From positions 1 to 64,000 of the forward strand of contig NZ_SMNA01000014.1 in assembly GCF_004353825.1 (NCBI RefSeq): DNA of 64,000 nucleotides. The letters are read 5' to 3'. Positions 1 to 64,000 of this stretch are shown one piece after another. The position numbers and the translations under genes are program-made. Within the stretch, counting starts at the first letter, position 1. Each line of letters opens with the position of its first letter. This DNA is from Occultella glacieicola (lineage in GTDB: Bacteria > Actinomycetota > Actinomycetes > Actinomycetales > Beutenbergiaceae). Under the pieces are notes generated by a model. The model saw nothing but the letters and a program-made list of their open reading frames with translations, did not search any database and was not told the origin of the DNA.

Positions 1-845
1 CACCCCGGCTCCGGCGGCCCGTCGCCGACCGGTGCCGGGCCGGCGGGCTCGGACCGGCCCGCCGGGCCGGCCGTGTCGACACGGCCGGCCGGGTAGACCC
101 GGGACCATGGTGGAGCCGGTGTGCCCGGGGACGTTCCGCCGTCGGGCCCTGCCGCCGCTGCGTCCGGCGGCGCCGACCACGCGCCGAACGGCACCACCAC
201 GTCGGGACGTGGGCTCGTCCCGTCGGGTCCGCGCACGCCGGCCGGGGCCTGCGCCACCGCATCGGGTGAGTACGCGCGCGCGGCCCGCGTGAGGAGGTCG
301 CGCGCCAGTGCGTCCCGCACGGCCCCCGCGTCCGTCGGGAGGTCCGGGCCGGCCACGCCGTCGAGCCGGATCCGGGTCCAGCCGGGAGCATCGTCGTCGG
401 TCGCCGGGACCAGGGCATCGACGAGGCGGTCGAGGACATCGGCGTCCGCGCCGAGCACCTGCTCGGCGGCCCAGCCGAAGCCCCGTGCTGCCAGGGCGGC
501 CACCTCCGCGAACCCGGGTGTCCGGCCCACCGTCCGGGCACCCGCCAGGTGCAGGGCGAGCGCCTCGAACACTACGCGCGGGTGCTCGTCCCCCCGCGCG
601 GGTTCCCCGGCGTCCGCGGAGCGGGCGACCGCCAGCACCGCGGCGGCAACGGCGGCGACGTCACCCGGAGCGACGGCGTCGGACTCGGCGACGACGCGCG
701 AGCGTTCGCCGAACCCGAGCGGACGCAGGACCGTGCCACCCACGCGCAGCCCGCCGCCCGATCCCGTCGGGGCCACCTCGATTGTTCGGTCGCCCACCAC
801 GGCCCGCCCGGCGCCGAGGTCGAGCACGACTCCAGACGCGGACAT
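1..845 (-). CDS. Tail-operon protein, possibly tail assembly chaperone-like, with Pro/Gly-rich C-terminal part (truncated by window edge)
   Basis: Not in the ORF track. Manual translation from ATG 845 (MSASGVVLDLGAGRAVVGDRTIEV...LRPLGFGERSR...FAEVAALAARGFGWAAEQVLG...) stays open to position 1 and starts 5 nt after the tube-like gene stop. Confidence 0.6.
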   Translation of the reverse strand, partial: MSASGVVLDLGAGRAVVGDRTIEVAPTGSGGGLRVGGTVLRPLGFGERSRVVAESDAVAPGDVAAVAAAVLAVARSADAGEPARGDEHPRVVFEALALHLAGARTVGRTPGFAEVAALAARGFGWAAEQVLGADADVLDRLVDALVPATDDDAPGWTRIRLDGVAGPDLPTDAGAVRDALARDLLTRAARAYSPDAVAQAPAGVRGPDGTSPRPDVVVPFGAWSAPPDAAAAGPDGGTSPGTPAPPWSRVYPAGRVDTAGPAGRSEPAGPAPVGDGPPEPG

Positions 846-850
846 GTCGG

Positions 851-1231
851 TCAGTTCTCCTCACGCACCCGGGCGGCGCTGAACGAGTAGACGGCCTCAC
901 CTGTGCCCCCGACGGTCAGGTCGAAGGTCTTCGCGGTGAGGAAGCACTCGTCGAACGTCACCGTCGACGTGGTCTCGCCGTGGCGCAGATTGGCCACGAT
1001 CTGGAACAGCTGCTCCCCGGTGAGGGCGTCCAGCGCGACCGACGCCGACGCGACCCGGAGGCGACCGTCGACGTCGTACGCGCCGGAAGTGACGCCGACC
1101 CGTTCCGTGCTGCCGAGGGCGTACACGTTGCTGCGCGCCCGCCGCATCCGGTAGTCGATCCCCTGAACGCCCTCCACCGGCTGGCCGTCGACGAGCACCG
1201 AGCTCTCGGTCGCCGCGAATACCGTGGCCAT
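851..1231 (-). CDS. Putative contractile tail tube protein (126 aa)
   Basis: Directly after the sheath gene with an AGGAGAGG-type RBS. Beta-rich pattern typical of tube proteins (VLVDGQPVEGVQGIDY...VYALGS...VDGRLRV...TVTFDECFLT...YSFSAARV). Confidence 0.7.
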   Translation of the reverse strand: MATVFAATESSVLVDGQPVEGVQGIDYRMRRARSNVYALGSTERVGVTSGAYDVDGRLRVASASVALDALTGEQLFQIVANLRHGETTSTVTFDECFLTAKTFDLTVGGTGEAVYSFSAARVREEN

Positions 1232-1260
1232 GTCCTGTCACCCTCTCCTGGGTTCCGCGG

Positions 1261-2955
1261 TCAGTTCTTGACGCGGATGGTGGCGTACACGTAGTCGATG
1301 GCCCGGACCGGGCGCACCGCGATGTCCACCCGCACGATGCCCTGTGCGAAGTCGGCCTGGGTGGAGTAGACGTCCACGATGAACGCCGGGTCGGTGCCGT
1401 CGGTGCTCGGCACCAGGGCGCCGGCCCGCTCCATCCGGGTGAACACGGCGACGAGCTGCTGCTTCAGTGCCGTACGCGCGTCCGCGGAGTTGAGGCGGCC
1501 GATGAAGTTCTCCGCCGTCGCCTTCGTCTCCCGGATGCAACGGTCCGCCACCCGGGTCACCGAGATCTGGTCGCCGCTCGTGTCGATGCCCTTGAGCACG
1601 ACCACGCCACGGCCGACGCGTTGCTGCACCACGAGCAGGTTCGTGGACGGCCCGAGCAGGCGGTTGAGCTCGCTCTCGCGGTAACGCGCCGGCGCGATCC
1701 CGAGCAGCGGAGCGCCCTTGAACGTGGGCGACTCCTGCGGCTCCATCCGCCCGATCAGGCCGGCGACCACGCCGGCGGCGCCGGCGGGTGCCACCAGCAC
1801 GAACCGCCGGTTGCGGACCGCGGCCGCGTGGTCCCGGATCGCGTCGAGGTCCGCCGCGTCCGCCGGGCGTACCGACCCGAACGCGATCCGCGGTGCCCCG
1901 GCATCGGTCATCACGACCGCGTGTGCGAGCAGGGCTTGGTGGATCGACACCACGGCGTCGGTGGCGAGGGTCGGTTCGAAGGAGGCGAGCACGAGGTCGA
2001 TCCGGGGGTCCTCGGCGAGAAGGTCGATGGCGGCCCGGTAGGCGGCCAGGTTCGGGGAGGCACCGTCGGTGAACGCCACCGGCGCGGAGGTCGCGCGTGG
2101 CAGCCGTTCCCCCTCGGCGAGGGAGCTGCGGGCGGTCGCCCGGACGAACCGGCTCTGGGCGGAGAGGACGGCGGGCAGGTGCCGGGCCGAGTCCGGGTCC
2201 ATGGTCAGGTGCTCGTGCAGCTCCTGCCGGGCGCCGTTGCGGAGCACTTCGACCGAGATCTCGTCGTCGGATCCCTCGATGGTGACGCTGACGCCGTCGG
2301 GCTCCGCCCCGCGCGCGAGGTTGACGTCCATGAGGATGGTGCCGGGCGCCCCGTCCTGCGGCACGGCGACCGTGCCCTCCTCGGACAGCGGATAGCTGCC
2401 CTCGGCGGGGTCGTCACCCTCGAACCCGGGCTCGACGGCGACCACATGGGCGGACCTCGCGTTGACCACGTCGAACAGGTCGAGCGACTCTCCGGGCTCG
2501 ACCACCAGGTCGTCGAACCGCTCCACCTCCGCGCCGTCGAGCAGGATCCGCAGGGTCACCCGGACGACGTCGCCGGCCGCGTTGGTGACCGCCCGGACAT
2601 CCGCGGAGAGCCGGTCCGCCCACGCGCCGCTGGACCGGGCCCGCAGCCGGACCGCCGGATTCCCGGCCGGGTTCACCAACGTCGCGCGGGAGGGAGCGCC
2701 CCCCGTGACGGCGGAGACCACGACCTCCCGGGCGCCGCTGAACAGTGCGTGCGCGGCCTCGGGCATCGACGCGACGGTGCCCGGGCCGAGCAGGTCCTGC
2801 AGTTCGGCCACCCTGCTCACACCCACCAGCGCGGGCTGCGGTGGCGGTCGGTCGACGATCCCGACGACACCCACGATGCCGGCCGCCGCGGGCAGCGGCG
2901 GCAGGACGTCGAAACTGGCTTCGACCGAGACTCCCGGGACGACGAGTACGGGCAT
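1261..2955 (-). CDS. Phage-type contractile tail sheath protein (564 aa)
   Basis: N-terminal PGVSVE, A-R-S-x-G-x-W motif (RARSSGAWAD), ISVTRVAD...FIGRLN, and C-terminal GIVRVDIAVRPVRAIDYVYATIRV, all characteristic of the sheath family. Confidence 0.9.
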   Translation of the reverse strand: MPVLVVPGVSVEASFDVLPPLPAAAGIVGVVGIVDRPPPQPALVGVSRVAELQDLLGPGTVASMPEAAHALFSGAREVVVSAVTGGAPSRATLVNPAGNPAVRLRARSSGAWADRLSADVRAVTNAAGDVVRVTLRILLDGAEVERFDDLVVEPGESLDLFDVVNARSAHVVAVEPGFEGDDPAEGSYPLSEEGTVAVPQDGAPGTILMDVNLARGAEPDGVSVTIEGSDDEISVEVLRNGARQELHEHLTMDPDSARHLPAVLSAQSRFVRATARSSLAEGERLPRATSAPVAFTDGASPNLAAYRAAIDLLAEDPRIDLVLASFEPTLATDAVVSIHQALLAHAVVMTDAGAPRIAFGSVRPADAADLDAIRDHAAAVRNRRFVLVAPAGAAGVVAGLIGRMEPQESPTFKGAPLLGIAPARYRESELNRLLGPSTNLLVVQQRVGRGVVVLKGIDTSGDQISVTRVADRCIRETKATAENFIGRLNSADARTALKQQLVAVFTRMERAGALVPSTDGTDPAFIVDVYSTQADFAQGIVRVDIAVRPVRAIDYVYATIRVKN

Positions 2956-2956
2956 G

Positions 2957-3023
2957 GTCCGCTCCCCACAGTGGAAGCGAGCGGACGTGGGTCAGGTCCA
3001 CACGAGGCGTGAGCGTCCGCTCA
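2957..3023 (-). promoter_or_regulatory. Sheath 5' leader with alternative pairings over the RBS
   Basis: mRNA sense reads GAGCGGAC (3022-3015), GTCCGCTC (2986-2979), GAGCGGAC (2964-2957, overlapping SD GGGGAG). Confidence 0.4.
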
Positions 3024-3062
3024 GGGTGACTCCTATGGTCCTCGCGCCCGGGGGGCGTCGCT

Positions 3063-3078
3063 ATGCCCTTTCGGGCAT
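3063..3078. promoter_or_regulatory. Inverted repeat ATGCCC-tttc-GGGCAT, candidate operator
   Basis: Perfect 6-bp arms in the divergent intergenic region between the sheath and peptidase genes. Confidence 0.35.
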
Positions 3079-3152
3079 CCGGAAGTGCGATGAGTTCCGG
3101 CACCGGCCCGGGTCTGCACCCACGTCCACCCTCCGCGTGCCCTGGAGCCACC

Positions 3153-3812
3153 ATGAAACTCCTGCTCACCTCGGGCGGCGTCACGAACCCGAGCATCCGT
3201 TCGGCGCTCGAGAAGCTGCTCGGCAAGCCGATCGGCGAGTGCGCCGCCCTGTGTGTCCCGACGGCGCAGTGGGGCCACCCGATGTGCGGCCCGGCATCGG
3301 TTCGGGGTCTGATCGCCGCCGATCACGACTTCCGCCACTTCACCGGCCTGGGCTGGGCCTCGCTGGGTGTCCTCGAGCTTACCGCGCTGCCCAGCATCGG
3401 TGCCGACCGCTGGGTGCCGTGGGTCCGGGAGGCGGACGTGCTTCTGGTCGACGGCGGCGACGCCACCTACCTGGCCCACTGGATGCGCGAGTCCGGCCTG
3501 GCCGACCTGCTGCCGTCACTGCCGGACACGGTCTGGGTCGGGGTCAGCGCCGGCAGCATGGTGATGACGCCGAGGATCGGGCACTACTTCGTGGAGTGGC
3601 CGGGAGCGACGGACGACCGCACGCTCGGGGTCGTCGATTTCTCGATCTTCCCGCACCTCGACGCCTTCCCGACGAACACCATGGCGGCCGCACAGCGCTG
3701 GGCTGCCGAGATCGACGGTCCTGCCTACGCCATCGACGAACAGACGGCCATCGCGGTCGTCGACGGCTTCGTCGAGGTGGTCTCCGAGGGGAACTGGACG
3801 GCGTTGGCCTGA
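3153..3812 (+). CDS. Peptidase S51 (peptidase E) / class I glutamine amidotransferase-like protein
   Basis: MKLLLTSGG start, DVLLVDGGD, nucleophile elbow GVSAGSM, FPH, YAIDEQTAI; GGAG RBS before ATG 3153. Confidence 0.85.
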   Translation: MKLLLTSGGVTNPSIRSALEKLLGKPIGECAALCVPTAQWGHPMCGPASVRGLIAADHDFRHFTGLGWASLGVLELTALPSIGADRWVPWVREADVLLVDGGDATYLAHWMRESGLADLLPSLPDTVWVGVSAGSMVMTPRIGHYFVEWPGATDDRTLGVVDFSIFPHLDAFPTNTMAAAQRWAAEIDGPAYAIDEQTAIAVVDGFVEVVSEGNWTALA

Positions 3813-3837
3813 GCGCCGGGAGCGGCCCCGGTCAATC

Positions 3838-3885
3838 GGAAAGCGCATACCCAAGTTCGGGACAACATCTGGCAACCGGTACGCC
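3838..3885. promoter_or_regulatory. Two LacI-type operator-like palindromes
   Basis: GGAAAGCGCATACC (3838-3851) and TGGCAACCGGTACGCC (3870-3885) upstream of a secreted carbohydrate-active gene. Confidence 0.35.
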
Positions 3886-3941
3886 TCCTCCTCCGGGCGG
3901 CACCCATCATCGGGGTTCCGCCAGACTTCAAGGAGGAAGTT

Positions 3942-5555
3942 GTGCAGATCTCACGTCGAGGATTCCTACTGGGTGCGGCCACCGTCGGCGCGGTGGGCGG
4001 ATCGTCCGTCACCGCCGCCCACGCCGGACCCGGGACCGTCGGTCGGCCCTCCCCGGCACCACGCGCCCCCGGAGCCTGGACCTCGGAACTCGTCCGGGTC
4101 ACCGGGCGCGGCGGGCTCGTGTATCCCCGCCGCGACGGGCACCGGATCCCGGACTTCGGGCACGCCGGGTACCACCGAGGCGGCCGGGAGCTGCCGGACG
4201 TGCCCGTCGCGCACTCGATCGCTCCGTTGCCGGGCGGCGCGGACAACCACGACCACATCGAGGCCGCGATCGCCGTGGTCGGGGCCCTCCCGGTGGGCGC
4301 GGACGGCTTCCGCGGGGCCCTGCTCCTCGAGGCGGGCACGTACCCGGTGAGCCGGACCATCGACCAGCCCTACAGCGGCGTGGTCATCCGGGGTGTCGGG
4401 GACGGGCCCGACCCGGCGACCAACACGATCATCCGGCCACAGGACGGGGACCCGGAGCGCAGTGCCGTCATCATCGGCGACAACGGGGACTGGGACGGTG
4501 CGGTGCCCGGCACCCGCACCGACATCGTCAGCGACCTGGTCAGGGTGGCAGACGCCTCCTTCACCGTCGCGGACGCCTCCGGCCTGGCCGTCGGCGACAA
4601 CCTCATCATCGTCCACCCGTGCACGCAGGAGTGGATCGACGCCGTGGACGGCGGCGGCACCGGCGCGGACGACCCGTGGACCCCGGGCCAGCTCCCGATC
4701 ATCTTCAACCGGTACGTCACCGCGATCAGCGGAAACCGGGTGAGCGTCGACGTGCCGCTGTTCACCACCCTTGACCGGTCCCTGTCCCAGAGCTACGTCT
4801 ACGTGTGGGACCAGGCCGGCCGGGTCACCGAGGTCGGCATCGAGGACGTGCGCGTGGACGTCGCCTACGACGGCCCGACCACCCAGAACGGGTCCCACGC
4901 CAAGCACGCGATCCGGATCCGGCAGGCCGAGGACGCCTGGGTGCGGCGGTGCACCGTGCTGCACTTCAGTCAGTCCGGCATCGTCACGGGCACCACCACC
5001 CGGGCCACGGTCGTCTCCTGCCACGCCCTGGACCCGGTCTCCGAGATCACCGGGAGCATGCGCTACAACTTCAACCTGGAGCGCAACTCCCAGCAGGTGC
5101 TGTTCAGCGACTGCCATGCCAGCGAGGCCCGGCACGCGTTCGTCTCGAACGGGACCAGCTCGGTCTCCGGCGCGGTCTTCCACCGGACCACCGCCACCGG
5201 GTCACATACCTCGAGTGAGGGGCACCGGCAGTGGACCCAGGGCCTGCTGTTCGACAACCACACCGAGATCGCACCGAACAGCGAACGCACCATCGGCCTC
5301 TACAACCGCGGCGACTACGGCACCGGTCACGGCTGGTCCGCGGTCCACTCCGTCGCCTGGAACACCGACACCGCCGGTACCCAGTTGATCATCCAGCGCC
5401 CACCCACCGGCCAGAACTACGCGATCGGGTGCTCCGGGGACGTCAGCGGCGACGGCCCGTTCGCCCATCCCGAGGGATGGATCGAGGGCACCGGCCGGGA
5501 TCGGCTCGTGCCCGAGTCGCTCTACGAGGCCCAGCTGGCGGACCGGCTCCGGTAG
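3942..5555 (+). CDS. Tat-exported right-handed beta-helix (pectate-lyase-like) carbohydrate-active protein
   Basis: SRRGFL twin-arginine signal with AHA cleavage site, IPDFGHAGY motif, LLEAGTY...SGVVIRGVG, AAGGAGG RBS. Confidence 0.75.
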   Translation: MQISRRGFLLGAATVGAVGGSSVTAAHAGPGTVGRPSPAPRAPGAWTSELVRVTGRGGLVYPRRDGHRIPDFGHAGYHRGGRELPDVPVAHSIAPLPGGADNHDHIEAAIAVVGALPVGADGFRGALLLEAGTYPVSRTIDQPYSGVVIRGVGDGPDPATNTIIRPQDGDPERSAVIIGDNGDWDGAVPGTRTDIVSDLVRVADASFTVADASGLAVGDNLIIVHPCTQEWIDAVDGGGTGADDPWTPGQLPIIFNRYVTAISGNRVSVDVPLFTTLDRSLSQSYVYVWDQAGRVTEVGIEDVRVDVAYDGPTTQNGSHAKHAIRIRQAEDAWVRRCTVLHFSQSGIVTGTTTRATVVSCHALDPVSEITGSMRYNFNLERNSQQVLFSDCHASEARHAFVSNGTSSVSGAVFHRTTATGSHTSSEGHRQWTQGLLFDNHTEIAPNSERTIGLYNRGDYGTGHGWSAVHSVAWNTDTAGTQLIIQRPPTGQNYAIGCSGDVSGDGPFAHPEGWIEGTGRDRLVPESLYEAQLADRLR

Positions 5556-5656
5556 CCCATGCCGGGCGCGCCGGACGTTTTTACACGGCGCGCCCTTGCG
5601 GCCCTTGCTAGGTTCGATCCGAGGTTGATCGTGCGGCCAACGAACGGCGGGGATCG

Positions 5657-6967
5657 ATGTCCGGATCGAACACAGCAGATGGGGCAATGACGCCCCTGGA
5701 GCGGGGCCAGCGGTCGCGAGCGACCGTCATGCTGGTCCTGGCCACGGTCGGGTTCGGCGTGAACTTCTGGGCCTGGTCGCTGATCTCGCCACTCGGCGGC
5801 GACTACGGCGGCCGGCTCGGCCTGACCGGCTTCCAGCAGTCCACCCTCGTGGCCATCCCCGTGCTGGTCGGATCGCTGGGGCGGATCCCGATCGGGGCGC
5901 TGACCGACAAACTCGGGGCGAAGTTCATGTTCCCCCTGGTGAGCGTGCTCACCATCGTCCCCGTGCTGTTCATCGCGTTCGTCGCGGACTCCTACGCGAT
6001 GATGCTGCTCGGCGGCTTCTTCCTGGGCCTGGGTGGCACCACGTTCGCGATCGGGGTGCCGTTCGTCTCCTCCTGGTACCCGGTCTCCAAGCGCGGCGCC
6101 GCGCTGGGGATCTTCGGAATGGGCACGGCCGGGACCGCCGTCTCGGCGTTCACCACGGTGCCGCTCGCCGACGCCTTCGGGCGGGAGGCACCGTTCGTCC
6201 TGGTCAGCGTGATCCTGGCGATCTACGCCGTCGCGAGTTATCTGCTGCTCCGGGAGTCCCCGGACCGTCCCGAGCCGACCGGCTCCTTCATCGCGAACAC
6301 GGTCGCAACGATGCGGCTGGGGGTCACCTGGCAGCTCGCGGCGCTGTACGCGCTCGGATTCGGCGGCTTCGTCGCGTTCAGCGTGTACCTGCCGACCTAC
6401 CTGGTGAACGCGTACGGGCTCACCGGCACGGACGCCTCGTTCCGCACGGCGGTGTTCGTGATCCTGGCCGTGATCGCCCGCCCCGTCGGCGGCGCCCTCT
6501 CGGACCGGGTCGGTGCGATCAAGGTGCTGCTCGTGAGCTTCGTGGCCACCGGCGTGTTCGCGGCCATCGACGCCATCGGGCTCCCGCTGGTGCCGATCCC
6601 GACGGCCGCGTTCCTGGGCATGGCCGCCACCCTCGGTGCCGCGTCCGGGGCCACGTTCGCGCTCGTCGGGCAGGTGGCCCCGCCCAACAAGGTCGGGTCC
6701 GTCACCGGCGTGGTCGGCGCCGCCGGCGGCCTCGGCGGCTTCGTGCCGCCGCTGGTCATGGGCGCCACGTACGACGCCCTCGGCAACTACACGCTCGGCT
6801 ACGCCCTGCTCGCCCTGGTCGCCTTCGGCATGGCCGCCTTCACCTGGGGTCCGGTGCGCACGGCGGCGCGGCGTCGGGCCGAGGCCGCCGCGGCGTCCGA
6901 GAGCAGCGGCCACCCGGCCACGACGGACCCAGGCCCCGCAGCACCGACCGGAAGGAACCCGTCATGA
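5657..6967 (+). CDS. narK: Nitrate/nitrite MFS transporter (start could be 5687)
   Basis: About 12 hydrophobic segments, GSLGRIPIGALTDKLG, nitrate-signature Gly-rich motifs, overlaps narG start. Confidence 0.9.
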   Translation: MSGSNTADGAMTPLERGQRSRATVMLVLATVGFGVNFWAWSLISPLGGDYGGRLGLTGFQQSTLVAIPVLVGSLGRIPIGALTDKLGAKFMFPLVSVLTIVPVLFIAFVADSYAMMLLGGFFLGLGGTTFAIGVPFVSSWYPVSKRGAALGIFGMGTAGTAVSAFTTVPLADAFGREAPFVLVSVILAIYAVASYLLLRESPDRPEPTGSFIANTVATMRLGVTWQLAALYALGFGGFVAFSVYLPTYLVNAYGLTGTDASFRTAVFVILAVIARPVGGALSDRVGAIKVLLVSFVATGVFAAIDAIGLPLVPIPTAAFLGMAATLGAASGATFALVGQVAPPNKVGSVTGVVGAAGGLGGFVPPLVMGATYDALGNYTLGYALLALVAFGMAAFTWGPVRTAARRRAEAAAASESSGHPATTDPGPAAPTGRNPS

Positions 6968-9900
6968 CGACGCAGCAGACCCCGCCCGGGCTGGACACCG
7001 GGATAGTGGAGGGCCTGCTCAAGGCCCGGCGGTTCTTCCAGCCGAAGGAGGTCTCCCCGGACCTACGCACGCTGCACCAGCAGGGTGGTCGGGACGCGGA
7101 CACGTTCTACCGGGACCGCTGGTCCCACGACAAGGTGGTCCGCTCCACCCACGGGGTCAACTGCACCGGATCCTGCTCGTGGAAGGTGTACGTCAAGGAC
7201 GGCATCATCACCTGGGAGGCACAGCAGACCGATTACCCGAGTGCCGGCCCGGACCGCCCCGACTACGAGCCCCGGGGCTGCCCGCGCGGCGCCGCGTTTT
7301 CCTGGTACACCTACTCCCCCACCCGGGTCCGCTACCCGTACGTGCGCGGCGTCCTGCTCGAGATGTACCGGGAGGCCAGGGCCCGCCTCGGCGACCCCGT
7401 GCTCGCGTGGCGCGACATCACCGGCGACCCGGAGCGGTCCAAGCGGTACAAGTCGGCCCGCGGCAAGGGCGGCCTGGTCCGGGCCGGCTGGGCCGAGGCG
7501 ATCGAGATGATCGCCGCCGCCCACGTGGCGACCATCAAGGACTACGGGCCCGACCGGATCGCCGGGTTCTCCCCGATCCCGGCGATGTCGATGGTCTCCC
7601 ACGGCGTCGGATCGCGGTTCTACTCCCTCATCGGTGGCGCGATGTTGTCCTTCTACGACTGGTATGCGGACCTGCCGGTCGCCTCGCCGCAGGTGTTCGG
7701 GGACCAGACGGACGTGCCGGAGTCGGGCGACTGGTGGGACGCCGGGTACCTGATCATGTGGGGCTCGAACGTGCCCGTGACTCGCACCCCGGACGCGCAC
7801 TGGATGGTGGAGGCGCGCTACCGCGGCCAGAAGGTCATCGCGGTCGCACCGGACTACGCGGACAACGTGAAGTTCGCCGACGAGTGGCTCGCGCCCGTCC
7901 CCGGCACCGACGGTGCGCTCGCGATGGCGATGGGGCACGTCGTGCTGAAGGAGTTCTTCGTCGACCGGCGTGCCCCGTACTTCGTCGACTACACCCGTTC
8001 CTACACCGACCTTCCGTTCCTGATCCGGCTCGATCCCGACGGCGAGGGTTACGTCCCGGGGAAGTTCCTCACCGCCGCGGACCTGCCGGCGGGCACCCCC
8101 GGCCGGGGTGAGCACGACGAGTTCAAGACCGTGGTGCTCGACTCCTCCACCGGGGCCCCCGTGGTCCCGAACGGCTCGCTCGGGTTCCGCTTCGGCGACG
8201 AGGGCGTGGGCAAGTGGAACCTCGAGCTCGGCGACACGGTCCCGGCGCTCAGCATCGCCGACGCCGCCGCTGCCGGTGCTCCGCCCGGCCCGGACACGGT
8301 GCCGGCCGCGGTGCCCGTGAGCCTGCCCCGGTTCGACACCCCCGACGGCGCCGCTGCCGCGATCGTTCGCGGCGTCCCGGTGCGGCGGGTCGGCGGGCAC
8401 CTGGTCACCACGGTCTTCGACCTGCTGCTCGCGCAGTACGGCGTCGGGCGCCCCGGTCTGCCGGGCCACTGGCCGACCGGCTACGACGACCCCTCCTCTC
8501 CGTGCACGCCGGCGTGGCAGGAGGCCATCACCGGCGTGCCGGCGAAGAAGGCCGCGAAGATCGGCCGGGAGTTCGCCGCGAACGCCGAGGAGTCCCAAGG
8601 CCGGTCGATGATCCTGATGGGCGCCGGCACGAACCACTGGTTCCACTCCGACGCCATCTACCGGGCGTTCCTCACCCTGACCACGATCACCGGGAGCCAG
8701 GGCCGCAACGGTGGCGGCTGGGCGCACTACGTGGGCCAGGAGAAGGTCCGCCCATTGACCGGCTTCACCCAGTACGCGAACGCCCTGGACTGGTCCCGCC
8801 CGCCGCGGCACATGATCCAGACGGCGTACTGGTTCCTGCACACCGACCAGTTCCGCTACGACGCGTTCACCGCGGACGAGCTCTCCGGCCGCCCCGGCGG
8901 CCGGTGGGCCGGCATGACGACGGCGGACATCCTCGCCCAGTCCGCCCGACTCGGCTGGTCCCCGTCCTACCCGACGTTCGACCGCAGCTCCCTTCAGGTG
9001 GTCGACGACGCGGAGGCCGCCGGTCAGGACGTCGCCACCTACGTCCCCGCCCAGCTCAAGAGCGGGGACCTGCGGTTCGCCGCGGAGGACCCGGACGCTC
9101 CGGAGAACTTCCCGCGGGTGCTCGGCATCTGGCGCTCGAACCTGCTCGGCAGCTCCGCGAAGGGCGACGAGTACTTCCTGCGGCACCTGCTCGGGACCGA
9201 CCACGCCGTGAACGCCACCGAGACGCAGGAGGACAAGCGCCCACGGGACGTGGTCTGGCGTGACGACGCGCCCGCCGGGAAGCTCGACCTGCTGTTCACC
9301 CTCGACTTCCGGATGACCTCCACCACGGTGTTCTCCGACATCGTCCTGCCGGCGGCCACCTGGTATGAGAAGCACGACCTGTCCAGCACGGACATGCACC
9401 CGTACGTGAACTCCTTCAACCCCGCGATCGCGCCGCCGTGGCAGGCGCGCACCGACTTCGAGGCGTTCCACAACCTCGCCGCGGAGTTCTCCCGGCAGGC
9501 CGGCGAGCACCTCGGCACCCGCAAGGACCTGGTCGCCGTCCCCCTCACGCACGACACCCCGGACGCGCTCGCCACGCCGTCGGGCATCGTGAAGGACTGG
9601 AAGTTCGGCGAGTGCGAGCCGATCCCCGGCAAGACGATGCCGAAGCTCGTCGTCGTCGAACGCGACTACACCGCCGTCGCGGACAAGATGCGCTCGGCCG
9701 GCCCGCTGCTGGAGAAACTCGGCGCCACCACGAAGGGGATCACGTTCGACCTGGCCCACGAGGTGGACCTGCTCCGGGACCTGAACGGTCCGGCCCGCGG
9801 CGGCGTCGCGGAGGGCCGGCCTGCTCTTGAGCAGGACCGGCAGGTGTGCGAGTTCATCCTGTCCCTGTCCGGTACCACGAACGGGCACCTGGCCACCGCC

Positions 9901-10707
9901 GGGTTCCACTCCCTCGAACAGCGCACCGGCCAGCAGTTGGCGGACCTGGCCGCCGAACACGAGGGCAAGCGGATCCGGTTCGCCGACACCCAGGCGGCAC
10001 CGACCCCGGTGATCACCTCACCGGAGTGGTCCGGCTCGGAGAGCGGTGGCCGGCGCTACTCGGCGTTCACGATCAACGTGGAACGGTTGAAGCCGTGGCA
10101 CACCCTGACCGGGCGTCAGTCGTTCTACCTGGACCACGACTGGATGACCGAGATCGGGGAGAACATGCCGGTCTACCGTCCGCCCCTGAACATGGCGGTG
10201 CTGTTCGGGGAGACCGCCATCGGCCAGAGTGCCGACGGTACCGCGGGCGCCACGATCGCAGTTCGCTACCTCACTCCGCACAACAAGTGGTCGATCCACT
10301 CCGAGTACCAGGACAACCTGCTCATGCTGAGCCTGTCCCGCGGCGGGCCGGCGGTGTGGATGTCCAACCTGGACGCCGAGAAGATCGGGGTCGCGGACAA
10401 CGACTGGATCGAGTGCGTGAACCGCAACGGGGTGGTCGTGGCCCGGGCGATCGTCTCGCACCGGATGCCCGAGGGCACCGTGTACATGCACCACGCGCAG
10501 GACCGGCTCATCGACGTGCCGCTGTCGGAGAAGTCCGGCAAGCGCGGCGGCATCCACAACTCGCTGACCCGGATCATGATGAAACCCACGCACCTGGTGG
10601 GCGGGTACGCGCAGTTGTCCTATGCGTTCAACTACATCGGTCCCACCGGCAACCAGCGCGACGAGGTCACGCTGATCCGCCGCCGTTCCCAGGAGGTGCA
10701 GTACTGA
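6964..10707 (+). CDS. narG: Respiratory nitrate reductase alpha subunit
   Basis: RSTHGVNCTGSCSW Fe-S motif, SFYDWYADLP, C-terminal GNQRDE; 1247 aa. Confidence 0.98.
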   Translation: MTTQQTPPGLDTGIVEGLLKARRFFQPKEVSPDLRTLHQQGGRDADTFYRDRWSHDKVVRSTHGVNCTGSCSWKVYVKDGIITWEAQQTDYPSAGPDRPDYEPRGCPRGAAFSWYTYSPTRVRYPYVRGVLLEMYREARARLGDPVLAWRDITGDPERSKRYKSARGKGGLVRAGWAEAIEMIAAAHVATIKDYGPDRIAGFSPIPAMSMVSHGVGSRFYSLIGGAMLSFYDWYADLPVASPQVFGDQTDVPESGDWWDAGYLIMWGSNVPVTRTPDAHWMVEARYRGQKVIAVAPDYADNVKFADEWLAPVPGTDGALAMAMGHVVLKEFFVDRRAPYFVDYTRSYTDLPFLIRLDPDGEGYVPGKFLTAADLPAGTPGRGEHDEFKTVVLDSSTGAPVVPNGSLGFRFGDEGVGKWNLELGDTVPALSIADAAAAGAPPGPDTVPAAVPVSLPRFDTPDGAAAAIVRGVPVRRVGGHLVTTVFDLLLAQYGVGRPGLPGHWPTGYDDPSSPCTPAWQEAITGVPAKKAAKIGREFAANAEESQGRSMILMGAGTNHWFHSDAIYRAFLTLTTITGSQGRNGGGWAHYVGQEKVRPLTGFTQYANALDWSRPPRHMIQTAYWFLHTDQFRYDAFTADELSGRPGGRWAGMTTADILAQSARLGWSPSYPTFDRSSLQVVDDAEAAGQDVATYVPAQLKSGDLRFAAEDPDAPENFPRVLGIWRSNLLGSSAKGDEYFLRHLLGTDHAVNATETQEDKRPRDVVWRDDAPAGKLDLLFTLDFRMTSTTVFSDIVLPAATWYEKHDLSSTDMHPYVNSFNPAIAPPWQARTDFEAFHNLAAEFSRQAGEHLGTRKDLVAVPLTHDTPDALATPSGIVKDWKFGECEPIPGKTMPKLVVVERDYTAVADKMRSAGPLLEKLGATTKGITFDLAHEVDLLRDLNGPARGGVAEGRPALEQDRQVCEFILSLSGTTNGHLATAGFHSLEQRTGQQLADLAAEHEGKRIRFADTQAAPTPVITSPEWSGSESGGRRYSAFTINVERLKPWHTLTGRQSFYLDHDWMTEIGENMPVYRPPLNMAVLFGETAIGQSADGTAGATIAVRYLTPHNKWSIHSEYQDNLLMLSLSRGGPAVWMSNLDAEKIGVADNDWIECVNRNGVVVARAIVSHRMPEGTVYMHHAQDRLIDVPLSEKSGKRGGIHNSLTRIMMKPTHLVGGYAQLSYAFNYIGPTGNQRDEVTLIRRRSQEVQY

Positions 10708-12389
10708 TGCGCGTCATGGCACAGATGGCCATGGTGATGAACCTGGACAAGTGCATCGGATGTCACACGTGCTCGGTCACGTGCAAGCAGGCGTGGACGA
10801 ACCGGTCCGGCACCGAGTACGTCTGGTTCAACAACGTGGAGACCCGCCCCGGGCAGGGCTATCCGCGCACGTACCAGGACCAGGACACCTGGCAGGGCGG
10901 CTGGACCCTGACCAAGCGCGGCCGGCTCAAGCTCAAGGCCGGCGGCCGGCTGAAGAACCTCGCCACGATCTTCGCCAGCCCCAAGATGCCCTCGATGAGC
11001 GACTACTACGAGCCGTGGACCTACGACTACGAGTCCCTGACCACCGCCCCGGCCCAGGGGCACACCCCGGTGGCCCGGCCCAAGTCGCTGCTGTCCGGCA
11101 AGGACATGAACATCAGCTGGAGCGCGAACTGGGACGACAACCTGGCCGGCTCCACCGAGATCGTGCCCGGTGACCCGGTGCTGGCGAAGGTCTCGAGCAA
11201 GGTGAAGCTCGAGTTCGAGCAGACGTTCATGTTCTACCTGCCGCGGATCTGCGAGCACTGCCTGAACCCCGCGTGTGCGGCGTCCTGCCCGTCCGGCGCG
11301 ATCTACAAGCGCGAGGAGGACGGGATCGTCCTGGTCGACCAGGACACCTGCCGCGGCTGGCGCAAGTGCGTCACCGGGTGCCCCTACAAGAAGGTCTACT
11401 TCAACCACCGCACCGGCAAGGCGGAGAAGTGCACGTTCTGCTTCCCGCGCATCGAGGTGGGTCTGCCGACGGTGTGCGCAGAGACCTGTGTGGGTCGGCT
11501 GCGCTACATCGGGCTGGTCCTCTACGACGCCGACCGGGTGCTCGCGGCCGCCTCGGTGCAGGACGAGAAGGACCTGCTCCGCGCCCAGCGGGACTGCTTC
11601 CTCGACCCGCACGACTCGGCGGTGATACGCGCCGCGGAGGAGGCCGGGATCGCCCACGACTGGGTGCTCGCGGCCCAGCGCTCCCCGATCTGGAAGCTGA
11701 TCAACGACTTCGAGGTGGCGCTGCCGCTGCACCCGGAGTACCGGACCATGCCGATGGTCTGGTACATCCCGCCGCTGTCGCCCGTGGTCGACGTGGTCGC
11801 CGAGACCGGCGAGGACGCCGAGGACGAGGGCAACCTGTTCGCCGCGATCGACACGCTGCGGATCCCGGTGGAGTATCTCGCCGAGCTGTTCACGGCCGGC
11901 GACCCGGTGCCGGTCACGGGCGTGCTGCGGCGTCTGGCCGCGATGCGCTCCTACATGCGTGAGATCAACATGGGCCGCGAACCGCAGGAGTCCATCGCGT
12001 CCGCGGTCGGGATGACCGGGGCGGAGATCCAGGCCATGTACCGGCTGTTGGCCCTGGCCAAGTACGACGAGCGGTATGTCATCCCGCCCACGCACGCCGA
12101 GCAGGCACACGGGCTCGAGGAGCTGGCCACCGAATGCTCACTGGACTACGACGGCGGACCGGGCATGGTCGATTCCGGCCCGTTCGGTGAGGGTTCGGGT
12201 TCGCAGACGCCCCTCGCGGTCGAGAACTTCGCCGCCCTGCAGCGGCGCCAGACCTCCGACTTCGGCACCGACCCGTCCGACAAGGCCGCCCGGGTGAACC
12301 TGCTCAACTGGGACGGCAACGGCAGCCCGTCGGGACTCTTCCCACGGCGGCGCAGCGAAGATCGAGCCGACGAGGCGGACCGTTCATGA
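10707..12389 (+). CDS. narH: Respiratory nitrate reductase beta subunit
   Basis: MRVMAQMAMVMNLDKCIGCHTCSVTCK, CEHCLNPAC; ATG overlaps narG TGA. Confidence 0.97.
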   Translation: MRVMAQMAMVMNLDKCIGCHTCSVTCKQAWTNRSGTEYVWFNNVETRPGQGYPRTYQDQDTWQGGWTLTKRGRLKLKAGGRLKNLATIFASPKMPSMSDYYEPWTYDYESLTTAPAQGHTPVARPKSLLSGKDMNISWSANWDDNLAGSTEIVPGDPVLAKVSSKVKLEFEQTFMFYLPRICEHCLNPACAASCPSGAIYKREEDGIVLVDQDTCRGWRKCVTGCPYKKVYFNHRTGKAEKCTFCFPRIEVGLPTVCAETCVGRLRYIGLVLYDADRVLAAASVQDEKDLLRAQRDCFLDPHDSAVIRAAEEAGIAHDWVLAAQRSPIWKLINDFEVALPLHPEYRTMPMVWYIPPLSPVVDVVAETGEDAEDEGNLFAAIDTLRIPVEYLAELFTAGDPVPVTGVLRRLAAMRSYMREINMGREPQESIASAVGMTGAEIQAMYRLLALAKYDERYVIPPTHAEQAHGLEELATECSLDYDGGPGMVDSGPFGEGSGSQTPLAVENFAALQRRQTSDFGTDPSDKAARVNLLNWDGNGSPSGLFPRRRSEDRADEADRS

Positions 12390-13048
12390 GGCAACTGCTG
12401 ACCCTGCGCCGTGACCGGCCCCGCGCCGGTGAGGGCACCGACGCGCTCATCTACCGGGTGGCCGCGTTCCTGCTCGAGTACCCCTACGGAAGCGTGACCG
12501 ACCGGCTCCCAGCGCTCGCGACCGCCGTCGGGACCTTGCCCGAGCCGGCCCGCAGCGACCTCGGCGGCCTCGTCGACCACCTGGCCGCGGGCGACGACCA
12601 GGCGATCGGCGCCGAGTACGTGCGCACCTTCGACCTGGACCGGCGCCGGGCCCTCTACCTGACCTACTACGCGTTCGGGGACACCCGCAAACGCGGCATG
12701 GCGATGCTCGACTTCAAGTCCGCCTACCGGCAGAGCGGCCTCGAGCTTTCCGACGACGAGCTGCCCGACCATCTGTGCGTGGTGCTGGAGTTCGCGGCCA
12801 CCACCGATCTCGCCTGGGGCCGGGAGCTCCTGATCAAGCACCGGGCCGGCCTCGAGGTCCTGCGGGTCGCGCTACGGGACGTCGGCTCGCCGTACGCCGG
12901 CGCGCTCGCCGCCGTCTGCGCCACCCTCCCGCCGCTCGCCGGCGAGGAGGAGAAGGCCATCGCCACCCTCATCGCCGCCGGGCCGCCGGAGGAGGAGGTC
13001 GGCCTCGAACCGTTCGCCCCGCCGTCCTACATGGGAGACAGACGATGA
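12386..13048 (+). CDS. narJ: Nitrate reductase molybdenum cofactor assembly chaperone
   Basis: YVRTFD, LYLTYY..GDTRKRG, ELPDHL..VLEF motifs; position in operon. Confidence 0.93.
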   Translation: MRQLLTLRRDRPRAGEGTDALIYRVAAFLLEYPYGSVTDRLPALATAVGTLPEPARSDLGGLVDHLAAGDDQAIGAEYVRTFDLDRRRALYLTYYAFGDTRKRGMAMLDFKSAYRQSGLELSDDELPDHLCVVLEFAATTDLAWGRELLIKHRAGLEVLRVALRDVGSPYAGALAAVCATLPPLAGEEEKAIATLIAAGPPEEEVGLEPFAPPSYMGDRR

Positions 13049-13782
13049 GCACGCTGCTCTGGGTGATCGTGCCGTACGTGGTCCTCGCGATCTTCATCGT
13101 CGGGCACGTCTGGCGCTACCGCTACGACAAGTTCGGATGGACCACCCGGTCCTCCCAGCTGTACGAGGACCGGTTGTTGCGGTGGGCCAGCCCGCTGTTC
13201 CACTTCGGGATCCTGTTCGTGTTCCTCGGCCACGTGATGGGCCTGGTGATCCCGAAGAACTGGACCGACGCGATCGGGATGTCGGAGGAGCTGTACCACT
13301 TCCTCGCGATCTCGGTCGGCGGTATCGCCGGGTTCTGCACCCTCGTCGGCCTGACCCTCCTGATCTACCGCCGCCGCACCACCGGGCCGGTGTTCCGGGC
13401 GACCACCCGGATGGACAAGGCGATGTACGCCGCGCTCGCCCTGGTGATCCTCCTCGGCCTGTGGAACACCGTCGCCGGCGGGGTGCTCAACCTCGGTGGC
13501 CACTACAACTACCGCACCGGGGTCTCGGAGTGGTGGCGCAGCATCTTCTACTTCCAGCCGAAGCCGGACCTGATGGCGCAGGCGCCGCTGGGCTTCCAGC
13601 TGCACGCGATGACCGCGATGGCGCTCTTCGCCATGTGGCCGTTCACCCGGCTCGTCCACGTGTTCAGCGTGCCGCTGTTCTACCTCTGGCGGCCGTACGT
13701 GGTGTACCGCTCCCGCAGCGACCGCCTCGGCTCACGCAACCAGCCGCGCGGGTGGGACCGGGTGGACACCCCGCGCCGCTGA
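13045..13782 (+). CDS. narI: Respiratory nitrate reductase gamma subunit (cytochrome b)
   Basis: WRYRYDKFGWTTRSSQLYE, LFHFGIL...GH, WPFTRLVH heme-ligand motifs. Confidence 0.95.
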   Translation: MSTLLWVIVPYVVLAIFIVGHVWRYRYDKFGWTTRSSQLYEDRLLRWASPLFHFGILFVFLGHVMGLVIPKNWTDAIGMSEELYHFLAISVGGIAGFCTLVGLTLLIYRRRTTGPVFRATTRMDKAMYAALALVILLGLWNTVAGGVLNLGGHYNYRTGVSEWWRSIFYFQPKPDLMAQAPLGFQLHAMTAMALFAMWPFTRLVHVFSVPLFYLWRPYVVYRSRSDRLGSRNQPRGWDRVDTPRR

Positions 13783-13810
13783 CCCACGCGCCGCGGCGGT
13801 GCCACGCGTC

Positions 13811-14317
13811 TCAGCCGTCCAGTTCGACGGCGAGCTCCTCGACGAGGTCGTAGCCCTCCTGCATCCCGACCTCCATCCCCGAGGAGATGATGACGTCCCT
13901 GGTCTCCTTGGAGTTGCAGGCGGTCAGCACCTCGAGCGTGGTCCGACCGTCGGTCTCGGCGAACGTGTAGGTGATCAGCGTCGCCTCGCCCGCCCCCTCG
14001 CCGCCGGGCATGCCCTCGAATATCTCGGTGCACACGATCCGTTCGTCGGGCACGATCTCGTGGTACTCACCGTGGAAGCCGACCTCGAAGCCGCCCTCGG
14101 CCACCAGGGCATACCGCCACGCCCCACCGACCCTCAGGTCCACCTCGGCGACGGTCACGTTGCCGCGCTGGCCGGCCCACCACCGCCTGATCAGGTCCGG
14201 CTCGGTGAACACCCGGTAGACGAGGTGCCGCGGCGCGTTGAACTCACGCGTCACGAGGATCTCGGTGTCGCTCGGCAGCGTCAGCACCGCCGTGCCCTTC
14301 GTCGTCGTCTGGCTCAT
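13811..14317 (-). CDS. SRPBCC (AHSA1-like) family protein
   Basis: TREFNAPRHLVYRVFTEPDLIRRWW, DLRVGGAWR; follows an ArsR gene with ATGA overlap. Confidence 0.88.
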   Translation of the reverse strand: MSQTTTKGTAVLTLPSDTEILVTREFNAPRHLVYRVFTEPDLIRRWWAGQRGNVTVAEVDLRVGGAWRYALVAEGGFEVGFHGEYHEIVPDERIVCTEIFEGMPGGEGAGEATLITYTFAETDGRTTLEVLTACNSKETRDVIISSGMEVGMQEGYDLVEELAVELDG

Positions 14318-14649
14318 GACTCCCTCTCCTTCAGTTCCTCGAGCACGGCGTCCACCGCGTCGAACCGTTCGTTCCACTGTTGCTCGTAGCGACTGACCCA
14401 CTCGTGGATCGGCCGCAGAGCCTGCGCGTTCGTGCGGTACAACCGCCGACGCCCCACCTCTCGCACCTCCACCAACCCCACCTCCCGCAGGACCCGCAGG
14501 TGTTTGGAGGCCTGCGGTTGGCCGAGCCCGAGCACCTCGACGAGGTCCCCCACCGACCGTTCGGAGTCGGCGAGGGCGTCGAGGATGTCGCGCCGCAGCG
14601 GCTCGGCCACCGCGTTGAACGCGTCCGCCGTGGTCGCTGCTCGAGCCAT
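14314..14649 (-). CDS. ArsR/SmtB family transcriptional regulator
   Basis: MARAATTADAFNAVAEPLRRDIL...QPQASKHLRVLREVGLV winged helix-turn-helix. Confidence 0.92.
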   Translation of the reverse strand: MARAATTADAFNAVAEPLRRDILDALADSERSVGDLVEVLGLGQPQASKHLRVLREVGLVEVREVGRRRLYRTNAQALRPIHEWVSRYEQQWNERFDAVDAVLEELKERES

Positions 14650-14655
14650 GGGTCA

Positions 14656-14683
14656 AACATATACCCATATCGGCATACGTCAA
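14656..14683 (-). promoter_or_regulatory. Leaderless promoter of the ArsR gene with a palindromic operator in the spacer
   Basis: Minus strand TTGACG-16nt-TATGTT-6nt-ATG; imperfect palindrome TATACCCATATCGGCATA at 14660-14677. Confidence 0.6.
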
Positions 14684-14734
14684 GCTCGAGATCACCGAAC
14701 GGGTGCGAGCGCCCGGTCGGCTAGTCTCGCGGGC

Positions 14735-15364
14735 GTGGACCTCGCGGAGATCGTCGGCTTCGTCACCGGCGCGGTCTGCGTCTGGCTCGCGGTCCGCCAG
14801 AACGTGTGGACCTTCCCGGTCGGGCTCGCGAACAATGCCGCGTTCGGGGTGCTGTTCGCCGGCGCCGGCCTGTACGCGAACGCGGCCCTGCAGGTTCTGT
14901 TCGCCGTGGTCGGCGCCCTCGGCTGGTACTGGTGGACCAGGCGCGGGCCCGACGGCGCCGGTCTCGTCGTGCGGCGCACGCCGCGGTGGGCCTGGGGCGC
15001 CGCGGCCGGGGCGACGGCGGTGCTCACCGCCGCGGGCGTGGTCGCCCTGGCCGCCTGGACCGACTCGGGCGTGCCGTTCTGGGACTCGCTGACGACGGCG
15101 ACGTCGGTGGTCGCGCAGGTGATGCTCGGACGCAAGTGGCTGGGCAACTGGTTCGTGTGGGCGGCCACGGACGTGGTCCTGATCGGGCTGTATGCCTCGC
15201 AGGGCCTGTGGCTGACCGCCGTGCTCTACCTGGGCTACCTCGGTCTCTGCGTCGCCGGGGTGCGCCGGTGGCGGCGGGCGCTGCGCGACGCCGGGGCGCA
15301 CGGCCCCGCGGCCACCCGGCCCGGTGCCGCCTCAGCCGATCCCGAGCCGGCGGCGCACCGATGA
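14735..15364 (+). CDS. pnuC: Nicotinamide riboside transporter PnuC family
   Basis: EIVGFVTGAVCVWLAVRQNVWTFPVGL, GWYWW, WDSLTT...AQVMLGRKWLGNWFVW; TAGTCT -10 element 7 nt before GTG. Confidence 0.9.
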   Translation: MDLAEIVGFVTGAVCVWLAVRQNVWTFPVGLANNAAFGVLFAGAGLYANAALQVLFAVVGALGWYWWTRRGPDGAGLVVRRTPRWAWGAAAGATAVLTAAGVVALAAWTDSGVPFWDSLTTATSVVAQVMLGRKWLGNWFVWAATDVVLIGLYASQGLWLTAVLYLGYLGLCVAGVRRWRRALRDAGAHGPAATRPGAASADPEPAAHR

Positions 15365-16422
15365 CGTCGCCCTTCCGCCACGGCCTGGTGCTGGGCAAGT
15401 TCTACCCGCTGCACGCGGGTCACCTGAACCTGATCCGCACCGGCCTGCGCTCCTGCGACACCCTCACGGTCCAGGTGCTCGCCTCCTCCGTCGAGTCGGT
15501 CCCGGCGTCCGTCCGGGCGGACTGGATCCGAACCGAGGTGCCCGGGGCCCGGGTGGTCCACGCCGTGGACGACGCCCCCGTGGACTACGGCTCGGACGCC
15601 GCCTGGGACGCGCACCTGGCGGTCATCACCTCGCTCCTGGACGCCCCGGTGGACGCGGTGTTCACCTCGGACGCCTACGGGGCGGAACTGGCCGACCGCC
15701 TGGACGCCCGGTGGGTGCGGGTGGATCCGGCCCGCCACGACGTGCCGGTCTCCGCCACGGCGGTGCGCGCGGACCCGGCAGCGTACTGGTGGGCGCTGCC
15801 GGCGCCGGTGCGCGCACACCTGACCACCCGGGTGGTCGTCCTCGGCGCGGAGTCCACCGGCACCACCACCCTGGCCCGGGACCTCAGCGCCCACTACGGA
15901 ACGCCCGAGGTCGCCGAGTTCGGCCGCACCTGGAGCCGGATCCGGCCCGGCGGGCTGAGCGCGCCGTGGCACTCGAGCGAGTTCGACCTGATCGCCGCCG
16001 AGCAGGCCCGGCTCGAGGACGCGGCCGCCGCCCGCACCCCGCGGCCGCTCCTGGTCGCGGACACCGACGTGCTCGCCACCCGTGTGTGGCACGAGCGCTA
16101 CGTCGGCGCGCCGTCGGCCTCGGTGGCCGACCTGGCCCGGAGCCGCCGGCCGGACCTGTACCTGCTCACCGGCGACGAGATCGGCTTCGTCCAGGACGGT
16201 CTCCGGGACGGCGCGCACCTGCGCCACGCGATGACGGCCCGGTTCCGCGAGGTGCTGAACGCCTCCGGGGTGCCCTGGCGCGAGCTGCACGGCTCCCCCA
16301 CCGAACGGCTCACCGCCGCCGTCGACCTCGTCGACGCCCTCGACCACGGCCGCCCGCTCACCGACCCGCTGCCCCAGGCCGGCACCGACGCGCACCGCGC
16401 AGGAAGCAGGACCAGCCGATGA
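15361..16422 (+). CDS. nadR: NadR-like bifunctional NMN adenylyltransferase / nicotinamide riboside kinase (no HTH)
   Basis: GKFYPLHAGH (HxGH), VSATAVR, P-loop GAESTGTTT (Lys replaced by Thr), EFGR, FVQDGLR. Confidence 0.85.
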   Translation: MTSPFRHGLVLGKFYPLHAGHLNLIRTGLRSCDTLTVQVLASSVESVPASVRADWIRTEVPGARVVHAVDDAPVDYGSDAAWDAHLAVITSLLDAPVDAVFTSDAYGAELADRLDARWVRVDPARHDVPVSATAVRADPAAYWWALPAPVRAHLTTRVVVLGAESTGTTTLARDLSAHYGTPEVAEFGRTWSRIRPGGLSAPWHSSEFDLIAAEQARLEDAAAARTPRPLLVADTDVLATRVWHERYVGAPSASVADLARSRRPDLYLLTGDEIGFVQDGLRDGAHLRHAMTARFREVLNASGVPWRELHGSPTERLTAAVDLVDALDHGRPLTDPLPQAGTDAHRAGSRTSR

Positions 16423-18056
16423 CGCCCGACGTCCCCCGATCCCACGGAGAGGGCACCCACGGCGGCCGACCCTCCGCCGTCGGGCAGGGCCCGCGCAGCG
16501 GCGTCTCCGCCGCCCCCACCCTGCCCGGCGCCGGCACGTCGGGCACCCACGACCTCACCGTCGACGACCTGTTCGCCCCGCTCGCGCCGGAGGCGGCCGC
16601 CCCGACCGGACTCGACGAGAAGCTCCGGCAGGCCTACTTCTGGATCGTCAACCACGCGATCATCTCCCCGCACTACGACATCGAGTTCGAACGCCCCGGC
16701 GCCGCCGGCCGGTCCTTCGCGCTCGGCGACAGCGCCGCCGAACTGCGGCTGCCGTCGGCCCAGTCCTACTCGAGCTTCGTGCTGCTGCCGCTGCTCACGT
16801 TCGCGGTGCGGGGCCGGTGCCTGCTGCTCGGTGGACCGGGCCGCGGCAAGACCGCGTCCGCGGTGCTGATGGGGATCCTCGCCGGGTACCCGATCCGGGA
16901 CGTCCGCCGGGCCATGCAGCACGGCCACCCGCAGCTGACCGTGACCGACATGTTCGGCACCCCGCTGCCCAAGGACCTGATCTCGGCCGACTCCCTCGGC
17001 GAGGTCGACGTCGCCTGGCGCACCTGGCTCGGCATGCGGGTCAAGATCGTGGACGAGTACAACCGGATCCCGACCCGGACCCAGTCGGCGCTGCTGACCG
17101 TGCTCGCGGACGGTTACGTCGAGGTGTACGACCAGATCTACTCCACCGGGGCCTCCGCCTGGTACCTGACCGCCAACGACGACGCCGGCGGCGGCACCTA
17201 CCAGGTGGTGGAGGCGCTCAAGGACCGCATCGACGTGGTCGCCCACGCACTGCCGTTCAACACCCGGTTCCTCGACCAGCTCGTGGACCGGGCGGCGCGC
17301 CGGCTCCGCCCGGAGGAGTCGGTGCCGCCCGGGATCGTCTTCACCGAGGCCGAGCACGACGCCCTCGACAGCGCGATCCGGGCCCTGCCGCTGCCCGCCG
17401 CCGTGCGCCGCCGGATCGAGTTCTTCGCCGCCCAGCTCGAGTTCCTGGAGCGGGCCGGCGCCCAGTTCGAGTACCGCACCAAGGACACCGCCCGCCTCGC
17501 CGGGGCGGACGTGCACCAGATCGCCGCGCAGGACACCGGCCGGGACCGGCTCTCCGACGTCGGCACCTCCACCCTGAACGGCCTCTCGGTCCGGTCCCTG
17601 CAGTCATTGATCTCGTACGCGAAGGCGATGGCCTTCTTCCGGGGCCGCCCCGAGGTCGGCATCGACGACGTCCGCGCGGTGCTGCCGTTCGTGCTGCACG
17701 ACAAGATCAACCCGGACCTGCGTGCCGGCGCCTTCGACGGCGAGGAGGGCGCCCCCCTGCGCACCGACCGGATCTCCTGGCTGCGGGGCATCTTCGACGA
17801 CGCCTGCGCCCAGTACGACACGATGGACCGGGATTCGTCCGACGACGTCGGGGCGATTCTCGACGAGCTGCACGCCGGCCTGGACGGGGTCGACGCGGCC
17901 ACCGTGCGGGTCCGCCTGGCCAGGATCGAGCGGGTGCTCGACTCCTGGTCGATGGCCCGCAAGCTCTACGGCCACCTCTACGACGACGCGCTCGCGCTCA
18001 AGTACGCGCACCAGAGGTACACGAACTACCTGACCTGGCTGTCCTCGGCCCCATGA
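16419..18056 (+). CDS. MoxR-family AAA+ ATPase
   Basis: Walker A GGPGRGKT, HPQLTVTDMFG, Walker B KIVDEYNRIPTRTQSALL, sensor-1 TAN, ALKDRID, LSVRS sensor-2 region. Confidence 0.88.
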   Translation: MTPDVPRSHGEGTHGGRPSAVGQGPRSGVSAAPTLPGAGTSGTHDLTVDDLFAPLAPEAAAPTGLDEKLRQAYFWIVNHAIISPHYDIEFERPGAAGRSFALGDSAAELRLPSAQSYSSFVLLPLLTFAVRGRCLLLGGPGRGKTASAVLMGILAGYPIRDVRRAMQHGHPQLTVTDMFGTPLPKDLISADSLGEVDVAWRTWLGMRVKIVDEYNRIPTRTQSALLTVLADGYVEVYDQIYSTGASAWYLTANDDAGGGTYQVVEALKDRIDVVAHALPFNTRFLDQLVDRAARRLRPEESVPPGIVFTEAEHDALDSAIRALPLPAAVRRRIEFFAAQLEFLERAGAQFEYRTKDTARLAGADVHQIAAQDTGRDRLSDVGTSTLNGLSVRSLQSLISYAKAMAFFRGRPEVGIDDVRAVLPFVLHDKINPDLRAGAFDGEEGAPLRTDRISWLRGIFDDACAQYDTMDRDSSDDVGAILDELHAGLDGVDAATVRVRLARIERVLDSWSMARKLYGHLYDDALALKYAHQRYTNYLTWLSSAP

Positions 18057-19150
18057 GCGCAGCCGGATCGAACCCCGCGAGCACGAACGGCGGCGCCGCT
18101 GCCGGGTGGCGCTCCTGGGCGCTGGGCCGGCGCGCCCGGGTCGACGACGTGCTCGCCCGCGCCCTTGCGGCCGGCGCCGGGCGCGCCGACCTGCACGGGG
18201 CGCTCACCGACGTCGGGGTGATGCTCGACGGCGTCGCCGCGGCCGGTCTTCCCGCGCAGCGTTTCGACGCCCTCGCCGGCGCGTGCCTCGAGCGCGCCGT
18301 CGCGCGGGTCGTCGCCGACCGCTGGCACGCCCGCGACCCGGCGACCACGGTCCTGCTCGACTGGGTGCCCCGGCTCGCGCCCGCCCTGGGCGCGGACCCG
18401 GCGCCCGCCCTGACCGACCTCACCACGGCCGTGACCCGGCTGCGCGGCACCGTCGACCAGGCCGGATGGCGGGAACTGGCCGGGGCCGCCCTGGCGTACG
18501 AGTCCGACCCGACCCACCTGCGGGCCGCGTTGACCGTCGCCGCCTGGCGGTGTGGCGCCGTGCGCTGGCGGGGCGCCGCGTTGGCCGCGGCCGGCCACCT
18601 GCCCGAGCCGGTCCTGGCCGGGGCGCTCCGGCTCGGGAGCGCATCGCCCGGGGGCGCCGCGTCCGGCGCACCGTGGGAGGCGCCGCCGCCCGCCGCCGAC
18701 CCCCGGGCCGTGCTCGCCCGGAACGCGAGGGACCCGTGGTGGTGGCCGGGGCGGCCGGGCCCGTGGCGGATCGGCGGCTTCCGCGGCTTCGGTGGCCCGT
18801 GGATCCGGATCCCGGAACTGCTCGGCGGCGACGGCCTGCGCTGGTGGGTGCGCACCGAGGCAACACCGACCGATGGTGCTGCCGGCGCCGACGACATCGG
18901 CCCGGACGGGTACACCGGGCACACAGGGCACACGGGGCACACGGGGGCCGGCGCTGCCCCGCCGGCCCACCGGTACTGGGTGGTGCACGCCGACGTGCAC
19001 GGCTCGCACACCGCGCCGGCCGCACCACCGGCGCACGGCGACCGGCCCGACTGGGCCGGTTCGAGCCGACAGGGCCCGAACACCCGACCCGGCGCCGCGA
19101 CCGTGTCCGCGCGGGACCACTCCTACTACCTGCACGTGCGCCACCGATGA
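18053..19150 (+). CDS. Hypothetical Ala/Trp-rich protein of the MoxR-VWA operon
   Basis: ATGA overlaps at both ends; motifs AAWRCG..RWR..AL, DPWW, IGGFRGFGGPW, ADVHG. Confidence 0.7.
   Translation: MSAAGSNPASTNGGAAAGWRSWALGRRARVDDVLARALAAGAGRADLHGALTDVGVMLDGVAAAGLPAQRFDALAGACLERAVARVVADRWHARDPATTVLLDWVPRLAPALGADPAPALTDLTTAVTRLRGTVDQAGWRELAGAALAYESDPTHLRAALTVAAWRCGAVRWRGAALAAAGHLPEPVLAGALRLGSASPGGAASGAPWEAPPPAADPRAVLARNARDPWWWPGRPGPWRIGGFRGFGGPWIRIPELLGGDGLRWWVRTEATPTDGAAGADDIGPDGYTGHTGHTGHTGAGAAPPAHRYWVVHADVHGSHTAPAAPPAHGDRPDWAGSSRQGPNTRPGAATVSARDHSYYLHVRHR
18908..18946 (+). repeat. In-frame 9-bp tandem repeat (GGGCACACN x4) encoding GYT-GHT-GHT-GHT-G
   Basis: gggtacacc gggcacaca gggcacacg gggcacacg ggg read directly. 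Confidence 0.8.
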
Positions 19151-20901
19151 GCCGCGGGGCGCGTGATCGCGCGGCCACGGCGCGTCGCTGGGACGAAGCG
19201 TGGCCGGACGCGCTCGCCGCGTGGGGCAGCCACCTGCGCCTGGCCGGTCCGAACCTGATCGGCAAGGTGAACCGGCCGTCCGGGATCCGCTCGTTCGCCT
19301 GGTTCGACCTGCGGGCCGTCCGGGTCTCGATCGCCCTCGACCTCGCCACGAATCTGGGCCTGGCCGAGCTGCCCACGGAGATCCTGGCGCACGAGATCGG
19401 CCATCACGTGCTCTCGCCGGGCGACCTCGGCACCGCCGCGCGCGTCCTGGCCCGGATGCAGATGGGCCTCGTGGACCGTGACGACCTCGCCCCGGTGATG
19501 GCGAACCTCTGGTCGGACCTGCTCATCAACGACCGCCTGCAGCGCCGCGCCGGGCTGCGCATGGACGAGGTGTGGCGGCGCATCGGACCGCCGCACCGGG
19601 ACGACACCGTCATGCGCCTGGTGATGCGGGCCGACGAGCTGCTCTGGTCGCTGCCCACGGGTTCGCTCGCCGGCCCGGACGTGCCGGGCCGGCCGGTCGA
19701 GCGCGAGGCCCAGCTGCTGGCCCGTGCGGTCCGGGCCTACGCCGACGACCCGGTGGGCGGGGCGGCCGGGTTCGGTGCCCTGGTCCGCCAGCTCGTGGGC
19801 GACCCGGAGGACATGCGGCTCGACGCGATCCGGCTCCTCGTGTGCCACCAGGAGCAGGGGGGCGGCGCGGTCCCGGCCGGGCTGGCCACCGATCCCTCGC
19901 TGGCGGCCCCGGCCGTCCACCCGAGCCTCGACCCCCGGGTGCTGCCGGGAGCCCGTGCCGCCGACGACCCGGAGCACGCAGGCACGGCCGCGACGCCCAC
20001 CCAGGCCGGTGTGCGCACCCTCGACCGACCGCACGGACTCGAGCCGGCCGCCTACGCCGCCCTGCTGGGCCGGCTCGGCCTGGTGTCCGACCCGGCCCGC
20101 GCCGCGGCCTCCTGGTACCGCGAGAACGCCGGCCCGCACCTGGTTCCGTTCCCGAGCACGCTGCGGCCCGTCCACCCCGACCCGCTGCTCGGTGGGTTGA
20201 CGGACTGGGACGTCGGGGAGGACCTCGGGCAGATCGACTGGCCGGGGTCGCTGGTCCGCAGCCCGGTCCCGATCCCGGGCGTCACCCTGCAGCAGCGGGA
20301 GCACCTCACCGACGTCGGCATCGAACCGGACCGGGAACCGGTCGACCTCGACCTGTACCTGGACTCCTCCGGGTCGATCCCGGACCCTCGGCGGACCCGT
20401 TCGCCGCTCGCCCTGGCCGGGGCGATCATGGCCCTCTCGGCGCTGCGGGCCGGCGCCCGGGTGCAGGCGACCACCTGGTCCGGTCCGGATCAGGTCGCGG
20501 GCACCGACGGCTTCACCGAGAACGCCGACGAGGTCCTGGCCGCCGTGGTCGCCTACTTCGGTGGCAGCACGGCGTTCCCCCTGGAGCGCCTGGTCGCCAC
20601 CCACCTCGACTCCACCGGCGAACCACGGCGCCGCCACATCGCCGTCGTCTCGGACTCGGGCATCAACTCGATGTTCCTCGAACGCGGCACACCGACGCCC
20701 GGGGCGGCCCAGTGCCTCGCCGCCGCCGGCGCCGGCGGCTCCCTGATCCTGAACGTCCCGGTGAACACCCGCGGGCGGTACGCCGAGATGGCCGGCGACT
20801 ACGACGTGTACACCGTCGCCACCTGGGAGGATCTGGTGCCGTTCGCCCGGGCCTTCGCCGCCCGGGTCTGGGACCTCGACCGAACGGAGCACGACCGGTG
20901 A
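19147..20901 (+). CDS. Zincin-like metallopeptidase (HExxH) fused to a C-terminal VWA domain
   Basis: EILAHEIGHHVL followed by NLWSDLLIND; MIDAS-like DLYLDSSGS, GGST, VVSD. Confidence 0.85.
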   Translation: MSRGARDRAATARRWDEAWPDALAAWGSHLRLAGPNLIGKVNRPSGIRSFAWFDLRAVRVSIALDLATNLGLAELPTEILAHEIGHHVLSPGDLGTAARVLARMQMGLVDRDDLAPVMANLWSDLLINDRLQRRAGLRMDEVWRRIGPPHRDDTVMRLVMRADELLWSLPTGSLAGPDVPGRPVEREAQLLARAVRAYADDPVGGAAGFGALVRQLVGDPEDMRLDAIRLLVCHQEQGGGAVPAGLATDPSLAAPAVHPSLDPRVLPGARAADDPEHAGTAATPTQAGVRTLDRPHGLEPAAYAALLGRLGLVSDPARAAASWYRENAGPHLVPFPSTLRPVHPDPLLGGLTDWDVGEDLGQIDWPGSLVRSPVPIPGVTLQQREHLTDVGIEPDREPVDLDLYLDSSGSIPDPRRTRSPLALAGAIMALSALRAGARVQATTWSGPDQVAGTDGFTENADEVLAAVVAYFGGSTAFPLERLVATHLDSTGEPRRRHIAVVSDSGINSMFLERGTPTPGAAQCLAAAGAGGSLILNVPVNTRGRYAEMAGDYDVYTVATWEDLVPFARAFAARVWDLDRTEHDR

Positions 20902-21488
20902 CGCATTCGACGTGGCAGCGTCCGGACCCGGCGAGCACCGTGCCAGGTCCGTCCCTGCCGGACCTCATGCACGATCTGGCCGCCACCCCGCCGGACGTGT
21001 GGGACCCCGACATCGACACCCTCGCCCTGTGGGCGGACACCGTGTCGGACGTCGCCCACGGCGAGTTCGACGTCGAGGCCGTCCTCGAACTCGCCACCGG
21101 GCCGCGGTCCGCCGGCCTCGGCGTGATCGCGGCCCTGCTGCACGGGCCGGCGCTACGCCCGTGGACCGGCTGGTGGGAGGCGGCCCGGCTGACGAGCGTG
21201 GCCCAACGGATGGTCGGCACGCTCGCGGCGCACGTACCGCCGTCGGCCTGGGTGGCGGACGCCCGCTCCCGGGAGGAGGCCGCCCGGCTGTTCCTCGACC
21301 TCCTCGGCCTGCGCCCGGCCGGGGAGAGCGCGACGGTCGCGGCGGACCGGCTCACCGCGATGAGCAGCCCCGCCCTGGCCGCCGCGCTGGCGGAGCTCGC
21401 GCAGGAGCAGCGGCGGGCCGCCGAGCTCGCCGCCCGGCTCGCCGAGAAGCGGGCCCGCGAGGCCGCGGCGAGGACCACCTATGTCTGA
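20898..21488 (+). CDS. Hypothetical protein with C-terminal coiled coil
   Basis: GTGA overlap with the VWA gene; REEAARLFL..LGLRPAGES...AADRL, ending ...AEKRAREAAARTTYV. Confidence 0.7.
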   Translation: MTHSTWQRPDPASTVPGPSLPDLMHDLAATPPDVWDPDIDTLALWADTVSDVAHGEFDVEAVLELATGPRSAGLGVIAALLHGPALRPWTGWWEAARLTSVAQRMVGTLAAHVPPSAWVADARSREEAARLFLDLLGLRPAGESATVAADRLTAMSSPALAAALAELAQEQRRAAELAARLAEKRAREAAARTTYV

Positions 21489-22881
21489 GGCGCCGCACCA
21501 CGACCACGACCCGGTGCTCGGCGAGTACGAACCGTTCGCGGACACCGCCCTCACCGATGCCGAGCGGTGGCCGACCCTGACCGGCGCCGGCGCCGGCCGC
21601 CTGTCCGCGCTGCGCGGCCACCCGCGCGCACCCGCCTGGGTGCACGAGTGCGGCGACCGCCTCGACGCCGGCGACCTCGTCGCGCTCGCGGACCTGCACA
21701 CCCGGATCCATCACGCGGAACCACCCGAGGCCGGCTCCGCCACGCCGTCGTGGGCCGCGGACCTGCTCCAGCGCGCGGCCACCGCGGTGCCCCACTACCG
21801 GCGTGCCTGGCGCCAGGGCCCGCCGCCGTTCCCGGACGTGCCGACGATCACCCGCGCGGACCTGGCCGCCGACCTCGCCTCCTTCGTCCCGGTGGACGTG
21901 CCACTGGACGACGTCCTCGTCGGCACCAGCAGCGGCAGCACCGGCGCCGCCCTGGTCCTGCCCCAGCACGCCCGCACGATCGGCTCCGACCTGGTCCAGC
22001 TCCGCCGGCTGGTCGCGCTCACGGGGACGCACTGGGCCCCGGAACCCGAGCGGCTCGCCGTGCTCAGCGTCGTCTCCCAGGAGACCGCGTTCACCTACGC
22101 CAGCCTGCTGTCGGCCTTCGACCTCGCGGGCCTCGCCCGGATCAACCTGCACCCGTCGGCGTGGCGCCGGCCCGGTGACCGGGAGGCGTTCCTGACCGCC
22201 ATGAACCCGCAGGTCCTCACCTCGACGCCGTCGGCACTCGTGGATCTGGCCGACCTCGACGTCACGCTGCACCCGCTCGCCGTGATCAGTGGCGCCACCT
22301 CCCTGTCGAGGGCCGCGCGGGACCTGCTCCGGGCCCGCTGGGCGGCACCGGTCATCGACGTGTACGGACTGATCGAGACCGGGCCGGTCGCCGCCTCGGT
22401 CGACGGCGGCCCGCACCGGCTGCTGCCACGTCGCCAGCACGTCGAGGTACTCGACGCGAAGGGGCGACCGGTCGGCGTCGGGCAGACCGGAGAGGTCGTG
22501 GTCACCTCGGCCGAGAACCCGTACCTCCCGCTGCTGCGCTACCGCACCGGCGACCACGCGCGCCTCACCGCGGACGGCGCCCTCGCCGACCTCGAGGGTC
22601 GCGTCCCGGTCCGGTTCGCCACCCCGGACGGCACCTGGGTGGACGCGGTCGGCCTCACCCAGGTGCTCCAGGCCCACGGCACCCTCGCCTGGCACCTGCA
22701 CCAGGACCCCGGTGGCGACCTCACCCTGCGTGCCGTCGGCGGCACCGAGGAACCCCTGCTGCGCAGCATCGAGCGGCTCCTCGGACGCCGCCCGAGGAGC
22801 ATCCGGCTCCCCCGCCCGGCCGACCTCGGCCCCGGGAAGGCCCGGCGCTTCAGCAGCGCCTTGCCGGGCGCCACCCCCTAG
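21481..22881 (+). CDS. PaaK/CapK-like adenylate-forming ligase
   Basis: VPHYR, TSSGSTG loop, DVYGLIETG, PLLRYRTGD, LEGR. Confidence 0.85.
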   Translation: MSEAPHHDHDPVLGEYEPFADTALTDAERWPTLTGAGAGRLSALRGHPRAPAWVHECGDRLDAGDLVALADLHTRIHHAEPPEAGSATPSWAADLLQRAATAVPHYRRAWRQGPPPFPDVPTITRADLAADLASFVPVDVPLDDVLVGTSSGSTGAALVLPQHARTIGSDLVQLRRLVALTGTHWAPEPERLAVLSVVSQETAFTYASLLSAFDLAGLARINLHPSAWRRPGDREAFLTAMNPQVLTSTPSALVDLADLDVTLHPLAVISGATSLSRAARDLLRARWAAPVIDVYGLIETGPVAASVDGGPHRLLPRRQHVEVLDAKGRPVGVGQTGEVVVTSAENPYLPLLRYRTGDHARLTADGALADLEGRVPVRFATPDGTWVDAVGLTQVLQAHGTLAWHLHQDPGGDLTLRAVGGTEEPLLRSIERLLGRRPRSIRLPRPADLGPGKARRFSSALPGATP

Positions 22882-22931
22882 CTGCCCGGCGGTGGCGACA
22901 AGCGACCTGCCGCGGGCGTACCTTCTCACGC

Positions 22932-24641
22932 ATGACCTCCGAGCCCGCCGCCGCGGCCGAGTCCCCCGTCATCGTCATCGTCACCACCGCCGACCGGCAG
23001 CCCGTCCTCGACTCGGAGTTCTCCAGCCGATACGCCCGGGACTACGACGTGCACACGGTCGTCGAGGGGCCTGCGGCGAAGGCCGTGCTCGTGGACCTGG
23101 TCACCGGTGGCCGGGACGTGGCGCTGGTAGCCGTCGACTTGGACGTCGCCGGGGACGCCCAGGTCCTGATGGACGCGCTCCGGCTCAAGACACCGCGCAG
23201 CCGCCGGATCATCCTGGCCGCGCCGAGCGCATTCTTCACCGGGCTGCAGACCTTGCGGACGGCACTGGCCCAGGGGCGCATCGACAGCTACCTGATGATC
23301 CCGCAGGGCCCGCGCGACGAGGAGTTCCACGGCGCCGTCTCCGACTTCCTCTCGGACTGGGCCTGGTCCTCCCGGGCACCCGAGGTCACCCAGGTCTCGA
23401 TCGTCGAGGACGGCACCCAGGCGGAGGTTCCCGGAATCCGCGACTTCCTCGACCGGATGGGCCTGGCCTACGCCCGGTTCGCCCCGGACAGCGAGACCGG
23501 TCGCCGGCTGCGCGCGGCCGTCGGCGAGGACGCCCCGTTGCCGATCCTCGAGAGCCTGGGCCGCCCACCGCTGGCCGGCGCGACCCAGCGGTCGGTGGCC
23601 AGCGCGTTCTACGGCACCCCGGACGACCTCGGCCCCGATCACCTCGCCGACCTGCTGATCGTCGGAGCCGGCCCGGCCGGTCTCGCGGCCGCCGTGTACG
23701 GCGCGTCCGAGGCGTTGAACACCGTGGTGCTGGAGGCGGACGCCGTCGGCGGGCAGGCCGGCACCAGCTCGATGATCCGCAACTACCTCGGCTTCCCCCG
23801 AGGGGTCTCCGGGATGCGGCTGGCCCTGCGGGCCCGGATCCAGGCGACCCGGTTCGGAGCGCGGATCTTCACCGGCCGCGACGCCACCGGTCTGCGACCG
23901 GGGTCGGCACCGGGTGAACCGCACGTGGTGTTCCACGAGGACGGTGAGCTGCGGGCCCGGGCGGTCCTGCTCGCCTGCGGGGTCAGCTACCGCCGCCTCG
24001 GTGTGCCCGGCGTGGAGGAACTGATCGGCCGGGGCGTCTACTACGGGGCCGCAGCGAGCGTGGCCCGGGACATGGCGGGCAAGGACGTGTTCGTGGTGGG
24101 CGGCGGCAACTCCGCCGGACAGGCCGCGCTGCACCTGGCCCGGTTCGCGCGCAGTGTCACCATCGTGGTGCGCCGGGACGGGCTCGCCACCACCATGTCC
24201 GCCTACCTGATCAAGGAGATCGGGACCCACCGCCGGATCACGGTGCGCACCGGGGCCCGCGTGGTCGGGGGTGGCGGGCAGGGCTACCTCGAGTGGCTGG
24301 AGCTCGCCGACGCCACGGGCCCGTTCGAGGTGGCCGGCACCGACGACACGGGGCGCGAGCGGGTGCCCGCGGACGGCCTGTTCCTGCTGCTCGGCGCGGA
24401 TCCCGGTTGCGGCTGGCTGCCCGGTGCGGTCGCCCGGGACGCGCGGGGCTTCGTGCTCACCGGCCGCGACGTGCCGGCCGAGCACTGGGTCGACGGCCGG
24501 CCGCCGGCGCCGTTGGAGACCACGGTCCCGGGCGTGTTCGCCGCCGGTGACGTGCGCGACGGTTCGATGAAGCGGGTCGCCGCCGCGAGCGGCGAGGGCG
24601 CCTCCGCGGTGGCTCAGGTGCACGCCTACCTGACCCCCTGA
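22932..24641 (+). CDS. Thioredoxin-reductase-like FAD oxidoreductase with N-terminal receiver-like domain
   Basis: GAGPAGL, GGQAGTSSMIRNYLGFP, GGGNSA, GVFAAGDVR; no CxxC; TACCTT -10 element 7 nt upstream. Confidence 0.85.
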   Translation: MTSEPAAAAESPVIVIVTTADRQPVLDSEFSSRYARDYDVHTVVEGPAAKAVLVDLVTGGRDVALVAVDLDVAGDAQVLMDALRLKTPRSRRIILAAPSAFFTGLQTLRTALAQGRIDSYLMIPQGPRDEEFHGAVSDFLSDWAWSSRAPEVTQVSIVEDGTQAEVPGIRDFLDRMGLAYARFAPDSETGRRLRAAVGEDAPLPILESLGRPPLAGATQRSVASAFYGTPDDLGPDHLADLLIVGAGPAGLAAAVYGASEALNTVVLEADAVGGQAGTSSMIRNYLGFPRGVSGMRLALRARIQATRFGARIFTGRDATGLRPGSAPGEPHVVFHEDGELRARAVLLACGVSYRRLGVPGVEELIGRGVYYGAAASVARDMAGKDVFVVGGGNSAGQAALHLARFARSVTIVVRRDGLATTMSAYLIKEIGTHRRITVRTGARVVGGGGQGYLEWLELADATGPFEVAGTDDTGRERVPADGLFLLLGADPGCGWLPGAVARDARGFVLTGRDVPAEHWVDGRPPAPLETTVPGVFAAGDVRDGSMKRVAAASGEGASAVAQVHAYLTP

Positions 24642-24866
24642 GCCGCGCTCCCGGCCGGGTGTGAGGCGGGCCACACCGGCGGTCGTCGCGTGGGTATGCA
24701 CGAAGAGGCCGTTTTCCCGTACCATCGGCGGTAGCGCAGGTCCCCAAAGCGCGTCGGCCCGACCGTCGATCATGACGTCGGCTCTGAAGTCCGTCGCCGC
24801 ATCCGGGACGCCACGCCTCACGAGGATCGGACCCGTCGTCCGGTGCTCGTCCATTCCAGGAGGAAT

Positions 24867-27014
24867 ATGCCGTCGAACGGCCGTCGCCGTACCTCGGGTC
24901 GCAATGGGACCCGTTCTGCCCGCCAGAACGACCCCGCGCCCCTGCTTCCGATCCTCGCGCGCCGGGTGCGCGAGGTGGAGGCGAAGTCCGCCAACGGCAA
25001 GGTGGGGCCCACGAACCGCACCAAGTTCCAGGTCATCGCGCTCCTGGTCCGCTCCGAGCGGGCCAGGATCAAGGCGGACGAGTCGCTGTCCGGCGGCACC
25101 CGCACCGAGCTGATGAAGCGCCTCGACGGCGTCGCCACGATCCTCGCGCGCACCGCCGCCCAGGACACGTCCCTGCTGTCCCTGCTCGAACCGAACGGGA
25201 CGCCGTCGGCCGCCACCCAGCGGATGCGCCTGGACTGGCTGATCGAGTCCGGTGCCGAACTCAGCGACGAGGAACGCCAGATCAAGGCCCCGGTGCAGCG
25301 CCGTGAGGAGGTCGTCCCCGAGCAGCTCGCCGCGAAGCAGGTGGTGCCCGTGGCCGTGCGGGCCCGGGTCCGGGCGAACCCGTTCCTCGAACCGGACCTG
25401 TCCATCTCCGCCGACTCCGAGCCGGTGGGCTACCTGTCCGGCTGGGACCTGATCGACCCGCTCTACCGCGCCTTCGAGCAGGGCGCCGGTGGTGGCGCCG
25501 CGACCATGACCCTGCCCCCGGTCCCGAAGATCGACCGGTTCTCCCCGCCCGGGCTCGAACTGATGCCCCACCAGATCCAGCTCCTGGAGAGCGTGCGACG
25601 CGGCCATCGCTCGTTCCTGCTCGCCGACGAGCCGGGCCTCGGCAAGACCGCCCAGGCGGTCATCGCGGCCTCGGTCGCGGACGCCTTCCCGATGCTGGCC
25701 GTGGTGCCGAACGTGGTGAAGATCAACTGGTCCCGCGAGGTGCAGCGGTGGACCCCGCAGCGCCGGGTGACCGTGATCCACGGCGACGGCCGGGACATGG
25801 ACGCGTTCGCCGACGTGTTCGTCGTGAACTACGCGATCCTGGACCGGCACCTGTCCTGGTTGTCCACCCTCGGCTTCCGTTCGATGGTCGTGGACGAGGC
25901 GCACTTCATCAAGAACCTCGCCTCACAGCGCTCCCAGCACGTCCTGTCCCTTGCCAAGCGGATCCGCGAACGCGAACCGAGCCACAGCCCGCTGCTGATG
26001 GCCCTGACCGGCACGCCACTGATCAACGACGTCGAAGACTTCAACGCCATCTGGCAGTTCCTCGGCTGGACCGACGGCCAGCAGCCCTCGCCGCGGCTCA
26101 CCCGACGGCTGGAGGCGACCGGCTTGACCCCCGCGGACCGCGGCTTCTACCCGCAGGCGCGAGCCGCCGTCATCGACCTGGGCATCGTGCGTCGGACGAA
26201 GTTCGCCGTGGCCAAGGACCTGCCCGCCAAGCGGGTCGCGGACCTGCCGGTGGAGCTCGACGGCGACATCGGCCGCTCGATCCGCGCCGCCGAGCACGAG
26301 CTCGGCCAGCGGCTCGTGAACCGGTACCTACGCATGCTCGAGGCCCGCGAGGGGGGCATCCCCAACCACCACGAGCCGGACCTCGACCTCATGCGCCGGG
26401 TCGCGCAGGCCGAGCTCGACTCGACCGCCCCGACCGCCGACGGCGACAACGTCTTCACGATGGTCCGCCGCATCGGTCAGGCCAAGGCGACCCTCGCCGC
26501 GGACTACGCCGCCCAGCTCGTGCACTCGGTGGGCAAGGTGGTCTTCTTCGCCAAGCACATCGACGTGATGGACACCGCGGAGCGGATGCTCGCCGACGCG
26601 GGCCTGCGGACGGTCTCGATCCGCGGTGACCAGACCACGGCGCAGCGTCAGGCCGCGATCGACGCGTTCCAGAAGGACGAGGAGGTGTCCGTGGCTGTGT
26701 GTTCCCTGCTCGCGGCGGGCGTCGGCCTGAACCTGCACGCGTCCTCCAACGTGGTCCTCGCGGAACTGTCCTGGACGGCCGCCGAGCAGGACCAGGCCAT
26801 CGACCGGGTGCACCGGATCGGTCAGGAGGAGCCGGTCACCGCGTGGCGGATCCTCGCCGCGCACACGATCGACACCAAGATCGCCGAGCTCATCGACGCG
26901 AAGCAGTCCCTGGCCGCTCGCGCCCTGGACGGCAGCGACGAGGAGATCGTCAGCAGCGACTCGGTGCAGCTCGACGCCCTCGTGCACCTGATGCTGCAGG
27001 CCCTCGAGGGCTGA
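24867..27014 (+). CDS. SNF2-family (DEAH) helicase/ATPase
   Basis: LADEPGLGKT, VDEAH, LTGTP, GVGLNL, QAIDRVHRIGQ; AGGAGG RBS before ATG 24867. Confidence 0.92.
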   Translation: MPSNGRRRTSGRNGTRSARQNDPAPLLPILARRVREVEAKSANGKVGPTNRTKFQVIALLVRSERARIKADESLSGGTRTELMKRLDGVATILARTAAQDTSLLSLLEPNGTPSAATQRMRLDWLIESGAELSDEERQIKAPVQRREEVVPEQLAAKQVVPVAVRARVRANPFLEPDLSISADSEPVGYLSGWDLIDPLYRAFEQGAGGGAATMTLPPVPKIDRFSPPGLELMPHQIQLLESVRRGHRSFLLADEPGLGKTAQAVIAASVADAFPMLAVVPNVVKINWSREVQRWTPQRRVTVIHGDGRDMDAFADVFVVNYAILDRHLSWLSTLGFRSMVVDEAHFIKNLASQRSQHVLSLAKRIREREPSHSPLLMALTGTPLINDVEDFNAIWQFLGWTDGQQPSPRLTRRLEATGLTPADRGFYPQARAAVIDLGIVRRTKFAVAKDLPAKRVADLPVELDGDIGRSIRAAEHELGQRLVNRYLRMLEAREGGIPNHHEPDLDLMRRVAQAELDSTAPTADGDNVFTMVRRIGQAKATLAADYAAQLVHSVGKVVFFAKHIDVMDTAERMLADAGLRTVSIRGDQTTAQRQAAIDAFQKDEEVSVAVCSLLAAGVGLNLHASSNVVLAELSWTAAEQDQAIDRVHRIGQEEPVTAWRILAAHTIDTKIAELIDAKQSLAARALDGSDEEIVSSDSVQLDALVHLMLQALEG

Positions 27015-27093
27015 GCGGGCTCGAGCAGAGCCGGGCAGACCTGCCCATCGGTCCTGGCGGCTGCGCGCCACGCCGGAGCGTACCCTCGGGTGC

Positions 27094-28689
27094 ATGGGCG
27101 TCACCACGATCTCGCCGACTGCCCCCGCCACCGCCCGCCGGAGCGCGGGGGTCGCGGGCGTGCTGGCGGCGGCGCTCACCCTGACCGTCGGCCACCTGGT
27201 CGCCGCGATCGTCGATCCGGACGCCTCGCCGTTCATCGCCCTCGGGGGCGCCGTCGTGGACGCCACCCCGGCCTGGCTCAAGGACTTCGCGGCCTCCACC
27301 TTCGGCACCGCGGACAAGACCGTGCTGTTCGTCTGCATGGCCGCGGTCGTCCTCGGGCTCGCCTACGGCGTCGGTAGGCTCGCGCTCACCCGCCCGACGG
27401 CGGCCGCGGTCTGCGTGGTCGTCCTCGCCGGGATCTGCGGTGTGGCCGCCATGGGCCGGGCCGGCACCGGGATGCTCGCCTGGCTGCCGTCGCTGGTCGG
27501 TGCCGGGGCCGGGGTGATCGCGCTGCGCGCGATGGTCGAGACGCTGCGAACGCCCGCGGCCCTGCCCGACGCCGACGAGGACTCGACCGGTGCCGCACCG
27601 GCGCAGCACGGGTACGCCACGCCGGACCGGCGCGAGTTCATGCGTTCGGCCACCATCGTCGGCGTCGTCGCGGCGGCCTCGGCGATCGCCGGGGCCATCA
27701 TCGGCGCCGCGCGGTCGACCGCCCAGATGGCCCGGGACCTGCTCGACCTGCCCGCCCCGGCGACGCCGGCCCCGCCGCTGCCGGAGGGGGTGCAGTCGGC
27801 CACGGCGGGTGTCGGCCCGTTCGTCACCCCGAACGAGGACTTCTACCGGATCGACACCGCCCTGATCGTCCCCGACGTCGACCCCGCGACCTGGACGCTC
27901 CGGGTGCACGGACTCGTCGAGAACGAGATCGAGCTGAACCTGGACGACATCCTCGCCCGGGACCTCGTCGAGACCCGGGTGACCCTCACCTGCGTGTCCA
28001 ACCCGGTGGGCGGTGACCTGGTCGGCAACGCGCTCTGGCTCGGGCTGCCGATCCGGGAGGTCCTCGCCGAGGCGGTCCCGACCGCGGACGCGGACATGGT
28101 CCTGTCCCGCAGCGTCGACGGCTTCACCGCATCCACCCCCATCGAGGCGCTCACCGACGACCGGGACGCGATCTTCGCGGTCGCGATGAACGGCGAGCCG
28201 CTGCCCGTCGAGCACGGGTTCCCGGTCCGGATGGTGGTGCCGGGCCTGTACGGCTACGTCTCGGCGACGAAGTGGGTCGTCGACCTCGAGGTCACCCGGT
28301 TCGCCGACGCGAGCGCCTACTGGACCGAGCGCGGCTGGTCCGAGCGAGGACCGATCAAGACCGCGTCCCGGATCGAGGTCCCCCGGGCGAGCGCCCACGT
28401 GCCCGCCGGGGAGGTCGCCGTCGGCGGCACCGCGTGGGCGCAGCACCGGGGCATCACCAAGGTCGAGGTGCAGGTCGACGACGGACCGTGGGAGGAGGCC
28501 ACCCTCGCCGACGAGGCGACCGTGGACACCTGGCGACAGTGGTCGTGGACCTGGGGCGACGCCGAGCCGGGCCAGCACACCCTCCGGTGCCGCGCCTCGG
28601 ACCCCGACGGTGTGCAGACCGCCACGGTCGCTCCCGTGGTGCCGGACGGGGCGAGCGGCTGGCACACGATCTACGTGTACGTGGACTGA
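27094..28689 (+). CDS. Membrane-anchored sulfite-oxidase-family molybdoenzyme
   Basis: N-terminal transmembrane segments, internal DRREFM, FYRID, TLTCVSN Mo-ligand Cys, HGFPVR..VPGLYG..SATKW. Confidence 0.9.
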   Translation: MGVTTISPTAPATARRSAGVAGVLAAALTLTVGHLVAAIVDPDASPFIALGGAVVDATPAWLKDFAASTFGTADKTVLFVCMAAVVLGLAYGVGRLALTRPTAAAVCVVVLAGICGVAAMGRAGTGMLAWLPSLVGAGAGVIALRAMVETLRTPAALPDADEDSTGAAPAQHGYATPDRREFMRSATIVGVVAAASAIAGAIIGAARSTAQMARDLLDLPAPATPAPPLPEGVQSATAGVGPFVTPNEDFYRIDTALIVPDVDPATWTLRVHGLVENEIELNLDDILARDLVETRVTLTCVSNPVGGDLVGNALWLGLPIREVLAEAVPTADADMVLSRSVDGFTASTPIEALTDDRDAIFAVAMNGEPLPVEHGFPVRMVVPGLYGYVSATKWVVDLEVTRFADASAYWTERGWSERGPIKTASRIEVPRASAHVPAGEVAVGGTAWAQHRGITKVEVQVDDGPWEEATLADEATVDTWRQWSWTWGDAEPGQHTLRCRASDPDGVQTATVAPVVPDGASGWHTIYVYVD

Positions 28690-28740
28690 GCACGGCCGCC
28701 CGTCACGCGCGGACGGAGCCGAGATGGCACTCTTGGGCTT

Positions 28741-30978
28741 ATGCAACAGACCTGGCCCGGCCACCCCTACCCGCTGGGCGCCACCTACGACGGCACCGGA
28801 ACGAACTTCGCGCTGTACTCCTCCGTCGCGGAGCGCGTCGAACTGTGCCTGATCGACGACGACGGCATCGAGACCCGGTGTGAGGTCACCGAGGTCGACG
28901 CGTTCGTGTGGCACGTCTACCTGCCCACGGTCCAGCCCGGTCAGCGGTACGGCTACCGGGTGCACGGCCCCTACGACCCCGACCGGGGGCACCGGTGCAA
29001 CCCGTTCAAGCTGCTGTTGGACCCGTACGCCAAGGCCATCGACGGTCAGATCGACGGGGACGAGGCCCTCTTCGCGTACCGGTTCGAGGACGCCGACTTC
29101 CAGACGATCGTCAACGACGACGACTCCCTGCCGCACACGATGACGTCGGTGGTGACGAACCCGTTCTTCGACTGGGGCCACGACCGGCCACCGGACCGGG
29201 AGTACCACGACTCGGTCATCTACGAGGCCCACGTCAAGGGCATGACGATGCTGCACCCGGACGTGCCCGAGGAGATCCGCGGCACCTACGCCGGGCTCGC
29301 GCACCCGTCGGTGATCGGCCACCTGGTCGACCTCGGGGTGACCGCGATCGAACTCATGCCCGTGCACCAGTTCGTCCAGGACCCGCCCCTGGTGGAGCAG
29401 GGTCTGAGCAACTACTGGGGCTACAACACGATCGGGTACTTCGCCCCCCACAACGGCTACTCCGCGTTCGGCACCCGTGGCGAGCAGGTGCTCGAGTTCA
29501 AGAGCCTGGTCAAGGCCATGCACGCGGCCGGCATCGAGGTCATCCTCGACGTGGTCTACAACCACACCGCGGAGGGCAACCACCTCGGCCCGACGCTGTC
29601 CTTCCGCGGCATCGACAACGCCTCCTACTACCGTCTCGTCGACGAGGACAAGCGGCACTACTTCGACACCACCGGCACCGGCAACTCGCTGTTGATGCGG
29701 TCCCCGCACGTGCTGCAGATGATCATGGACTCGCTGCGGTACTGGATCACCGAGATGCACGTCGACGGGTTCCGGTTCGATCTGGCGGCGACCCTGGCCC
29801 GACAGTTCCACGAGGTCGACCGGCTGTCCTCGTTCTTCGACATCATCCAGCAGGACCCGGTGATCTCCCAGGTCAAGCTCATCGCCGAGCCGTGGGACCT
29901 CGGCACCGGCGGATACCAGGTGGGCGGGTTCCCGCCACTGTGGACGGAGTGGAACGGCAAGTACCGGGACACGGTCCGCGACTTCTGGCGCGGCGAGCCG
30001 TCCACGCTCGGTGAGTTCGCGAGCCGGATCACCGGATCCTCGGACCTGTACGAGCAGACCGGGCGCACGCCGATCGCGTCGATCAACTTCGTCACCGCAC
30101 ATGACGGCTTCACATTGGCGGACCTGGTCTCCTACAACGAGAAGCACAACGAGGCCAACGGCGAGGACGGTCAGGACGGCGAGAACCACAACCGCTCCTG
30201 GAACTGCGGCGTCGAGGGCCCCACCGACGACCCCGAGATCAGGGCACTCCGGGCCCGGCAGCAGCGCAACTTCCTGACCACCCTGCTGCTGTCCCAGGGC
30301 GTGCCGATGATCGCCCACGGCGACGAGCTGGGCCGAACCCAGCAGGGCAACAACAACACCTACGCCCAGGACAACGAACTGAGTTGGGTGCACTGGGACA
30401 CCGACGCCGAACAGAACGCGCTGCTCGCGTTCACCCAGTTCCTGATCAGGTTCCGTGCGGACCATCCCGTGATCCGCCGTCGCCGGTTCTTCAACGGCTC
30501 CACCTCGCCGGCGAACGGCCTCCCGGAACTGCCCGACCTGGTCTGGTTCGAGCCGAACGGTGCCGTGATGGGCCAGGACGCGTGGAACACCGCGTTCGCG
30601 CGCTCCGTCGCGGTGTTCGTCAACGGTGAAGCCATCGACGAGCCGGACGCACGCGGCCGCCGGATCACCGACGACTCGCTCTACCTCCTCGTGAACGCCG
30701 ACGCCGACGACATCGACTTCACCCTGCCGGACGCCGACTTCGGAGCCACCTGGAGCCCGGCGCTGACCACGGATGCCGACCAGGACCTCGGGTCCTCCTT
30801 CGAGGCCGGCAGCCAGGTCCCGGTCACCGCCCGCAGCATCGTCGTCCTGGCCCGCGGCCTGAGCGACTCCGGTGACGACACCGCTGTCTCGGCCCCGTCG
30901 CCGGTGGCCGCCGAGGCGACTGTGCCCACCCCGACCACGACCACGACGAGACGCCCGCCCGGAGGACGCCAGCAGTGA
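28741..30978 (+). CDS. glgX: Glycogen debranching enzyme (GH13 isoamylase)
   Basis: PYPLGAT, NYWGYNT, DVVYNH, DGFRFDLA, AEPWD, TAHDGFT. Confidence 0.96.
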   Translation: MQQTWPGHPYPLGATYDGTGTNFALYSSVAERVELCLIDDDGIETRCEVTEVDAFVWHVYLPTVQPGQRYGYRVHGPYDPDRGHRCNPFKLLLDPYAKAIDGQIDGDEALFAYRFEDADFQTIVNDDDSLPHTMTSVVTNPFFDWGHDRPPDREYHDSVIYEAHVKGMTMLHPDVPEEIRGTYAGLAHPSVIGHLVDLGVTAIELMPVHQFVQDPPLVEQGLSNYWGYNTIGYFAPHNGYSAFGTRGEQVLEFKSLVKAMHAAGIEVILDVVYNHTAEGNHLGPTLSFRGIDNASYYRLVDEDKRHYFDTTGTGNSLLMRSPHVLQMIMDSLRYWITEMHVDGFRFDLAATLARQFHEVDRLSSFFDIIQQDPVISQVKLIAEPWDLGTGGYQVGGFPPLWTEWNGKYRDTVRDFWRGEPSTLGEFASRITGSSDLYEQTGRTPIASINFVTAHDGFTLADLVSYNEKHNEANGEDGQDGENHNRSWNCGVEGPTDDPEIRALRARQQRNFLTTLLLSQGVPMIAHGDELGRTQQGNNNTYAQDNELSWVHWDTDAEQNALLAFTQFLIRFRADHPVIRRRRFFNGSTSPANGLPELPDLVWFEPNGAVMGQDAWNTAFARSVAVFVNGEAIDEPDARGRRITDDSLYLLVNADADDIDFTLPDADFGATWSPALTTDADQDLGSSFEAGSQVPVTARSIVVLARGLSDSGDDTAVSAPSPVAAEATVPTPTTTTTRRPPGGRQQ

Positions 30979-33476
30979 CCGACCGCGCGAACGGATCGAC
31001 CCGCCGCACCCCGATCTCGACCTACCGGCTGCAACTCGGCCCCGACCTGGGATTCGACGAGGCCGCCACCAAGGTCGGCTACCTGAGCGATCTCGGCGTC
31101 ACCGACCTGTACCTGTCCCCCGTGCTCGCCGCCGCTCCCGGCTCCACCCACGGCTACGACGTCATCGACCACGGCCGGCTCTCCGAGGTGATGGGTGGGC
31201 GGCCGGCTTTCGAACGACTGGTCGCCGCCGCCCGGGCCCACGACCTGGGCATCGTGATCGATGTGGTCCCGAACCACATGGCCGTGCCCACGCCGGCGAG
31301 CCTGAACCGGGTGCTCTGGTCGGTACTCGCCGAGGGCCCCGAGTCGCCCTACGCGTCCTGGTTCGACGTGGACTGGGGCGAGGGTGCCCAGGTGCTGATG
31401 CCGGTCCTCGGCCGTCGGCTCGGCGCGGCAATGGCCGACGGCGAGATCACGGTCTCCCGGTTGGACGAGCCGGAGGTCGGGATCAGTGCCGACCAGCCCG
31501 TGCTGTGCTACTTCGAGCACCGGTTCCCGATCCGGCCCGGCACCGAGCACCTGCCGTTGGCCGAGCTTCTGGAGCGCCAGCACTACCGGCTCGCGTACTG
31601 GCGGGTCGCGGACGAGGAGCTCAACTACCGGCGCTTCTTCGACGTCGGCTCGCTGGTGGCGGTCAGGGTCGAGCGCCCGGAGGTGTTCGACGCCACCCAC
31701 GCCCTGCTCCTGGACCTGTTCGACGCCGGCCTGGTCGACGGGTTCCGGATCGACCATCCGGACGGCCTGGCCGACCCGCGCGGATACTTCCGGCGCCTGG
31801 ACGAGCGGACCGGCGGGGCGTGGACGGTCGCGGAGAAGATCCTCGAGGCGGACGAGACGCTGCCCGCGGACTGGCCGACGGCCGGCACCACCGGCTACGA
31901 CGCCGCCTGGCGGATCGGGCAGGTCCTCATCGACCCCGCCGGCGCCGGCCCGCTCGGGACCGTGCTGACCGAACTCACCGGGGACACCGTGGGCTCCCTG
32001 CCGCGGCTCACCGAGGTGTCCAAGCGGGAGATCGCCACCGGCCCGCTCTACGCCGAGGTGCACCGGCTCTCCTCGCTGATCGCGGACCTGTGCCACGACG
32101 ACGTCCGGCTGCGCGACCACACCCTGCGCGCGATCACCGACTGCGTCACCGAGCTCGTGGTCGCCTGCGACCGGTACCGGGCGTATGTGGTCCCGGGTGA
32201 GGTCGCCTCCGGCGCGAGCGAGGCGCTCGTGCGGGAGTGGGCGCACCTCGCCGCGACGCGGCTGGAACCGGACCGCGCGGAGACCCTGGAGGTCGTGGTC
32301 GACCTGGTGCTCGGACGCGAGGTGGGCAGCGCGGGCCGCCACCACGAGTCGCGCCGCAACGAGGTGATCATCCGGTTCCAGCAGGTCTGCGGCGCGGTTG
32401 TCGCCAAGGGCGTCGAGGACACCACGTTCTACCGCTGGACGCACCTGAGCGCCCTCTGCGAGGTGGGCGGCGCCCCGCAGGCGTTCGCCATCGGCGGTGA
32501 CGAACTGCACGCGTGGGCCGCCACCACGCAACTGCAGCGCCCGGCCGGCATGACCGCCGGGTCCACGCACGACAACAAGCGCGGCGAGGACGTGCGCGCC
32601 CGGATCGGCGTGCTGTCCGAGCTTTCCGGTCCGTGGCAGCAAGCGGTCGCCGCGCTGCGGGCAGCGACGGCCCCGTACCGGCCGACAGACCTGGACGGGC
32701 GCACCGAGAACCTGCTCTGGCAGACCCTCGCGGGCACCTGGACCGACGACGGCCCGATCGCCGCGGCCCGGCTGACCGGGTACCTGATCAAGGCGGCCCG
32801 GGAAGCGAAGACCTGGACCACCTGGACGACGCCCGATGCGCCCGGCGAAGAGGCCCTGACGACGTTCGTCACGTCGCTCCTCGAGGATCCCGCGGTGCGG
32901 CAGGTGCTCACCGAGTGGGTCCGGCTGTCCGCCGAGCCGGTACGGTCGGCGGTGCTGGCCACGAAGGCGCTGCAGCTCACGCTTCCCGGGGTGGCTGACA
33001 CCTACCAGGGCACCGAGTCAACTCGGGTTGCCCTCGTGGATCCGGACAACCGTGGTCCGGTGGACCATGACCCGCTCGCCCGTGAACTGAAGCGGCTCGA
33101 CGGCGGCGCCTCGCCGCGGGACCTGGCCGCCGAGAAGCTGCGGCTCACTGCATCGACGCTGCGACTGCGGCGGCGCGTCCCGGAGGCATTCGTCGGTGCG
33201 GCGGCCGGGTACGAGCCGCTGCCGACGTCCACCGGGCACGCGGTCGCGTTCGCGCGCACGGTCGACGGCGTCCCCGCCGTGGTCACGGTCGTCACCCGGC
33301 TCTCGGTCGCCCTGTCCGCAGGCGGCGGTTGGGGCGGGCGGTCCGTGGTGCTTCCCGAGGGACGCTGGCGCGACGTGCTCACCGGCGCGGAACACGACGG
33401 CGGCCCGGTGGACCTGGCGCGCCTGCTCACCGAGTCGCCGGTCGCGGTGCTGGAGACGGCGGGGGCCGCCACATGA
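30975..33476 (+). CDS. treY: Maltooligosyl trehalose synthase
   Basis: STYRLQ, GSTHGYDV, DVVPNHM, RIDHPDGL, EKIL, STHDNKRGEDVRAR. Confidence 0.95.
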   Translation: MTDRANGSTRRTPISTYRLQLGPDLGFDEAATKVGYLSDLGVTDLYLSPVLAAAPGSTHGYDVIDHGRLSEVMGGRPAFERLVAAARAHDLGIVIDVVPNHMAVPTPASLNRVLWSVLAEGPESPYASWFDVDWGEGAQVLMPVLGRRLGAAMADGEITVSRLDEPEVGISADQPVLCYFEHRFPIRPGTEHLPLAELLERQHYRLAYWRVADEELNYRRFFDVGSLVAVRVERPEVFDATHALLLDLFDAGLVDGFRIDHPDGLADPRGYFRRLDERTGGAWTVAEKILEADETLPADWPTAGTTGYDAAWRIGQVLIDPAGAGPLGTVLTELTGDTVGSLPRLTEVSKREIATGPLYAEVHRLSSLIADLCHDDVRLRDHTLRAITDCVTELVVACDRYRAYVVPGEVASGASEALVREWAHLAATRLEPDRAETLEVVVDLVLGREVGSAGRHHESRRNEVIIRFQQVCGAVVAKGVEDTTFYRWTHLSALCEVGGAPQAFAIGGDELHAWAATTQLQRPAGMTAGSTHDNKRGEDVRARIGVLSELSGPWQQAVAALRAATAPYRPTDLDGRTENLLWQTLAGTWTDDGPIAAARLTGYLIKAAREAKTWTTWTTPDAPGEEALTTFVTSLLEDPAVRQVLTEWVRLSAEPVRSAVLATKALQLTLPGVADTYQGTESTRVALVDPDNRGPVDHDPLARELKRLDGGASPRDLAAEKLRLTASTLRLRRRVPEAFVGAAAGYEPLPTSTGHAVAFARTVDGVPAVVTVVTRLSVALSAGGGWGGRSVVLPEGRWRDVLTGAEHDGGPVDLARLLTESPVAVLETAGAAT

Positions 33477-35254
33477 GCGGCAGGACCGACATCGTTGGCG
33501 CCCCCCTGCGGGTCTGGGCCCCGCACGCCCAGGTGGTCGCCGCCGACCTCGGCGACCGGCTCCTGACCATGCGACCCGACGGCGACGGCTGGTGGGAGAG
33601 CGACGGGCCGGTGCCCACCGGGACCGACTACGCGTTCCGGCTCGACGGTGGCGACCCCCTGCCCGACCCGCGCAGCCCGTGGCAACCGGACGGGGTGCAC
33701 GCCGCCTCGCGCACGTTCGACACCGGCGCGCACCGATGGGCCGACGCCGGCTGGTCCGGCATCGACGTGCGCGGGGCGGTCCTCTACGAGCTGCACATCG
33801 GCACGTTCACCACCCAGGGCACCCTCGACGCCGCGCTGGCCCGGCTCCCCCACCTCGTCGACCTCGGTGTGCAGGTCGTCCAGCTGATGCCGGTCGCCGC
33901 GTTCCCCGGCCGCGCCGGCTGGGGCTACGACGGCGTCGACCTGTACGCCGTGCACGAGCCCTACGGCGGCCCCGCCGCGCTGCAGCGGTTCGTCGACGGC
34001 GCGCACCAGCTCGGCCTGGGCGTCAGCCTCGACGTCGTCTACAACCACCTCGGTCCGTCCGGGAACTACCTGAGCCGCTACGGCCCGTACTTCACCGACC
34101 GGCACCGGACGCCGTGGGGCGAGGCCGTCAATCTCGACGGTCCCGGCTCGCCCGGAGTCCGGGCGTTCGTCCTCGAGAACGCCGTGCGCTGGCTCCGCGA
34201 CTTCCACCTCGACGCCCTCCGGCTCGATGCCGTCCATGCCCTCGCCGACGACTCCCCGGTGCACCTGCTCGCCGAACTCGCCACCGCCGTCGAGCAGCTT
34301 GCCGACGAGCTCGGCCGGCCGCTCGGACTGATCGCCGAGTCGGACCTCAACGATGTCGCGATGGTCACCCCGGTGGCCGAGGGCGGGCTGGGCATGACGG
34401 CCCAGTGGGACGACGACGTGCACCACGCCATCCACGCCTTCCTCACCGGGGAACGGCACGGTTACTACGCCGACTTCGGGTCCTACAACACCCTCGCGAA
34501 GGCACTCGCCGAGGTGTTCGTCCACAACGGCGGGTTCTCCTCCTTCCGCGGCCGAGCCTGGGGCGCGCCGGTGCCCGCCGAGGTCAGCGGTCACCGGTTC
34601 GTGGTGTCCACCACCACCCACGACCAGGTGGGCAACCGAGGCCGCGGGGACCGGCCGGCGGCCCGCCTCAGCGAGGGTCGGCAGGCGATCTCCGCCGCCC
34701 TCCTGCTAACCACCGGCTTCACCCCGATGCTGTTCATGGGCGAGGAGTGGTCGGCGTCGACCCCGTGGATGTTCTTCACCGACCACGCCGACCCGGACCT
34801 GGCCCGCTCGATCCGGGAGGGCCGGGCCAGGGAGTTCGGCGACCACGGTTGGGCCGACCTGTACGGGGACGACGCCGAGCCACCGGACCCGCAGGACCCG
34901 GCCACCGTGGCGGCCTCGACCCTCGACTGGGCCGAGAGCGGACGCGGTCACCACGCACGGATCCGCGCGTTCTACCGCGACCTGATCGCCCTGCGGGCCC
35001 GGATCCCGGACCTGCGCAGCGGCGACCGGCGGGCGACATCCATCGAGCACGACGCCGCCGCCGGATGGCTGCGGATCCGGCGCCGGTCGGTGCTGACCGT
35101 GATGAACCTCGCGGCGGACGAGCGGGTGGTGCCGCTGGCCGACGCCGACGCTTGGTCGGTGGCGCTCGCCTGGGACTCGCCGGCCGAGGACGCGCTCACC
35201 GACACCGGGCTGCGCCTGCCCGCGGACGGCGTAGCGGTGCTCGTCAGTCGGTGA
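33473..35254 (+). CDS. treZ: Maltooligosyl trehalose trehalohydrolase
   Basis: RVWAP, YELHIGTFT, WGYDGV, LRLDAVH, HDQVGNR, PMLFMGEEW; ATGA overlap with treY. Confidence 0.95.
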   Translation: MSGRTDIVGAPLRVWAPHAQVVAADLGDRLLTMRPDGDGWWESDGPVPTGTDYAFRLDGGDPLPDPRSPWQPDGVHAASRTFDTGAHRWADAGWSGIDVRGAVLYELHIGTFTTQGTLDAALARLPHLVDLGVQVVQLMPVAAFPGRAGWGYDGVDLYAVHEPYGGPAALQRFVDGAHQLGLGVSLDVVYNHLGPSGNYLSRYGPYFTDRHRTPWGEAVNLDGPGSPGVRAFVLENAVRWLRDFHLDALRLDAVHALADDSPVHLLAELATAVEQLADELGRPLGLIAESDLNDVAMVTPVAEGGLGMTAQWDDDVHHAIHAFLTGERHGYYADFGSYNTLAKALAEVFVHNGGFSSFRGRAWGAPVPAEVSGHRFVVSTTTHDQVGNRGRGDRPAARLSEGRQAISAALLLTTGFTPMLFMGEEWSASTPWMFFTDHADPDLARSIREGRAREFGDHGWADLYGDDAEPPDPQDPATVAASTLDWAESGRGHHARIRAFYRDLIALRARIPDLRSGDRRATSIEHDAAAGWLRIRRRSVLTVMNLAADERVVPLADADAWSVALAWDSPAEDALTDTGLRLPADGVAVLVSR

Positions 35255-36146
35255 CGGCGCGCAGGTGCGCAAGCAGTCCCCGGGTGAGCTCGACGTCCAC
35301 GGCGCACGCGACGCCGTCGAGTATGCGCACCGGAACCACCAGCCGCACGCTCGAGGTGAGCCACAGCCCGTCCGCGCCGGCGAGTTCGGCCGCCTCGAGC
35401 CGACGCTCCACGGTCCGCAGCCCCCGCCCGGCGAAGAAGTCGAAGGCCCGCGCCTGCGTGGTGCCGGGCAGGATCGCCTGGTCGGTCGGCGGGGTGACCA
35501 CCTCGTCGCCGATCCGCGCCAGGACGTTCGCGGTGGGCCCCTCGAGGACGGCGCCGTCCGCGCTGACGAAGATGACGTCGTCCGCGTCGTGGCCGTGGGC
35601 GTACCGAAGGGCGGCCATGTTGACGGCGTAGGAGAGCGTCTTGGCGCCCTGCAGCAGCCATGGCGCGCGCTGGGCGACATCGGCCGGGAAGCCCCGATCG
35701 AGCGTGAGGACCCGGACGCCGTCGCGCCGGGACGCGTCCAGGTCGGGGGCCGGGGCGAGCCGCACCCAACCGGTCGCCACGCCGGTGCCCTCGACGCCCC
35801 GGGTGAGCACGGTCTTGACGCCGACCTCCGGGCCCAGCGTGCCGGCGGTCCGTGCGGTCTCGATGGCGGCCAGGACGGCCGCGCGCCAGACGTCCAGGCG
35901 CGGAGCGGGCAGGTCGAGCTGGGCTGCGGACCGGGCGAACCTGAGCAGGTGCGCGTCGAGCGCCTGCGGGCGGCCGTCCATCACTCCGATCGTCTCGAAG
36001 ATCCCGTCCCCGCGGACCGCGCCGAGGTCGTTGACGTCCAGGTGCGGCACCGTCGGGTCCGCCGGCGCGAAACCCGTGCCATCGAGCGGTTCGTTCTCGG
36101 TGGGAGCACTGAGCAGGACGAGGACCGGTGCGGGAACTGTCGACAC
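35244..36146 (-). CDS. Class IV PLP aminotransferase / aminodeoxychorismate lyase-like
   Basis: RGDGIFET, AKTLSYAVN, EGPTAN, ILPGTT, SSVR; TATGCT -10 element 7 nt before GTG 36146. Confidence 0.88.
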   Translation of the reverse strand: MSTVPAPVLVLLSAPTENEPLDGTGFAPADPTVPHLDVNDLGAVRGDGIFETIGVMDGRPQALDAHLLRFARSAAQLDLPAPRLDVWRAAVLAAIETARTAGTLGPEVGVKTVLTRGVEGTGVATGWVRLAPAPDLDASRRDGVRVLTLDRGFPADVAQRAPWLLQGAKTLSYAVNMAALRYAHGHDADDVIFVSADGAVLEGPTANVLARIGDEVVTPPTDQAILPGTTQARAFDFFAGRGLRTVERRLEAAELAGADGLWLTSSVRLVVPVRILDGVACAVDVELTRGLLAHLRAVTD

Positions 36147-36296
36147 ACCCGCGAGCATAGGCGCGCGACCTGCGAACGGACGCCGACGCCGTCGGGGCGT
36201 GTGCGACGCGAACGCGAGCGACGCCGTCGTGCCGCTCCACGCTCGCAGCCATCTTTTTACGACACGCTGTTGTGATCAATTTCATCGCGCCGTTGG

Positions 36297-36315
36297 TTAG
36301 GTAAGGCTTTGCTCA
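36297..36315 (+). promoter_or_regulatory. DtxR/IdeR iron box
   Basis: TTAGGTAAGGCTTTGCTCA resembles the consensus TTAGGTTAGGCTAACCTAA and lies upstream of iron uptake genes. Confidence 0.8.
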
Positions 36316-36384
36316 CCAATATGGTGAGGGGGTCCACGCCGGGTCCGCTCGGCATCCTGACCTCACGTGTCGAAGGGTCGATCC

Positions 36385-37425
36385 ATGTCATCCCGCCCCC
36401 GCCCGTCCGCCGTCTCGACCGCACCACGGCGGGCCGCTCGACGCGGCTACGTCGCGGCGCTCGCCGCCGCGTCCGTACTCGCCCTGGGCGCCTGCGCCGG
36501 CGAGGCCACCGCCGACGACGAGGCGGGCGACGACCCGACGACCGCCCAGGCCACGTCCGTCGAGGTCGAGGACAACAACGGCACCCAGACGATCCGGCTG
36601 CCGCTCGAGTCGGTCGTCGCGACCGACAACCGCACCTTCGAGACGCTCTCGGACTGGGGCATCGAGCTGACCGCCGCCGCGGTCTCCCTGATGCCGGACA
36701 CGATCGCCTACACCGACGACGACACGATCATCGACCTCGGCAACCACCGCGAGCCCGACCTCGAGGCGATCGTCGCCGTCGAACCGGACCTGATCGTCAA
36801 CGGCCAGCGCTTCACCCAGTACCACGACGACTTCGCCGGGCTGGCGCCGGACGCCGTCGTGCTCGAACTGGACCCGCGCGAGGGCGAACCGTTCGACGAC
36901 GAACTGCGCCGGCAGATCACCGTGCTCGGTGAGGTCTTCGGCCACCAGGACGACGCCGCACAACTGATCGCCGACTTCGACGCCGCGATCGACCGGGTGG
37001 CCGCCGCCTACGACCCGGCCACGACGGTCATGGCCGTGAACACCTCCGGCGGTGAGATCGGCTACATCGCCCCGTCCGTGGGCCGCACGATCGGGCCGAT
37101 GTTCGACATCTTCGGCCTCACGCCGGCCCTGGAGGTGCCCGACGGCAGCGACGACCACGAGGGCGACGACATCTCGGTCGAGGCCATCGCGGACTCCGAC
37201 CCGGACCTGATCCTGGTGATGGACCGCGACGCGGCCATCTCCGCGGACGACCCCGCCTACGTACCCGGCGCGGACATCATCGAGGACTCCGAGGCCCTGG
37301 CGAACGTGACCGCGGTGGCCGACGGCAACATCGTCTACATGCCGGCGGACACCTACACGAACGAGGGCATCCAGACCTACACGGAGTTCTTCAACACCCT
37401 GGCGGACGCGCTCGAGCAGGGCTGA
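36385..37425 (+). CDS. Iron-siderophore ABC transporter substrate-binding lipoprotein
   Basis: Lipobox LGAC, GNHREPDLEAIVAVEPDLI, VMDRDAA; very acidic. Confidence 0.9.
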   Translation: MSSRPRPSAVSTAPRRAARRGYVAALAAASVLALGACAGEATADDEAGDDPTTAQATSVEVEDNNGTQTIRLPLESVVATDNRTFETLSDWGIELTAAAVSLMPDTIAYTDDDTIIDLGNHREPDLEAIVAVEPDLIVNGQRFTQYHDDFAGLAPDAVVLELDPREGEPFDDELRRQITVLGEVFGHQDDAAQLIADFDAAIDRVAAAYDPATTVMAVNTSGGEIGYIAPSVGRTIGPMFDIFGLTPALEVPDGSDDHEGDDISVEAIADSDPDLILVMDRDAAISADDPAYVPGADIIEDSEALANVTAVADGNIVYMPADTYTNEGIQTYTEFFNTLADALEQG

Positions 37426-37432
37426 TCCCGGC

Positions 37433-38419
37433 GTGACGACCACCCCCACCGCACCACGACGCCCGCCCACCCGAGGCCTGCTCGACCCGCGCCTGCTGAT
37501 CGGCGTCGGCGTCGTCGGCGCGCTCCTGGTGGTCTCGCTGCTGACCGGCGAGTACGACGTCGTCGGGGCCTCCGACGGTGGCGAGATGTTCGCCATCACC
37601 CGGGTCCCGCGGACCATCGCCCTGGTCCTCGCCGGTGCGGCGATGTCGATGTGCGGCCTCGTGATGCAGCTGCTCACGCAGAACCGGTTCGTCGAGCCGA
37701 CCACCACCGGCACCACCGAGTGGGCCGGCCTCGGCCTCCTCGGCGTGATGGTGGTGTTCCCCGGCGCCGGCATCGCGGCCCGGATGGGCGGCGCGGTGCT
37801 CGCGGCGTTCATCGGCACGATGGTGTTCTTCGCGTTCCTGCGCCGCGTCTCGCTGAAGTCGTCGCTGATCGTGCCGATCGTGGGGATCATGTTCGGCGCC
37901 GTCGTCGGGTCCGTGTCCACGTTCGTCGCCCTGCAGACCGACATGCTCCAGAACCTCGGGATCTGGTTCGCCGGGAGCTTCACCTCGGTCCTGCGCGGGC
38001 AGTACGAGGCGCTCTGGATCGTGGCCGCCATCGTGGTCGTGGTCTTCATCGTCGCGGACCGGTTCACCGTGGCCGGCCTCGGCGAGGAGATCGCCACGAA
38101 CGTCGGCCTGAACTACGACCGGGTCATCCTGCTCGGCACCGGCCTGATCGCGATCGCGACCGGCGTGGTCACGGTGGTGGTGGGCAACCTGCCGTTCCTC
38201 GGCCTGATCGTGCCGAACGTCGTCTCGATGTTCCGTGGCGACGACCTGCGCAGCAACCTGCCCTGGGTATGTCTGCTCGGCATCGCGATCGTGACCCTGT
38301 GCGACCTGATCGGGAGGACGATCATCGCGCCCTTCGAGGTGCCGGTCTCCCTGATCCTCGGGGTCGTCGGCGCCGTCGTGTTCATCGCCCTGTTGTTGCG
38401 GCAGCGTCGTCATGGCTGA
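37433..38419 (+). CDS. Iron-siderophore ABC permease (FecCD family)
   Basis: RVPRTIAL...MQLLTQNRFVEP, PFLGLIVPN. Confidence 0.92.
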   Translation: MTTTPTAPRRPPTRGLLDPRLLIGVGVVGALLVVSLLTGEYDVVGASDGGEMFAITRVPRTIALVLAGAAMSMCGLVMQLLTQNRFVEPTTTGTTEWAGLGLLGVMVVFPGAGIAARMGGAVLAAFIGTMVFFAFLRRVSLKSSLIVPIVGIMFGAVVGSVSTFVALQTDMLQNLGIWFAGSFTSVLRGQYEALWIVAAIVVVVFIVADRFTVAGLGEEIATNVGLNYDRVILLGTGLIAIATGVVTVVVGNLPFLGLIVPNVVSMFRGDDLRSNLPWVCLLGIAIVTLCDLIGRTIIAPFEVPVSLILGVVGAVVFIALLLRQRRHG

Positions 38420-39464
38420 GGCGACGATCACGCGGCCGGACCGGCGCACTCCGCCGGCCTCCGGCCGGACCACCAGCGCGTTCGGCACCCCGCGGGCCCA
38501 CCGCCGCTACCGGATCACGCTCGCCGTCCTGATCGTGCTCGCGGTCGGGTTCGGGTTCGGGCTGCTCGCCTGGGACAACCCGATGCCGGTCGGCTCCGAC
38601 GGGTTCTGGCGGATCGCCAGGATGCGCGCGACCAGCGTCCTCGTGATGGCGATCGTCGCGATCTGCCAGGCCACGGCGACCGTCAGCTTCCAGACGGCAA
38701 CGAACAACAGGATCATCACGCCGTCGATCATGGGGTTCGAGTCGCTGTACGTGGCGATCCAGACGGCCGCGATCTACTTCCTCGGCGTGAGTGGGCTGGT
38801 CGCCCTGACCGGGCTCCCCCAGTTCGTGATGCAGGTCGCGGTGATGGTCGGACTGTCCCTGCTGCTGTACGGCTGGCTCCTGTCCGGACGGTACGCGAAC
38901 CTGCAGGTCATGCTGCTGGTCGGGATCATCATCGGCGGAGGGCTCGGCTCGGTCTCGACCTTTATGCAGCGCCTGCTGACCCCGAGCGACTTCGACATCC
39001 TCACTGCTCGGCTGTTCGGCTCGGTCTCGAACGCCGACCCCGACTACTTCCCCGTGGCGATCCCGCTCTGCGTCGCCGCCGCGGTCGCGCTCTGGCTGCG
39101 TGCGCGGCGCCTGAACGTGCTCACCCTCGGCCGCGACGCCACGAACAACCTCGGGCTGGACCACCGGTCCGAGATCATGAAGGTGCTGTTCGGAGTCTCA
39201 CTCCTGATGGCCACGTCCACGGCCCTGGTGGGTCCGATGACGTTCCTCGGCTTCCTGGTCGCGACCCTGGCCTACCAGATCTCGGGCTCCGCCGACCACC
39301 GTCACATCTTCCCGGTCGCGATCCTCACCTGCTTCGTGGTGCTGTCCGGGGCCTACTTCATCATGCGGAACGTCTTCTACGCCCAGGGCGTCGTCTCGAT
39401 CATCATCGAGCTCGTCGGCGGGTCGGTGTTCCTCGTCGTGCTGCTCCGGAAGGGCCGCCTGTGA
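38412..39464 (+). CDS. Iron-siderophore ABC permease (FecCD family)
   Basis: FQTATNNRIITPSIMG, VGPMTFLGFL. Confidence 0.92.
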   Translation: MAEATITRPDRRTPPASGRTTSAFGTPRAHRRYRITLAVLIVLAVGFGFGLLAWDNPMPVGSDGFWRIARMRATSVLVMAIVAICQATATVSFQTATNNRIITPSIMGFESLYVAIQTAAIYFLGVSGLVALTGLPQFVMQVAVMVGLSLLLYGWLLSGRYANLQVMLLVGIIIGGGLGSVSTFMQRLLTPSDFDILTARLFGSVSNADPDYFPVAIPLCVAAAVALWLRARRLNVLTLGRDATNNLGLDHRSEIMKVLFGVSLLMATSTALVGPMTFLGFLVATLAYQISGSADHRHIFPVAILTCFVVLSGAYFIMRNVFYAQGVVSIIIELVGGSVFLVVLLRKGRL

Positions 39465-40216
39465 TCACCCTGAGAGACGTCCGCAAGAGCTACGAAGACG
39501 AGGTGACGATCGGTCCGGTCGACCTGCAGATCCCGACCGGCGGGATCACCGCGCTCGTGGGACCCAACGGCGCGGGCAAGTCGACCCTGCTGACCATGAT
39601 CGGGCGGCTCCTCGGGATGGACGACGGCGCGATCGAGATCGCGGGGTACGACGTCGCATCCACGGCGTCCAAGGACCTCGCCAGGATCGTGTCGATCCTG
39701 CGGCAGGAGAACCACTTCATCACCCGACTCACGGTGCGGCAGCTGGTCGGCTTCGGACGGTTCCCGTACTCGAAGGGCCGGCTCACCCAGCACTGCGAGG
39801 ACACGATCAGCAAGGCGATCGACTTCCTCGAGCTCACGGAGCTGGAGCACCGATACCTGGACCAGCTCTCCGGCGGACAGCGTCAGCGTGCCTACGTGGC
39901 GATGGTGCTGTGCCAGGAGACCGACCACGTGCTCCTCGACGAACCGCTGAACAACCTCGACATGAAGCACTCCGTGCAGATGATGCGGCACCTGAAGCGA
40001 GCCGCGACCGAACTGGACCGGACGATCATCGTGGTGCTGCACGACATCAACTTCGCCGGCCGGTACGCCGACCACATCTGTGCGGTCAAGGACGGCCGGG
40101 TGGTCGAGTTCGGCACGCCGGCCACGATCATGACAGACGAGGTGCTGACCCGCGTGTTCGACACCGAGGTGCAGGTCATCGACGGGCCGAACGGGGCGCT
40201 GGCGGTCTACTACTGA
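39461..40216 (+). CDS. Iron-siderophore ABC ATP-binding protein
   Basis: GPNGAGKST, LSGGQRQR, LLDEP, VLHDIN. Confidence 0.95.
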   Translation: MITLRDVRKSYEDEVTIGPVDLQIPTGGITALVGPNGAGKSTLLTMIGRLLGMDDGAIEIAGYDVASTASKDLARIVSILRQENHFITRLTVRQLVGFGRFPYSKGRLTQHCEDTISKAIDFLELTELEHRYLDQLSGGQRQRAYVAMVLCQETDHVLLDEPLNNLDMKHSVQMMRHLKRAATELDRTIIVVLHDINFAGRYADHICAVKDGRVVEFGTPATIMTDEVLTRVFDTEVQVIDGPNGALAVYY

Positions 40217-40247
40217 CTCAGGTCGTCGGAACGCTACCGTTGCGGGT

Positions 40248-40676
40248 ATGGCGACCCTGTTCACGCGCATCATCGACGGCGAGATCCCCGGCCGGTTCGT
40301 CTGGTCCGATGAGGTCTGCGTCGCGTTCCTGACCATCGAGCCGCTGCAGCTCGGGCACGTCATGGTCGTGCCCCGCGCGGAGGTCGACCAGTGGGTCGAC
40401 CTGCCCGCGGGCGTGGCCGCGCATGTGTTCGCGGTCGCCCAGGCCATCGGCACCGCCCAGCGGAGCGCGTTCGACGCCGCGCGGATCGGCATGCTGATCC
40501 AGGGGTACGAGATCCCGCACACCCACGTGCACGTGTGGCCGAGCCGGTCCCCCGCCGACTTCGACCTGGGCAGCGCCATGCGCGACGTTCCCGACGCGCA
40601 CGCCGATCACGCCGCGGCCACGCTGCGGGCGCAGCTGCGCGCGGACGGGCACGCGGCGTTCGTACCGGGGGACTGA
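40248..40676 (+). CDS. HIT family nucleotide hydrolase
   Basis: TLFTRIIDGEIP and histidine triad HTHVHV. Confidence 0.93.
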   Translation: MATLFTRIIDGEIPGRFVWSDEVCVAFLTIEPLQLGHVMVVPRAEVDQWVDLPAGVAAHVFAVAQAIGTAQRSAFDAARIGMLIQGYEIPHTHVHVWPSRSPADFDLGSAMRDVPDAHADHAAATLRAQLRADGHAAFVPGD

Positions 40677-40840
40677 GCCCGAGCGGGGCTGGAGTCGCGC
40701 CGAGTCTGATCCGGGGCCGCCGTCACGAGGCGAAGGTGGCGCTGGAGCGAGCCGGAGATTGCCGCCGTTCGCCGGTCGTGACCGTCCCGACTGCGCCGCG
40801 GGCGCGCGAAATCTCGGGCCATCCACACCCTTCGCACGAA

Positions 40841-40862
40841 TGTCGTACGTCTGTTCTAGTGT
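40841..40862 (+). promoter_or_regulatory. Candidate DNA-damage-inducible leaderless promoter (LexA box overlapping a RecA-NDp/PafBC-like motif)
   Basis: TCGTAC-GTCT-GTTCTA (40843-40858) versus TCGAAC-N4-GTTCGA; TGTCGT-N10-TAGTGT versus TGTCGG-N10-TAnnnT; ATG 6 nt downstream. Confidence 0.6.
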
Positions 40863-40868
40863 TGCTGC

Positions 40869-43453
40869 ATGGGGACAAGCACTGCCGACGAGCGGCTCAC
40901 GGACGCCGAGGCTGCCGCACTCACGGCTGCCGATCGTGCCGCTGCCGCGGCGGAGTACGCCTCCTGGCTGGGGGCCGACGGTGAGCTGACCGTCCCGGCC
41001 GAGTGGCTGGCGGAGGTGCCCGAGGAGTTTCTCACCGAGATCTTCGAGACACCCCTTCGCGAACCCGGTGAGTCCGATCCCGAGGTGGCCACCCGCCACG
41101 TCGAAGCCGGCGATCTCGCCGGTGTGGCCCCCGGGCGTGAACTCGTGGACCTCCTGCTGGAGGCGGACCGCTGGCGCGCGGACGCCTACACCACACTGGA
41201 GGAGCTCGCCGCGTGGGATCGGGTCAATTCCTGGGCCGCGGGCCGTGTTCGGGAACTCGCCTCGCTCGTCGGTCAGGATGCACGGCTGGAACTGGGGCCG
41301 GTGGCGCCTCGTGCGGCAGGCACAAGGAACACGAACTTCGCGGGCGAGGAGGTCGCGATGCGGCTGGGGTGCTCGAAGCAGCGGGGCCGCAACCTGATCC
41401 GCAGCGGGGACGCGCTGCGGAACGAGTGCATCCCCACGGCAGACGCCCTCGCAGCCGGTGAGATCGACGCCGCGAAGGCCGAGATCATCGTGGCCGGAGT
41501 CGAACACCTCTCACCGGACCAGGCGCTCGAGGTCCAGGACATCGTGCTCCCCCGGGCGGCGCACCAGCCGCACCACCAGGTCCGTCAGGACGTCGCGCGG
41601 GCGGTCGCCGAGGTGGACCAGGCGAACTTCACGCAGCGGCCGCAGGCGGCCGCGAAGAAGCGCCGCGTCGACCGTCCGCGGCCGCTCGGCGACGGCATGA
41701 GCTCCCTGTACGCCGTGTTGCCGACGCTCGACGCCGCCGCGATGGACGCCGCTCTCGACGGTGCCGCGCGCGCCGCCCGGGCGGCCGGGGACCCGAACAC
41801 CATCGAGGCGTTGCGGGCCGACTTCCTGGGTCTGTTCGGGCACACCGCGCTCGCCACCGGGGCCGTCGAGGTGCGCCTGCCCCTCGACACGGACGGCCCC
41901 ATCGTCGGCGCCACGGTGACGACCTCGGCACCCGTGCCGGGCCCCACTCCCGGGACCCAGGAAGCCGGCGGCACGCGCTCCGGCGGCACCGCGACCGACG
42001 CGACCACGGGCACGAGCCCCTCGGAGCCCGCAGCGCCGGTGGCACGGCCGGATCGGGCCGCCGTCGGGACGGCACCCGTGGGCGGCCCCTGCAGGTTGCC
42101 GCCGGCCGTCCTCGGCCTCGTGGCGCCGTTCGACGCATCCGCTCTGATGGCGGACGGCATCGTGCCCACGGCGGCCGCGACCGCCCGCTACCGCGCGATC
42201 GCCGAGCGCACCGGCATGGACCGGGAGGTGGTCGTCAACGCCATGAGTCCCGCCGGGATCGCGTGGTACCGGGACCGGATCCGCGCGGAGGAGTACCGTC
42301 GGGCGCACGATCCTGCGCACGGCCCCGTGGTCCCGGTCGCGGGCGCACTCCCCGGGATGCCCATGCCGCCCGCTCCTGCGCCGTCACCAGCTCCGACGGC
42401 GGACTCCACCGCGACGAGCCACTCCCCCGGTGTCCGGGCCGGAACCGACCCCGGCGGCGCAGCCCTGCCGACCGGCGCCCAACCGGCCACACCCGCCCCC
42501 GGCGAAGCCCTGCCCAGCGAGACTTCACCAGCCATACCCACCCCCGGCGCAGCCCTACCCACCGGCGCCCAACTGACCACACCCACCCCCGGCGCGGCCC
42601 TGCCCAGCGGGACCTCACCGTCCACACCCACCACCGGCGCAGCGCTGCCCGCACAGCCTCCGACGTCGAGACATCAGCGGGTGGATCCGCTGATGGTCGA
42701 GATTCGCGGCCCGTCCCGGTCCGCGTCCCGGCCCGAGTCTGCGTTCGGCGGGCCGATCCCCGGCGTCGATGGCGACCACCGGACGACCAGCGGGTCGGCC
42801 GTGTCACCGGAGCATGGCCCGCGCAGATGCCGCCGTCGGCGCCCGCGGGGCCCTCCCCAGCGGCGGCGCAGGCGCCGCCGCTGACGGGCACGGTGTTGCA
42901 CCGGTACCCGCTCAGTTCCACCGCCGGGCGTCGGGCCCGGGTGGACGTCACGGTGCCGATCACGACCCTCCTCGGTGGTGATGCCCCGGCCTACGTCACC
43001 TCGCTCGGTCCGATCCCGGCCCACGACGCCCGGGCCCACGCCGCGCATTCGAGCATCCGCCGGTTGCTCACCGATCCGGCGTCCGGCACCGTCCTGGACG
43101 TCGGCACCAGCACCTACCGGCCCCCGGCCCCGCTTGCCGAGCACGTCCGCCACCGCAACCCGGTCTGCGTCGCCCCGGGGTGCACGCAGCCGGCCATCGA
43201 CTCCGAGCTGGACCACACCGTCCCGTACCCGGCCGGACCGACGGCCGCGCACAACCTGGGCCCGCTCTGCAAGCGCCACCACCTGCTGAAGACGCACGCC
43301 GGCTACCGCCTGGTCCAGCCGACGCCGGGCGTCTTCGAGTGGACCACGCCGACCGGGCAGCGCTACCGCAAACTCGCGGACGGCGACACGTTCCATCTCG
43401 AGCGCGAGCCGGAGCCGACGCTCGCCGACCGGGATGAGCCGCCACCGTTCTGA
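40869..43453 (+). pseudogene. DUF222 (13E12-like) / HNH endonuclease gene split by a frameshift
   Basis: The DUF222-like N-part (EVAMRLG, LAAGEIDAAKA, LRAD) is in ORF 40869-42884. The HNH part (LLTDPASG, YRPP, CVAPGC, ELDHTVPY, NLGPLCKRHHLLKT) is in another frame ending at 43453. Confidence 0.8.
42456..42650 (+). repeat. 45-bp tandem repeat, about 4.3 units, alternating A/B types
   Basis: GGCGcaGCcCTgCC recurs at 42456, 42501, 42546, 42591 and 42636. Confidence 0.9.
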
Positions 43454-43515
43454 CCGGCCGCGATCGCGCCCCGGCGCCGCGATCGGCGCGGCTCCCGCCA
43501 CACTATGCTCGGCTC

Positions 43516-43995
43516 ATGCCGACCATCCTCGTCCTCACCGAAGAAGCGCTCCGTGAGAGCGACGTGAAGAAGATCCTCCACCTCCACGACGATCCCGAGG
43601 CCAGGTTCGAGGTGCTCGTCCCGGCGGACACCGAGCGCAACGTCATCACCGACATCATCGACCACCTGAGCCTGTTCGAGATGCATAAGGCCTGGGACAG
43701 CCTCACCCACCGCACTGACGCCCAGACCGCCCGCAGCGAGGCCGACACCGCCCTGAACACCTCGCTGGACCGCTTCTCGGCCGTCGGCGCGGAGGCCTCC
43801 GGATCGGTCATCGCGGACGACCCGCTCCCCGCCCTCACCCAGGCGGTCAACAACCTGCGCGCCGACGAGCTGATCGTGGTCACCCGGCCGCACGCCGTCG
43901 AGGACACGTTCCACCAGGACTGGGCCTCGCGCGCCCGGGAGGAACTCGGCGTGCCGGTGCTGCACTTCTACTCGGGCACCGACTTCGTCGGCTGA
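43516..43995 (+). CDS. Conserved hypothetical protein, universal-stress-protein-like fold
   Basis: ILVLTE...VLVPA...DDPLPAL...ADELIVVT.PH...LGVPVLH pattern; TATGCT -10 element upstream. Confidence 0.65.
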   Translation: MPTILVLTEEALRESDVKKILHLHDDPEARFEVLVPADTERNVITDIIDHLSLFEMHKAWDSLTHRTDAQTARSEADTALNTSLDRFSAVGAEASGSVIADDPLPALTQAVNNLRADELIVVTRPHAVEDTFHQDWASRAREELGVPVLHFYSGTDFVG

Positions 43996-44050
43996 CGCAG
44001 AGCCCGATCAGGCCCGGTCCGAGGGCAGATCGGGGCCGGGTCAGGACCGG

Positions 44051-45292
44051 TCAGAAGCCGCTGTCCGTGGGCCTCGGGTAATAGGTTCGCAGCGCCCGAA
44101 GCTGGTTCACCTGCGCCAGGATCCGGTACAGCCATCGCTTCGGGCTCCGGTCCCCGCGGTACTTCAACGGGTGCACGGCCCGCCGACGCCGCAGGACACC
44201 ACGCGCACGCCCGAGCAGTTCCCGGTCCCGCACGTACCGGCCCAGCACGAAGGTGGGGATGTAGGCGTAGATGCCCTGCGCCGTCGCCCGCTGCGGCTCC
44301 ACCCGTCGCCCACGCACCAGATCCTCGACCAGGACCTGCGCGGTGCTGACCCCACCGACGTTCGCGTAGTAGTGCGAGCGCCCCAGCCGGGGGTTGATGT
44401 CCAGCAGCCGGGCCCGGCCGTCCCGAGGGTCGATCTTGAAGTCGACGCTCGCGAACCCACGGAACCCGACCTCGGCGAGCACGGCGCGAACGGACTCCAC
44501 CAGGTCCGCGTCGTACTCGACCATGATGATCGCCGAGTTCCCGATGAACGTCGGCTGATGCATCGCCAACAACACCCGGCCGGACGCGGCCATCGTCAGG
44601 TCACCATGGGAGTCGACGTAGCAGTTGACGACCCGGTTCCAGGTGTCGTCACCCGGCACGAGTTCCTGCAGCAGCATCGTCCCGCCATACTCCGCGGCGG
44701 CGATCCGCTCCAGCTCGCGCACCAGGGTGTCGGCGTCGTCGAGGGCGTAGACCTTCCGCCGGCCGGCGAACGTCAGCTCCTCGAACTCGGCCCCGGCGAA
44801 CGGCTTCATCACGACCGGGAACGTCAGCTCCCCCGCCGCGGCACGCCAGGCCTGCTCGTCCCTCGGCAGCGCCGCCACCGCCACGGTGGCCGGCGCGAGG
44901 ATCCCGAGCCGCTCCAGCACGGCATACATCGAGGTCTTGTCCGCGAGGGCGGTCACGATCGACTCTGCGGCGAACGGGATCACGTAGTTCGCCTCGAGGC
45001 GCTCCCGGTACCGCAGCACGAACGCGAGCTGGTGATCGGAGTTGACCACCAGGATCCGGTCGGTGTCGGGATGCGCCGCGGCCACGGTGTCGAGCGCGGC
45101 GAGGATCCGCTCGTCATCGGCGTCGTCCCCGACGAACACGTTCTCCAGGATCGCCGAGTCGTTGATCGGGCCGCGCGGCAGCTCGCTGATCACCACCGAG
45201 CGCACCCCGTACGCCTCGTGGAACGAACGCGCCATCGCGTAGATGCCGAGGTCGGTGCCGAGCAGCACCGGGCACAGGGTCCGGTCGGTCAT
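44051..45292 (-). CDS. ATP-grasp carboxylate-amine ligase (D-aspartate ligase-like)
   Basis: PVLLGTDLGIYAMARSFHEAYG, FPVVMKP, LQELVPGDD, DFKIDPRDG..LLDINPRLGRS. Confidence 0.85.
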   Translation of the reverse strand: MTDRTLCPVLLGTDLGIYAMARSFHEAYGVRSVVISELPRGPINDSAILENVFVGDDADDERILAALDTVAAAHPDTDRILVVNSDHQLAFVLRYRERLEANYVIPFAAESIVTALADKTSMYAVLERLGILAPATVAVAALPRDEQAWRAAAGELTFPVVMKPFAGAEFEELTFAGRRKVYALDDADTLVRELERIAAAEYGGTMLLQELVPGDDTWNRVVNCYVDSHGDLTMAASGRVLLAMHQPTFIGNSAIIMVEYDADLVESVRAVLAEVGFRGFASVDFKIDPRDGRARLLDINPRLGRSHYYANVGGVSTAQVLVEDLVRGRRVEPQRATAQGIYAYIPTFVLGRYVRDRELLGRARGVLRRRRAVHPLKYRGDRSPKRWLYRILAQVNQLRALRTYYPRPTDSGF

Positions 45293-45485
45293 GGGCGCAG
45301 CATCCTCCGTGCGGTCCGGGCGTGGCGGGGGCGGTTCGGCGCCGCGGGACCGGCGGCGCAACCGGTGCGGGTGTCTCCCCGCGGCGCGCCGCAGGCACGG
45401 CCCGACGGCGAAACCTGGGCGAGTCTACCGGCCCGCCTTCGGCGCGCCTCTCGAAGGTTGGCCCGGCGCCGCCTAGCCTGAACTG

Positions 45486-46064
45486 GTGAACGTGCAGCAG
45501 ACGCCCGTCGCGCCACCGGACTTCGAGGCGGCTCTGTTGAGCCTGCGTGGGCATCGGATGCGCCCGGAGTTCCACCTCGAGGAGGTGCCGGCGCCGACCC
45601 GGATCGCGCCCTACGCTCTCGCGCTCACCGGCGAGGTCAACCCCACCCGGGACCCGGACGACATGCTCGGCAACGGGCGGTTCGTGGTGCTCTACGACCC
45701 CGAGGGTCAGGAGGCCTGGAACGGGGAGTTCCGAGTGATCATCATGGCCCGCGCCGAGCTCGAGCCGGAGTTCTCCGGTGACCCGCTGCTCGGCGAGGTC
45801 GGCTGGTCCTGGCTCACCGACGCCCTCGAGGCCTCCGGCGCCGACTACCACTCCCTCTCCGGCACCGTCACCCGCGTCCTCTCGGAGACCTTCGGTGGTC
45901 TGCATCTGCGTTCCGGCGAGGTCGAGATCGAGATCAGGGCGTCCTGGACGCCGGGGAGCACCGACCTGGCCCCGCACCTGCGCGCCTGGGCACTGTTGAC
46001 CTGCCAGACGGCGGGCCTGCCGCCGATCCCTGACAACGTGAGCCCACTGAACAGGAAGCGATGA
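45486..46064 (+). CDS. DUF3000 family protein
   Basis: PAPTRIAPY, GRFVVLYDP.G..AW.G, SGTVTR, EIRASWTP; usual neighbour of rnd in actinobacteria. Confidence 0.85.
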   Translation: MNVQQTPVAPPDFEAALLSLRGHRMRPEFHLEEVPAPTRIAPYALALTGEVNPTRDPDDMLGNGRFVVLYDPEGQEAWNGEFRVIIMARAELEPEFSGDPLLGEVGWSWLTDALEASGADYHSLSGTVTRVLSETFGGLHLRSGEVEIEIRASWTPGSTDLAPHLRAWALLTCQTAGLPPIPDNVSPLNRKR

Positions 46065-47347
46065 CCGACGTCGAACCCGACGCCCCGGCGGAACTGATCC
46101 CCCTGCTCGAACCGGCGGAGGGGGTCCCCGAGGTCACCGCGACCGCGGCCGGCCTGGACGAGGTGGTGGCTCGGATGGCTGCCGGCAGCGGCCCCGTCGC
46201 CGTCGACGCGGAACGAGCCTCCGGCTACCGGTACGGCCAGCACGCCTACCTCGTCCAGCTGCGTCGCGCCGGCGCCGGCACCGCGCTCATCGACCCGCGG
46301 GAGCTTCCCGACCTCAGCGAGCTGAGCGCCGCGCTCGACGGCGTCGAGTGGGTGCTGCACGCCGCGAACCAGGATCTGCCGTGCCTCGCGGAACTGAGGT
46401 TCACGCCGTCGCGGCTGTTCGACACCGAGCTCGCCGGGCGTCTCCTCGGACGCGACCGGGTCGGGCTCGGGCCCATGGTGGCGGCGGAGCTCGGGTTCGC
46501 CCTCGCAAAGGAGCACTCGGCCGCCGACTGGTCCGAGCGTCCGCTGCCGCAGAGCTGGCTGCGGTACGCGGCCCTGGACGTCGAGGTGCTCGTCGAACTG
46601 CGGGACGCGCTCGCCGCCGACCTCACCCGGACCGGGAAGGTCGAGTGGGCGGAACAGGAGTTCGAGGCGGTCCGCACCGCGCCACCACCACCCCCGCGCA
46701 CCGACCCCTGGCGCCGCACGTCCGGCACCCACCTGGTCCGGGACGCCCGCGGCCTGGCGATCGTCCGGGAGCTCTGGCACGCCCGCGAGATCGCGGCCGA
46801 ACGGGCTGACATCTCACCCGGTCGGATCCTGCCCGACGCCGCGATCGTCGCGGCCGCTCAGGCCAAGCCACGCGACCGCGCCGCCCTCGCCGAACTGCGC
46901 CCGTTCAAGAGCCGGGGGGCGGCCCGCCGCCTGTCCATCTGGGCGGACGCCGTCGCACGGGCGCTCGCGCTGGAGCCCGGGGAACTCCCGGCCAAGCGCA
47001 CCCCGCTCGGCGACACCCTGCCCCCGCCCCGGGCCTGGCGCGATCGCAACCCCGAGGGCGCCGTCCGCCTCGAGAACGTGCGCCAGGACGTGCGCGCTCT
47101 CGCCGAGGAGCTCCAGCTGCCTCAGGAGAACCTGCTCACCCCGGAGTTCCAGCGCCGGATCTCGTGGGCACCACCCCGTCGGGTCACGGTGGAGACGGTC
47201 GCCGACGCGCTCACCGACCTCGGTGCCCGACGCTGGCAGGTCGACCTCGTCGCCGAGCCGATCGCCCGCGCCCTGGTCGCGCCGCCGCGCCCCCGCGAGC
47301 CCACGGCGACCTCGCAGCCCTCGGAGCCGGCCGGCCCCGGCACCTGA
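46061..47347 (+). CDS. rnd: Ribonuclease D (3'-5' exonuclease plus HRDC)
   Basis: AVDAERASGYRY, LHAANQDL, FDTELA, DWS.RPL, YAALDV. Confidence 0.9.
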   Translation: MTDVEPDAPAELIPLLEPAEGVPEVTATAAGLDEVVARMAAGSGPVAVDAERASGYRYGQHAYLVQLRRAGAGTALIDPRELPDLSELSAALDGVEWVLHAANQDLPCLAELRFTPSRLFDTELAGRLLGRDRVGLGPMVAAELGFALAKEHSAADWSERPLPQSWLRYAALDVEVLVELRDALAADLTRTGKVEWAEQEFEAVRTAPPPPPRTDPWRRTSGTHLVRDARGLAIVRELWHAREIAAERADISPGRILPDAAIVAAAQAKPRDRAALAELRPFKSRGAARRLSIWADAVARALALEPGELPAKRTPLGDTLPPPRAWRDRNPEGAVRLENVRQDVRALAEELQLPQENLLTPEFQRRISWAPPRRVTVETVADALTDLGARRWQVDLVAEPIARALVAPPRPREPTATSQPSEPAGPGT

Positions 47348-47522
47348 CCGGCTCTCACCACGACCGCGCGCCCGGGAACCACCGCGGGCGCGATTCCCGC
47401 GACCCCGGGCCACCCGGCCCGCCGTGCCGCACGCCACCAGCGGCGTATAGAGTGGCCTCGGAGTTACCTAGTACTCGCAGTCCCAGATCAAGTCCCGCAG
47501 ATGTGACCCGGAGGTCGCCACC

Positions 47523-48749
47523 ATGCCCCTGCTCGGTCGAGACGTCGTCCTCGTGGACGCGGTCCGCTCCCCGTTCGGACGCGCCAAGCCCGACGGCCTG
47601 TACGCCCACACCCGCGCGGACGACATCGCCGTCGCCGTGGTCCGGGACCTGCTCCGGCGCAACCCGGGCGTCCCCGTCGAGGCCATCGGGGACGTCGCCA
47701 TCGCTGCGACCACGCAGTCGGGCGACCAGGGCCTGACCCTCGGTCGCACGGTCGCGCTGCTCGCCGGACTGCCCACCACCGTCCCGGGATTCGCGATCGA
47801 CCGCATGTGCGCGGGCGCGATGACCGCCGTCACCACGCTCGCGTCCGGCATCGCGGTCGGTGCCGTCGACGCCGCCCTGGCCGGTGGGGTCGAGCACATG
47901 GGCCGGCACCCGCTCGGCCGGGACGCCGAACCGAACCCCCGGTTCGTCGCGGAGCGGATCGTCTCCGCGGACGCCCTGGTGATGGGCGCCACCGCGGAGA
48001 ACCTGCACGACCGGTTCCCGGCCCTGACGAAGGACCGCGCGGACACATTCGGAGCCGCGTCCCAGGCCAAGTACGCGGCCGCGCTGGCGGCCGGTGACAT
48101 CACGCCGGACCTGGTCCCGGTCGGGGTCCCCGACCCCGACCGCGGCTGGGGCCTGGCCACCGCGGACGAGCCACCCCGGCCCGGCACCACCGTGGCAGGC
48201 ATGGCCGGCCTGCCGACCCCGTTCCGGCCGGGGGGCCGGGTCACCGCGGCGACGTCGTCGCCGTTGACCGACGGGGCGACGGCGGCCCTGCTGGTCGCCG
48301 GTGACGTCGCCTCCGCGTGGGGTCTGGCCCCGAAGCTTCGCCTGGTCTCCTACGCGTACGCGGGCGTACAGCCCGAGGTGATGGGCCTCGGCCCGGTGCC
48401 CGCGACCGAGCGCGCGCTCGAGCTCGCCGGCCTGTCCGTCGCCGACATCGGACTGTTCGAACTGAACGAGGCGTTCGCCGTGCAGGTGCTCTCCTTCCTG
48501 GACGCGTTCGGCATCGCCGACGACGACCCGCGGGTGAACCCGTACGGCGGCGCGATCGCCGTCGGGCACCCGCTCGCCGCCTCCGGCGTGCGCCTCATGT
48601 CCCAGCTCGCCCGCCAGTTCGCCGCCCGTCCTGAGGTGCGCTACGGCCTCACCGCGATGTGCGTCGGGCTGGGCCAGGGTGGCGCCGTCATCTGGGAGAA
48701 CCCGCACCACCCCGACTACTCCGCCGCCAGCGAGGAGAGCAACCGATGA
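47523..48749 (+). CDS. fadA: Acetyl-CoA C-acyltransferase (thiolase)
   Basis: DRMCAGA, ELNEAFA, GGAIAVGHPLAASG, MCVGLGQG. Confidence 0.93.
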   Translation: MPLLGRDVVLVDAVRSPFGRAKPDGLYAHTRADDIAVAVVRDLLRRNPGVPVEAIGDVAIAATTQSGDQGLTLGRTVALLAGLPTTVPGFAIDRMCAGAMTAVTTLASGIAVGAVDAALAGGVEHMGRHPLGRDAEPNPRFVAERIVSADALVMGATAENLHDRFPALTKDRADTFGAASQAKYAAALAAGDITPDLVPVGVPDPDRGWGLATADEPPRPGTTVAGMAGLPTPFRPGGRVTAATSSPLTDGATAALLVAGDVASAWGLAPKLRLVSYAYAGVQPEVMGLGPVPATERALELAGLSVADIGLFELNEAFAVQVLSFLDAFGIADDDPRVNPYGGAIAVGHPLAASGVRLMSQLARQFAARPEVRYGLTAMCVGLGQGGAVIWENPHHPDYSAASEESNR

Positions 48750-50806
48750 GCGAGCGCATCACCCGCGCCCTGGTCCGCGACGTCCAGCTCGAGGACCTGG
48801 GCACACTGGCCCTGGTCACCCTCGACAACGGACTCGACTTCACCAAGCCCAACACGCTCGGCGCCGGCGGCATGGCCGCACTGCGGGAGGCGTTCGAGGC
48901 CGTGTCGGCACGCGCCGACGCCGGGGAGATCGTCGCGGCCGCCGTCACCGGCAAGCCGTTCCACTTCGCCGCCGGTGCGGACCTGCACGCCGCGGCCGGG
49001 ATCACCACGACCGAGCAGGCCCGCGAGATCGCCGAGGCCGGCCACGACACGTACCGGATCCTCAGCGACATGGCCGTGCCGACGTTCGCCTACGTCGGCG
49101 GGGTCGCCCTCGGGGGCGGCATGGAGCTGGCGCTCTCGGCCACCTACCGCACGGTCGCGGCCTCGGTGCGCAACCTCGGCCTGCCCGAGGTCTTCCTCGG
49201 GCTGATCCCCGGGTGGGGTGGCACCTTCCTGATGCCGCACCTGATCGGCATCGAGAAGGCTCTCGGTGTCGTGGTCGAGAACCCGTTGCGCAACAACCGC
49301 CAGCTCAAGGCCGGCGAGGCCGTGGCGCTCGGCGTCATGGACGTCGCCCTCGAACCGGCCGACTTCCTCGCCGAGTCGCTGCGCTGGAGTGCCCGGGTAC
49401 TGCGCGGCGAGGTCACCCCGGACCGGCCGGAGCCGCTCGACGAGGCCGGCCGCGCCCGCTGGCTCGCCGGAGTCGACGCCGCCCGGGCGAAGGTCGACGG
49501 CCGTCTGCACGGCGCCGCACCGGCCCCGTACGTCGCCCTGGATCTGCTCGCACTGGCGGCGGACGGTGACAGGGACGCGTCCTTCGCGGCCGAGAACGAC
49601 GCGCTCGCCGACCTGATCGTGTCGCCGGAGTTCAAGGCCGGCGTGTACGCCTTCGACCTCACCTCCAGCCGGGCGAAGCGGCCGGTCGGGGCCCCGTCCG
49701 CGAACCTGGCCCGGCCGGTGCGCTCGGTCGGCGTGGTCGGGGCCGGCCTGATGGCCTCCCAGCTGGCGCTGCTGTTCGCGCGGCGGATGCGCGTTCCGGT
49801 GATCATGCGGGACCTGGACGCGGAGCGGGCCGAGAAGGGCCTGGGCTTCGTCCGCGCGGAGGTGGCCAAGCTCGCCGAGCAGGGACGCATCGGCGCCGAC
49901 GAGGCGAACCGGATCACCTCCCTGGTCAGCGCTAGCACGGACCTCGCCGATCTTGCCGTCTCTGATCTGGTCATCGAGGCGGTGTTCGAGGAGCTGGACG
50001 TCAAGAAGAAGGTGTTCGCCGAGCTCGAGACCGTGATCGGCTCCGGCACCATCCTCGCCACCAACACCTCGGCACTGTCGATCACGGCGATGGCTGCGGA
50101 CCTGCAGCACCCGGAGCGGGTCGTCGGCCTGCACTTCTTCAACCCGGTCGCGCAGATGCCCCTCGTCGAGGTCATCCGCGCGGAGCGGACCGACGACGCC
50201 ACCTACGCCACCGCGTTCGCCGTCGCCAAGGCGTCCGGCAAGTCCGCGATCGCCGTGGCCGACGCGCCCGGCTTCGTCGTCAACCGACTCCTCGTGCGCC
50301 TGCTCGGCGAGGTTCTCGGCGCCCTCGAGGACGGCACCGACGTCCCCACCGCGGACGCCGCACTGCGGCCGCTCGGCCTGCCCATGGGCCCGTTCCAGCT
50401 CCTGCAGCTGGTGGGCCCCGCCGTCGCCATGCATGTCCTGGACACCCTGCGTGAGCACCTCGGTGACCGGTACCCGACGTCGCCCGGGCTGGCCCGGATG
50501 GTCACCGACGGCACGCCCTTCGTCACCTACGAAGGTCGTCCCACAGCCGCCTCACCCGTCGACCCGGGCATCGAGCGCTACTTCGGTTCCCGGGCCGGCC
50601 GGGCCTACACGGCGCCGGAGCTGCTCGACCGGGTCGGTGGCGCGCTCGCCGAGGAGGTCACCCTGATGCTCGACGAACAGGTGGTCTCGGAGGCGGCCGA
50701 CATCGACCTCGGCATGATCCTCGGCGCCGGCTGGCCGTTCCACCTGGGTGGGATCACGCCGTACCTGCGCCGGACCGGTCACCTGGACCGCGACGCCGCG
50801 AGCTGA
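48746..50806 (+). CDS. fadB: Enoyl-CoA hydratase / 3-hydroxyacyl-CoA dehydrogenase
   Basis: FAAGADL, GGGMELAL, GLPEV, GAGLMA, IEAVFE, LHFFNP; ATGA overlap with thiolase. Confidence 0.92.
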   Translation: MSERITRALVRDVQLEDLGTLALVTLDNGLDFTKPNTLGAGGMAALREAFEAVSARADAGEIVAAAVTGKPFHFAAGADLHAAAGITTTEQAREIAEAGHDTYRILSDMAVPTFAYVGGVALGGGMELALSATYRTVAASVRNLGLPEVFLGLIPGWGGTFLMPHLIGIEKALGVVVENPLRNNRQLKAGEAVALGVMDVALEPADFLAESLRWSARVLRGEVTPDRPEPLDEAGRARWLAGVDAARAKVDGRLHGAAPAPYVALDLLALAADGDRDASFAAENDALADLIVSPEFKAGVYAFDLTSSRAKRPVGAPSANLARPVRSVGVVGAGLMASQLALLFARRMRVPVIMRDLDAERAEKGLGFVRAEVAKLAEQGRIGADEANRITSLVSASTDLADLAVSDLVIEAVFEELDVKKKVFAELETVIGSGTILATNTSALSITAMAADLQHPERVVGLHFFNPVAQMPLVEVIRAERTDDATYATAFAVAKASGKSAIAVADAPGFVVNRLLVRLLGEVLGALEDGTDVPTADAALRPLGLPMGPFQLLQLVGPAVAMHVLDTLREHLGDRYPTSPGLARMVTDGTPFVTYEGRPTAASPVDPGIERYFGSRAGRAYTAPELLDRVGGALAEEVTLMLDEQVVSEAADIDLGMILGAGWPFHLGGITPYLRRTGHLDRDAAS

Positions 50807-51786
50807 GCCCGCTCGAACAGGGACGGCTGCGGCGGGGCGTGGGTCGGGTCGACGCCGTCGAAGAGGCTGCTGACCGACTCCCCCTCGTGGATGCGTCGGA
50901 TCGCCTCGGCGAACAGCTGGGACACCGACCGCACCACGAGGGAGTGCCAGTCGCCCGGTGCGGGCACCGTGTCCGTGGTCACCACCTCGGTGATCATCGG
51001 GTGCTCGCTCAACCGGGCGACGGCGCTACCCGTGAACAGTCCGTGGGTGCACGCGACGGACGCCTCGTGGCAGCCCTCCTCGTCGAGTTTGGCCATCAGC
51101 TGCACGATCGAGCCACCGGTGGCGATCTCGTCGTCGAGCACGATGGCCCGCTTCCCGGCGACGTCGCCCACGATCGCGTCGATGACCACCCGGTCGTCGG
51201 CGAGCCGCTGCTTGCTCCCGGCCGCGACCGGGAGGCCGAGCAGCCGTGCGAACTGGGTCGCGGTCTTCGCGTTCCCCAGGTCCGGTGACACCACGATCGC
51301 GTCGGACAGGTCGCGCCCACGGTAGTGGTCGGCGAGCACCCCGAGCGCGGTCAGGTGGTCCACCGGGACCGAGAAGAAGCCGTGCACCTGTGGCGAGTGC
51401 AGCGTCATCGTGAGGATCCGGTCCGCACCGGCCGCGACCAGCATGTCCGCGACCAGACGCCCGCCCAGGGAGATCCGGGAGGCGTCCTTCTTGTCCGACC
51501 TGGCGTAGGCGAAATGCGGGATCACGGCCGTGATCTGCGCGGCCGAGGCGCCCTTGGCTGCGTCGATCATGAGGAGCAGCTCCATCAGGTGCTCCTGGGT
51601 GGGCGGCACGAGCGGCTGCACGATGTACACGTCGCGCTGGCGGCAGTTCGCTCCGAGCTGTGCCTGCAGACAGTCGTTGCTGAACCGGGTGGTCTCCGAT
51701 GGTGACACCTCGATCCCGAGCTCGTCGCAGATCAGCCGCGCCAGCGCGGGGTGTGCGCTGCCGGTGAACACCACGATGTCGCGCAT
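50779..51786 (-). CDS. prs: Ribose-phosphate pyrophosphokinase
   Basis: PHFAYARSDKK, LHSPQVHGFF, VSPDLG, LDDEIATGGS, THGLF. Confidence 0.93.
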   Translation of the reverse strand: MRDIVVFTGSAHPALARLICDELGIEVSPSETTRFSNDCLQAQLGANCRQRDVYIVQPLVPPTQEHLMELLLMIDAAKGASAAQITAVIPHFAYARSDKKDASRISLGGRLVADMLVAAGADRILTMTLHSPQVHGFFSVPVDHLTALGVLADHYRGRDLSDAIVVSPDLGNAKTATQFARLLGLPVAAGSKQRLADDRVVIDAIVGDVAGKRAIVLDDEIATGGSIVQLMAKLDEEGCHEASVACTHGLFTGSAVARLSEHPMITEVVTTDTVPAPGDWHSLVVRSVSQLFAEAIRRIHEGESVSSLFDGVDPTHAPPQPSLFERAQLAASRSR

Positions 51787-51883
51787 GCGCCTGCCTCTCT
51801 CCGGGGTCTGGTGGCGATGCTAGGGGATCCGATCGACGTCGCGCGACGGCCCCTGCTGCGGACCACGTCCCCGTGGTCGCCGC

Positions 51884-52540
51884 TCAGGCGATGCGCGTGC
51901 CCGACGGCGACAGTGCGGCCGGTCGGTAGTCCTCGCCTCGTCGCTCGGCCTCGATGGCGAGCGCGCGGTGCTCGTCCAGGTCGACGAGGAAGGCGTCCGC
52001 GTGTTCGGCGAGCAGCCGGATCCGGGCCTCGTCCCGGCCGACCCAGCGGAAATCGCGCCGGTAGGTGTGCCGGTTCTCGACGACGAACAGCACCTGCTCA
52101 CAGCCGGTCACGTGCAACTGCCACTGGAGCTGGTCCCGGTACACCCCCGCCGCCTCGTCGAGATCGGCGACCGCGGTCTTGATCTCGCAGATCGAGTGCG
52201 CCCCGACCCCGTCCGGGGTGGCCAGATGGCGCGGGTTCTCGCCCGCACACAGGTGAGAGTTCGGATGGATCCCGAACCGTTGGTGCACCCACGCCGCGAT
52301 CACCGGCTCCCGCACGATCCCGTGTTCGAACTGGGGCAGCCGGGGGCCCTCCCAACCGCTGAGCTTGGCCTCGAGGAGCCGCTTGCGCTGCTTGCTCACC
52401 TGCCCGCGGGAGGTGACCAGGCGCCGCGCGTCCGTGGCCGTGACGCCCCACAGCCGGGCCCGGAGCCAGGCGACGCGTTGCCGGGAGGTGACCGGATCGC
52501 CGCCAGGGCCCTGCACATAGCGATACCGGTTCTGCTCCAC
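51884..52540 (-). CDS. YqaJ-like (lambda exonuclease family) nuclease
   Basis: WLRARLWGVTATDA, HG..REP, ATPDG, EIKT, YRDQLQWQLHVTG; TAATCT -10 element 7 nt before GTG 52540. Confidence 0.82.
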   Translation of the reverse strand: MEQNRYRYVQGPGGDPVTSRQRVAWLRARLWGVTATDARRLVTSRGQVSKQRKRLLEAKLSGWEGPRLPQFEHGIVREPVIAAWVHQRFGIHPNSHLCAGENPRHLATPDGVGAHSICEIKTAVADLDEAAGVYRDQLQWQLHVTGCEQVLFVVENRHTYRRDFRWVGRDEARIRLLAEHADAFLVDLDEHRALAIEAERRGEDYRPAALSPSGTRIA

Positions 52541-52607
52541 CCGCACGAGATTACGTGACACCTGCGCCACGCCGGACCTCGGCACGCGGGCAGCGCGCAG
52601 ATCCACG

Positions 52608-54734
52608 TCAGCGGACCCGCTCGTTCCCCACTCCGGCCGGCTTCCGGGTGGCCAGCCCGGCGACTGCCGGGGCGTCCACCCGGAAGCCGGACGGCGCCTC
52701 CACGGTGACGCCCGCCTGTGCGTCGACCGCGACGGCCAGGTGCTGTCCGCCCACCCGCAACCCGGACACCGAGAGGGCGTCGGTGCTGGCCGGGCTGACC
52801 CGGATCCACCCGTTCGGGACGTCGACCGAGAGACCGAGCCGGGCGGTGACGATGGCCATCGCAGCGGCCGCGGACCAGGCCTGCGGCCGGCAGGACGCCG
52901 GGTACGGCACCGGCCTGCTCACCTCGGACGGGCCGTCGCCGGAGAACAGTTCGGGCAGCCGGAAGCCGAAGTCCGGCGCGGCCCGCACCAACCCGTCGCC
53001 CAGGCGTGCGGCGACCTCCCCGTATCCGGCCCGGGCGAGCCCGCGGATCGCGATCGCGGTGTCATGCGGCCAGACCGCACCGCCGTGGTAGCTCAGGGGC
53101 CAGTACCCGCCGGAGCCGGCGGCCAGGGTACGCAGGCCGTACCCGGAGTCGAGCGCGGGCCCGGCGACCCGGGCGGCCACCGCGCGCTCCTCGCCCGGGT
53201 CCAGCAGTCCGGTGCCGAGCAGGTGCGCCATGTTCGAGGCCACCGAGTCGACCGGGCGCTTGCCGGCGTCGAGGGCGATCGCGGGGTACGGGCCGTCGGC
53301 GTCCGCCACCCAGTACGCGGAGCGGAACCGGGTGGCCAGACGTCCCGCCCAGTCCCGCCACCGGTGTGCCCCGGGCCGGCCGAACGCGCAGAGCAGGTCC
53401 GCCCCGGCCAGTGCCGCCTCGTGGGCGTAACCCTGGACCTCCACGAGCGCGATCGCCGGCGTCGCGAGGGCGCCGTCGCGCCAGCGGACCGAGTCCCCGG
53501 AGTCCTTCCATCCCTGGTTCGCCAGGCCCCCACCGCTGCTGTCGTACTCGAGGAAGCCGTCGCCGTCGGCATCCCCGTACGTGACCATCCAGTCCAGGGC
53601 GCGCTCGGCCGCCGGGAGCAGCGCCGCCACCTCGGCCTCCGGCAAGCCCCAACGCCAGGCGTCGGCGAGCAGGCACACCCACAGCGGGGTCGCGTCGATG
53701 CTGCCGTAGTACAGCGGCGGCAGCATCCCGGCGGTCCCCGATCCGATCGGGGCGCGCCGCAGCTCGTGCAGGATCTTGCCGGGCTCCTCACCGGTGGTGC
53801 GGTCGACGACGCTGCCCTGCGCGGCGGCCAGCGTGCGCAGTGTCCCGCCGGCGAGCTCCGTCCCCAGCGGCAGCATCATCCGCGCCGCCCAGATCGAATC
53901 CCGGCCGAACAGGGTGAAGAACCACGGCGCTCCGGCGGCGACGAAGGCTTCGTCCGGGGTCCGCACGGTGGACATCAGGAGCCCGCCCAGATCGTCCAGG
54001 CTCCGCTCCAGCAGCACCGGCAGGCGTCGGTCCCAGGCCTGCACGCTCGGCGTCGACCAGGGTCGGCCGCCTCGACGTGCGCCCGGCGCGGCTCGGACCG
54101 CACCGGTCGGGTCCACGCAGTCGATCTGCCAGGTGAGTTCGGCGGGCCGGTCCGGCTCGGCGCGCACCGTCCAGACAAGCGTCGGGGCGGTGGGCTCGTC
54201 GAGGTCGATCCGGGCTCCGGGAGCCCGCACCTGCACCTCGACCCCGCCCGCGGCCGCCTCGGACCCCACCCAGCGCAGGCCGTCCGCCATCCGGGTGGGC
54301 ACCACCGGAGTGGCCGCCTCACCGGCCTTCACGCGGTCCATGGGAAGCAGGTCCGCACCGAGCCGGATCCGGACCGTCGCCTCGACGGCCCCCACCGAGG
54401 TCGCGCTGGAGAGGGTCAGGCGTTCGCGCATCCGCCCGGGGGTCACCGTGCGCTCGACGTCGATCCGGGTGGTCGGGTCCGCGCCTGGGCCGTCGAGGTC
54501 GCGGGCGAGCGCGACCAGGCGCACGCACCCCGACCCCGCGTTCGCGCCGGCGATGCCCTCGGGCACGACGCCGTCGACGGTCAGAAGTGCCTCACTGAGC
54601 ACCCGCACGTCCGCGTGGAACACCCCGTTGAGGTCCGCCCGCCCCGCCCGGATCTGCCCGTCCGCACCCGACCAGGCCTGGGTCGGCGCAGCGAGTGCGA
54701 CCAGCTGATCGTGCAGCAGCGGTTGCCGAACCAT
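52608..54734 (-). CDS. Amylo-alpha-1,6-glucosidase / GDE-like glycoside hydrolase
   Basis: AGAPWFFTLFGRDS, EEPGKILHE, YYGSIDAT, NQGWKDS, YHGGAVWPHD, PQAWS. Confidence 0.9.
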   Translation of the reverse strand: MVRQPLLHDQLVALAAPTQAWSGADGQIRAGRADLNGVFHADVRVLSEALLTVDGVVPEGIAGANAGSGCVRLVALARDLDGPGADPTTRIDVERTVTPGRMRERLTLSSATSVGAVEATVRIRLGADLLPMDRVKAGEAATPVVPTRMADGLRWVGSEAAAGGVEVQVRAPGARIDLDEPTAPTLVWTVRAEPDRPAELTWQIDCVDPTGAVRAAPGARRGGRPWSTPSVQAWDRRLPVLLERSLDDLGGLLMSTVRTPDEAFVAAGAPWFFTLFGRDSIWAARMMLPLGTELAGGTLRTLAAAQGSVVDRTTGEEPGKILHELRRAPIGSGTAGMLPPLYYGSIDATPLWVCLLADAWRWGLPEAEVAALLPAAERALDWMVTYGDADGDGFLEYDSSGGGLANQGWKDSGDSVRWRDGALATPAIALVEVQGYAHEAALAGADLLCAFGRPGAHRWRDWAGRLATRFRSAYWVADADGPYPAIALDAGKRPVDSVASNMAHLLGTGLLDPGEERAVAARVAGPALDSGYGLRTLAAGSGGYWPLSYHGGAVWPHDTAIAIRGLARAGYGEVAARLGDGLVRAAPDFGFRLPELFSGDGPSEVSRPVPYPASCRPQAWSAAAAMAIVTARLGLSVDVPNGWIRVSPASTDALSVSGLRVGGQHLAVAVDAQAGVTVEAPSGFRVDAPAVAGLATRKPAGVGNERVR

Positions 54735-54751
54735 TCCCACGCCTTCCACGC

Positions 54752-54805
54752 TTGACAGCCCCGGTGGTTCCAGACCACTCTAGGACAACTGTTTGAACGA
54801 TCCAA
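54752..54805 (+). promoter_or_regulatory. Promoter -35 (TTGACA) and LacI-type operator (TTTGAACGATCCAA)
   Basis: TTGACA at 54752-54757; imperfect CG-centred palindrome at 54792-54805 between the divergent glucosidase and lacI genes. Confidence 0.55.
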
Positions 54806-54873
54806 TCCGACGACGATGCCGATGGCCGATGATTGATCCATCAATGGGTCACGAACTGGCGAGGAGGCGGAAG

Positions 54874-55917
54874 ATGAGCGCGCGGCAACGCGTCACCCTG
54901 GAGTCGGTTGCCGCGCACGCCAAGGTGTCCCGCCAGACCGTCTCGAACGCCATCAACGCGCCCGACGTGGTCAAACCCGAGACCCTGACCCGCGTGCTCG
55001 AATCGATCGCGGAACTCGGCTACCAACCGTCCCGGGCGGCCCGGCAGTTGCGGACCCGGCGTTCCCAGATCCTCGGCTACTCCCTCAGGCCGGTCCCGGC
55101 AGATGCGCACGGCACGATCGGCGACCGGTTCGTGCACGGCCTCGCCAGGGCCGCGCAACAGCGCGGGTACCGGATCATGCTGTTCGCGTCCGGGAACGAC
55201 GAGGAGGAGATCCTCCAGTACGACGAACTGCTGTCCGGTGCCGACCTGGACGGCTTCGTCCTGACGAACACCCATCACGGCGACCCGCGTATCGCCTGGC
55301 TCGCGGAGCGGGACGTGCCGTTCGTGACCTTCGGTCGCCCGTGGGGCAACGCGGACGCCACCCATCCCTGGGTGGACGTCGACGGGGCAGCCGGCACGGC
55401 GGCCGCGACCCGCCACCTGCACGAGCTCGGGCACACCCGGATCGCCTACCTCGGTTGGCCGCACGGCTCCGGGGTCGGTGACGACCGCCGGACCGGATGG
55501 TCGGACGTGATGGCCGAACTCGGCCTGCCCGCCGATGGGCGCTGGCAGGAGACCACCGAGAACGCCACCGAGCCTGCCCGCGATGCGGCTGCGACGCTCC
55601 TGCGTCGGGTCAGCCCGGGCGCGGTGGTGTGCGTCAGCGACTCGGTCGCCCTCGGGGTCATCCGCGCCGCCGAGGCGCAGGGTCGCCGGCTGGCCGTGAC
55701 CGGTTTCGACGACTCGGCGGTGGCGCTGCTGGCGGGGATGACCACCCTGGCGCAACCGGTCACCGAGTCCGCCCAGCGCGCGCTCGCGCTGGTGCTCCGC
55801 GATATCGGCGTCGACACCGTGGGGCCCGCCTCCCGGCACGAGATCCTCGCTCCGCAGCTCGTCGTCCGGGACACCAGCATCCCGCCGGACCCACTGCCCC
55901 GAACCGTGGGATCCTGA
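54874..55917 (+). CDS. LacI family transcriptional regulator
   Basis: TLESVAAHAKVSRQTVSNAIN, LGYQPSRAARQL, VTGFDDS; GAGGAGG RBS. Confidence 0.95.
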   Translation: MSARQRVTLESVAAHAKVSRQTVSNAINAPDVVKPETLTRVLESIAELGYQPSRAARQLRTRRSQILGYSLRPVPADAHGTIGDRFVHGLARAAQQRGYRIMLFASGNDEEEILQYDELLSGADLDGFVLTNTHHGDPRIAWLAERDVPFVTFGRPWGNADATHPWVDVDGAAGTAAATRHLHELGHTRIAYLGWPHGSGVGDDRRTGWSDVMAELGLPADGRWQETTENATEPARDAAATLLRRVSPGAVVCVSDSVALGVIRAAEAQGRRLAVTGFDDSAVALLAGMTTLAQPVTESAQRALALVLRDIGVDTVGPASRHEILAPQLVVRDTSIPPDPLPRTVGS

Positions 55918-55948
55918 CCGGGTCCGATCACCGAGCCAGGAGGATCCG

Positions 55949-57232
55949 ATGCCGCAACCCCCGCTCCTACGCTTGCCGGTCGGTGGACGGCGTCGTCGGA
56001 CGGCACGGGTGGGTGGCGTCGCCGTCGTGCTCGTCCTCGCCGCCGCGGCGTGCTCGGGCGGCACCGGCTTCACCGACGAGACCCCGACCGGGGCGGACGA
56101 CGGCGTGGACGACGGCACCGTCACCGTGCTGATCGGCTCCAGCGGTGCCGCCGAGACCGAGGCCGTCGAGGCGGCGGTGTCGGCCTGGTCCTCCGAGTCC
56201 GGCATCCGGGCCGAGGTCATCGTCGCGGCCGACCTGAACCAGCAGCTGAGCCAGGGGTTCGCGGCCGCCGAGCCGCCGGATGTGTTCTACCTGGGCACCG
56301 ACCAGTTCGCCGCGCACGCGGACAACGGGTCACTGCACCCGTATCTGGACGCCCTGCCCCAGGCCGCCGACTTCTACCCGAGCCTGCTCCGCTCGTTCAC
56401 CTACGCGGGCACCACCTACTGTGCCCCGAAGGACTTCTCCACCCTCGCCCTGATCATCAACACCGACTACTGGGCGGCCGCCGGCCTCACCGATGCGGAC
56501 CTCCCGACCACCTGGGCGCAACTGCGTGAGGTGGCGACGGCCCTGACCACGGACACCCACGTCGGCCTCAGTTTCGCCCCGGAGTGGCAGCGCATCGGTG
56601 CGTTCCTGGCCGAGGCCGGAGGGTCGCTCACGTCACCGGACAACGACCGGGCCACCGTGGACTCGCCCGAGAACCTCGAGGCCCTGGAGTACGTGCAGGA
56701 CCTGATCGGCTCCGGGGTGGCGGCCTTCCCGTCGACGCTGAACACCGGTTGGGGCGGCGAGGCCCTCGGCAGCGGTAGCGCGGCCATGGTCGTCGAGGGC
56801 AACTGGATCGTCGGAGCCATGGCCGCCGACTTCCCCGATGTCCGGTACCGCGTCGTCGAGTTGCCCGAAGGGCCGGGCGGCCGGGGGACGCTGCAGTTCA
56901 CCAACTGCTGGGGCGTCGCCGCCGGCACGGACACCGAGGCCGCCGTCGAGCTCGTCGCCGACCTCACCTCGCCGCAGGCGCAACTCGCCTTCGCGGACGC
57001 GTATGGCGTGATGCCGTCGGTGGCCACCGCCGCCCAGCAGTGGTCCGGCGACCACCCGGACCAGGCGGCGTTCCTGGCCGGGGCCGACTACGCGCACGGG
57101 TTCCCGTCCGCACCGGGGGCCGCGGCGGTCCTCGCCGACTTCAACGCACAACTCGAGGGCCTCCCGGACGCCGACCCCGCGGACATCCTCGCGTCGGTCC
57201 ACGTGGACCTGCAGGCCGTCCTCGGAGGCTGA
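55949..57232 (+). CDS. Sugar ABC transporter substrate-binding lipoprotein
   Basis: Lipobox AAAC, PPDVFY, PKDFSTLAL, PTTW.QL, MVVEGNW. Confidence 0.9.
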   Translation: MPQPPLLRLPVGGRRRRTARVGGVAVVLVLAAAACSGGTGFTDETPTGADDGVDDGTVTVLIGSSGAAETEAVEAAVSAWSSESGIRAEVIVAADLNQQLSQGFAAAEPPDVFYLGTDQFAAHADNGSLHPYLDALPQAADFYPSLLRSFTYAGTTYCAPKDFSTLALIINTDYWAAAGLTDADLPTTWAQLREVATALTTDTHVGLSFAPEWQRIGAFLAEAGGSLTSPDNDRATVDSPENLEALEYVQDLIGSGVAAFPSTLNTGWGGEALGSGSAAMVVEGNWIVGAMAADFPDVRYRVVELPEGPGGRGTLQFTNCWGVAAGTDTEAAVELVADLTSPQAQLAFADAYGVMPSVATAAQQWSGDHPDQAAFLAGADYAHGFPSAPGAAAVLADFNAQLEGLPDADPADILASVHVDLQAVLGG

Positions 57233-57239
57233 CGGGGAG

Positions 57240-58316
57240 GTGAGGAAGCGGGCTGGCAGGCGGTCGGCGACGCGGCAGGGCGTGGCCGGGTGGGCGTTCG
57301 TCGCTCCGATGGTCGTGATCCTGGGTCTGTTCCTCGTGGTGCCGATCGCGATGGCGTTCTGGGTCAGCGTCTCCGACTGGCGGGGCGTCGGGAACCCGAT
57401 GACCGGCGCGGCCCGGTTCGTGGGAGCCGCCAACTACTCCGACGTCCTCCTCGGTGACGGCCTCGCGACGAAGGACCTCGGCCGCGCCATGCGCAACAAC
57501 CTCTACTACGTCCTCGCCGTCGTCCCGCTGCAGACCATCCTCGCGCTGACGCTCGCGGTGCTCGTGCACCGCCGGGTGGTCGCGGGTCGCGGGTTCTTCC
57601 GGAGCGCGTTCTACTTCCCGTCGGTGACGTCCTCGGTGGCGATCACCGTGGTGTTCCTGTTCCTGTTCTCCGCGACCGGCGCGGTGAACCGGCTGCTCGC
57701 GGTGCTGGGTGTCGAGGGCCCGAACTGGTTCGCCGACCCCCGCGGGGTGGTGCACCTGGCCCTCGGGGCGTTCGGGATCCGGGCGCCGTACGAGAGCGGC
57801 CCGGTGCTGCTCGGGCTCTCCTGGTGGAACTGGATCTCGGGCCCGAGCGTGGCGATGTGCGTGTTGATCGTGCTCGCGGTGTTCACCACGTCCGGGACGT
57901 TCATGCTGCTCTTCCTGGCCGCCCTGCAGCACCTGCCCGGCGAGGTGGAGGAGGCCGCGGTCGTCGACGGCGCCACCCCCTGGCAGCGGCTGCACCGGAT
58001 CACGGTCCCGATGCTGCGCCCGACGCTGTTCACGGTGATCACGCTGGGCCTGATCGGTACCTGGCAGTTGTTCGATCAGGTCTACACCGGCACCCAGGGC
58101 ACACCCGGCAAGACCACGCTGACGCCGGCCTACCTGTCCTACCAGACCTCCTTCCAGCAGCAGGAGTGGGGCCAGGGTGCCGCGATCGCGTTCCTGCTCT
58201 TCGCGATCATCGTGGTGAGCACCCTGGTCGGCCGGTGGCTGCTGCGCGAACGGGACACAACGGCCCCACACCGGCTCCGGCCGGCGCGCCGTCCCGGAAC
58301 GGGGTCCGGGTCATGA
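57240..58316 (+). CDS. Sugar ABC permease
   Basis: FFRSAFYFP, EAAVVDGA EAA loop. Confidence 0.92.
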   Translation: MRKRAGRRSATRQGVAGWAFVAPMVVILGLFLVVPIAMAFWVSVSDWRGVGNPMTGAARFVGAANYSDVLLGDGLATKDLGRAMRNNLYYVLAVVPLQTILALTLAVLVHRRVVAGRGFFRSAFYFPSVTSSVAITVVFLFLFSATGAVNRLLAVLGVEGPNWFADPRGVVHLALGAFGIRAPYESGPVLLGLSWWNWISGPSVAMCVLIVLAVFTTSGTFMLLFLAALQHLPGEVEEAAVVDGATPWQRLHRITVPMLRPTLFTVITLGLIGTWQLFDQVYTGTQGTPGKTTLTPAYLSYQTSFQQQEWGQGAAIAFLLFAIIVVSTLVGRWLLRERDTTAPHRLRPARRPGTGSGS

Positions 58317-59184
58317 CCGCCACCCACGCGCTGCGGCGGGACCGCGGCCCCGCGTGGCTGCGCCGCTCGCGGTTCGGTTCCGCGGTGGCGCTGGCCGTCC
58401 TGATCCTGCTCGCCCTCGCCTACCTGTACCCGTTCGCGATCAGCCTCGCGACGTCGTTCAAGACCGATGCCGGGGCCGCCGCGGACCCGCTCTCGCTGAT
58501 CCCGGCGACGCCGTCCACGTCCGCGTACACCGAGCTCCTGCGCAACTCCGACTTTCCGCTCTGGGTCCGCAACTCGGTGATCGTCACCCTCACGGTGACC
58601 ACCGGCCGGGTGCTGTTCGCCTCCCTGGCCGGCTACGCGCTCGCCCGGCTGCGGTTCCCTGGCCGCGGCGTCGTGTTCGCGGCCCTGGTGGCGGTCATGG
58701 CCGTGCCCGGGGTGGTGCTGCTGATCCCCCGGTTCCTGGTCATCAACACGTTCGGCATCTACAACAGCTTCGCCGGCCTGATCCTGCCGCTCCTGGTGGA
58801 TGCGGCCGGCGTCTTCATCATGCGGAACTACTTCACCTCCGTGCCGCCCGGCGTTGAGGAGGCCGCCCGCATCGACGGCGCGGGCCCCCTGAGGATCTTC
58901 TGGTCCGTGGCACTGCCGATGGCCGGCCCGGCCCTGATCACGATCATCGTGCTGAGCTTCCAGGGCTCCTGGAACGAGCTGTCCCATTTCATCGTGGCCT
59001 CGGACCGCCCCGAGCTGCAGACGCTGACGAAGGGCGTCGCCCAGCTCACCGCAGGGGCCCTCAGCCAGGGCACCCAGTACCCGCTGAAGCTGGCGGCCGC
59101 GGTGATCATGTCGATCCCGGTGGCCCTGCTCTTCCTCGTGTTCCAGCGCCGCATCACGTCGACCCACGACGGTGCCATCAGGGG

Positions 59185-59188
<4 letters not shown>
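58313..59188 (+). CDS. Sugar ABC permease
   Basis: AGYALARLRFPGR, EEAARIDGA; ATGA overlap with the previous permease. Confidence 0.92.
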
Positions 59189-62383
<3,195 letters not shown>

Positions 62384-63694
62384 TCACGGGGCATCGGCCG
62401 GGTCCACCACCTGCCCCATGAACACCGGCAGCCCGGTCGGCAGGTGCACGATCCGGTAGGCGAACGGCCGGTCCGCGCGGAACACCGGCGCCCCCTCGAC
62501 CACCTCCGCGGACTCGGTGGCGGCGATCCCGGTGACCGCCCCGGCCACCGTGCCCGCGGCGTCCACCGTGATCGTGGCCTGGTGGGCGGCGGCCGAGATC
62601 CACAGACCCGGTGCGATCCCGCTCAGGTCGGGTGCCGCGCCGAGGGTCTCGGTCAGGCCGGCCTCCCGCAGGCTCGGGCTCAGGTCGAGGCTGCTGGTGT
62701 GCGACCACGTGGGCAGCGTGAGCTCCACGCTCACGGGCGCCGCGGCATCCAGCCCGGCCGCGGCCTCGGGCCAGCCGGCCGGGTCCCAGCGCAGCCCGGG
62801 TGCCGGCAGCACCACGTCCATGGCGAAGGCCGCCGTGTACGGGATCCGCACCGCAGCGGTGCCGTTCTGCGTGGTCAGGTACGCCAGCTCGCGGGTGTCC
62901 TCGAGGAACGCTGCCGTGGTCGTGGTGCCGTCGGGCCGGTGGAACTGCCCCAGTGCGGTCGCGTCGCTGAACGGCTCCTGCCAGGCCGCCGCGAGCCGGA
63001 CCGCGTTCAGCAGCGCCAGCCGGGTGGTCCGGTCGAAGGGCATCGGCGCCTCGTCGACCTCTCCCCCGGTGTGCTCGGCGACCCAGTCGTCGACGACCGC
63101 GCGCCCCGAGGCGGGTCCCCTGGCGGCGAAGTCCACCCGGAGCACGTCCGCGCCGTAGTGCGTCGCGAGGGCGTCCAGGAACGGCTGCTGCACCTCGAAG
63201 CCCTCCTGGACGAAGAGCTGGTCCGCGACGTGCAGCACCGGCTCGGGTGGCACCTGCCCGACCGTGACCTCGCCAGGGTCGCCCTCGTGGAGCTGGAGCT
63301 GGCCGAGCAGGGCATTCATGGCCTCCCCGCGGTACTCGGCCGGGAAACCCAGCGCCCGGTCCAGCTCGGCGGCGGTGGTGGTGGCGGCGCCCTCCCGGAG
63401 CATGGCGAACGCCACCATCACCGAGATCGGTGACACCACCAGGTTCTGGTCCGGGTCCGCGTTCAGGAGCCGGGCACCCAGGCCCGAGGTCGCGGCGACC
63501 ACAGTGGCGGCGGCGGCCGGCACGTCGGTGACGGCGACCGCGGCCCGCGGCGACCGCGACTCCAGGACCTCCGATCCGGTGGTCTCCCCGGTGGGGCTGG
63601 TGCACCCGGCCAGCAGCAGGAGGGCGGCCCCCAGCCCTGCCACCGCGGCCCGCACCGACCGTGTTGCGCCCGTCGACGCCGACCCGTGTCCCAT
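62384..63694 (-). CDS. Serpin family lipoprotein
   Basis: Lipobox LLAGC, NLVVSPIS, LNAVRLAAAW..PF, hinge DAAGTVAGAVT, FRADRPF, PVFMGQVVDP. Confidence 0.9.
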   Translation of the reverse strand: MGHGSASTGATRSVRAAVAGLGAALLLLAGCTSPTGETTGSEVLESRSPRAAVAVTDVPAAAATVVAATSGLGARLLNADPDQNLVVSPISVMVAFAMLREGAATTTAAELDRALGFPAEYRGEAMNALLGQLQLHEGDPGEVTVGQVPPEPVLHVADQLFVQEGFEVQQPFLDALATHYGADVLRVDFAARGPASGRAVVDDWVAEHTGGEVDEAPMPFDRTTRLALLNAVRLAAAWQEPFSDATALGQFHRPDGTTTTAAFLEDTRELAYLTTQNGTAAVRIPYTAAFAMDVVLPAPGLRWDPAGWPEAAAGLDAAAPVSVELTLPTWSHTSSLDLSPSLREAGLTETLGAAPDLSGIAPGLWISAAAHQATITVDAAGTVAGAVTGIAATESAEVVEGAPVFRADRPFAYRIVHLPTGLPVFMGQVVDPADAP

Positions 63695-63747
63695 GCCGAC
63701 GCAGCCTACCGGGGGTGACCATTGCCCCGATGGTGAAGGATGGGCCC

Positions 63748-64000
63748 ATGAGCGAGACCGACACCCGCACCGTGGCGCCGTTCGGCGCGTGGCCCTCCCC
63801 CCTCGGCGTCGCCGAGCTCACCGCGGGCACGGTCCGGCTCGGTGAGATCGCCCTCGACGGCGATGCGACCTATTGGCTCGAGGGCCGGCCGGCCGAGGGT
63901 GGCCGTCAGGCGCTGGTCCGGCGGGAGGCCGACGGCACCCTCACCGATGTCGTCGACGCAAGCTTCGACGTGCGCACCCGGGCCCACGAGTACGGCGGGG
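63748..64000 (+). CDS. S9 family (prolyl oligopeptidase/acylpeptide hydrolase-like) peptidase, N-terminal part
   Basis: Manual translation MSETDTRTVAPFGAWPSPL...YWLEGRPAEGGR...FDVRTRAHEYGG, a typical S9 N-terminus; runs off the window. Confidence 0.85.
   Translation, partial: MSETDTRTVAPFGAWPSPLGVAELTAGTVRLGEIALDGDATYWLEGRPAEGGRQALVRREADGTLTDVVDASFDVRTRAHEYGG

Follow-up and report, generated by a model that had tools for sequence, protein, structure and literature searches.

The closest described counterparts of the locus considered here are the contractile tails of P2/Mu/PBSX-type phages, R-type bacteriocins such as diffocin and pyocin R2, and the eCIS superfamily, compared here as Afp, PVC, MAC, AlgoCIS, tCIS, and Streptomyces CIS (PMC6899500, PMC8213781). 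An AAA+ ATPase of the Afp15 type is ascribed to eCIS subtypes I and II in one report (PMC6899500), and two others describe CIS lineages that were first assumed to be extracellular and proved to be cytoplasmic or membrane-bound (PMC11566945, PMC12998442). Results of our analysis of the window, a stretch of 64,000 nucleotides of Occultella glacieicola DNA, indicate that its positions 1-2955 are, with high probability, the 5'-terminal part of an operon of 17 genes, which comprises about 24.8 kb in addition to an assembly gap, and that the product of this operon is a contractile injection system derived from a phage tail, lacking a head and belonging to a lineage distinct from Afp/PVC eCIS and from known R-type tailocins. 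The layout of the cassette is of the P2/Mu/PBSX type, with separate hub and spike genes, to which a gene for a PAAR tip and an accessory block specific to this lineage are added.

The three ORFs of this region are all on the minus strand, and the original prediction correctly described them as co-oriented, with the sheath gene as the first one and with a 197-bp intergenic region and a divergent peptidase gene upstream of it:

1-845 (reading frame 3-845), minus strand: protein X, N-terminal 281 aa, cut by the contig end; candidate tape-measure-like ruler
851-1231, minus strand: tail tube, 126 aa, assigned by predicted fold
1261-2955, minus strand: tail sheath, 564 aa, gene 1 of the operon, assigned by Pfam, PHROG, and fold
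2956-3152, no strand: divergent intergenic region of 197 bp, presumed operon promoter region
3153-3812, plus strand: peptidase S51 paralogue (PF03575, E 7.7e-15), terminal gene of the island, outside the conserved cassette
3813-3814, no strand: island boundary; the chromosome resumes at 3814

The sheath protein matches the Pfam family Phage_sheath_1C (PF17482; E 1.1e-7, 32.3 bits vs. a cut-off of 26.9) and PHROG 279, 'tail sheath' (E 2.4e-18). Its AF2 model (pLDDT 90) is most similar in Foldseek searches to the sheaths of phage 812, the H. borinquense CIS, DSY3957, and phiCD508 (E 6e-19 to 7e-17). In the comparison with all solved sheaths, VIA Z values of 21-29 were obtained at 9-19% identity, and the sheath is not placeable by fold comparison because all solved sheaths lie within about 8 Z units. 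The tube protein matches no tail family in Pfam, where a sub-threshold Attacin_N was the sole match, and none in NCBIfam; none of its 344 homologues carries a Pfam domain. In Foldseek searches, its AF2 model (pLDDT 80) comes closest to the tube of diffocin (8v3t; E 3.4e-8, TMq 0.75), followed by the tubes of phiCD508, phage 812, HFTV1, Mu, and PVC/Afp, and by Hcp. It is the only tube gene recognised in the cassette. PDB sequence searches gave no match for the sheath (to any solved sheath), for the tube, or for three proteins encoded further downstream and described below (Y219, I423, and p319).

The third gene had been regarded as chaperone-like, which our searches of Pfam, PHROGs, and NCBIfam do not support, as protein X matches nothing in them. 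In three relatives, it is encoded by a single uninterrupted ORF of about 380, 420, and 612 aa, in which the N-terminal ~190 aa and a C-terminal motif are conserved and the length between them varies. Protein X looks more like a length ruler because of these conserved ends and the Pro/Ala/Gly-rich middle of variable length. Unlike tape-measure proteins, which are usually helical, the ruler candidate is rich in Pro, Ala, and Gly.

Since base 1 of the window is the end of contig C5, nothing lies to the left of it on this contig, and the operon continues on contig C20. The last 90 aa of protein X are encoded at C20:1-273 in frame 1 (GC3 0.88), with a TGA codon overlapping the ATG of the next gene. 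A tblastn search with M. senegalense proteins located Y219 and the genes that follow it, up to p317, at C20:282-8156, in unchanged order and with identities of 54-72%. The junction of C5 and C20, with the X gene split by the gap, would follow from this synteny and from the empty site described below. The complete order is predicted to be sheath, tube, X, Y219, gpD-like hub, gpV-like spike, PAAR, gp25-like, J-like, I423 (in the gpI position), p167, p319, cc508, p300, p539, p1101, and a giant protein of 2,127 aa. The genes on C20 encode the following proteins:

Y219, 219 aa: sub-threshold DUF6046 match in all four genomes, GpU match in one of the four
gpD-like hub: PF05954, E 9.5e-7, 28.7 bits, just under the cut-off of 30.1
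gpV-like spike: PF04717, E 2.1e-5, over the cut-off; gene separate from that of the hub
PAAR protein: PF05488, E 1.7e-7, over the cut-off
gp25-like protein: PHROG 975 (E 6.4e-15) and PHROG 43
J-like protein: PHROG 6, 'baseplate wedge', E 6.5e-35
I423, 423 aa: gpI position
p167, 167 aa: closest clusters in the Atlas consist of phage proteins and give tail-fibre leads
p319 and cc508, 319 and 508 aa: coiled-coil proteins, putatively fibre-like
p300, p539, and p1101, of 300, 539, and 1,101 aa: large proteins of no known family
giant protein, 2,127 aa, operon gene 17: YD repeats and a zinc-protease motif

Thus, the baseplate and spike set that was expected beyond the window is present on C20 and intact (hub, spike, PAAR, gp25-like, and J-like genes), and not a decayed remainder lacking a baseplate. 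The identities of the sheath, tube, hub, spike, PAAR, gp25-like, and J-like proteins are established by the matches listed here. Additionally, the M. senegalense hub matches Gp44-like_2nd and YQBQ-like, and the M. senegalense J orthologue matches PF04865 (E 6.7e-18). Gene position or weak leads may hint at the roles of Y219, I423, p167, p300, p539, and p1101. The comparisons by hhalign of Y219 with the canonical Cis7-like protein and of p300 with the Afp16-like protein were both negative, and an Atlas search with p1101, an acidic protein, gave nothing. A module of 43 aa is common to p319 and cc508 (44% identity, E 3e-6). In total, three of the 17 cassette proteins reach the cut-off of a tail family, and the YD repeat is the only NCBIfam match over the cut-off among them. 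Among the 17 proteins, we recognised none that would be a cap/terminator, an AAA+ ATPase, a holin, an endolysin, or a member of a tail-fibre family.

The cassette is well conserved. M. senegalense and Thermoanaerobaculia have the full set of 17 genes in the same order, and Actinophytocola has 16 of them, with no PAAR match obtained; the order is thus kept across Actinomycetota and Acidobacteriota, with sheath identities of 57-79%. All frames are open and of full length in comparison with those of the relatives, apart from the split of X by the contig gap. The dN/dS values, which are rough because the strong GC3 bias compresses dS, range from 0.15 to 0.55 (eight genes, vs. two relatives) and indicate that the cassette is under purifying selection. 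The sheath is rare: it was found in none of 40 relatives and in one of 400 further genomes drawn from the phylum. Of 1.84 billion representative proteins, only 439 were retrieved by a search with the sheath profile at E<=1e-3. Overall, the lineage appears to be rare and well conserved, and standard CIS surveys appear to miss it.

In the congener G001, the matches to the window from 3814 onwards and to C20 from position 22971 onwards are 30 bp apart. This empty site shows that the locus was acquired as an island, which measures about 26.8 kb and has a tRNA-Val gene 48 bp away from it. The island ends just past the giant gene and one M23 peptidase gene, the latter being present in this genome only in comparison with three relatives. 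Genes for tRNA are typical integration hot spots, also for prophages. The original prediction considered att sites or head genes beside the locus as arguments against a domesticated machine. As to the former, neither an integrase nor a direct repeat was seen, in agreement with the prediction, while the proximity of tRNA-Val speaks the other way. As to the latter, Pfam scans revealed no capsid, terminase, portal, or integrase family on the island itself or among the 44 flanking ORFs of four relatives. A tblastn search with the sheath against 50,697 phage records gave nothing at E<=1e-3, and a pattern scan of IMG/VR for phage relatives found none.

The last gene of the operon encodes a protein that resembles Rhs/YD polymorphic toxins (T6SS Rhs, teneurin-like) in having YD repeats and variable C-terminal enzyme domains. 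The repeats were recognised with PF05593 (E 1e-10) and TIGR01643 (E 4.4e-11, 42.8 bits vs. a cut-off of 15.8), while the NF041261 RHS_core model reached 24 bits vs. a cut-off of 2000. The family of this protein has 64 members, most of which are about 1,900-1,950 aa long and carry RHS_repeat and Teneurin-like YD-shell domains, and the YD-shell domain PF25023 is precomputed for the protein described here and for most of the 64. In contrast to the polymorphic toxins, the YD region is short and N-terminal (~residues 200-480, with at most two repeat stretches in Pfam) and is followed by a conserved non-YD trunk of ~1,400 residues; the protein contains a central HExxH motif, conserved in all four genomes, and no PAAR or VgrG-binding N-terminal domain. 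At its C-terminus, the protein of this genome is longer by about 170 residues, which contain the motif HExxHxxGxxH and give sub-threshold matches to M7, M10, and reprolysin (metzincin-like); M. senegalense and Actinophytocola lack this extension. Most family members lack a C-terminal extension, and some have PLD or tyrosinase domains at this end. A putative payload, or payload carrier, is the function that we propose for this ~1,900-aa YD-shell protein.

The baseplate of the machine would be formed by the hub, spike, PAAR protein, and the gp25/J/I wedges. On this baseplate, the tube would polymerise until it reaches the length that X dictates, with the sheath assembling around it. The fibre-like proteins may recognise the target, and contraction of the sheath would then drive the PAAR-tipped tube through the target envelope. 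We see about an even chance that the particles are freed by lysis and act on other cells. It is possible, albeit distinctly less likely, that the system never leaves the cell, being cytoplasmic like Streptomyces CIS or membrane-anchored in a T6SS-like manner; other or mixed modes account for the rest. In a system that stays in the cell, p539, p1101, and the giant protein would be parts of the anchoring or firing control and not cargo. The lack of lysis genes in the conserved cassette and the conservation of five large accessory proteins together with the tail, which is unusual for cargo, are in line with such a role. So are the reassignments of other lineages that were once taken to be extracellular (PMC11566945, PMC12998442). 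Hydrophobic stretches occur in p539 (residues 505-523) and in the giant protein (residues 1333-1351), but they are few and weak (Kyte-Doolittle 1.7-1.8), and Pfam scans gave no match to a TssJLM-like family or to any other family of membrane complexes. Moreover, the fibre-like coiled-coils and the PAAR tip point to a foreign envelope as the target, and the variable C-terminal enzyme domains of the giant protein are reminiscent of polymorphic toxins. The cassette also differs from T6SS in that its sheath is a single 564-aa protein and not a TssB/TssC pair, and in that scans with Pfam and NCBIfam detected no ClpV/AAA or Tss family, the only matches being weak ones to VgrG and PAAR at the domain level.

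Like eCIS, the locus is headless and contractile, encodes a sheath, a tube, a PAAR-tipped spike, gp25/J wedges, and a large toxin-like protein at its 3' end, and is patchily distributed across phyla, and its sheath is remotely homologous to those of eCIS. It could therefore be regarded as an ordinary Afp/PVC/Streptomyces-type eCIS that is merely too divergent for HMMs. We consider this unlikely in the light of a comparison with the canonical CIS locus of the same genome (C11:171-187 kb). In the latter, 12 of 14 proteins have a Pfam match at E<=0.001, nine of them being CIS or tail families, vs. the three of 17 proteins reaching a tail-family cut-off in the cassette. The C11 locus encodes two PF06841 tubes and a CIS_tube protein, a fused VgrG, an AAA+ ATPase (E 3.5e-22), a Pvc16_N cap, and an eCIS_core/DUF4157 domain. 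In the cassette, hub and spike are separate genes, no AAA family was matched at E<=0.01 by any of the 17 proteins, and neither the Afp16/Pvc16_N cap nor the eCIS_core/DUF4157 domain was detected. The alignment of the two sheaths by hhalign (probability 97%, E 1.2e-10, 21% identity) is compatible with an eCIS affiliation, but the tube does not match PF06841 (Afp1/5 = T4 gp19), the family of eCIS tubes, which are usually present in several copies, and its hhalign probability with the gp19 tube of C11 is 0.5%. The corresponding value for p300 and the Afp16-like protein at C11:171138 is 0.3%; the latter was the only hit of a genome search with PF14065, a kind of search that missed the J-like gene of C20. 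Finally, the species named for the relatives of the sheath and the tube are scored ecis=0 in eCIStem. The earlier remark that the tube does not look gp19-like is thus confirmed, and the position of the sheath outside any described eCIS type is consistent with its low identity to the CIS sheath of the same genome and its lack of a match to solved sheaths. Together with the baseplate and spike set and the lack of head genes, this supports the earlier notion of a domesticated injection machine.

The similarity to phage tails and R-type bacteriocins is closer as regards gene order. As in P2/Mu/PBSX tails, diffocin, and pyocin R2, the sheath and tube are followed by a ruler slot, a small protein, a gpD/gp44-like hub, and a separate gpV/gp45-like spike, and then by gp25-like, J-like, I-position, and fibre-like proteins, with no AAA+ ATPase; the closest tube folds are those of diffocin and phiCD508, with the Mu tube also listed. 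One may thus suppose that the locus is an R-type bacteriocin without cargo, arranged from sheath through fibre as in diffocin, PBSX, and Mu, and that the five downstream genes form an unrelated neighbouring operon. This supposition is improbable, as the order of the downstream genes is kept in three relatives from two phyla, there is little space between these genes and the tail genes (overlapping start and stop codons at p319/cc508 and p300/p539, gaps of at most 54 nt elsewhere), and the island ends just past the giant gene and the M23 peptidase gene. The cassette differs from R-type tailocins, which kill by puncture alone and have no cargo genes, in that five further proteins of 300-2,127 aa are conserved, among them the YD-shell/HExxH protein. 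It differs from P2/Mu/PBSX tails and R-type systems in the presence of a PAAR tip gene and in the lack of a phage sequence relative, of a neck or collar gene upstream of the sheath gene, and of a recognised lysis cassette or fibre family. R-type tailocin loci typically include a holin and endolysin cassette and a tail-fibre/chaperone pair, and Pfam and PHROGs gave neither a holin nor an endolysin nor a tail-fibre family for any of the 17 proteins. A decaying prophage remnant, left without present function after the loss of head and replication genes, is very improbable despite the P2/Mu/PBSX layout, the tube folds closest to those of phages and a phage-derived bacteriocin, and the nearby tRNA-Val, in view of the open, full-length frames, the gene order and sheath similarity kept across two phyla, the low dN/dS values, the lack of head, packaging, and integrase genes beside the cassette in four genomes, and the lack of a related phage in the 50,697 records.

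It is conceivable, with a likelihood just short of even, that the distinct injection system described here is a third kind of CIS, independently domesticated from a Mu/PBSX-type tail and separate from both R-type tailocins and Afp-type eCIS. What defines it would be five accessory proteins that form an obligatory block: the 508-aa coiled-coil protein, the proteins of 300 and 539 aa, the acidic protein of 1,100 aa, and the YD-shell/zincin protein of ~1,900 aa. The function of this block would be to load, aim, or anchor the injection apparatus, and metzincin-like, phospholipase D, and tyrosinase domains would be its swappable warheads. Horizontal transfer would have distributed the system among soil and host-associated Actinomycetota, Chloroflexota, Acidobacteriota, Myxococcota, Armatimonadota, and Pseudomonadota, and it would have been overlooked because its tube and most of its other parts match no curated family.

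The length of the intergenic region upstream of the sheath gene is exactly 197 bp because the likely start of the peptidase S51 gene is the ATG at position 3153. Neither a sigma-70 consensus promoter nor an intrinsic terminator was found in this region; a Shine-Dalgarno-like motif, GGGGAG, is located a few bases 5' of the sheath ATG. The orthologue of the peptidase S51 gene of congeners is the copy on contig C6 (88.6% vs. 84.5% for the window copy), and a peptidase S51 gene is absent from the cassette flanks in three relatives. In two of the three relatives with upstream sequence (M. senegalense and Agromyces), the sheath gene is preceded by a gene encoding a BTAD regulator.

The locus at the start of the window is most likely a domesticated contractile injection machine based on a tail of the P2/Mu/PBSX type. 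This machine would carry a PAAR-tipped spike together with a lineage-specific accessory and payload block, and the strain would have acquired the locus in the form of an island adjacent to a tRNA gene. Base 1 of the window is the end of contig C5 in an assembly of 5.34 Mb in 23 contigs (GC ~72%), and the finding therefore lies at the margin of what was assembled. Three co-oriented minus-strand ORFs open the operon on this contig, beside a divergent peptidase gene:

1261-2955, minus strand: tail sheath, 564 aa
851-1231, minus strand: tail tube, 126 aa, identified from its predicted fold
3-845, minus strand: N-terminal part of the third ORF, X (281 aa), running off the contig
3153-3812, divergent from the sheath gene: peptidase S51, the gene at this end of the island

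The intergenic region of 197 bp originally described upstream of the sheath gene agrees with these positions, given the likely peptidase start codon, ATG at 3153.

The sheath matches the Pfam family Phage_sheath_1C above the cut-off (E 1.1e-7) and PHROG 279, 'tail sheath' (E 2.4e-18). The best Foldseek matches of its AlphaFold2 model (35 sequences, mean pLDDT 90) are the sheaths of phage 812, Halogeometricum CIS, DSY3957, phiCD508, and Lin1278, with E values from 6e-19 to 1.5e-16. The comparison of the model by VIA-align with every solved sheath (those of phages, pyocin R2, diffocin, Afp, PVC, AlgoCIS, tCIS, and Streptomyces CIS) gave Z scores of 21-29 at 9-19% identity. The modelled fold proves the identity of the protein as a sheath and gives no placement among sheath types: the order of the Foldseek matches favours large myophage sheaths, but the Z scores of 21-29 are alike for phage, tailocin, and eCIS sheaths. 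Homologues of the sheath number 499 at E<=0.001 in a large protein collection; the 120 listed are 60-84% identical, with source names that include Mycolicibacterium, Mycobacterium, Agromyces, Paracoccus, Anaerolineae, and Solirubrobacteraceae. The family profile matches only 439 of 1.84 billion representative proteins at E<=1e-3, and the main clade of the family forms one cluster at 50% identity. The sheath was not found in the 40 relatives searched, three congeners included, and was found in one of a further 400 genomes, a sample from across the phylum.

No credible family was found for the tube in Pfam or NCBIfam, and searches of the PDB with its sequence and profile gave no match. In PHROGs it matches a single family, phrog_9206, which carries the label major head protein, at the N-terminus of that family (E 1.1e-6). 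Despite this match, the fold result argues for a tube rather than a head protein: the model (35 sequences, pLDDT 80) is predicted to have the tail-tube fold, with the diffocin tube 8v3t (E 3.4e-8, TMq 0.75) and the tubes of phiCD508 and phage 812 as the best Foldseek matches, followed by those of HFTV1, Mu, and PVC/Afp and by Hcp among the 78 matches at E<=0.001.

The product of the third gene, predicted originally to be chaperone-like, has no Pfam, PHROG, or NCBIfam match, and in three relatives it is encoded by a single uninterrupted ORF of ~380, 420, or 612 aa. About 190 N-terminal residues and a C-terminal motif are conserved, and the middle part varies in length, with proline, alanine, and glycine abundant. 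Such a pattern suggests a length ruler and not a chaperone. The C-terminal part of X lies at the start of another contig of the same genome, C20, in frame 1 (C20:1-273), and ends in a stop codon overlapping the start ATG of the gene that follows; an alternative ORF at C20:2-445 was rejected as the X C-terminus, being Arg-rich (K+R 0.31). No join of the C5 start to any of the 46 contig ends was found by k-mer overlap search, and the C5-C20 link is based on the synteny of the cassette and on the empty site in a congener. A cluster of GC-rich palindromes occupies window 34-102 at the contig end (arms 62-77/78-93, 94%, and 34-48/57-71, 93%); located within the proline-rich part of gene X, these palindromes plausibly account for the break in the assembly. 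There is also a perfect 34-bp same-strand match between window 783-816 and C20:9-42, an inverted repeat between the 5' and 3' parts of X, which may be real or an artefact of assembly at the C20 contig end.

For the remaining part of the operon, sheath loci were taken from four reference genomes (Actinophytocola, Agromyces, M. senegalense, and Thermoanaerobaculia). The M. senegalense genes that come after those of the sheath and tube encode a gpD/Mu gp44-like hub, a gpV-like spike, PAAR, a gp25-like protein, Baseplate_J (E 6.7e-18), and further proteins, all of which were found by tblastn in the O. glacieicola genome, in order, at C20:282-8156 with 54-72% identity. The original prediction proposed to look for baseplate (gp25, J-like) and spike/PAAR genes; these are present, in the order spike, PAAR, gp25-like, and J-like, after the hub gene. 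Family searches (GPW_gp25, Baseplate_J) had placed the last two only at C11, another contig of the same genome, but both are found on C20 by tblastn and PHROGs; the genome profile search with PF04865 or PF04965 returned the C11 copies only, and its negatives are weak for this lineage. Further genes on C20 are, in order:

423-aa protein in the gpI position (I423)
167-aa protein (p167)
319-aa protein (p319)
508-aa coiled-coil protein (cc508)
300-aa protein (p300)
539-aa protein (p539)
1,101-aa protein (p1101)
giant YD-repeat protein of 2,127 aa, ending at C20:21880

Since the start and stop codons of neighbouring genes overlap or nearly abut, the cassette reads as a putative single operon of 17 genes, 24.8 kb plus the gap. 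All 17 genes occur in the same order in M. senegalense and Thermoanaerobaculia, and 16 of the 17 in Actinophytocola. The Actinophytocola cassette has no PAAR match, with the gp25-like gene directly after the spike gene (fetched locus L024, about 8742); PAAR may be optional in the lineage. The four flanking genes of the O. glacieicola cassette have no counterpart beside the cassette in the three relatives. The dN/dS of the eight genes tested against two relatives is 0.15-0.55, a rough figure in view of GC3 bias. Pfam assigns only three of the 17 proteins to tail families above the cut-off, by the C-terminal domain of the sheath, the OB domain of the spike, and PAAR; the YD repeat is the only NCBIfam match above cut-off among the cassette proteins.

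Proteins p319 and cc508 share a module of 43 aa that ends in an HxHP motif (44% identity, E 3e-6) and is followed by long helical regions. In the Atlas, p167 is nearest to clusters of phage proteins, and tail-fibre families are weak leads for it; p167, p319, and cc508 may together form a fibre network. Y219, the 219-aa product of the gene after X, has the same sub-threshold DUF6046 match in all four genomes and a GpU match in one. PDB profile searches with Y219, I423, and p319 returned nothing below E 0.18, and family or similarity searches gave no lead for p300, p539, and p1101.

The giant protein is one of a family of 64, most of them ~1,900-1,950 aa long and annotated as RHS_repeat and Teneurin-like YD-shell; several have C-terminal phospholipase-D domains (~2,450-2,580 aa), and two have tyrosinase domains. 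The trunk of the O. glacieicola protein shares 48-53% identity with the M. senegalense and Actinophytocola proteins across ~1,900 residues and contains a central HExxH motif in all four genomes. A reading of this motif as part of a DUF4157/eCIS_core domain was rejected, as PF13699 gives no match. The O. glacieicola protein has ~170 extra C-terminal residues, missing in the two actinobacterial relatives, with an HExxHxxGxxH motif and sub-threshold M7, M10, and reprolysin matches. Polymorphic toxins are built in this way, from a conserved trunk and C-terminal enzymes that apparently can be swapped, and it is on this architecture that we infer the giant protein to be a payload or a payload carrier. 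Swappable enzyme domains on a YD-shell protein of ~1,900 aa suggest a natural modular payload system.

Searches for capsid, terminase, portal, and integrase families gave no match in the island or in any of the 44 ORFs flanking the cassette in four relatives, which bears out the proposal of a headless locus. The sheath had no tblastn match at E<=1e-3 in 50,697 phage records, and a pattern scan of IMG/VR gave no match. In the complete genome of a congener (G001), the sequences matching window 3814 onwards and C20:22971 onwards are 30 bp apart, forming an empty site. The island in O. glacieicola is thus C5:1-3813, the gap, and C20:1-22970, ~26.8 kb in all, and comprises the cassette flanked on either side by a single extra gene. 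The S51 peptidase gene is a second copy, 84.5% identical to the congener gene; the true orthologue (88.6%) is on contig C6 (C6:92453-94323), and the island copy is a host-like paralogue. Features of the C20 side are as follows:

C20:22332-22940 (fetched locus L017:7332-7940): M23 peptidase with a hydrophobic N-terminus, at the other island end
C20:23019-23282 (L017:8019-8282): cluster of tRNA-Gly, tRNA-Cys, and tRNA-Val(GAC)
C20:24597-24669 (L017:9597-9669): tRNA-Val(CAC), which together with the tRNA cluster flanks the gene of a chorismate-binding enzyme

On this side the island ends just beyond a terminator-like hairpin, at 48 bp from the tRNA-Val(GAC) 3' end; neither an integrase nor a direct repeat was seen at the island. 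The M23 peptidase, absent at the DNA level from three congeners and from the cassette flanks in three relatives, is a possible candidate for a cell wall hydrolase acting in release. No conserved lysis genes were found in the cassette. The locus is not a classical R-type bacteriocin.

The same genome encodes a textbook actinobacterial CIS at C11:171138-187200 (loci L046 and L048), which permits a side-by-side comparison within one organism. Its Pvc16_N cap, AAA+ ATPase, eCIS_core/DUF4157, sheath, two gp19 tubes, CIS_tube, fused VgrG, gp25, J, and P2_I are all recognised at E 1e-17 to 1e-41; a 1,129-aa protein is also encoded there, followed by a zinc-ribbon/F5_F8 type C protein and a large BTAD/AAA regulator. 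By hhalign, the cassette and C11 sheaths are remote homologues (probability 97%, 21% identity). The cassette tube and the C11 gp19 tube show no relation by sequence (probability 0.5%), in line with the original view of the tube as not gp19-like. Comparisons with the Cis7-like and Afp16-like proteins of C11 (hhalign probability 0.2-0.3% in each case) did not support Y219 as a Cis7/gpU-type tube initiator or p300 as an Afp16-type cap, and these roles are guesses from gene position. A reading of p1101 as a tape measure, by analogy with the 1,129-aa protein, was likewise dropped (BLASTP E 0.6; Atlas, own family only).

More than 85% of eCIS loci are stated to encode Afp1/5, 2/3/4, 7, 8, 9, 11, 15, and 16 (Chen 2019, PMC6899500). 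Afp15 was not found in the cassette, and the tube is outside the Afp1/5 family. No equivalent of Afp16 was detected in the cassette, by genome profile searches that also missed the divergent J-like and gp25-like genes of C20. The Afp-type eCIS family, as it is defined, does not include the locus. Among the rows listed from Supplementary Data 1 of Geller 2021 (PMC8213781), ecis=0 is given for M. senegalense CK1 and CK2, M. conceptionense D16 and MLE, and M. neworleansense ATCC 49404. The names given for sheath and tube homologues include M. conceptionense and M. neworleansense, which match the ecis=0 strains at the species level, and the Mycolicibacterium group, and the whole cassette is present in M. 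senegalense ATCC 35796, a strain other than CK1 and CK2.

Contractile injection systems are now catalogued and re-engineered for protein delivery, and the catalogues rest on profiles of the Afp/PVC type, which appear to miss this well-conserved, cross-phylum lineage. Its traits are a tube invisible to sequence families, no recognisable ATPase or cap, and a fixed block of giant accessory proteins. A search of the full-text literature, in which few subscription journals are covered, found no description of it. The hosts include mycolic-acid bacteria, among them Mycolicibacterium species, which raises the issue of particle assembly, release, or firing through that envelope.

A gene encoding a BTAD (SARP-type) regulator, missing at this position in Actinophytocola and O. 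glacieicola, is directly upstream of the sheath gene in M. senegalense and Agromyces (L014:8671-9474 and L013:8656-9483; 71% identical). Past the island, window 3942-10707 contains chromosomal genes for a beta-helix protein, an MFS transporter, and a molybdopterin oxidoreductase of 1,247 aa.
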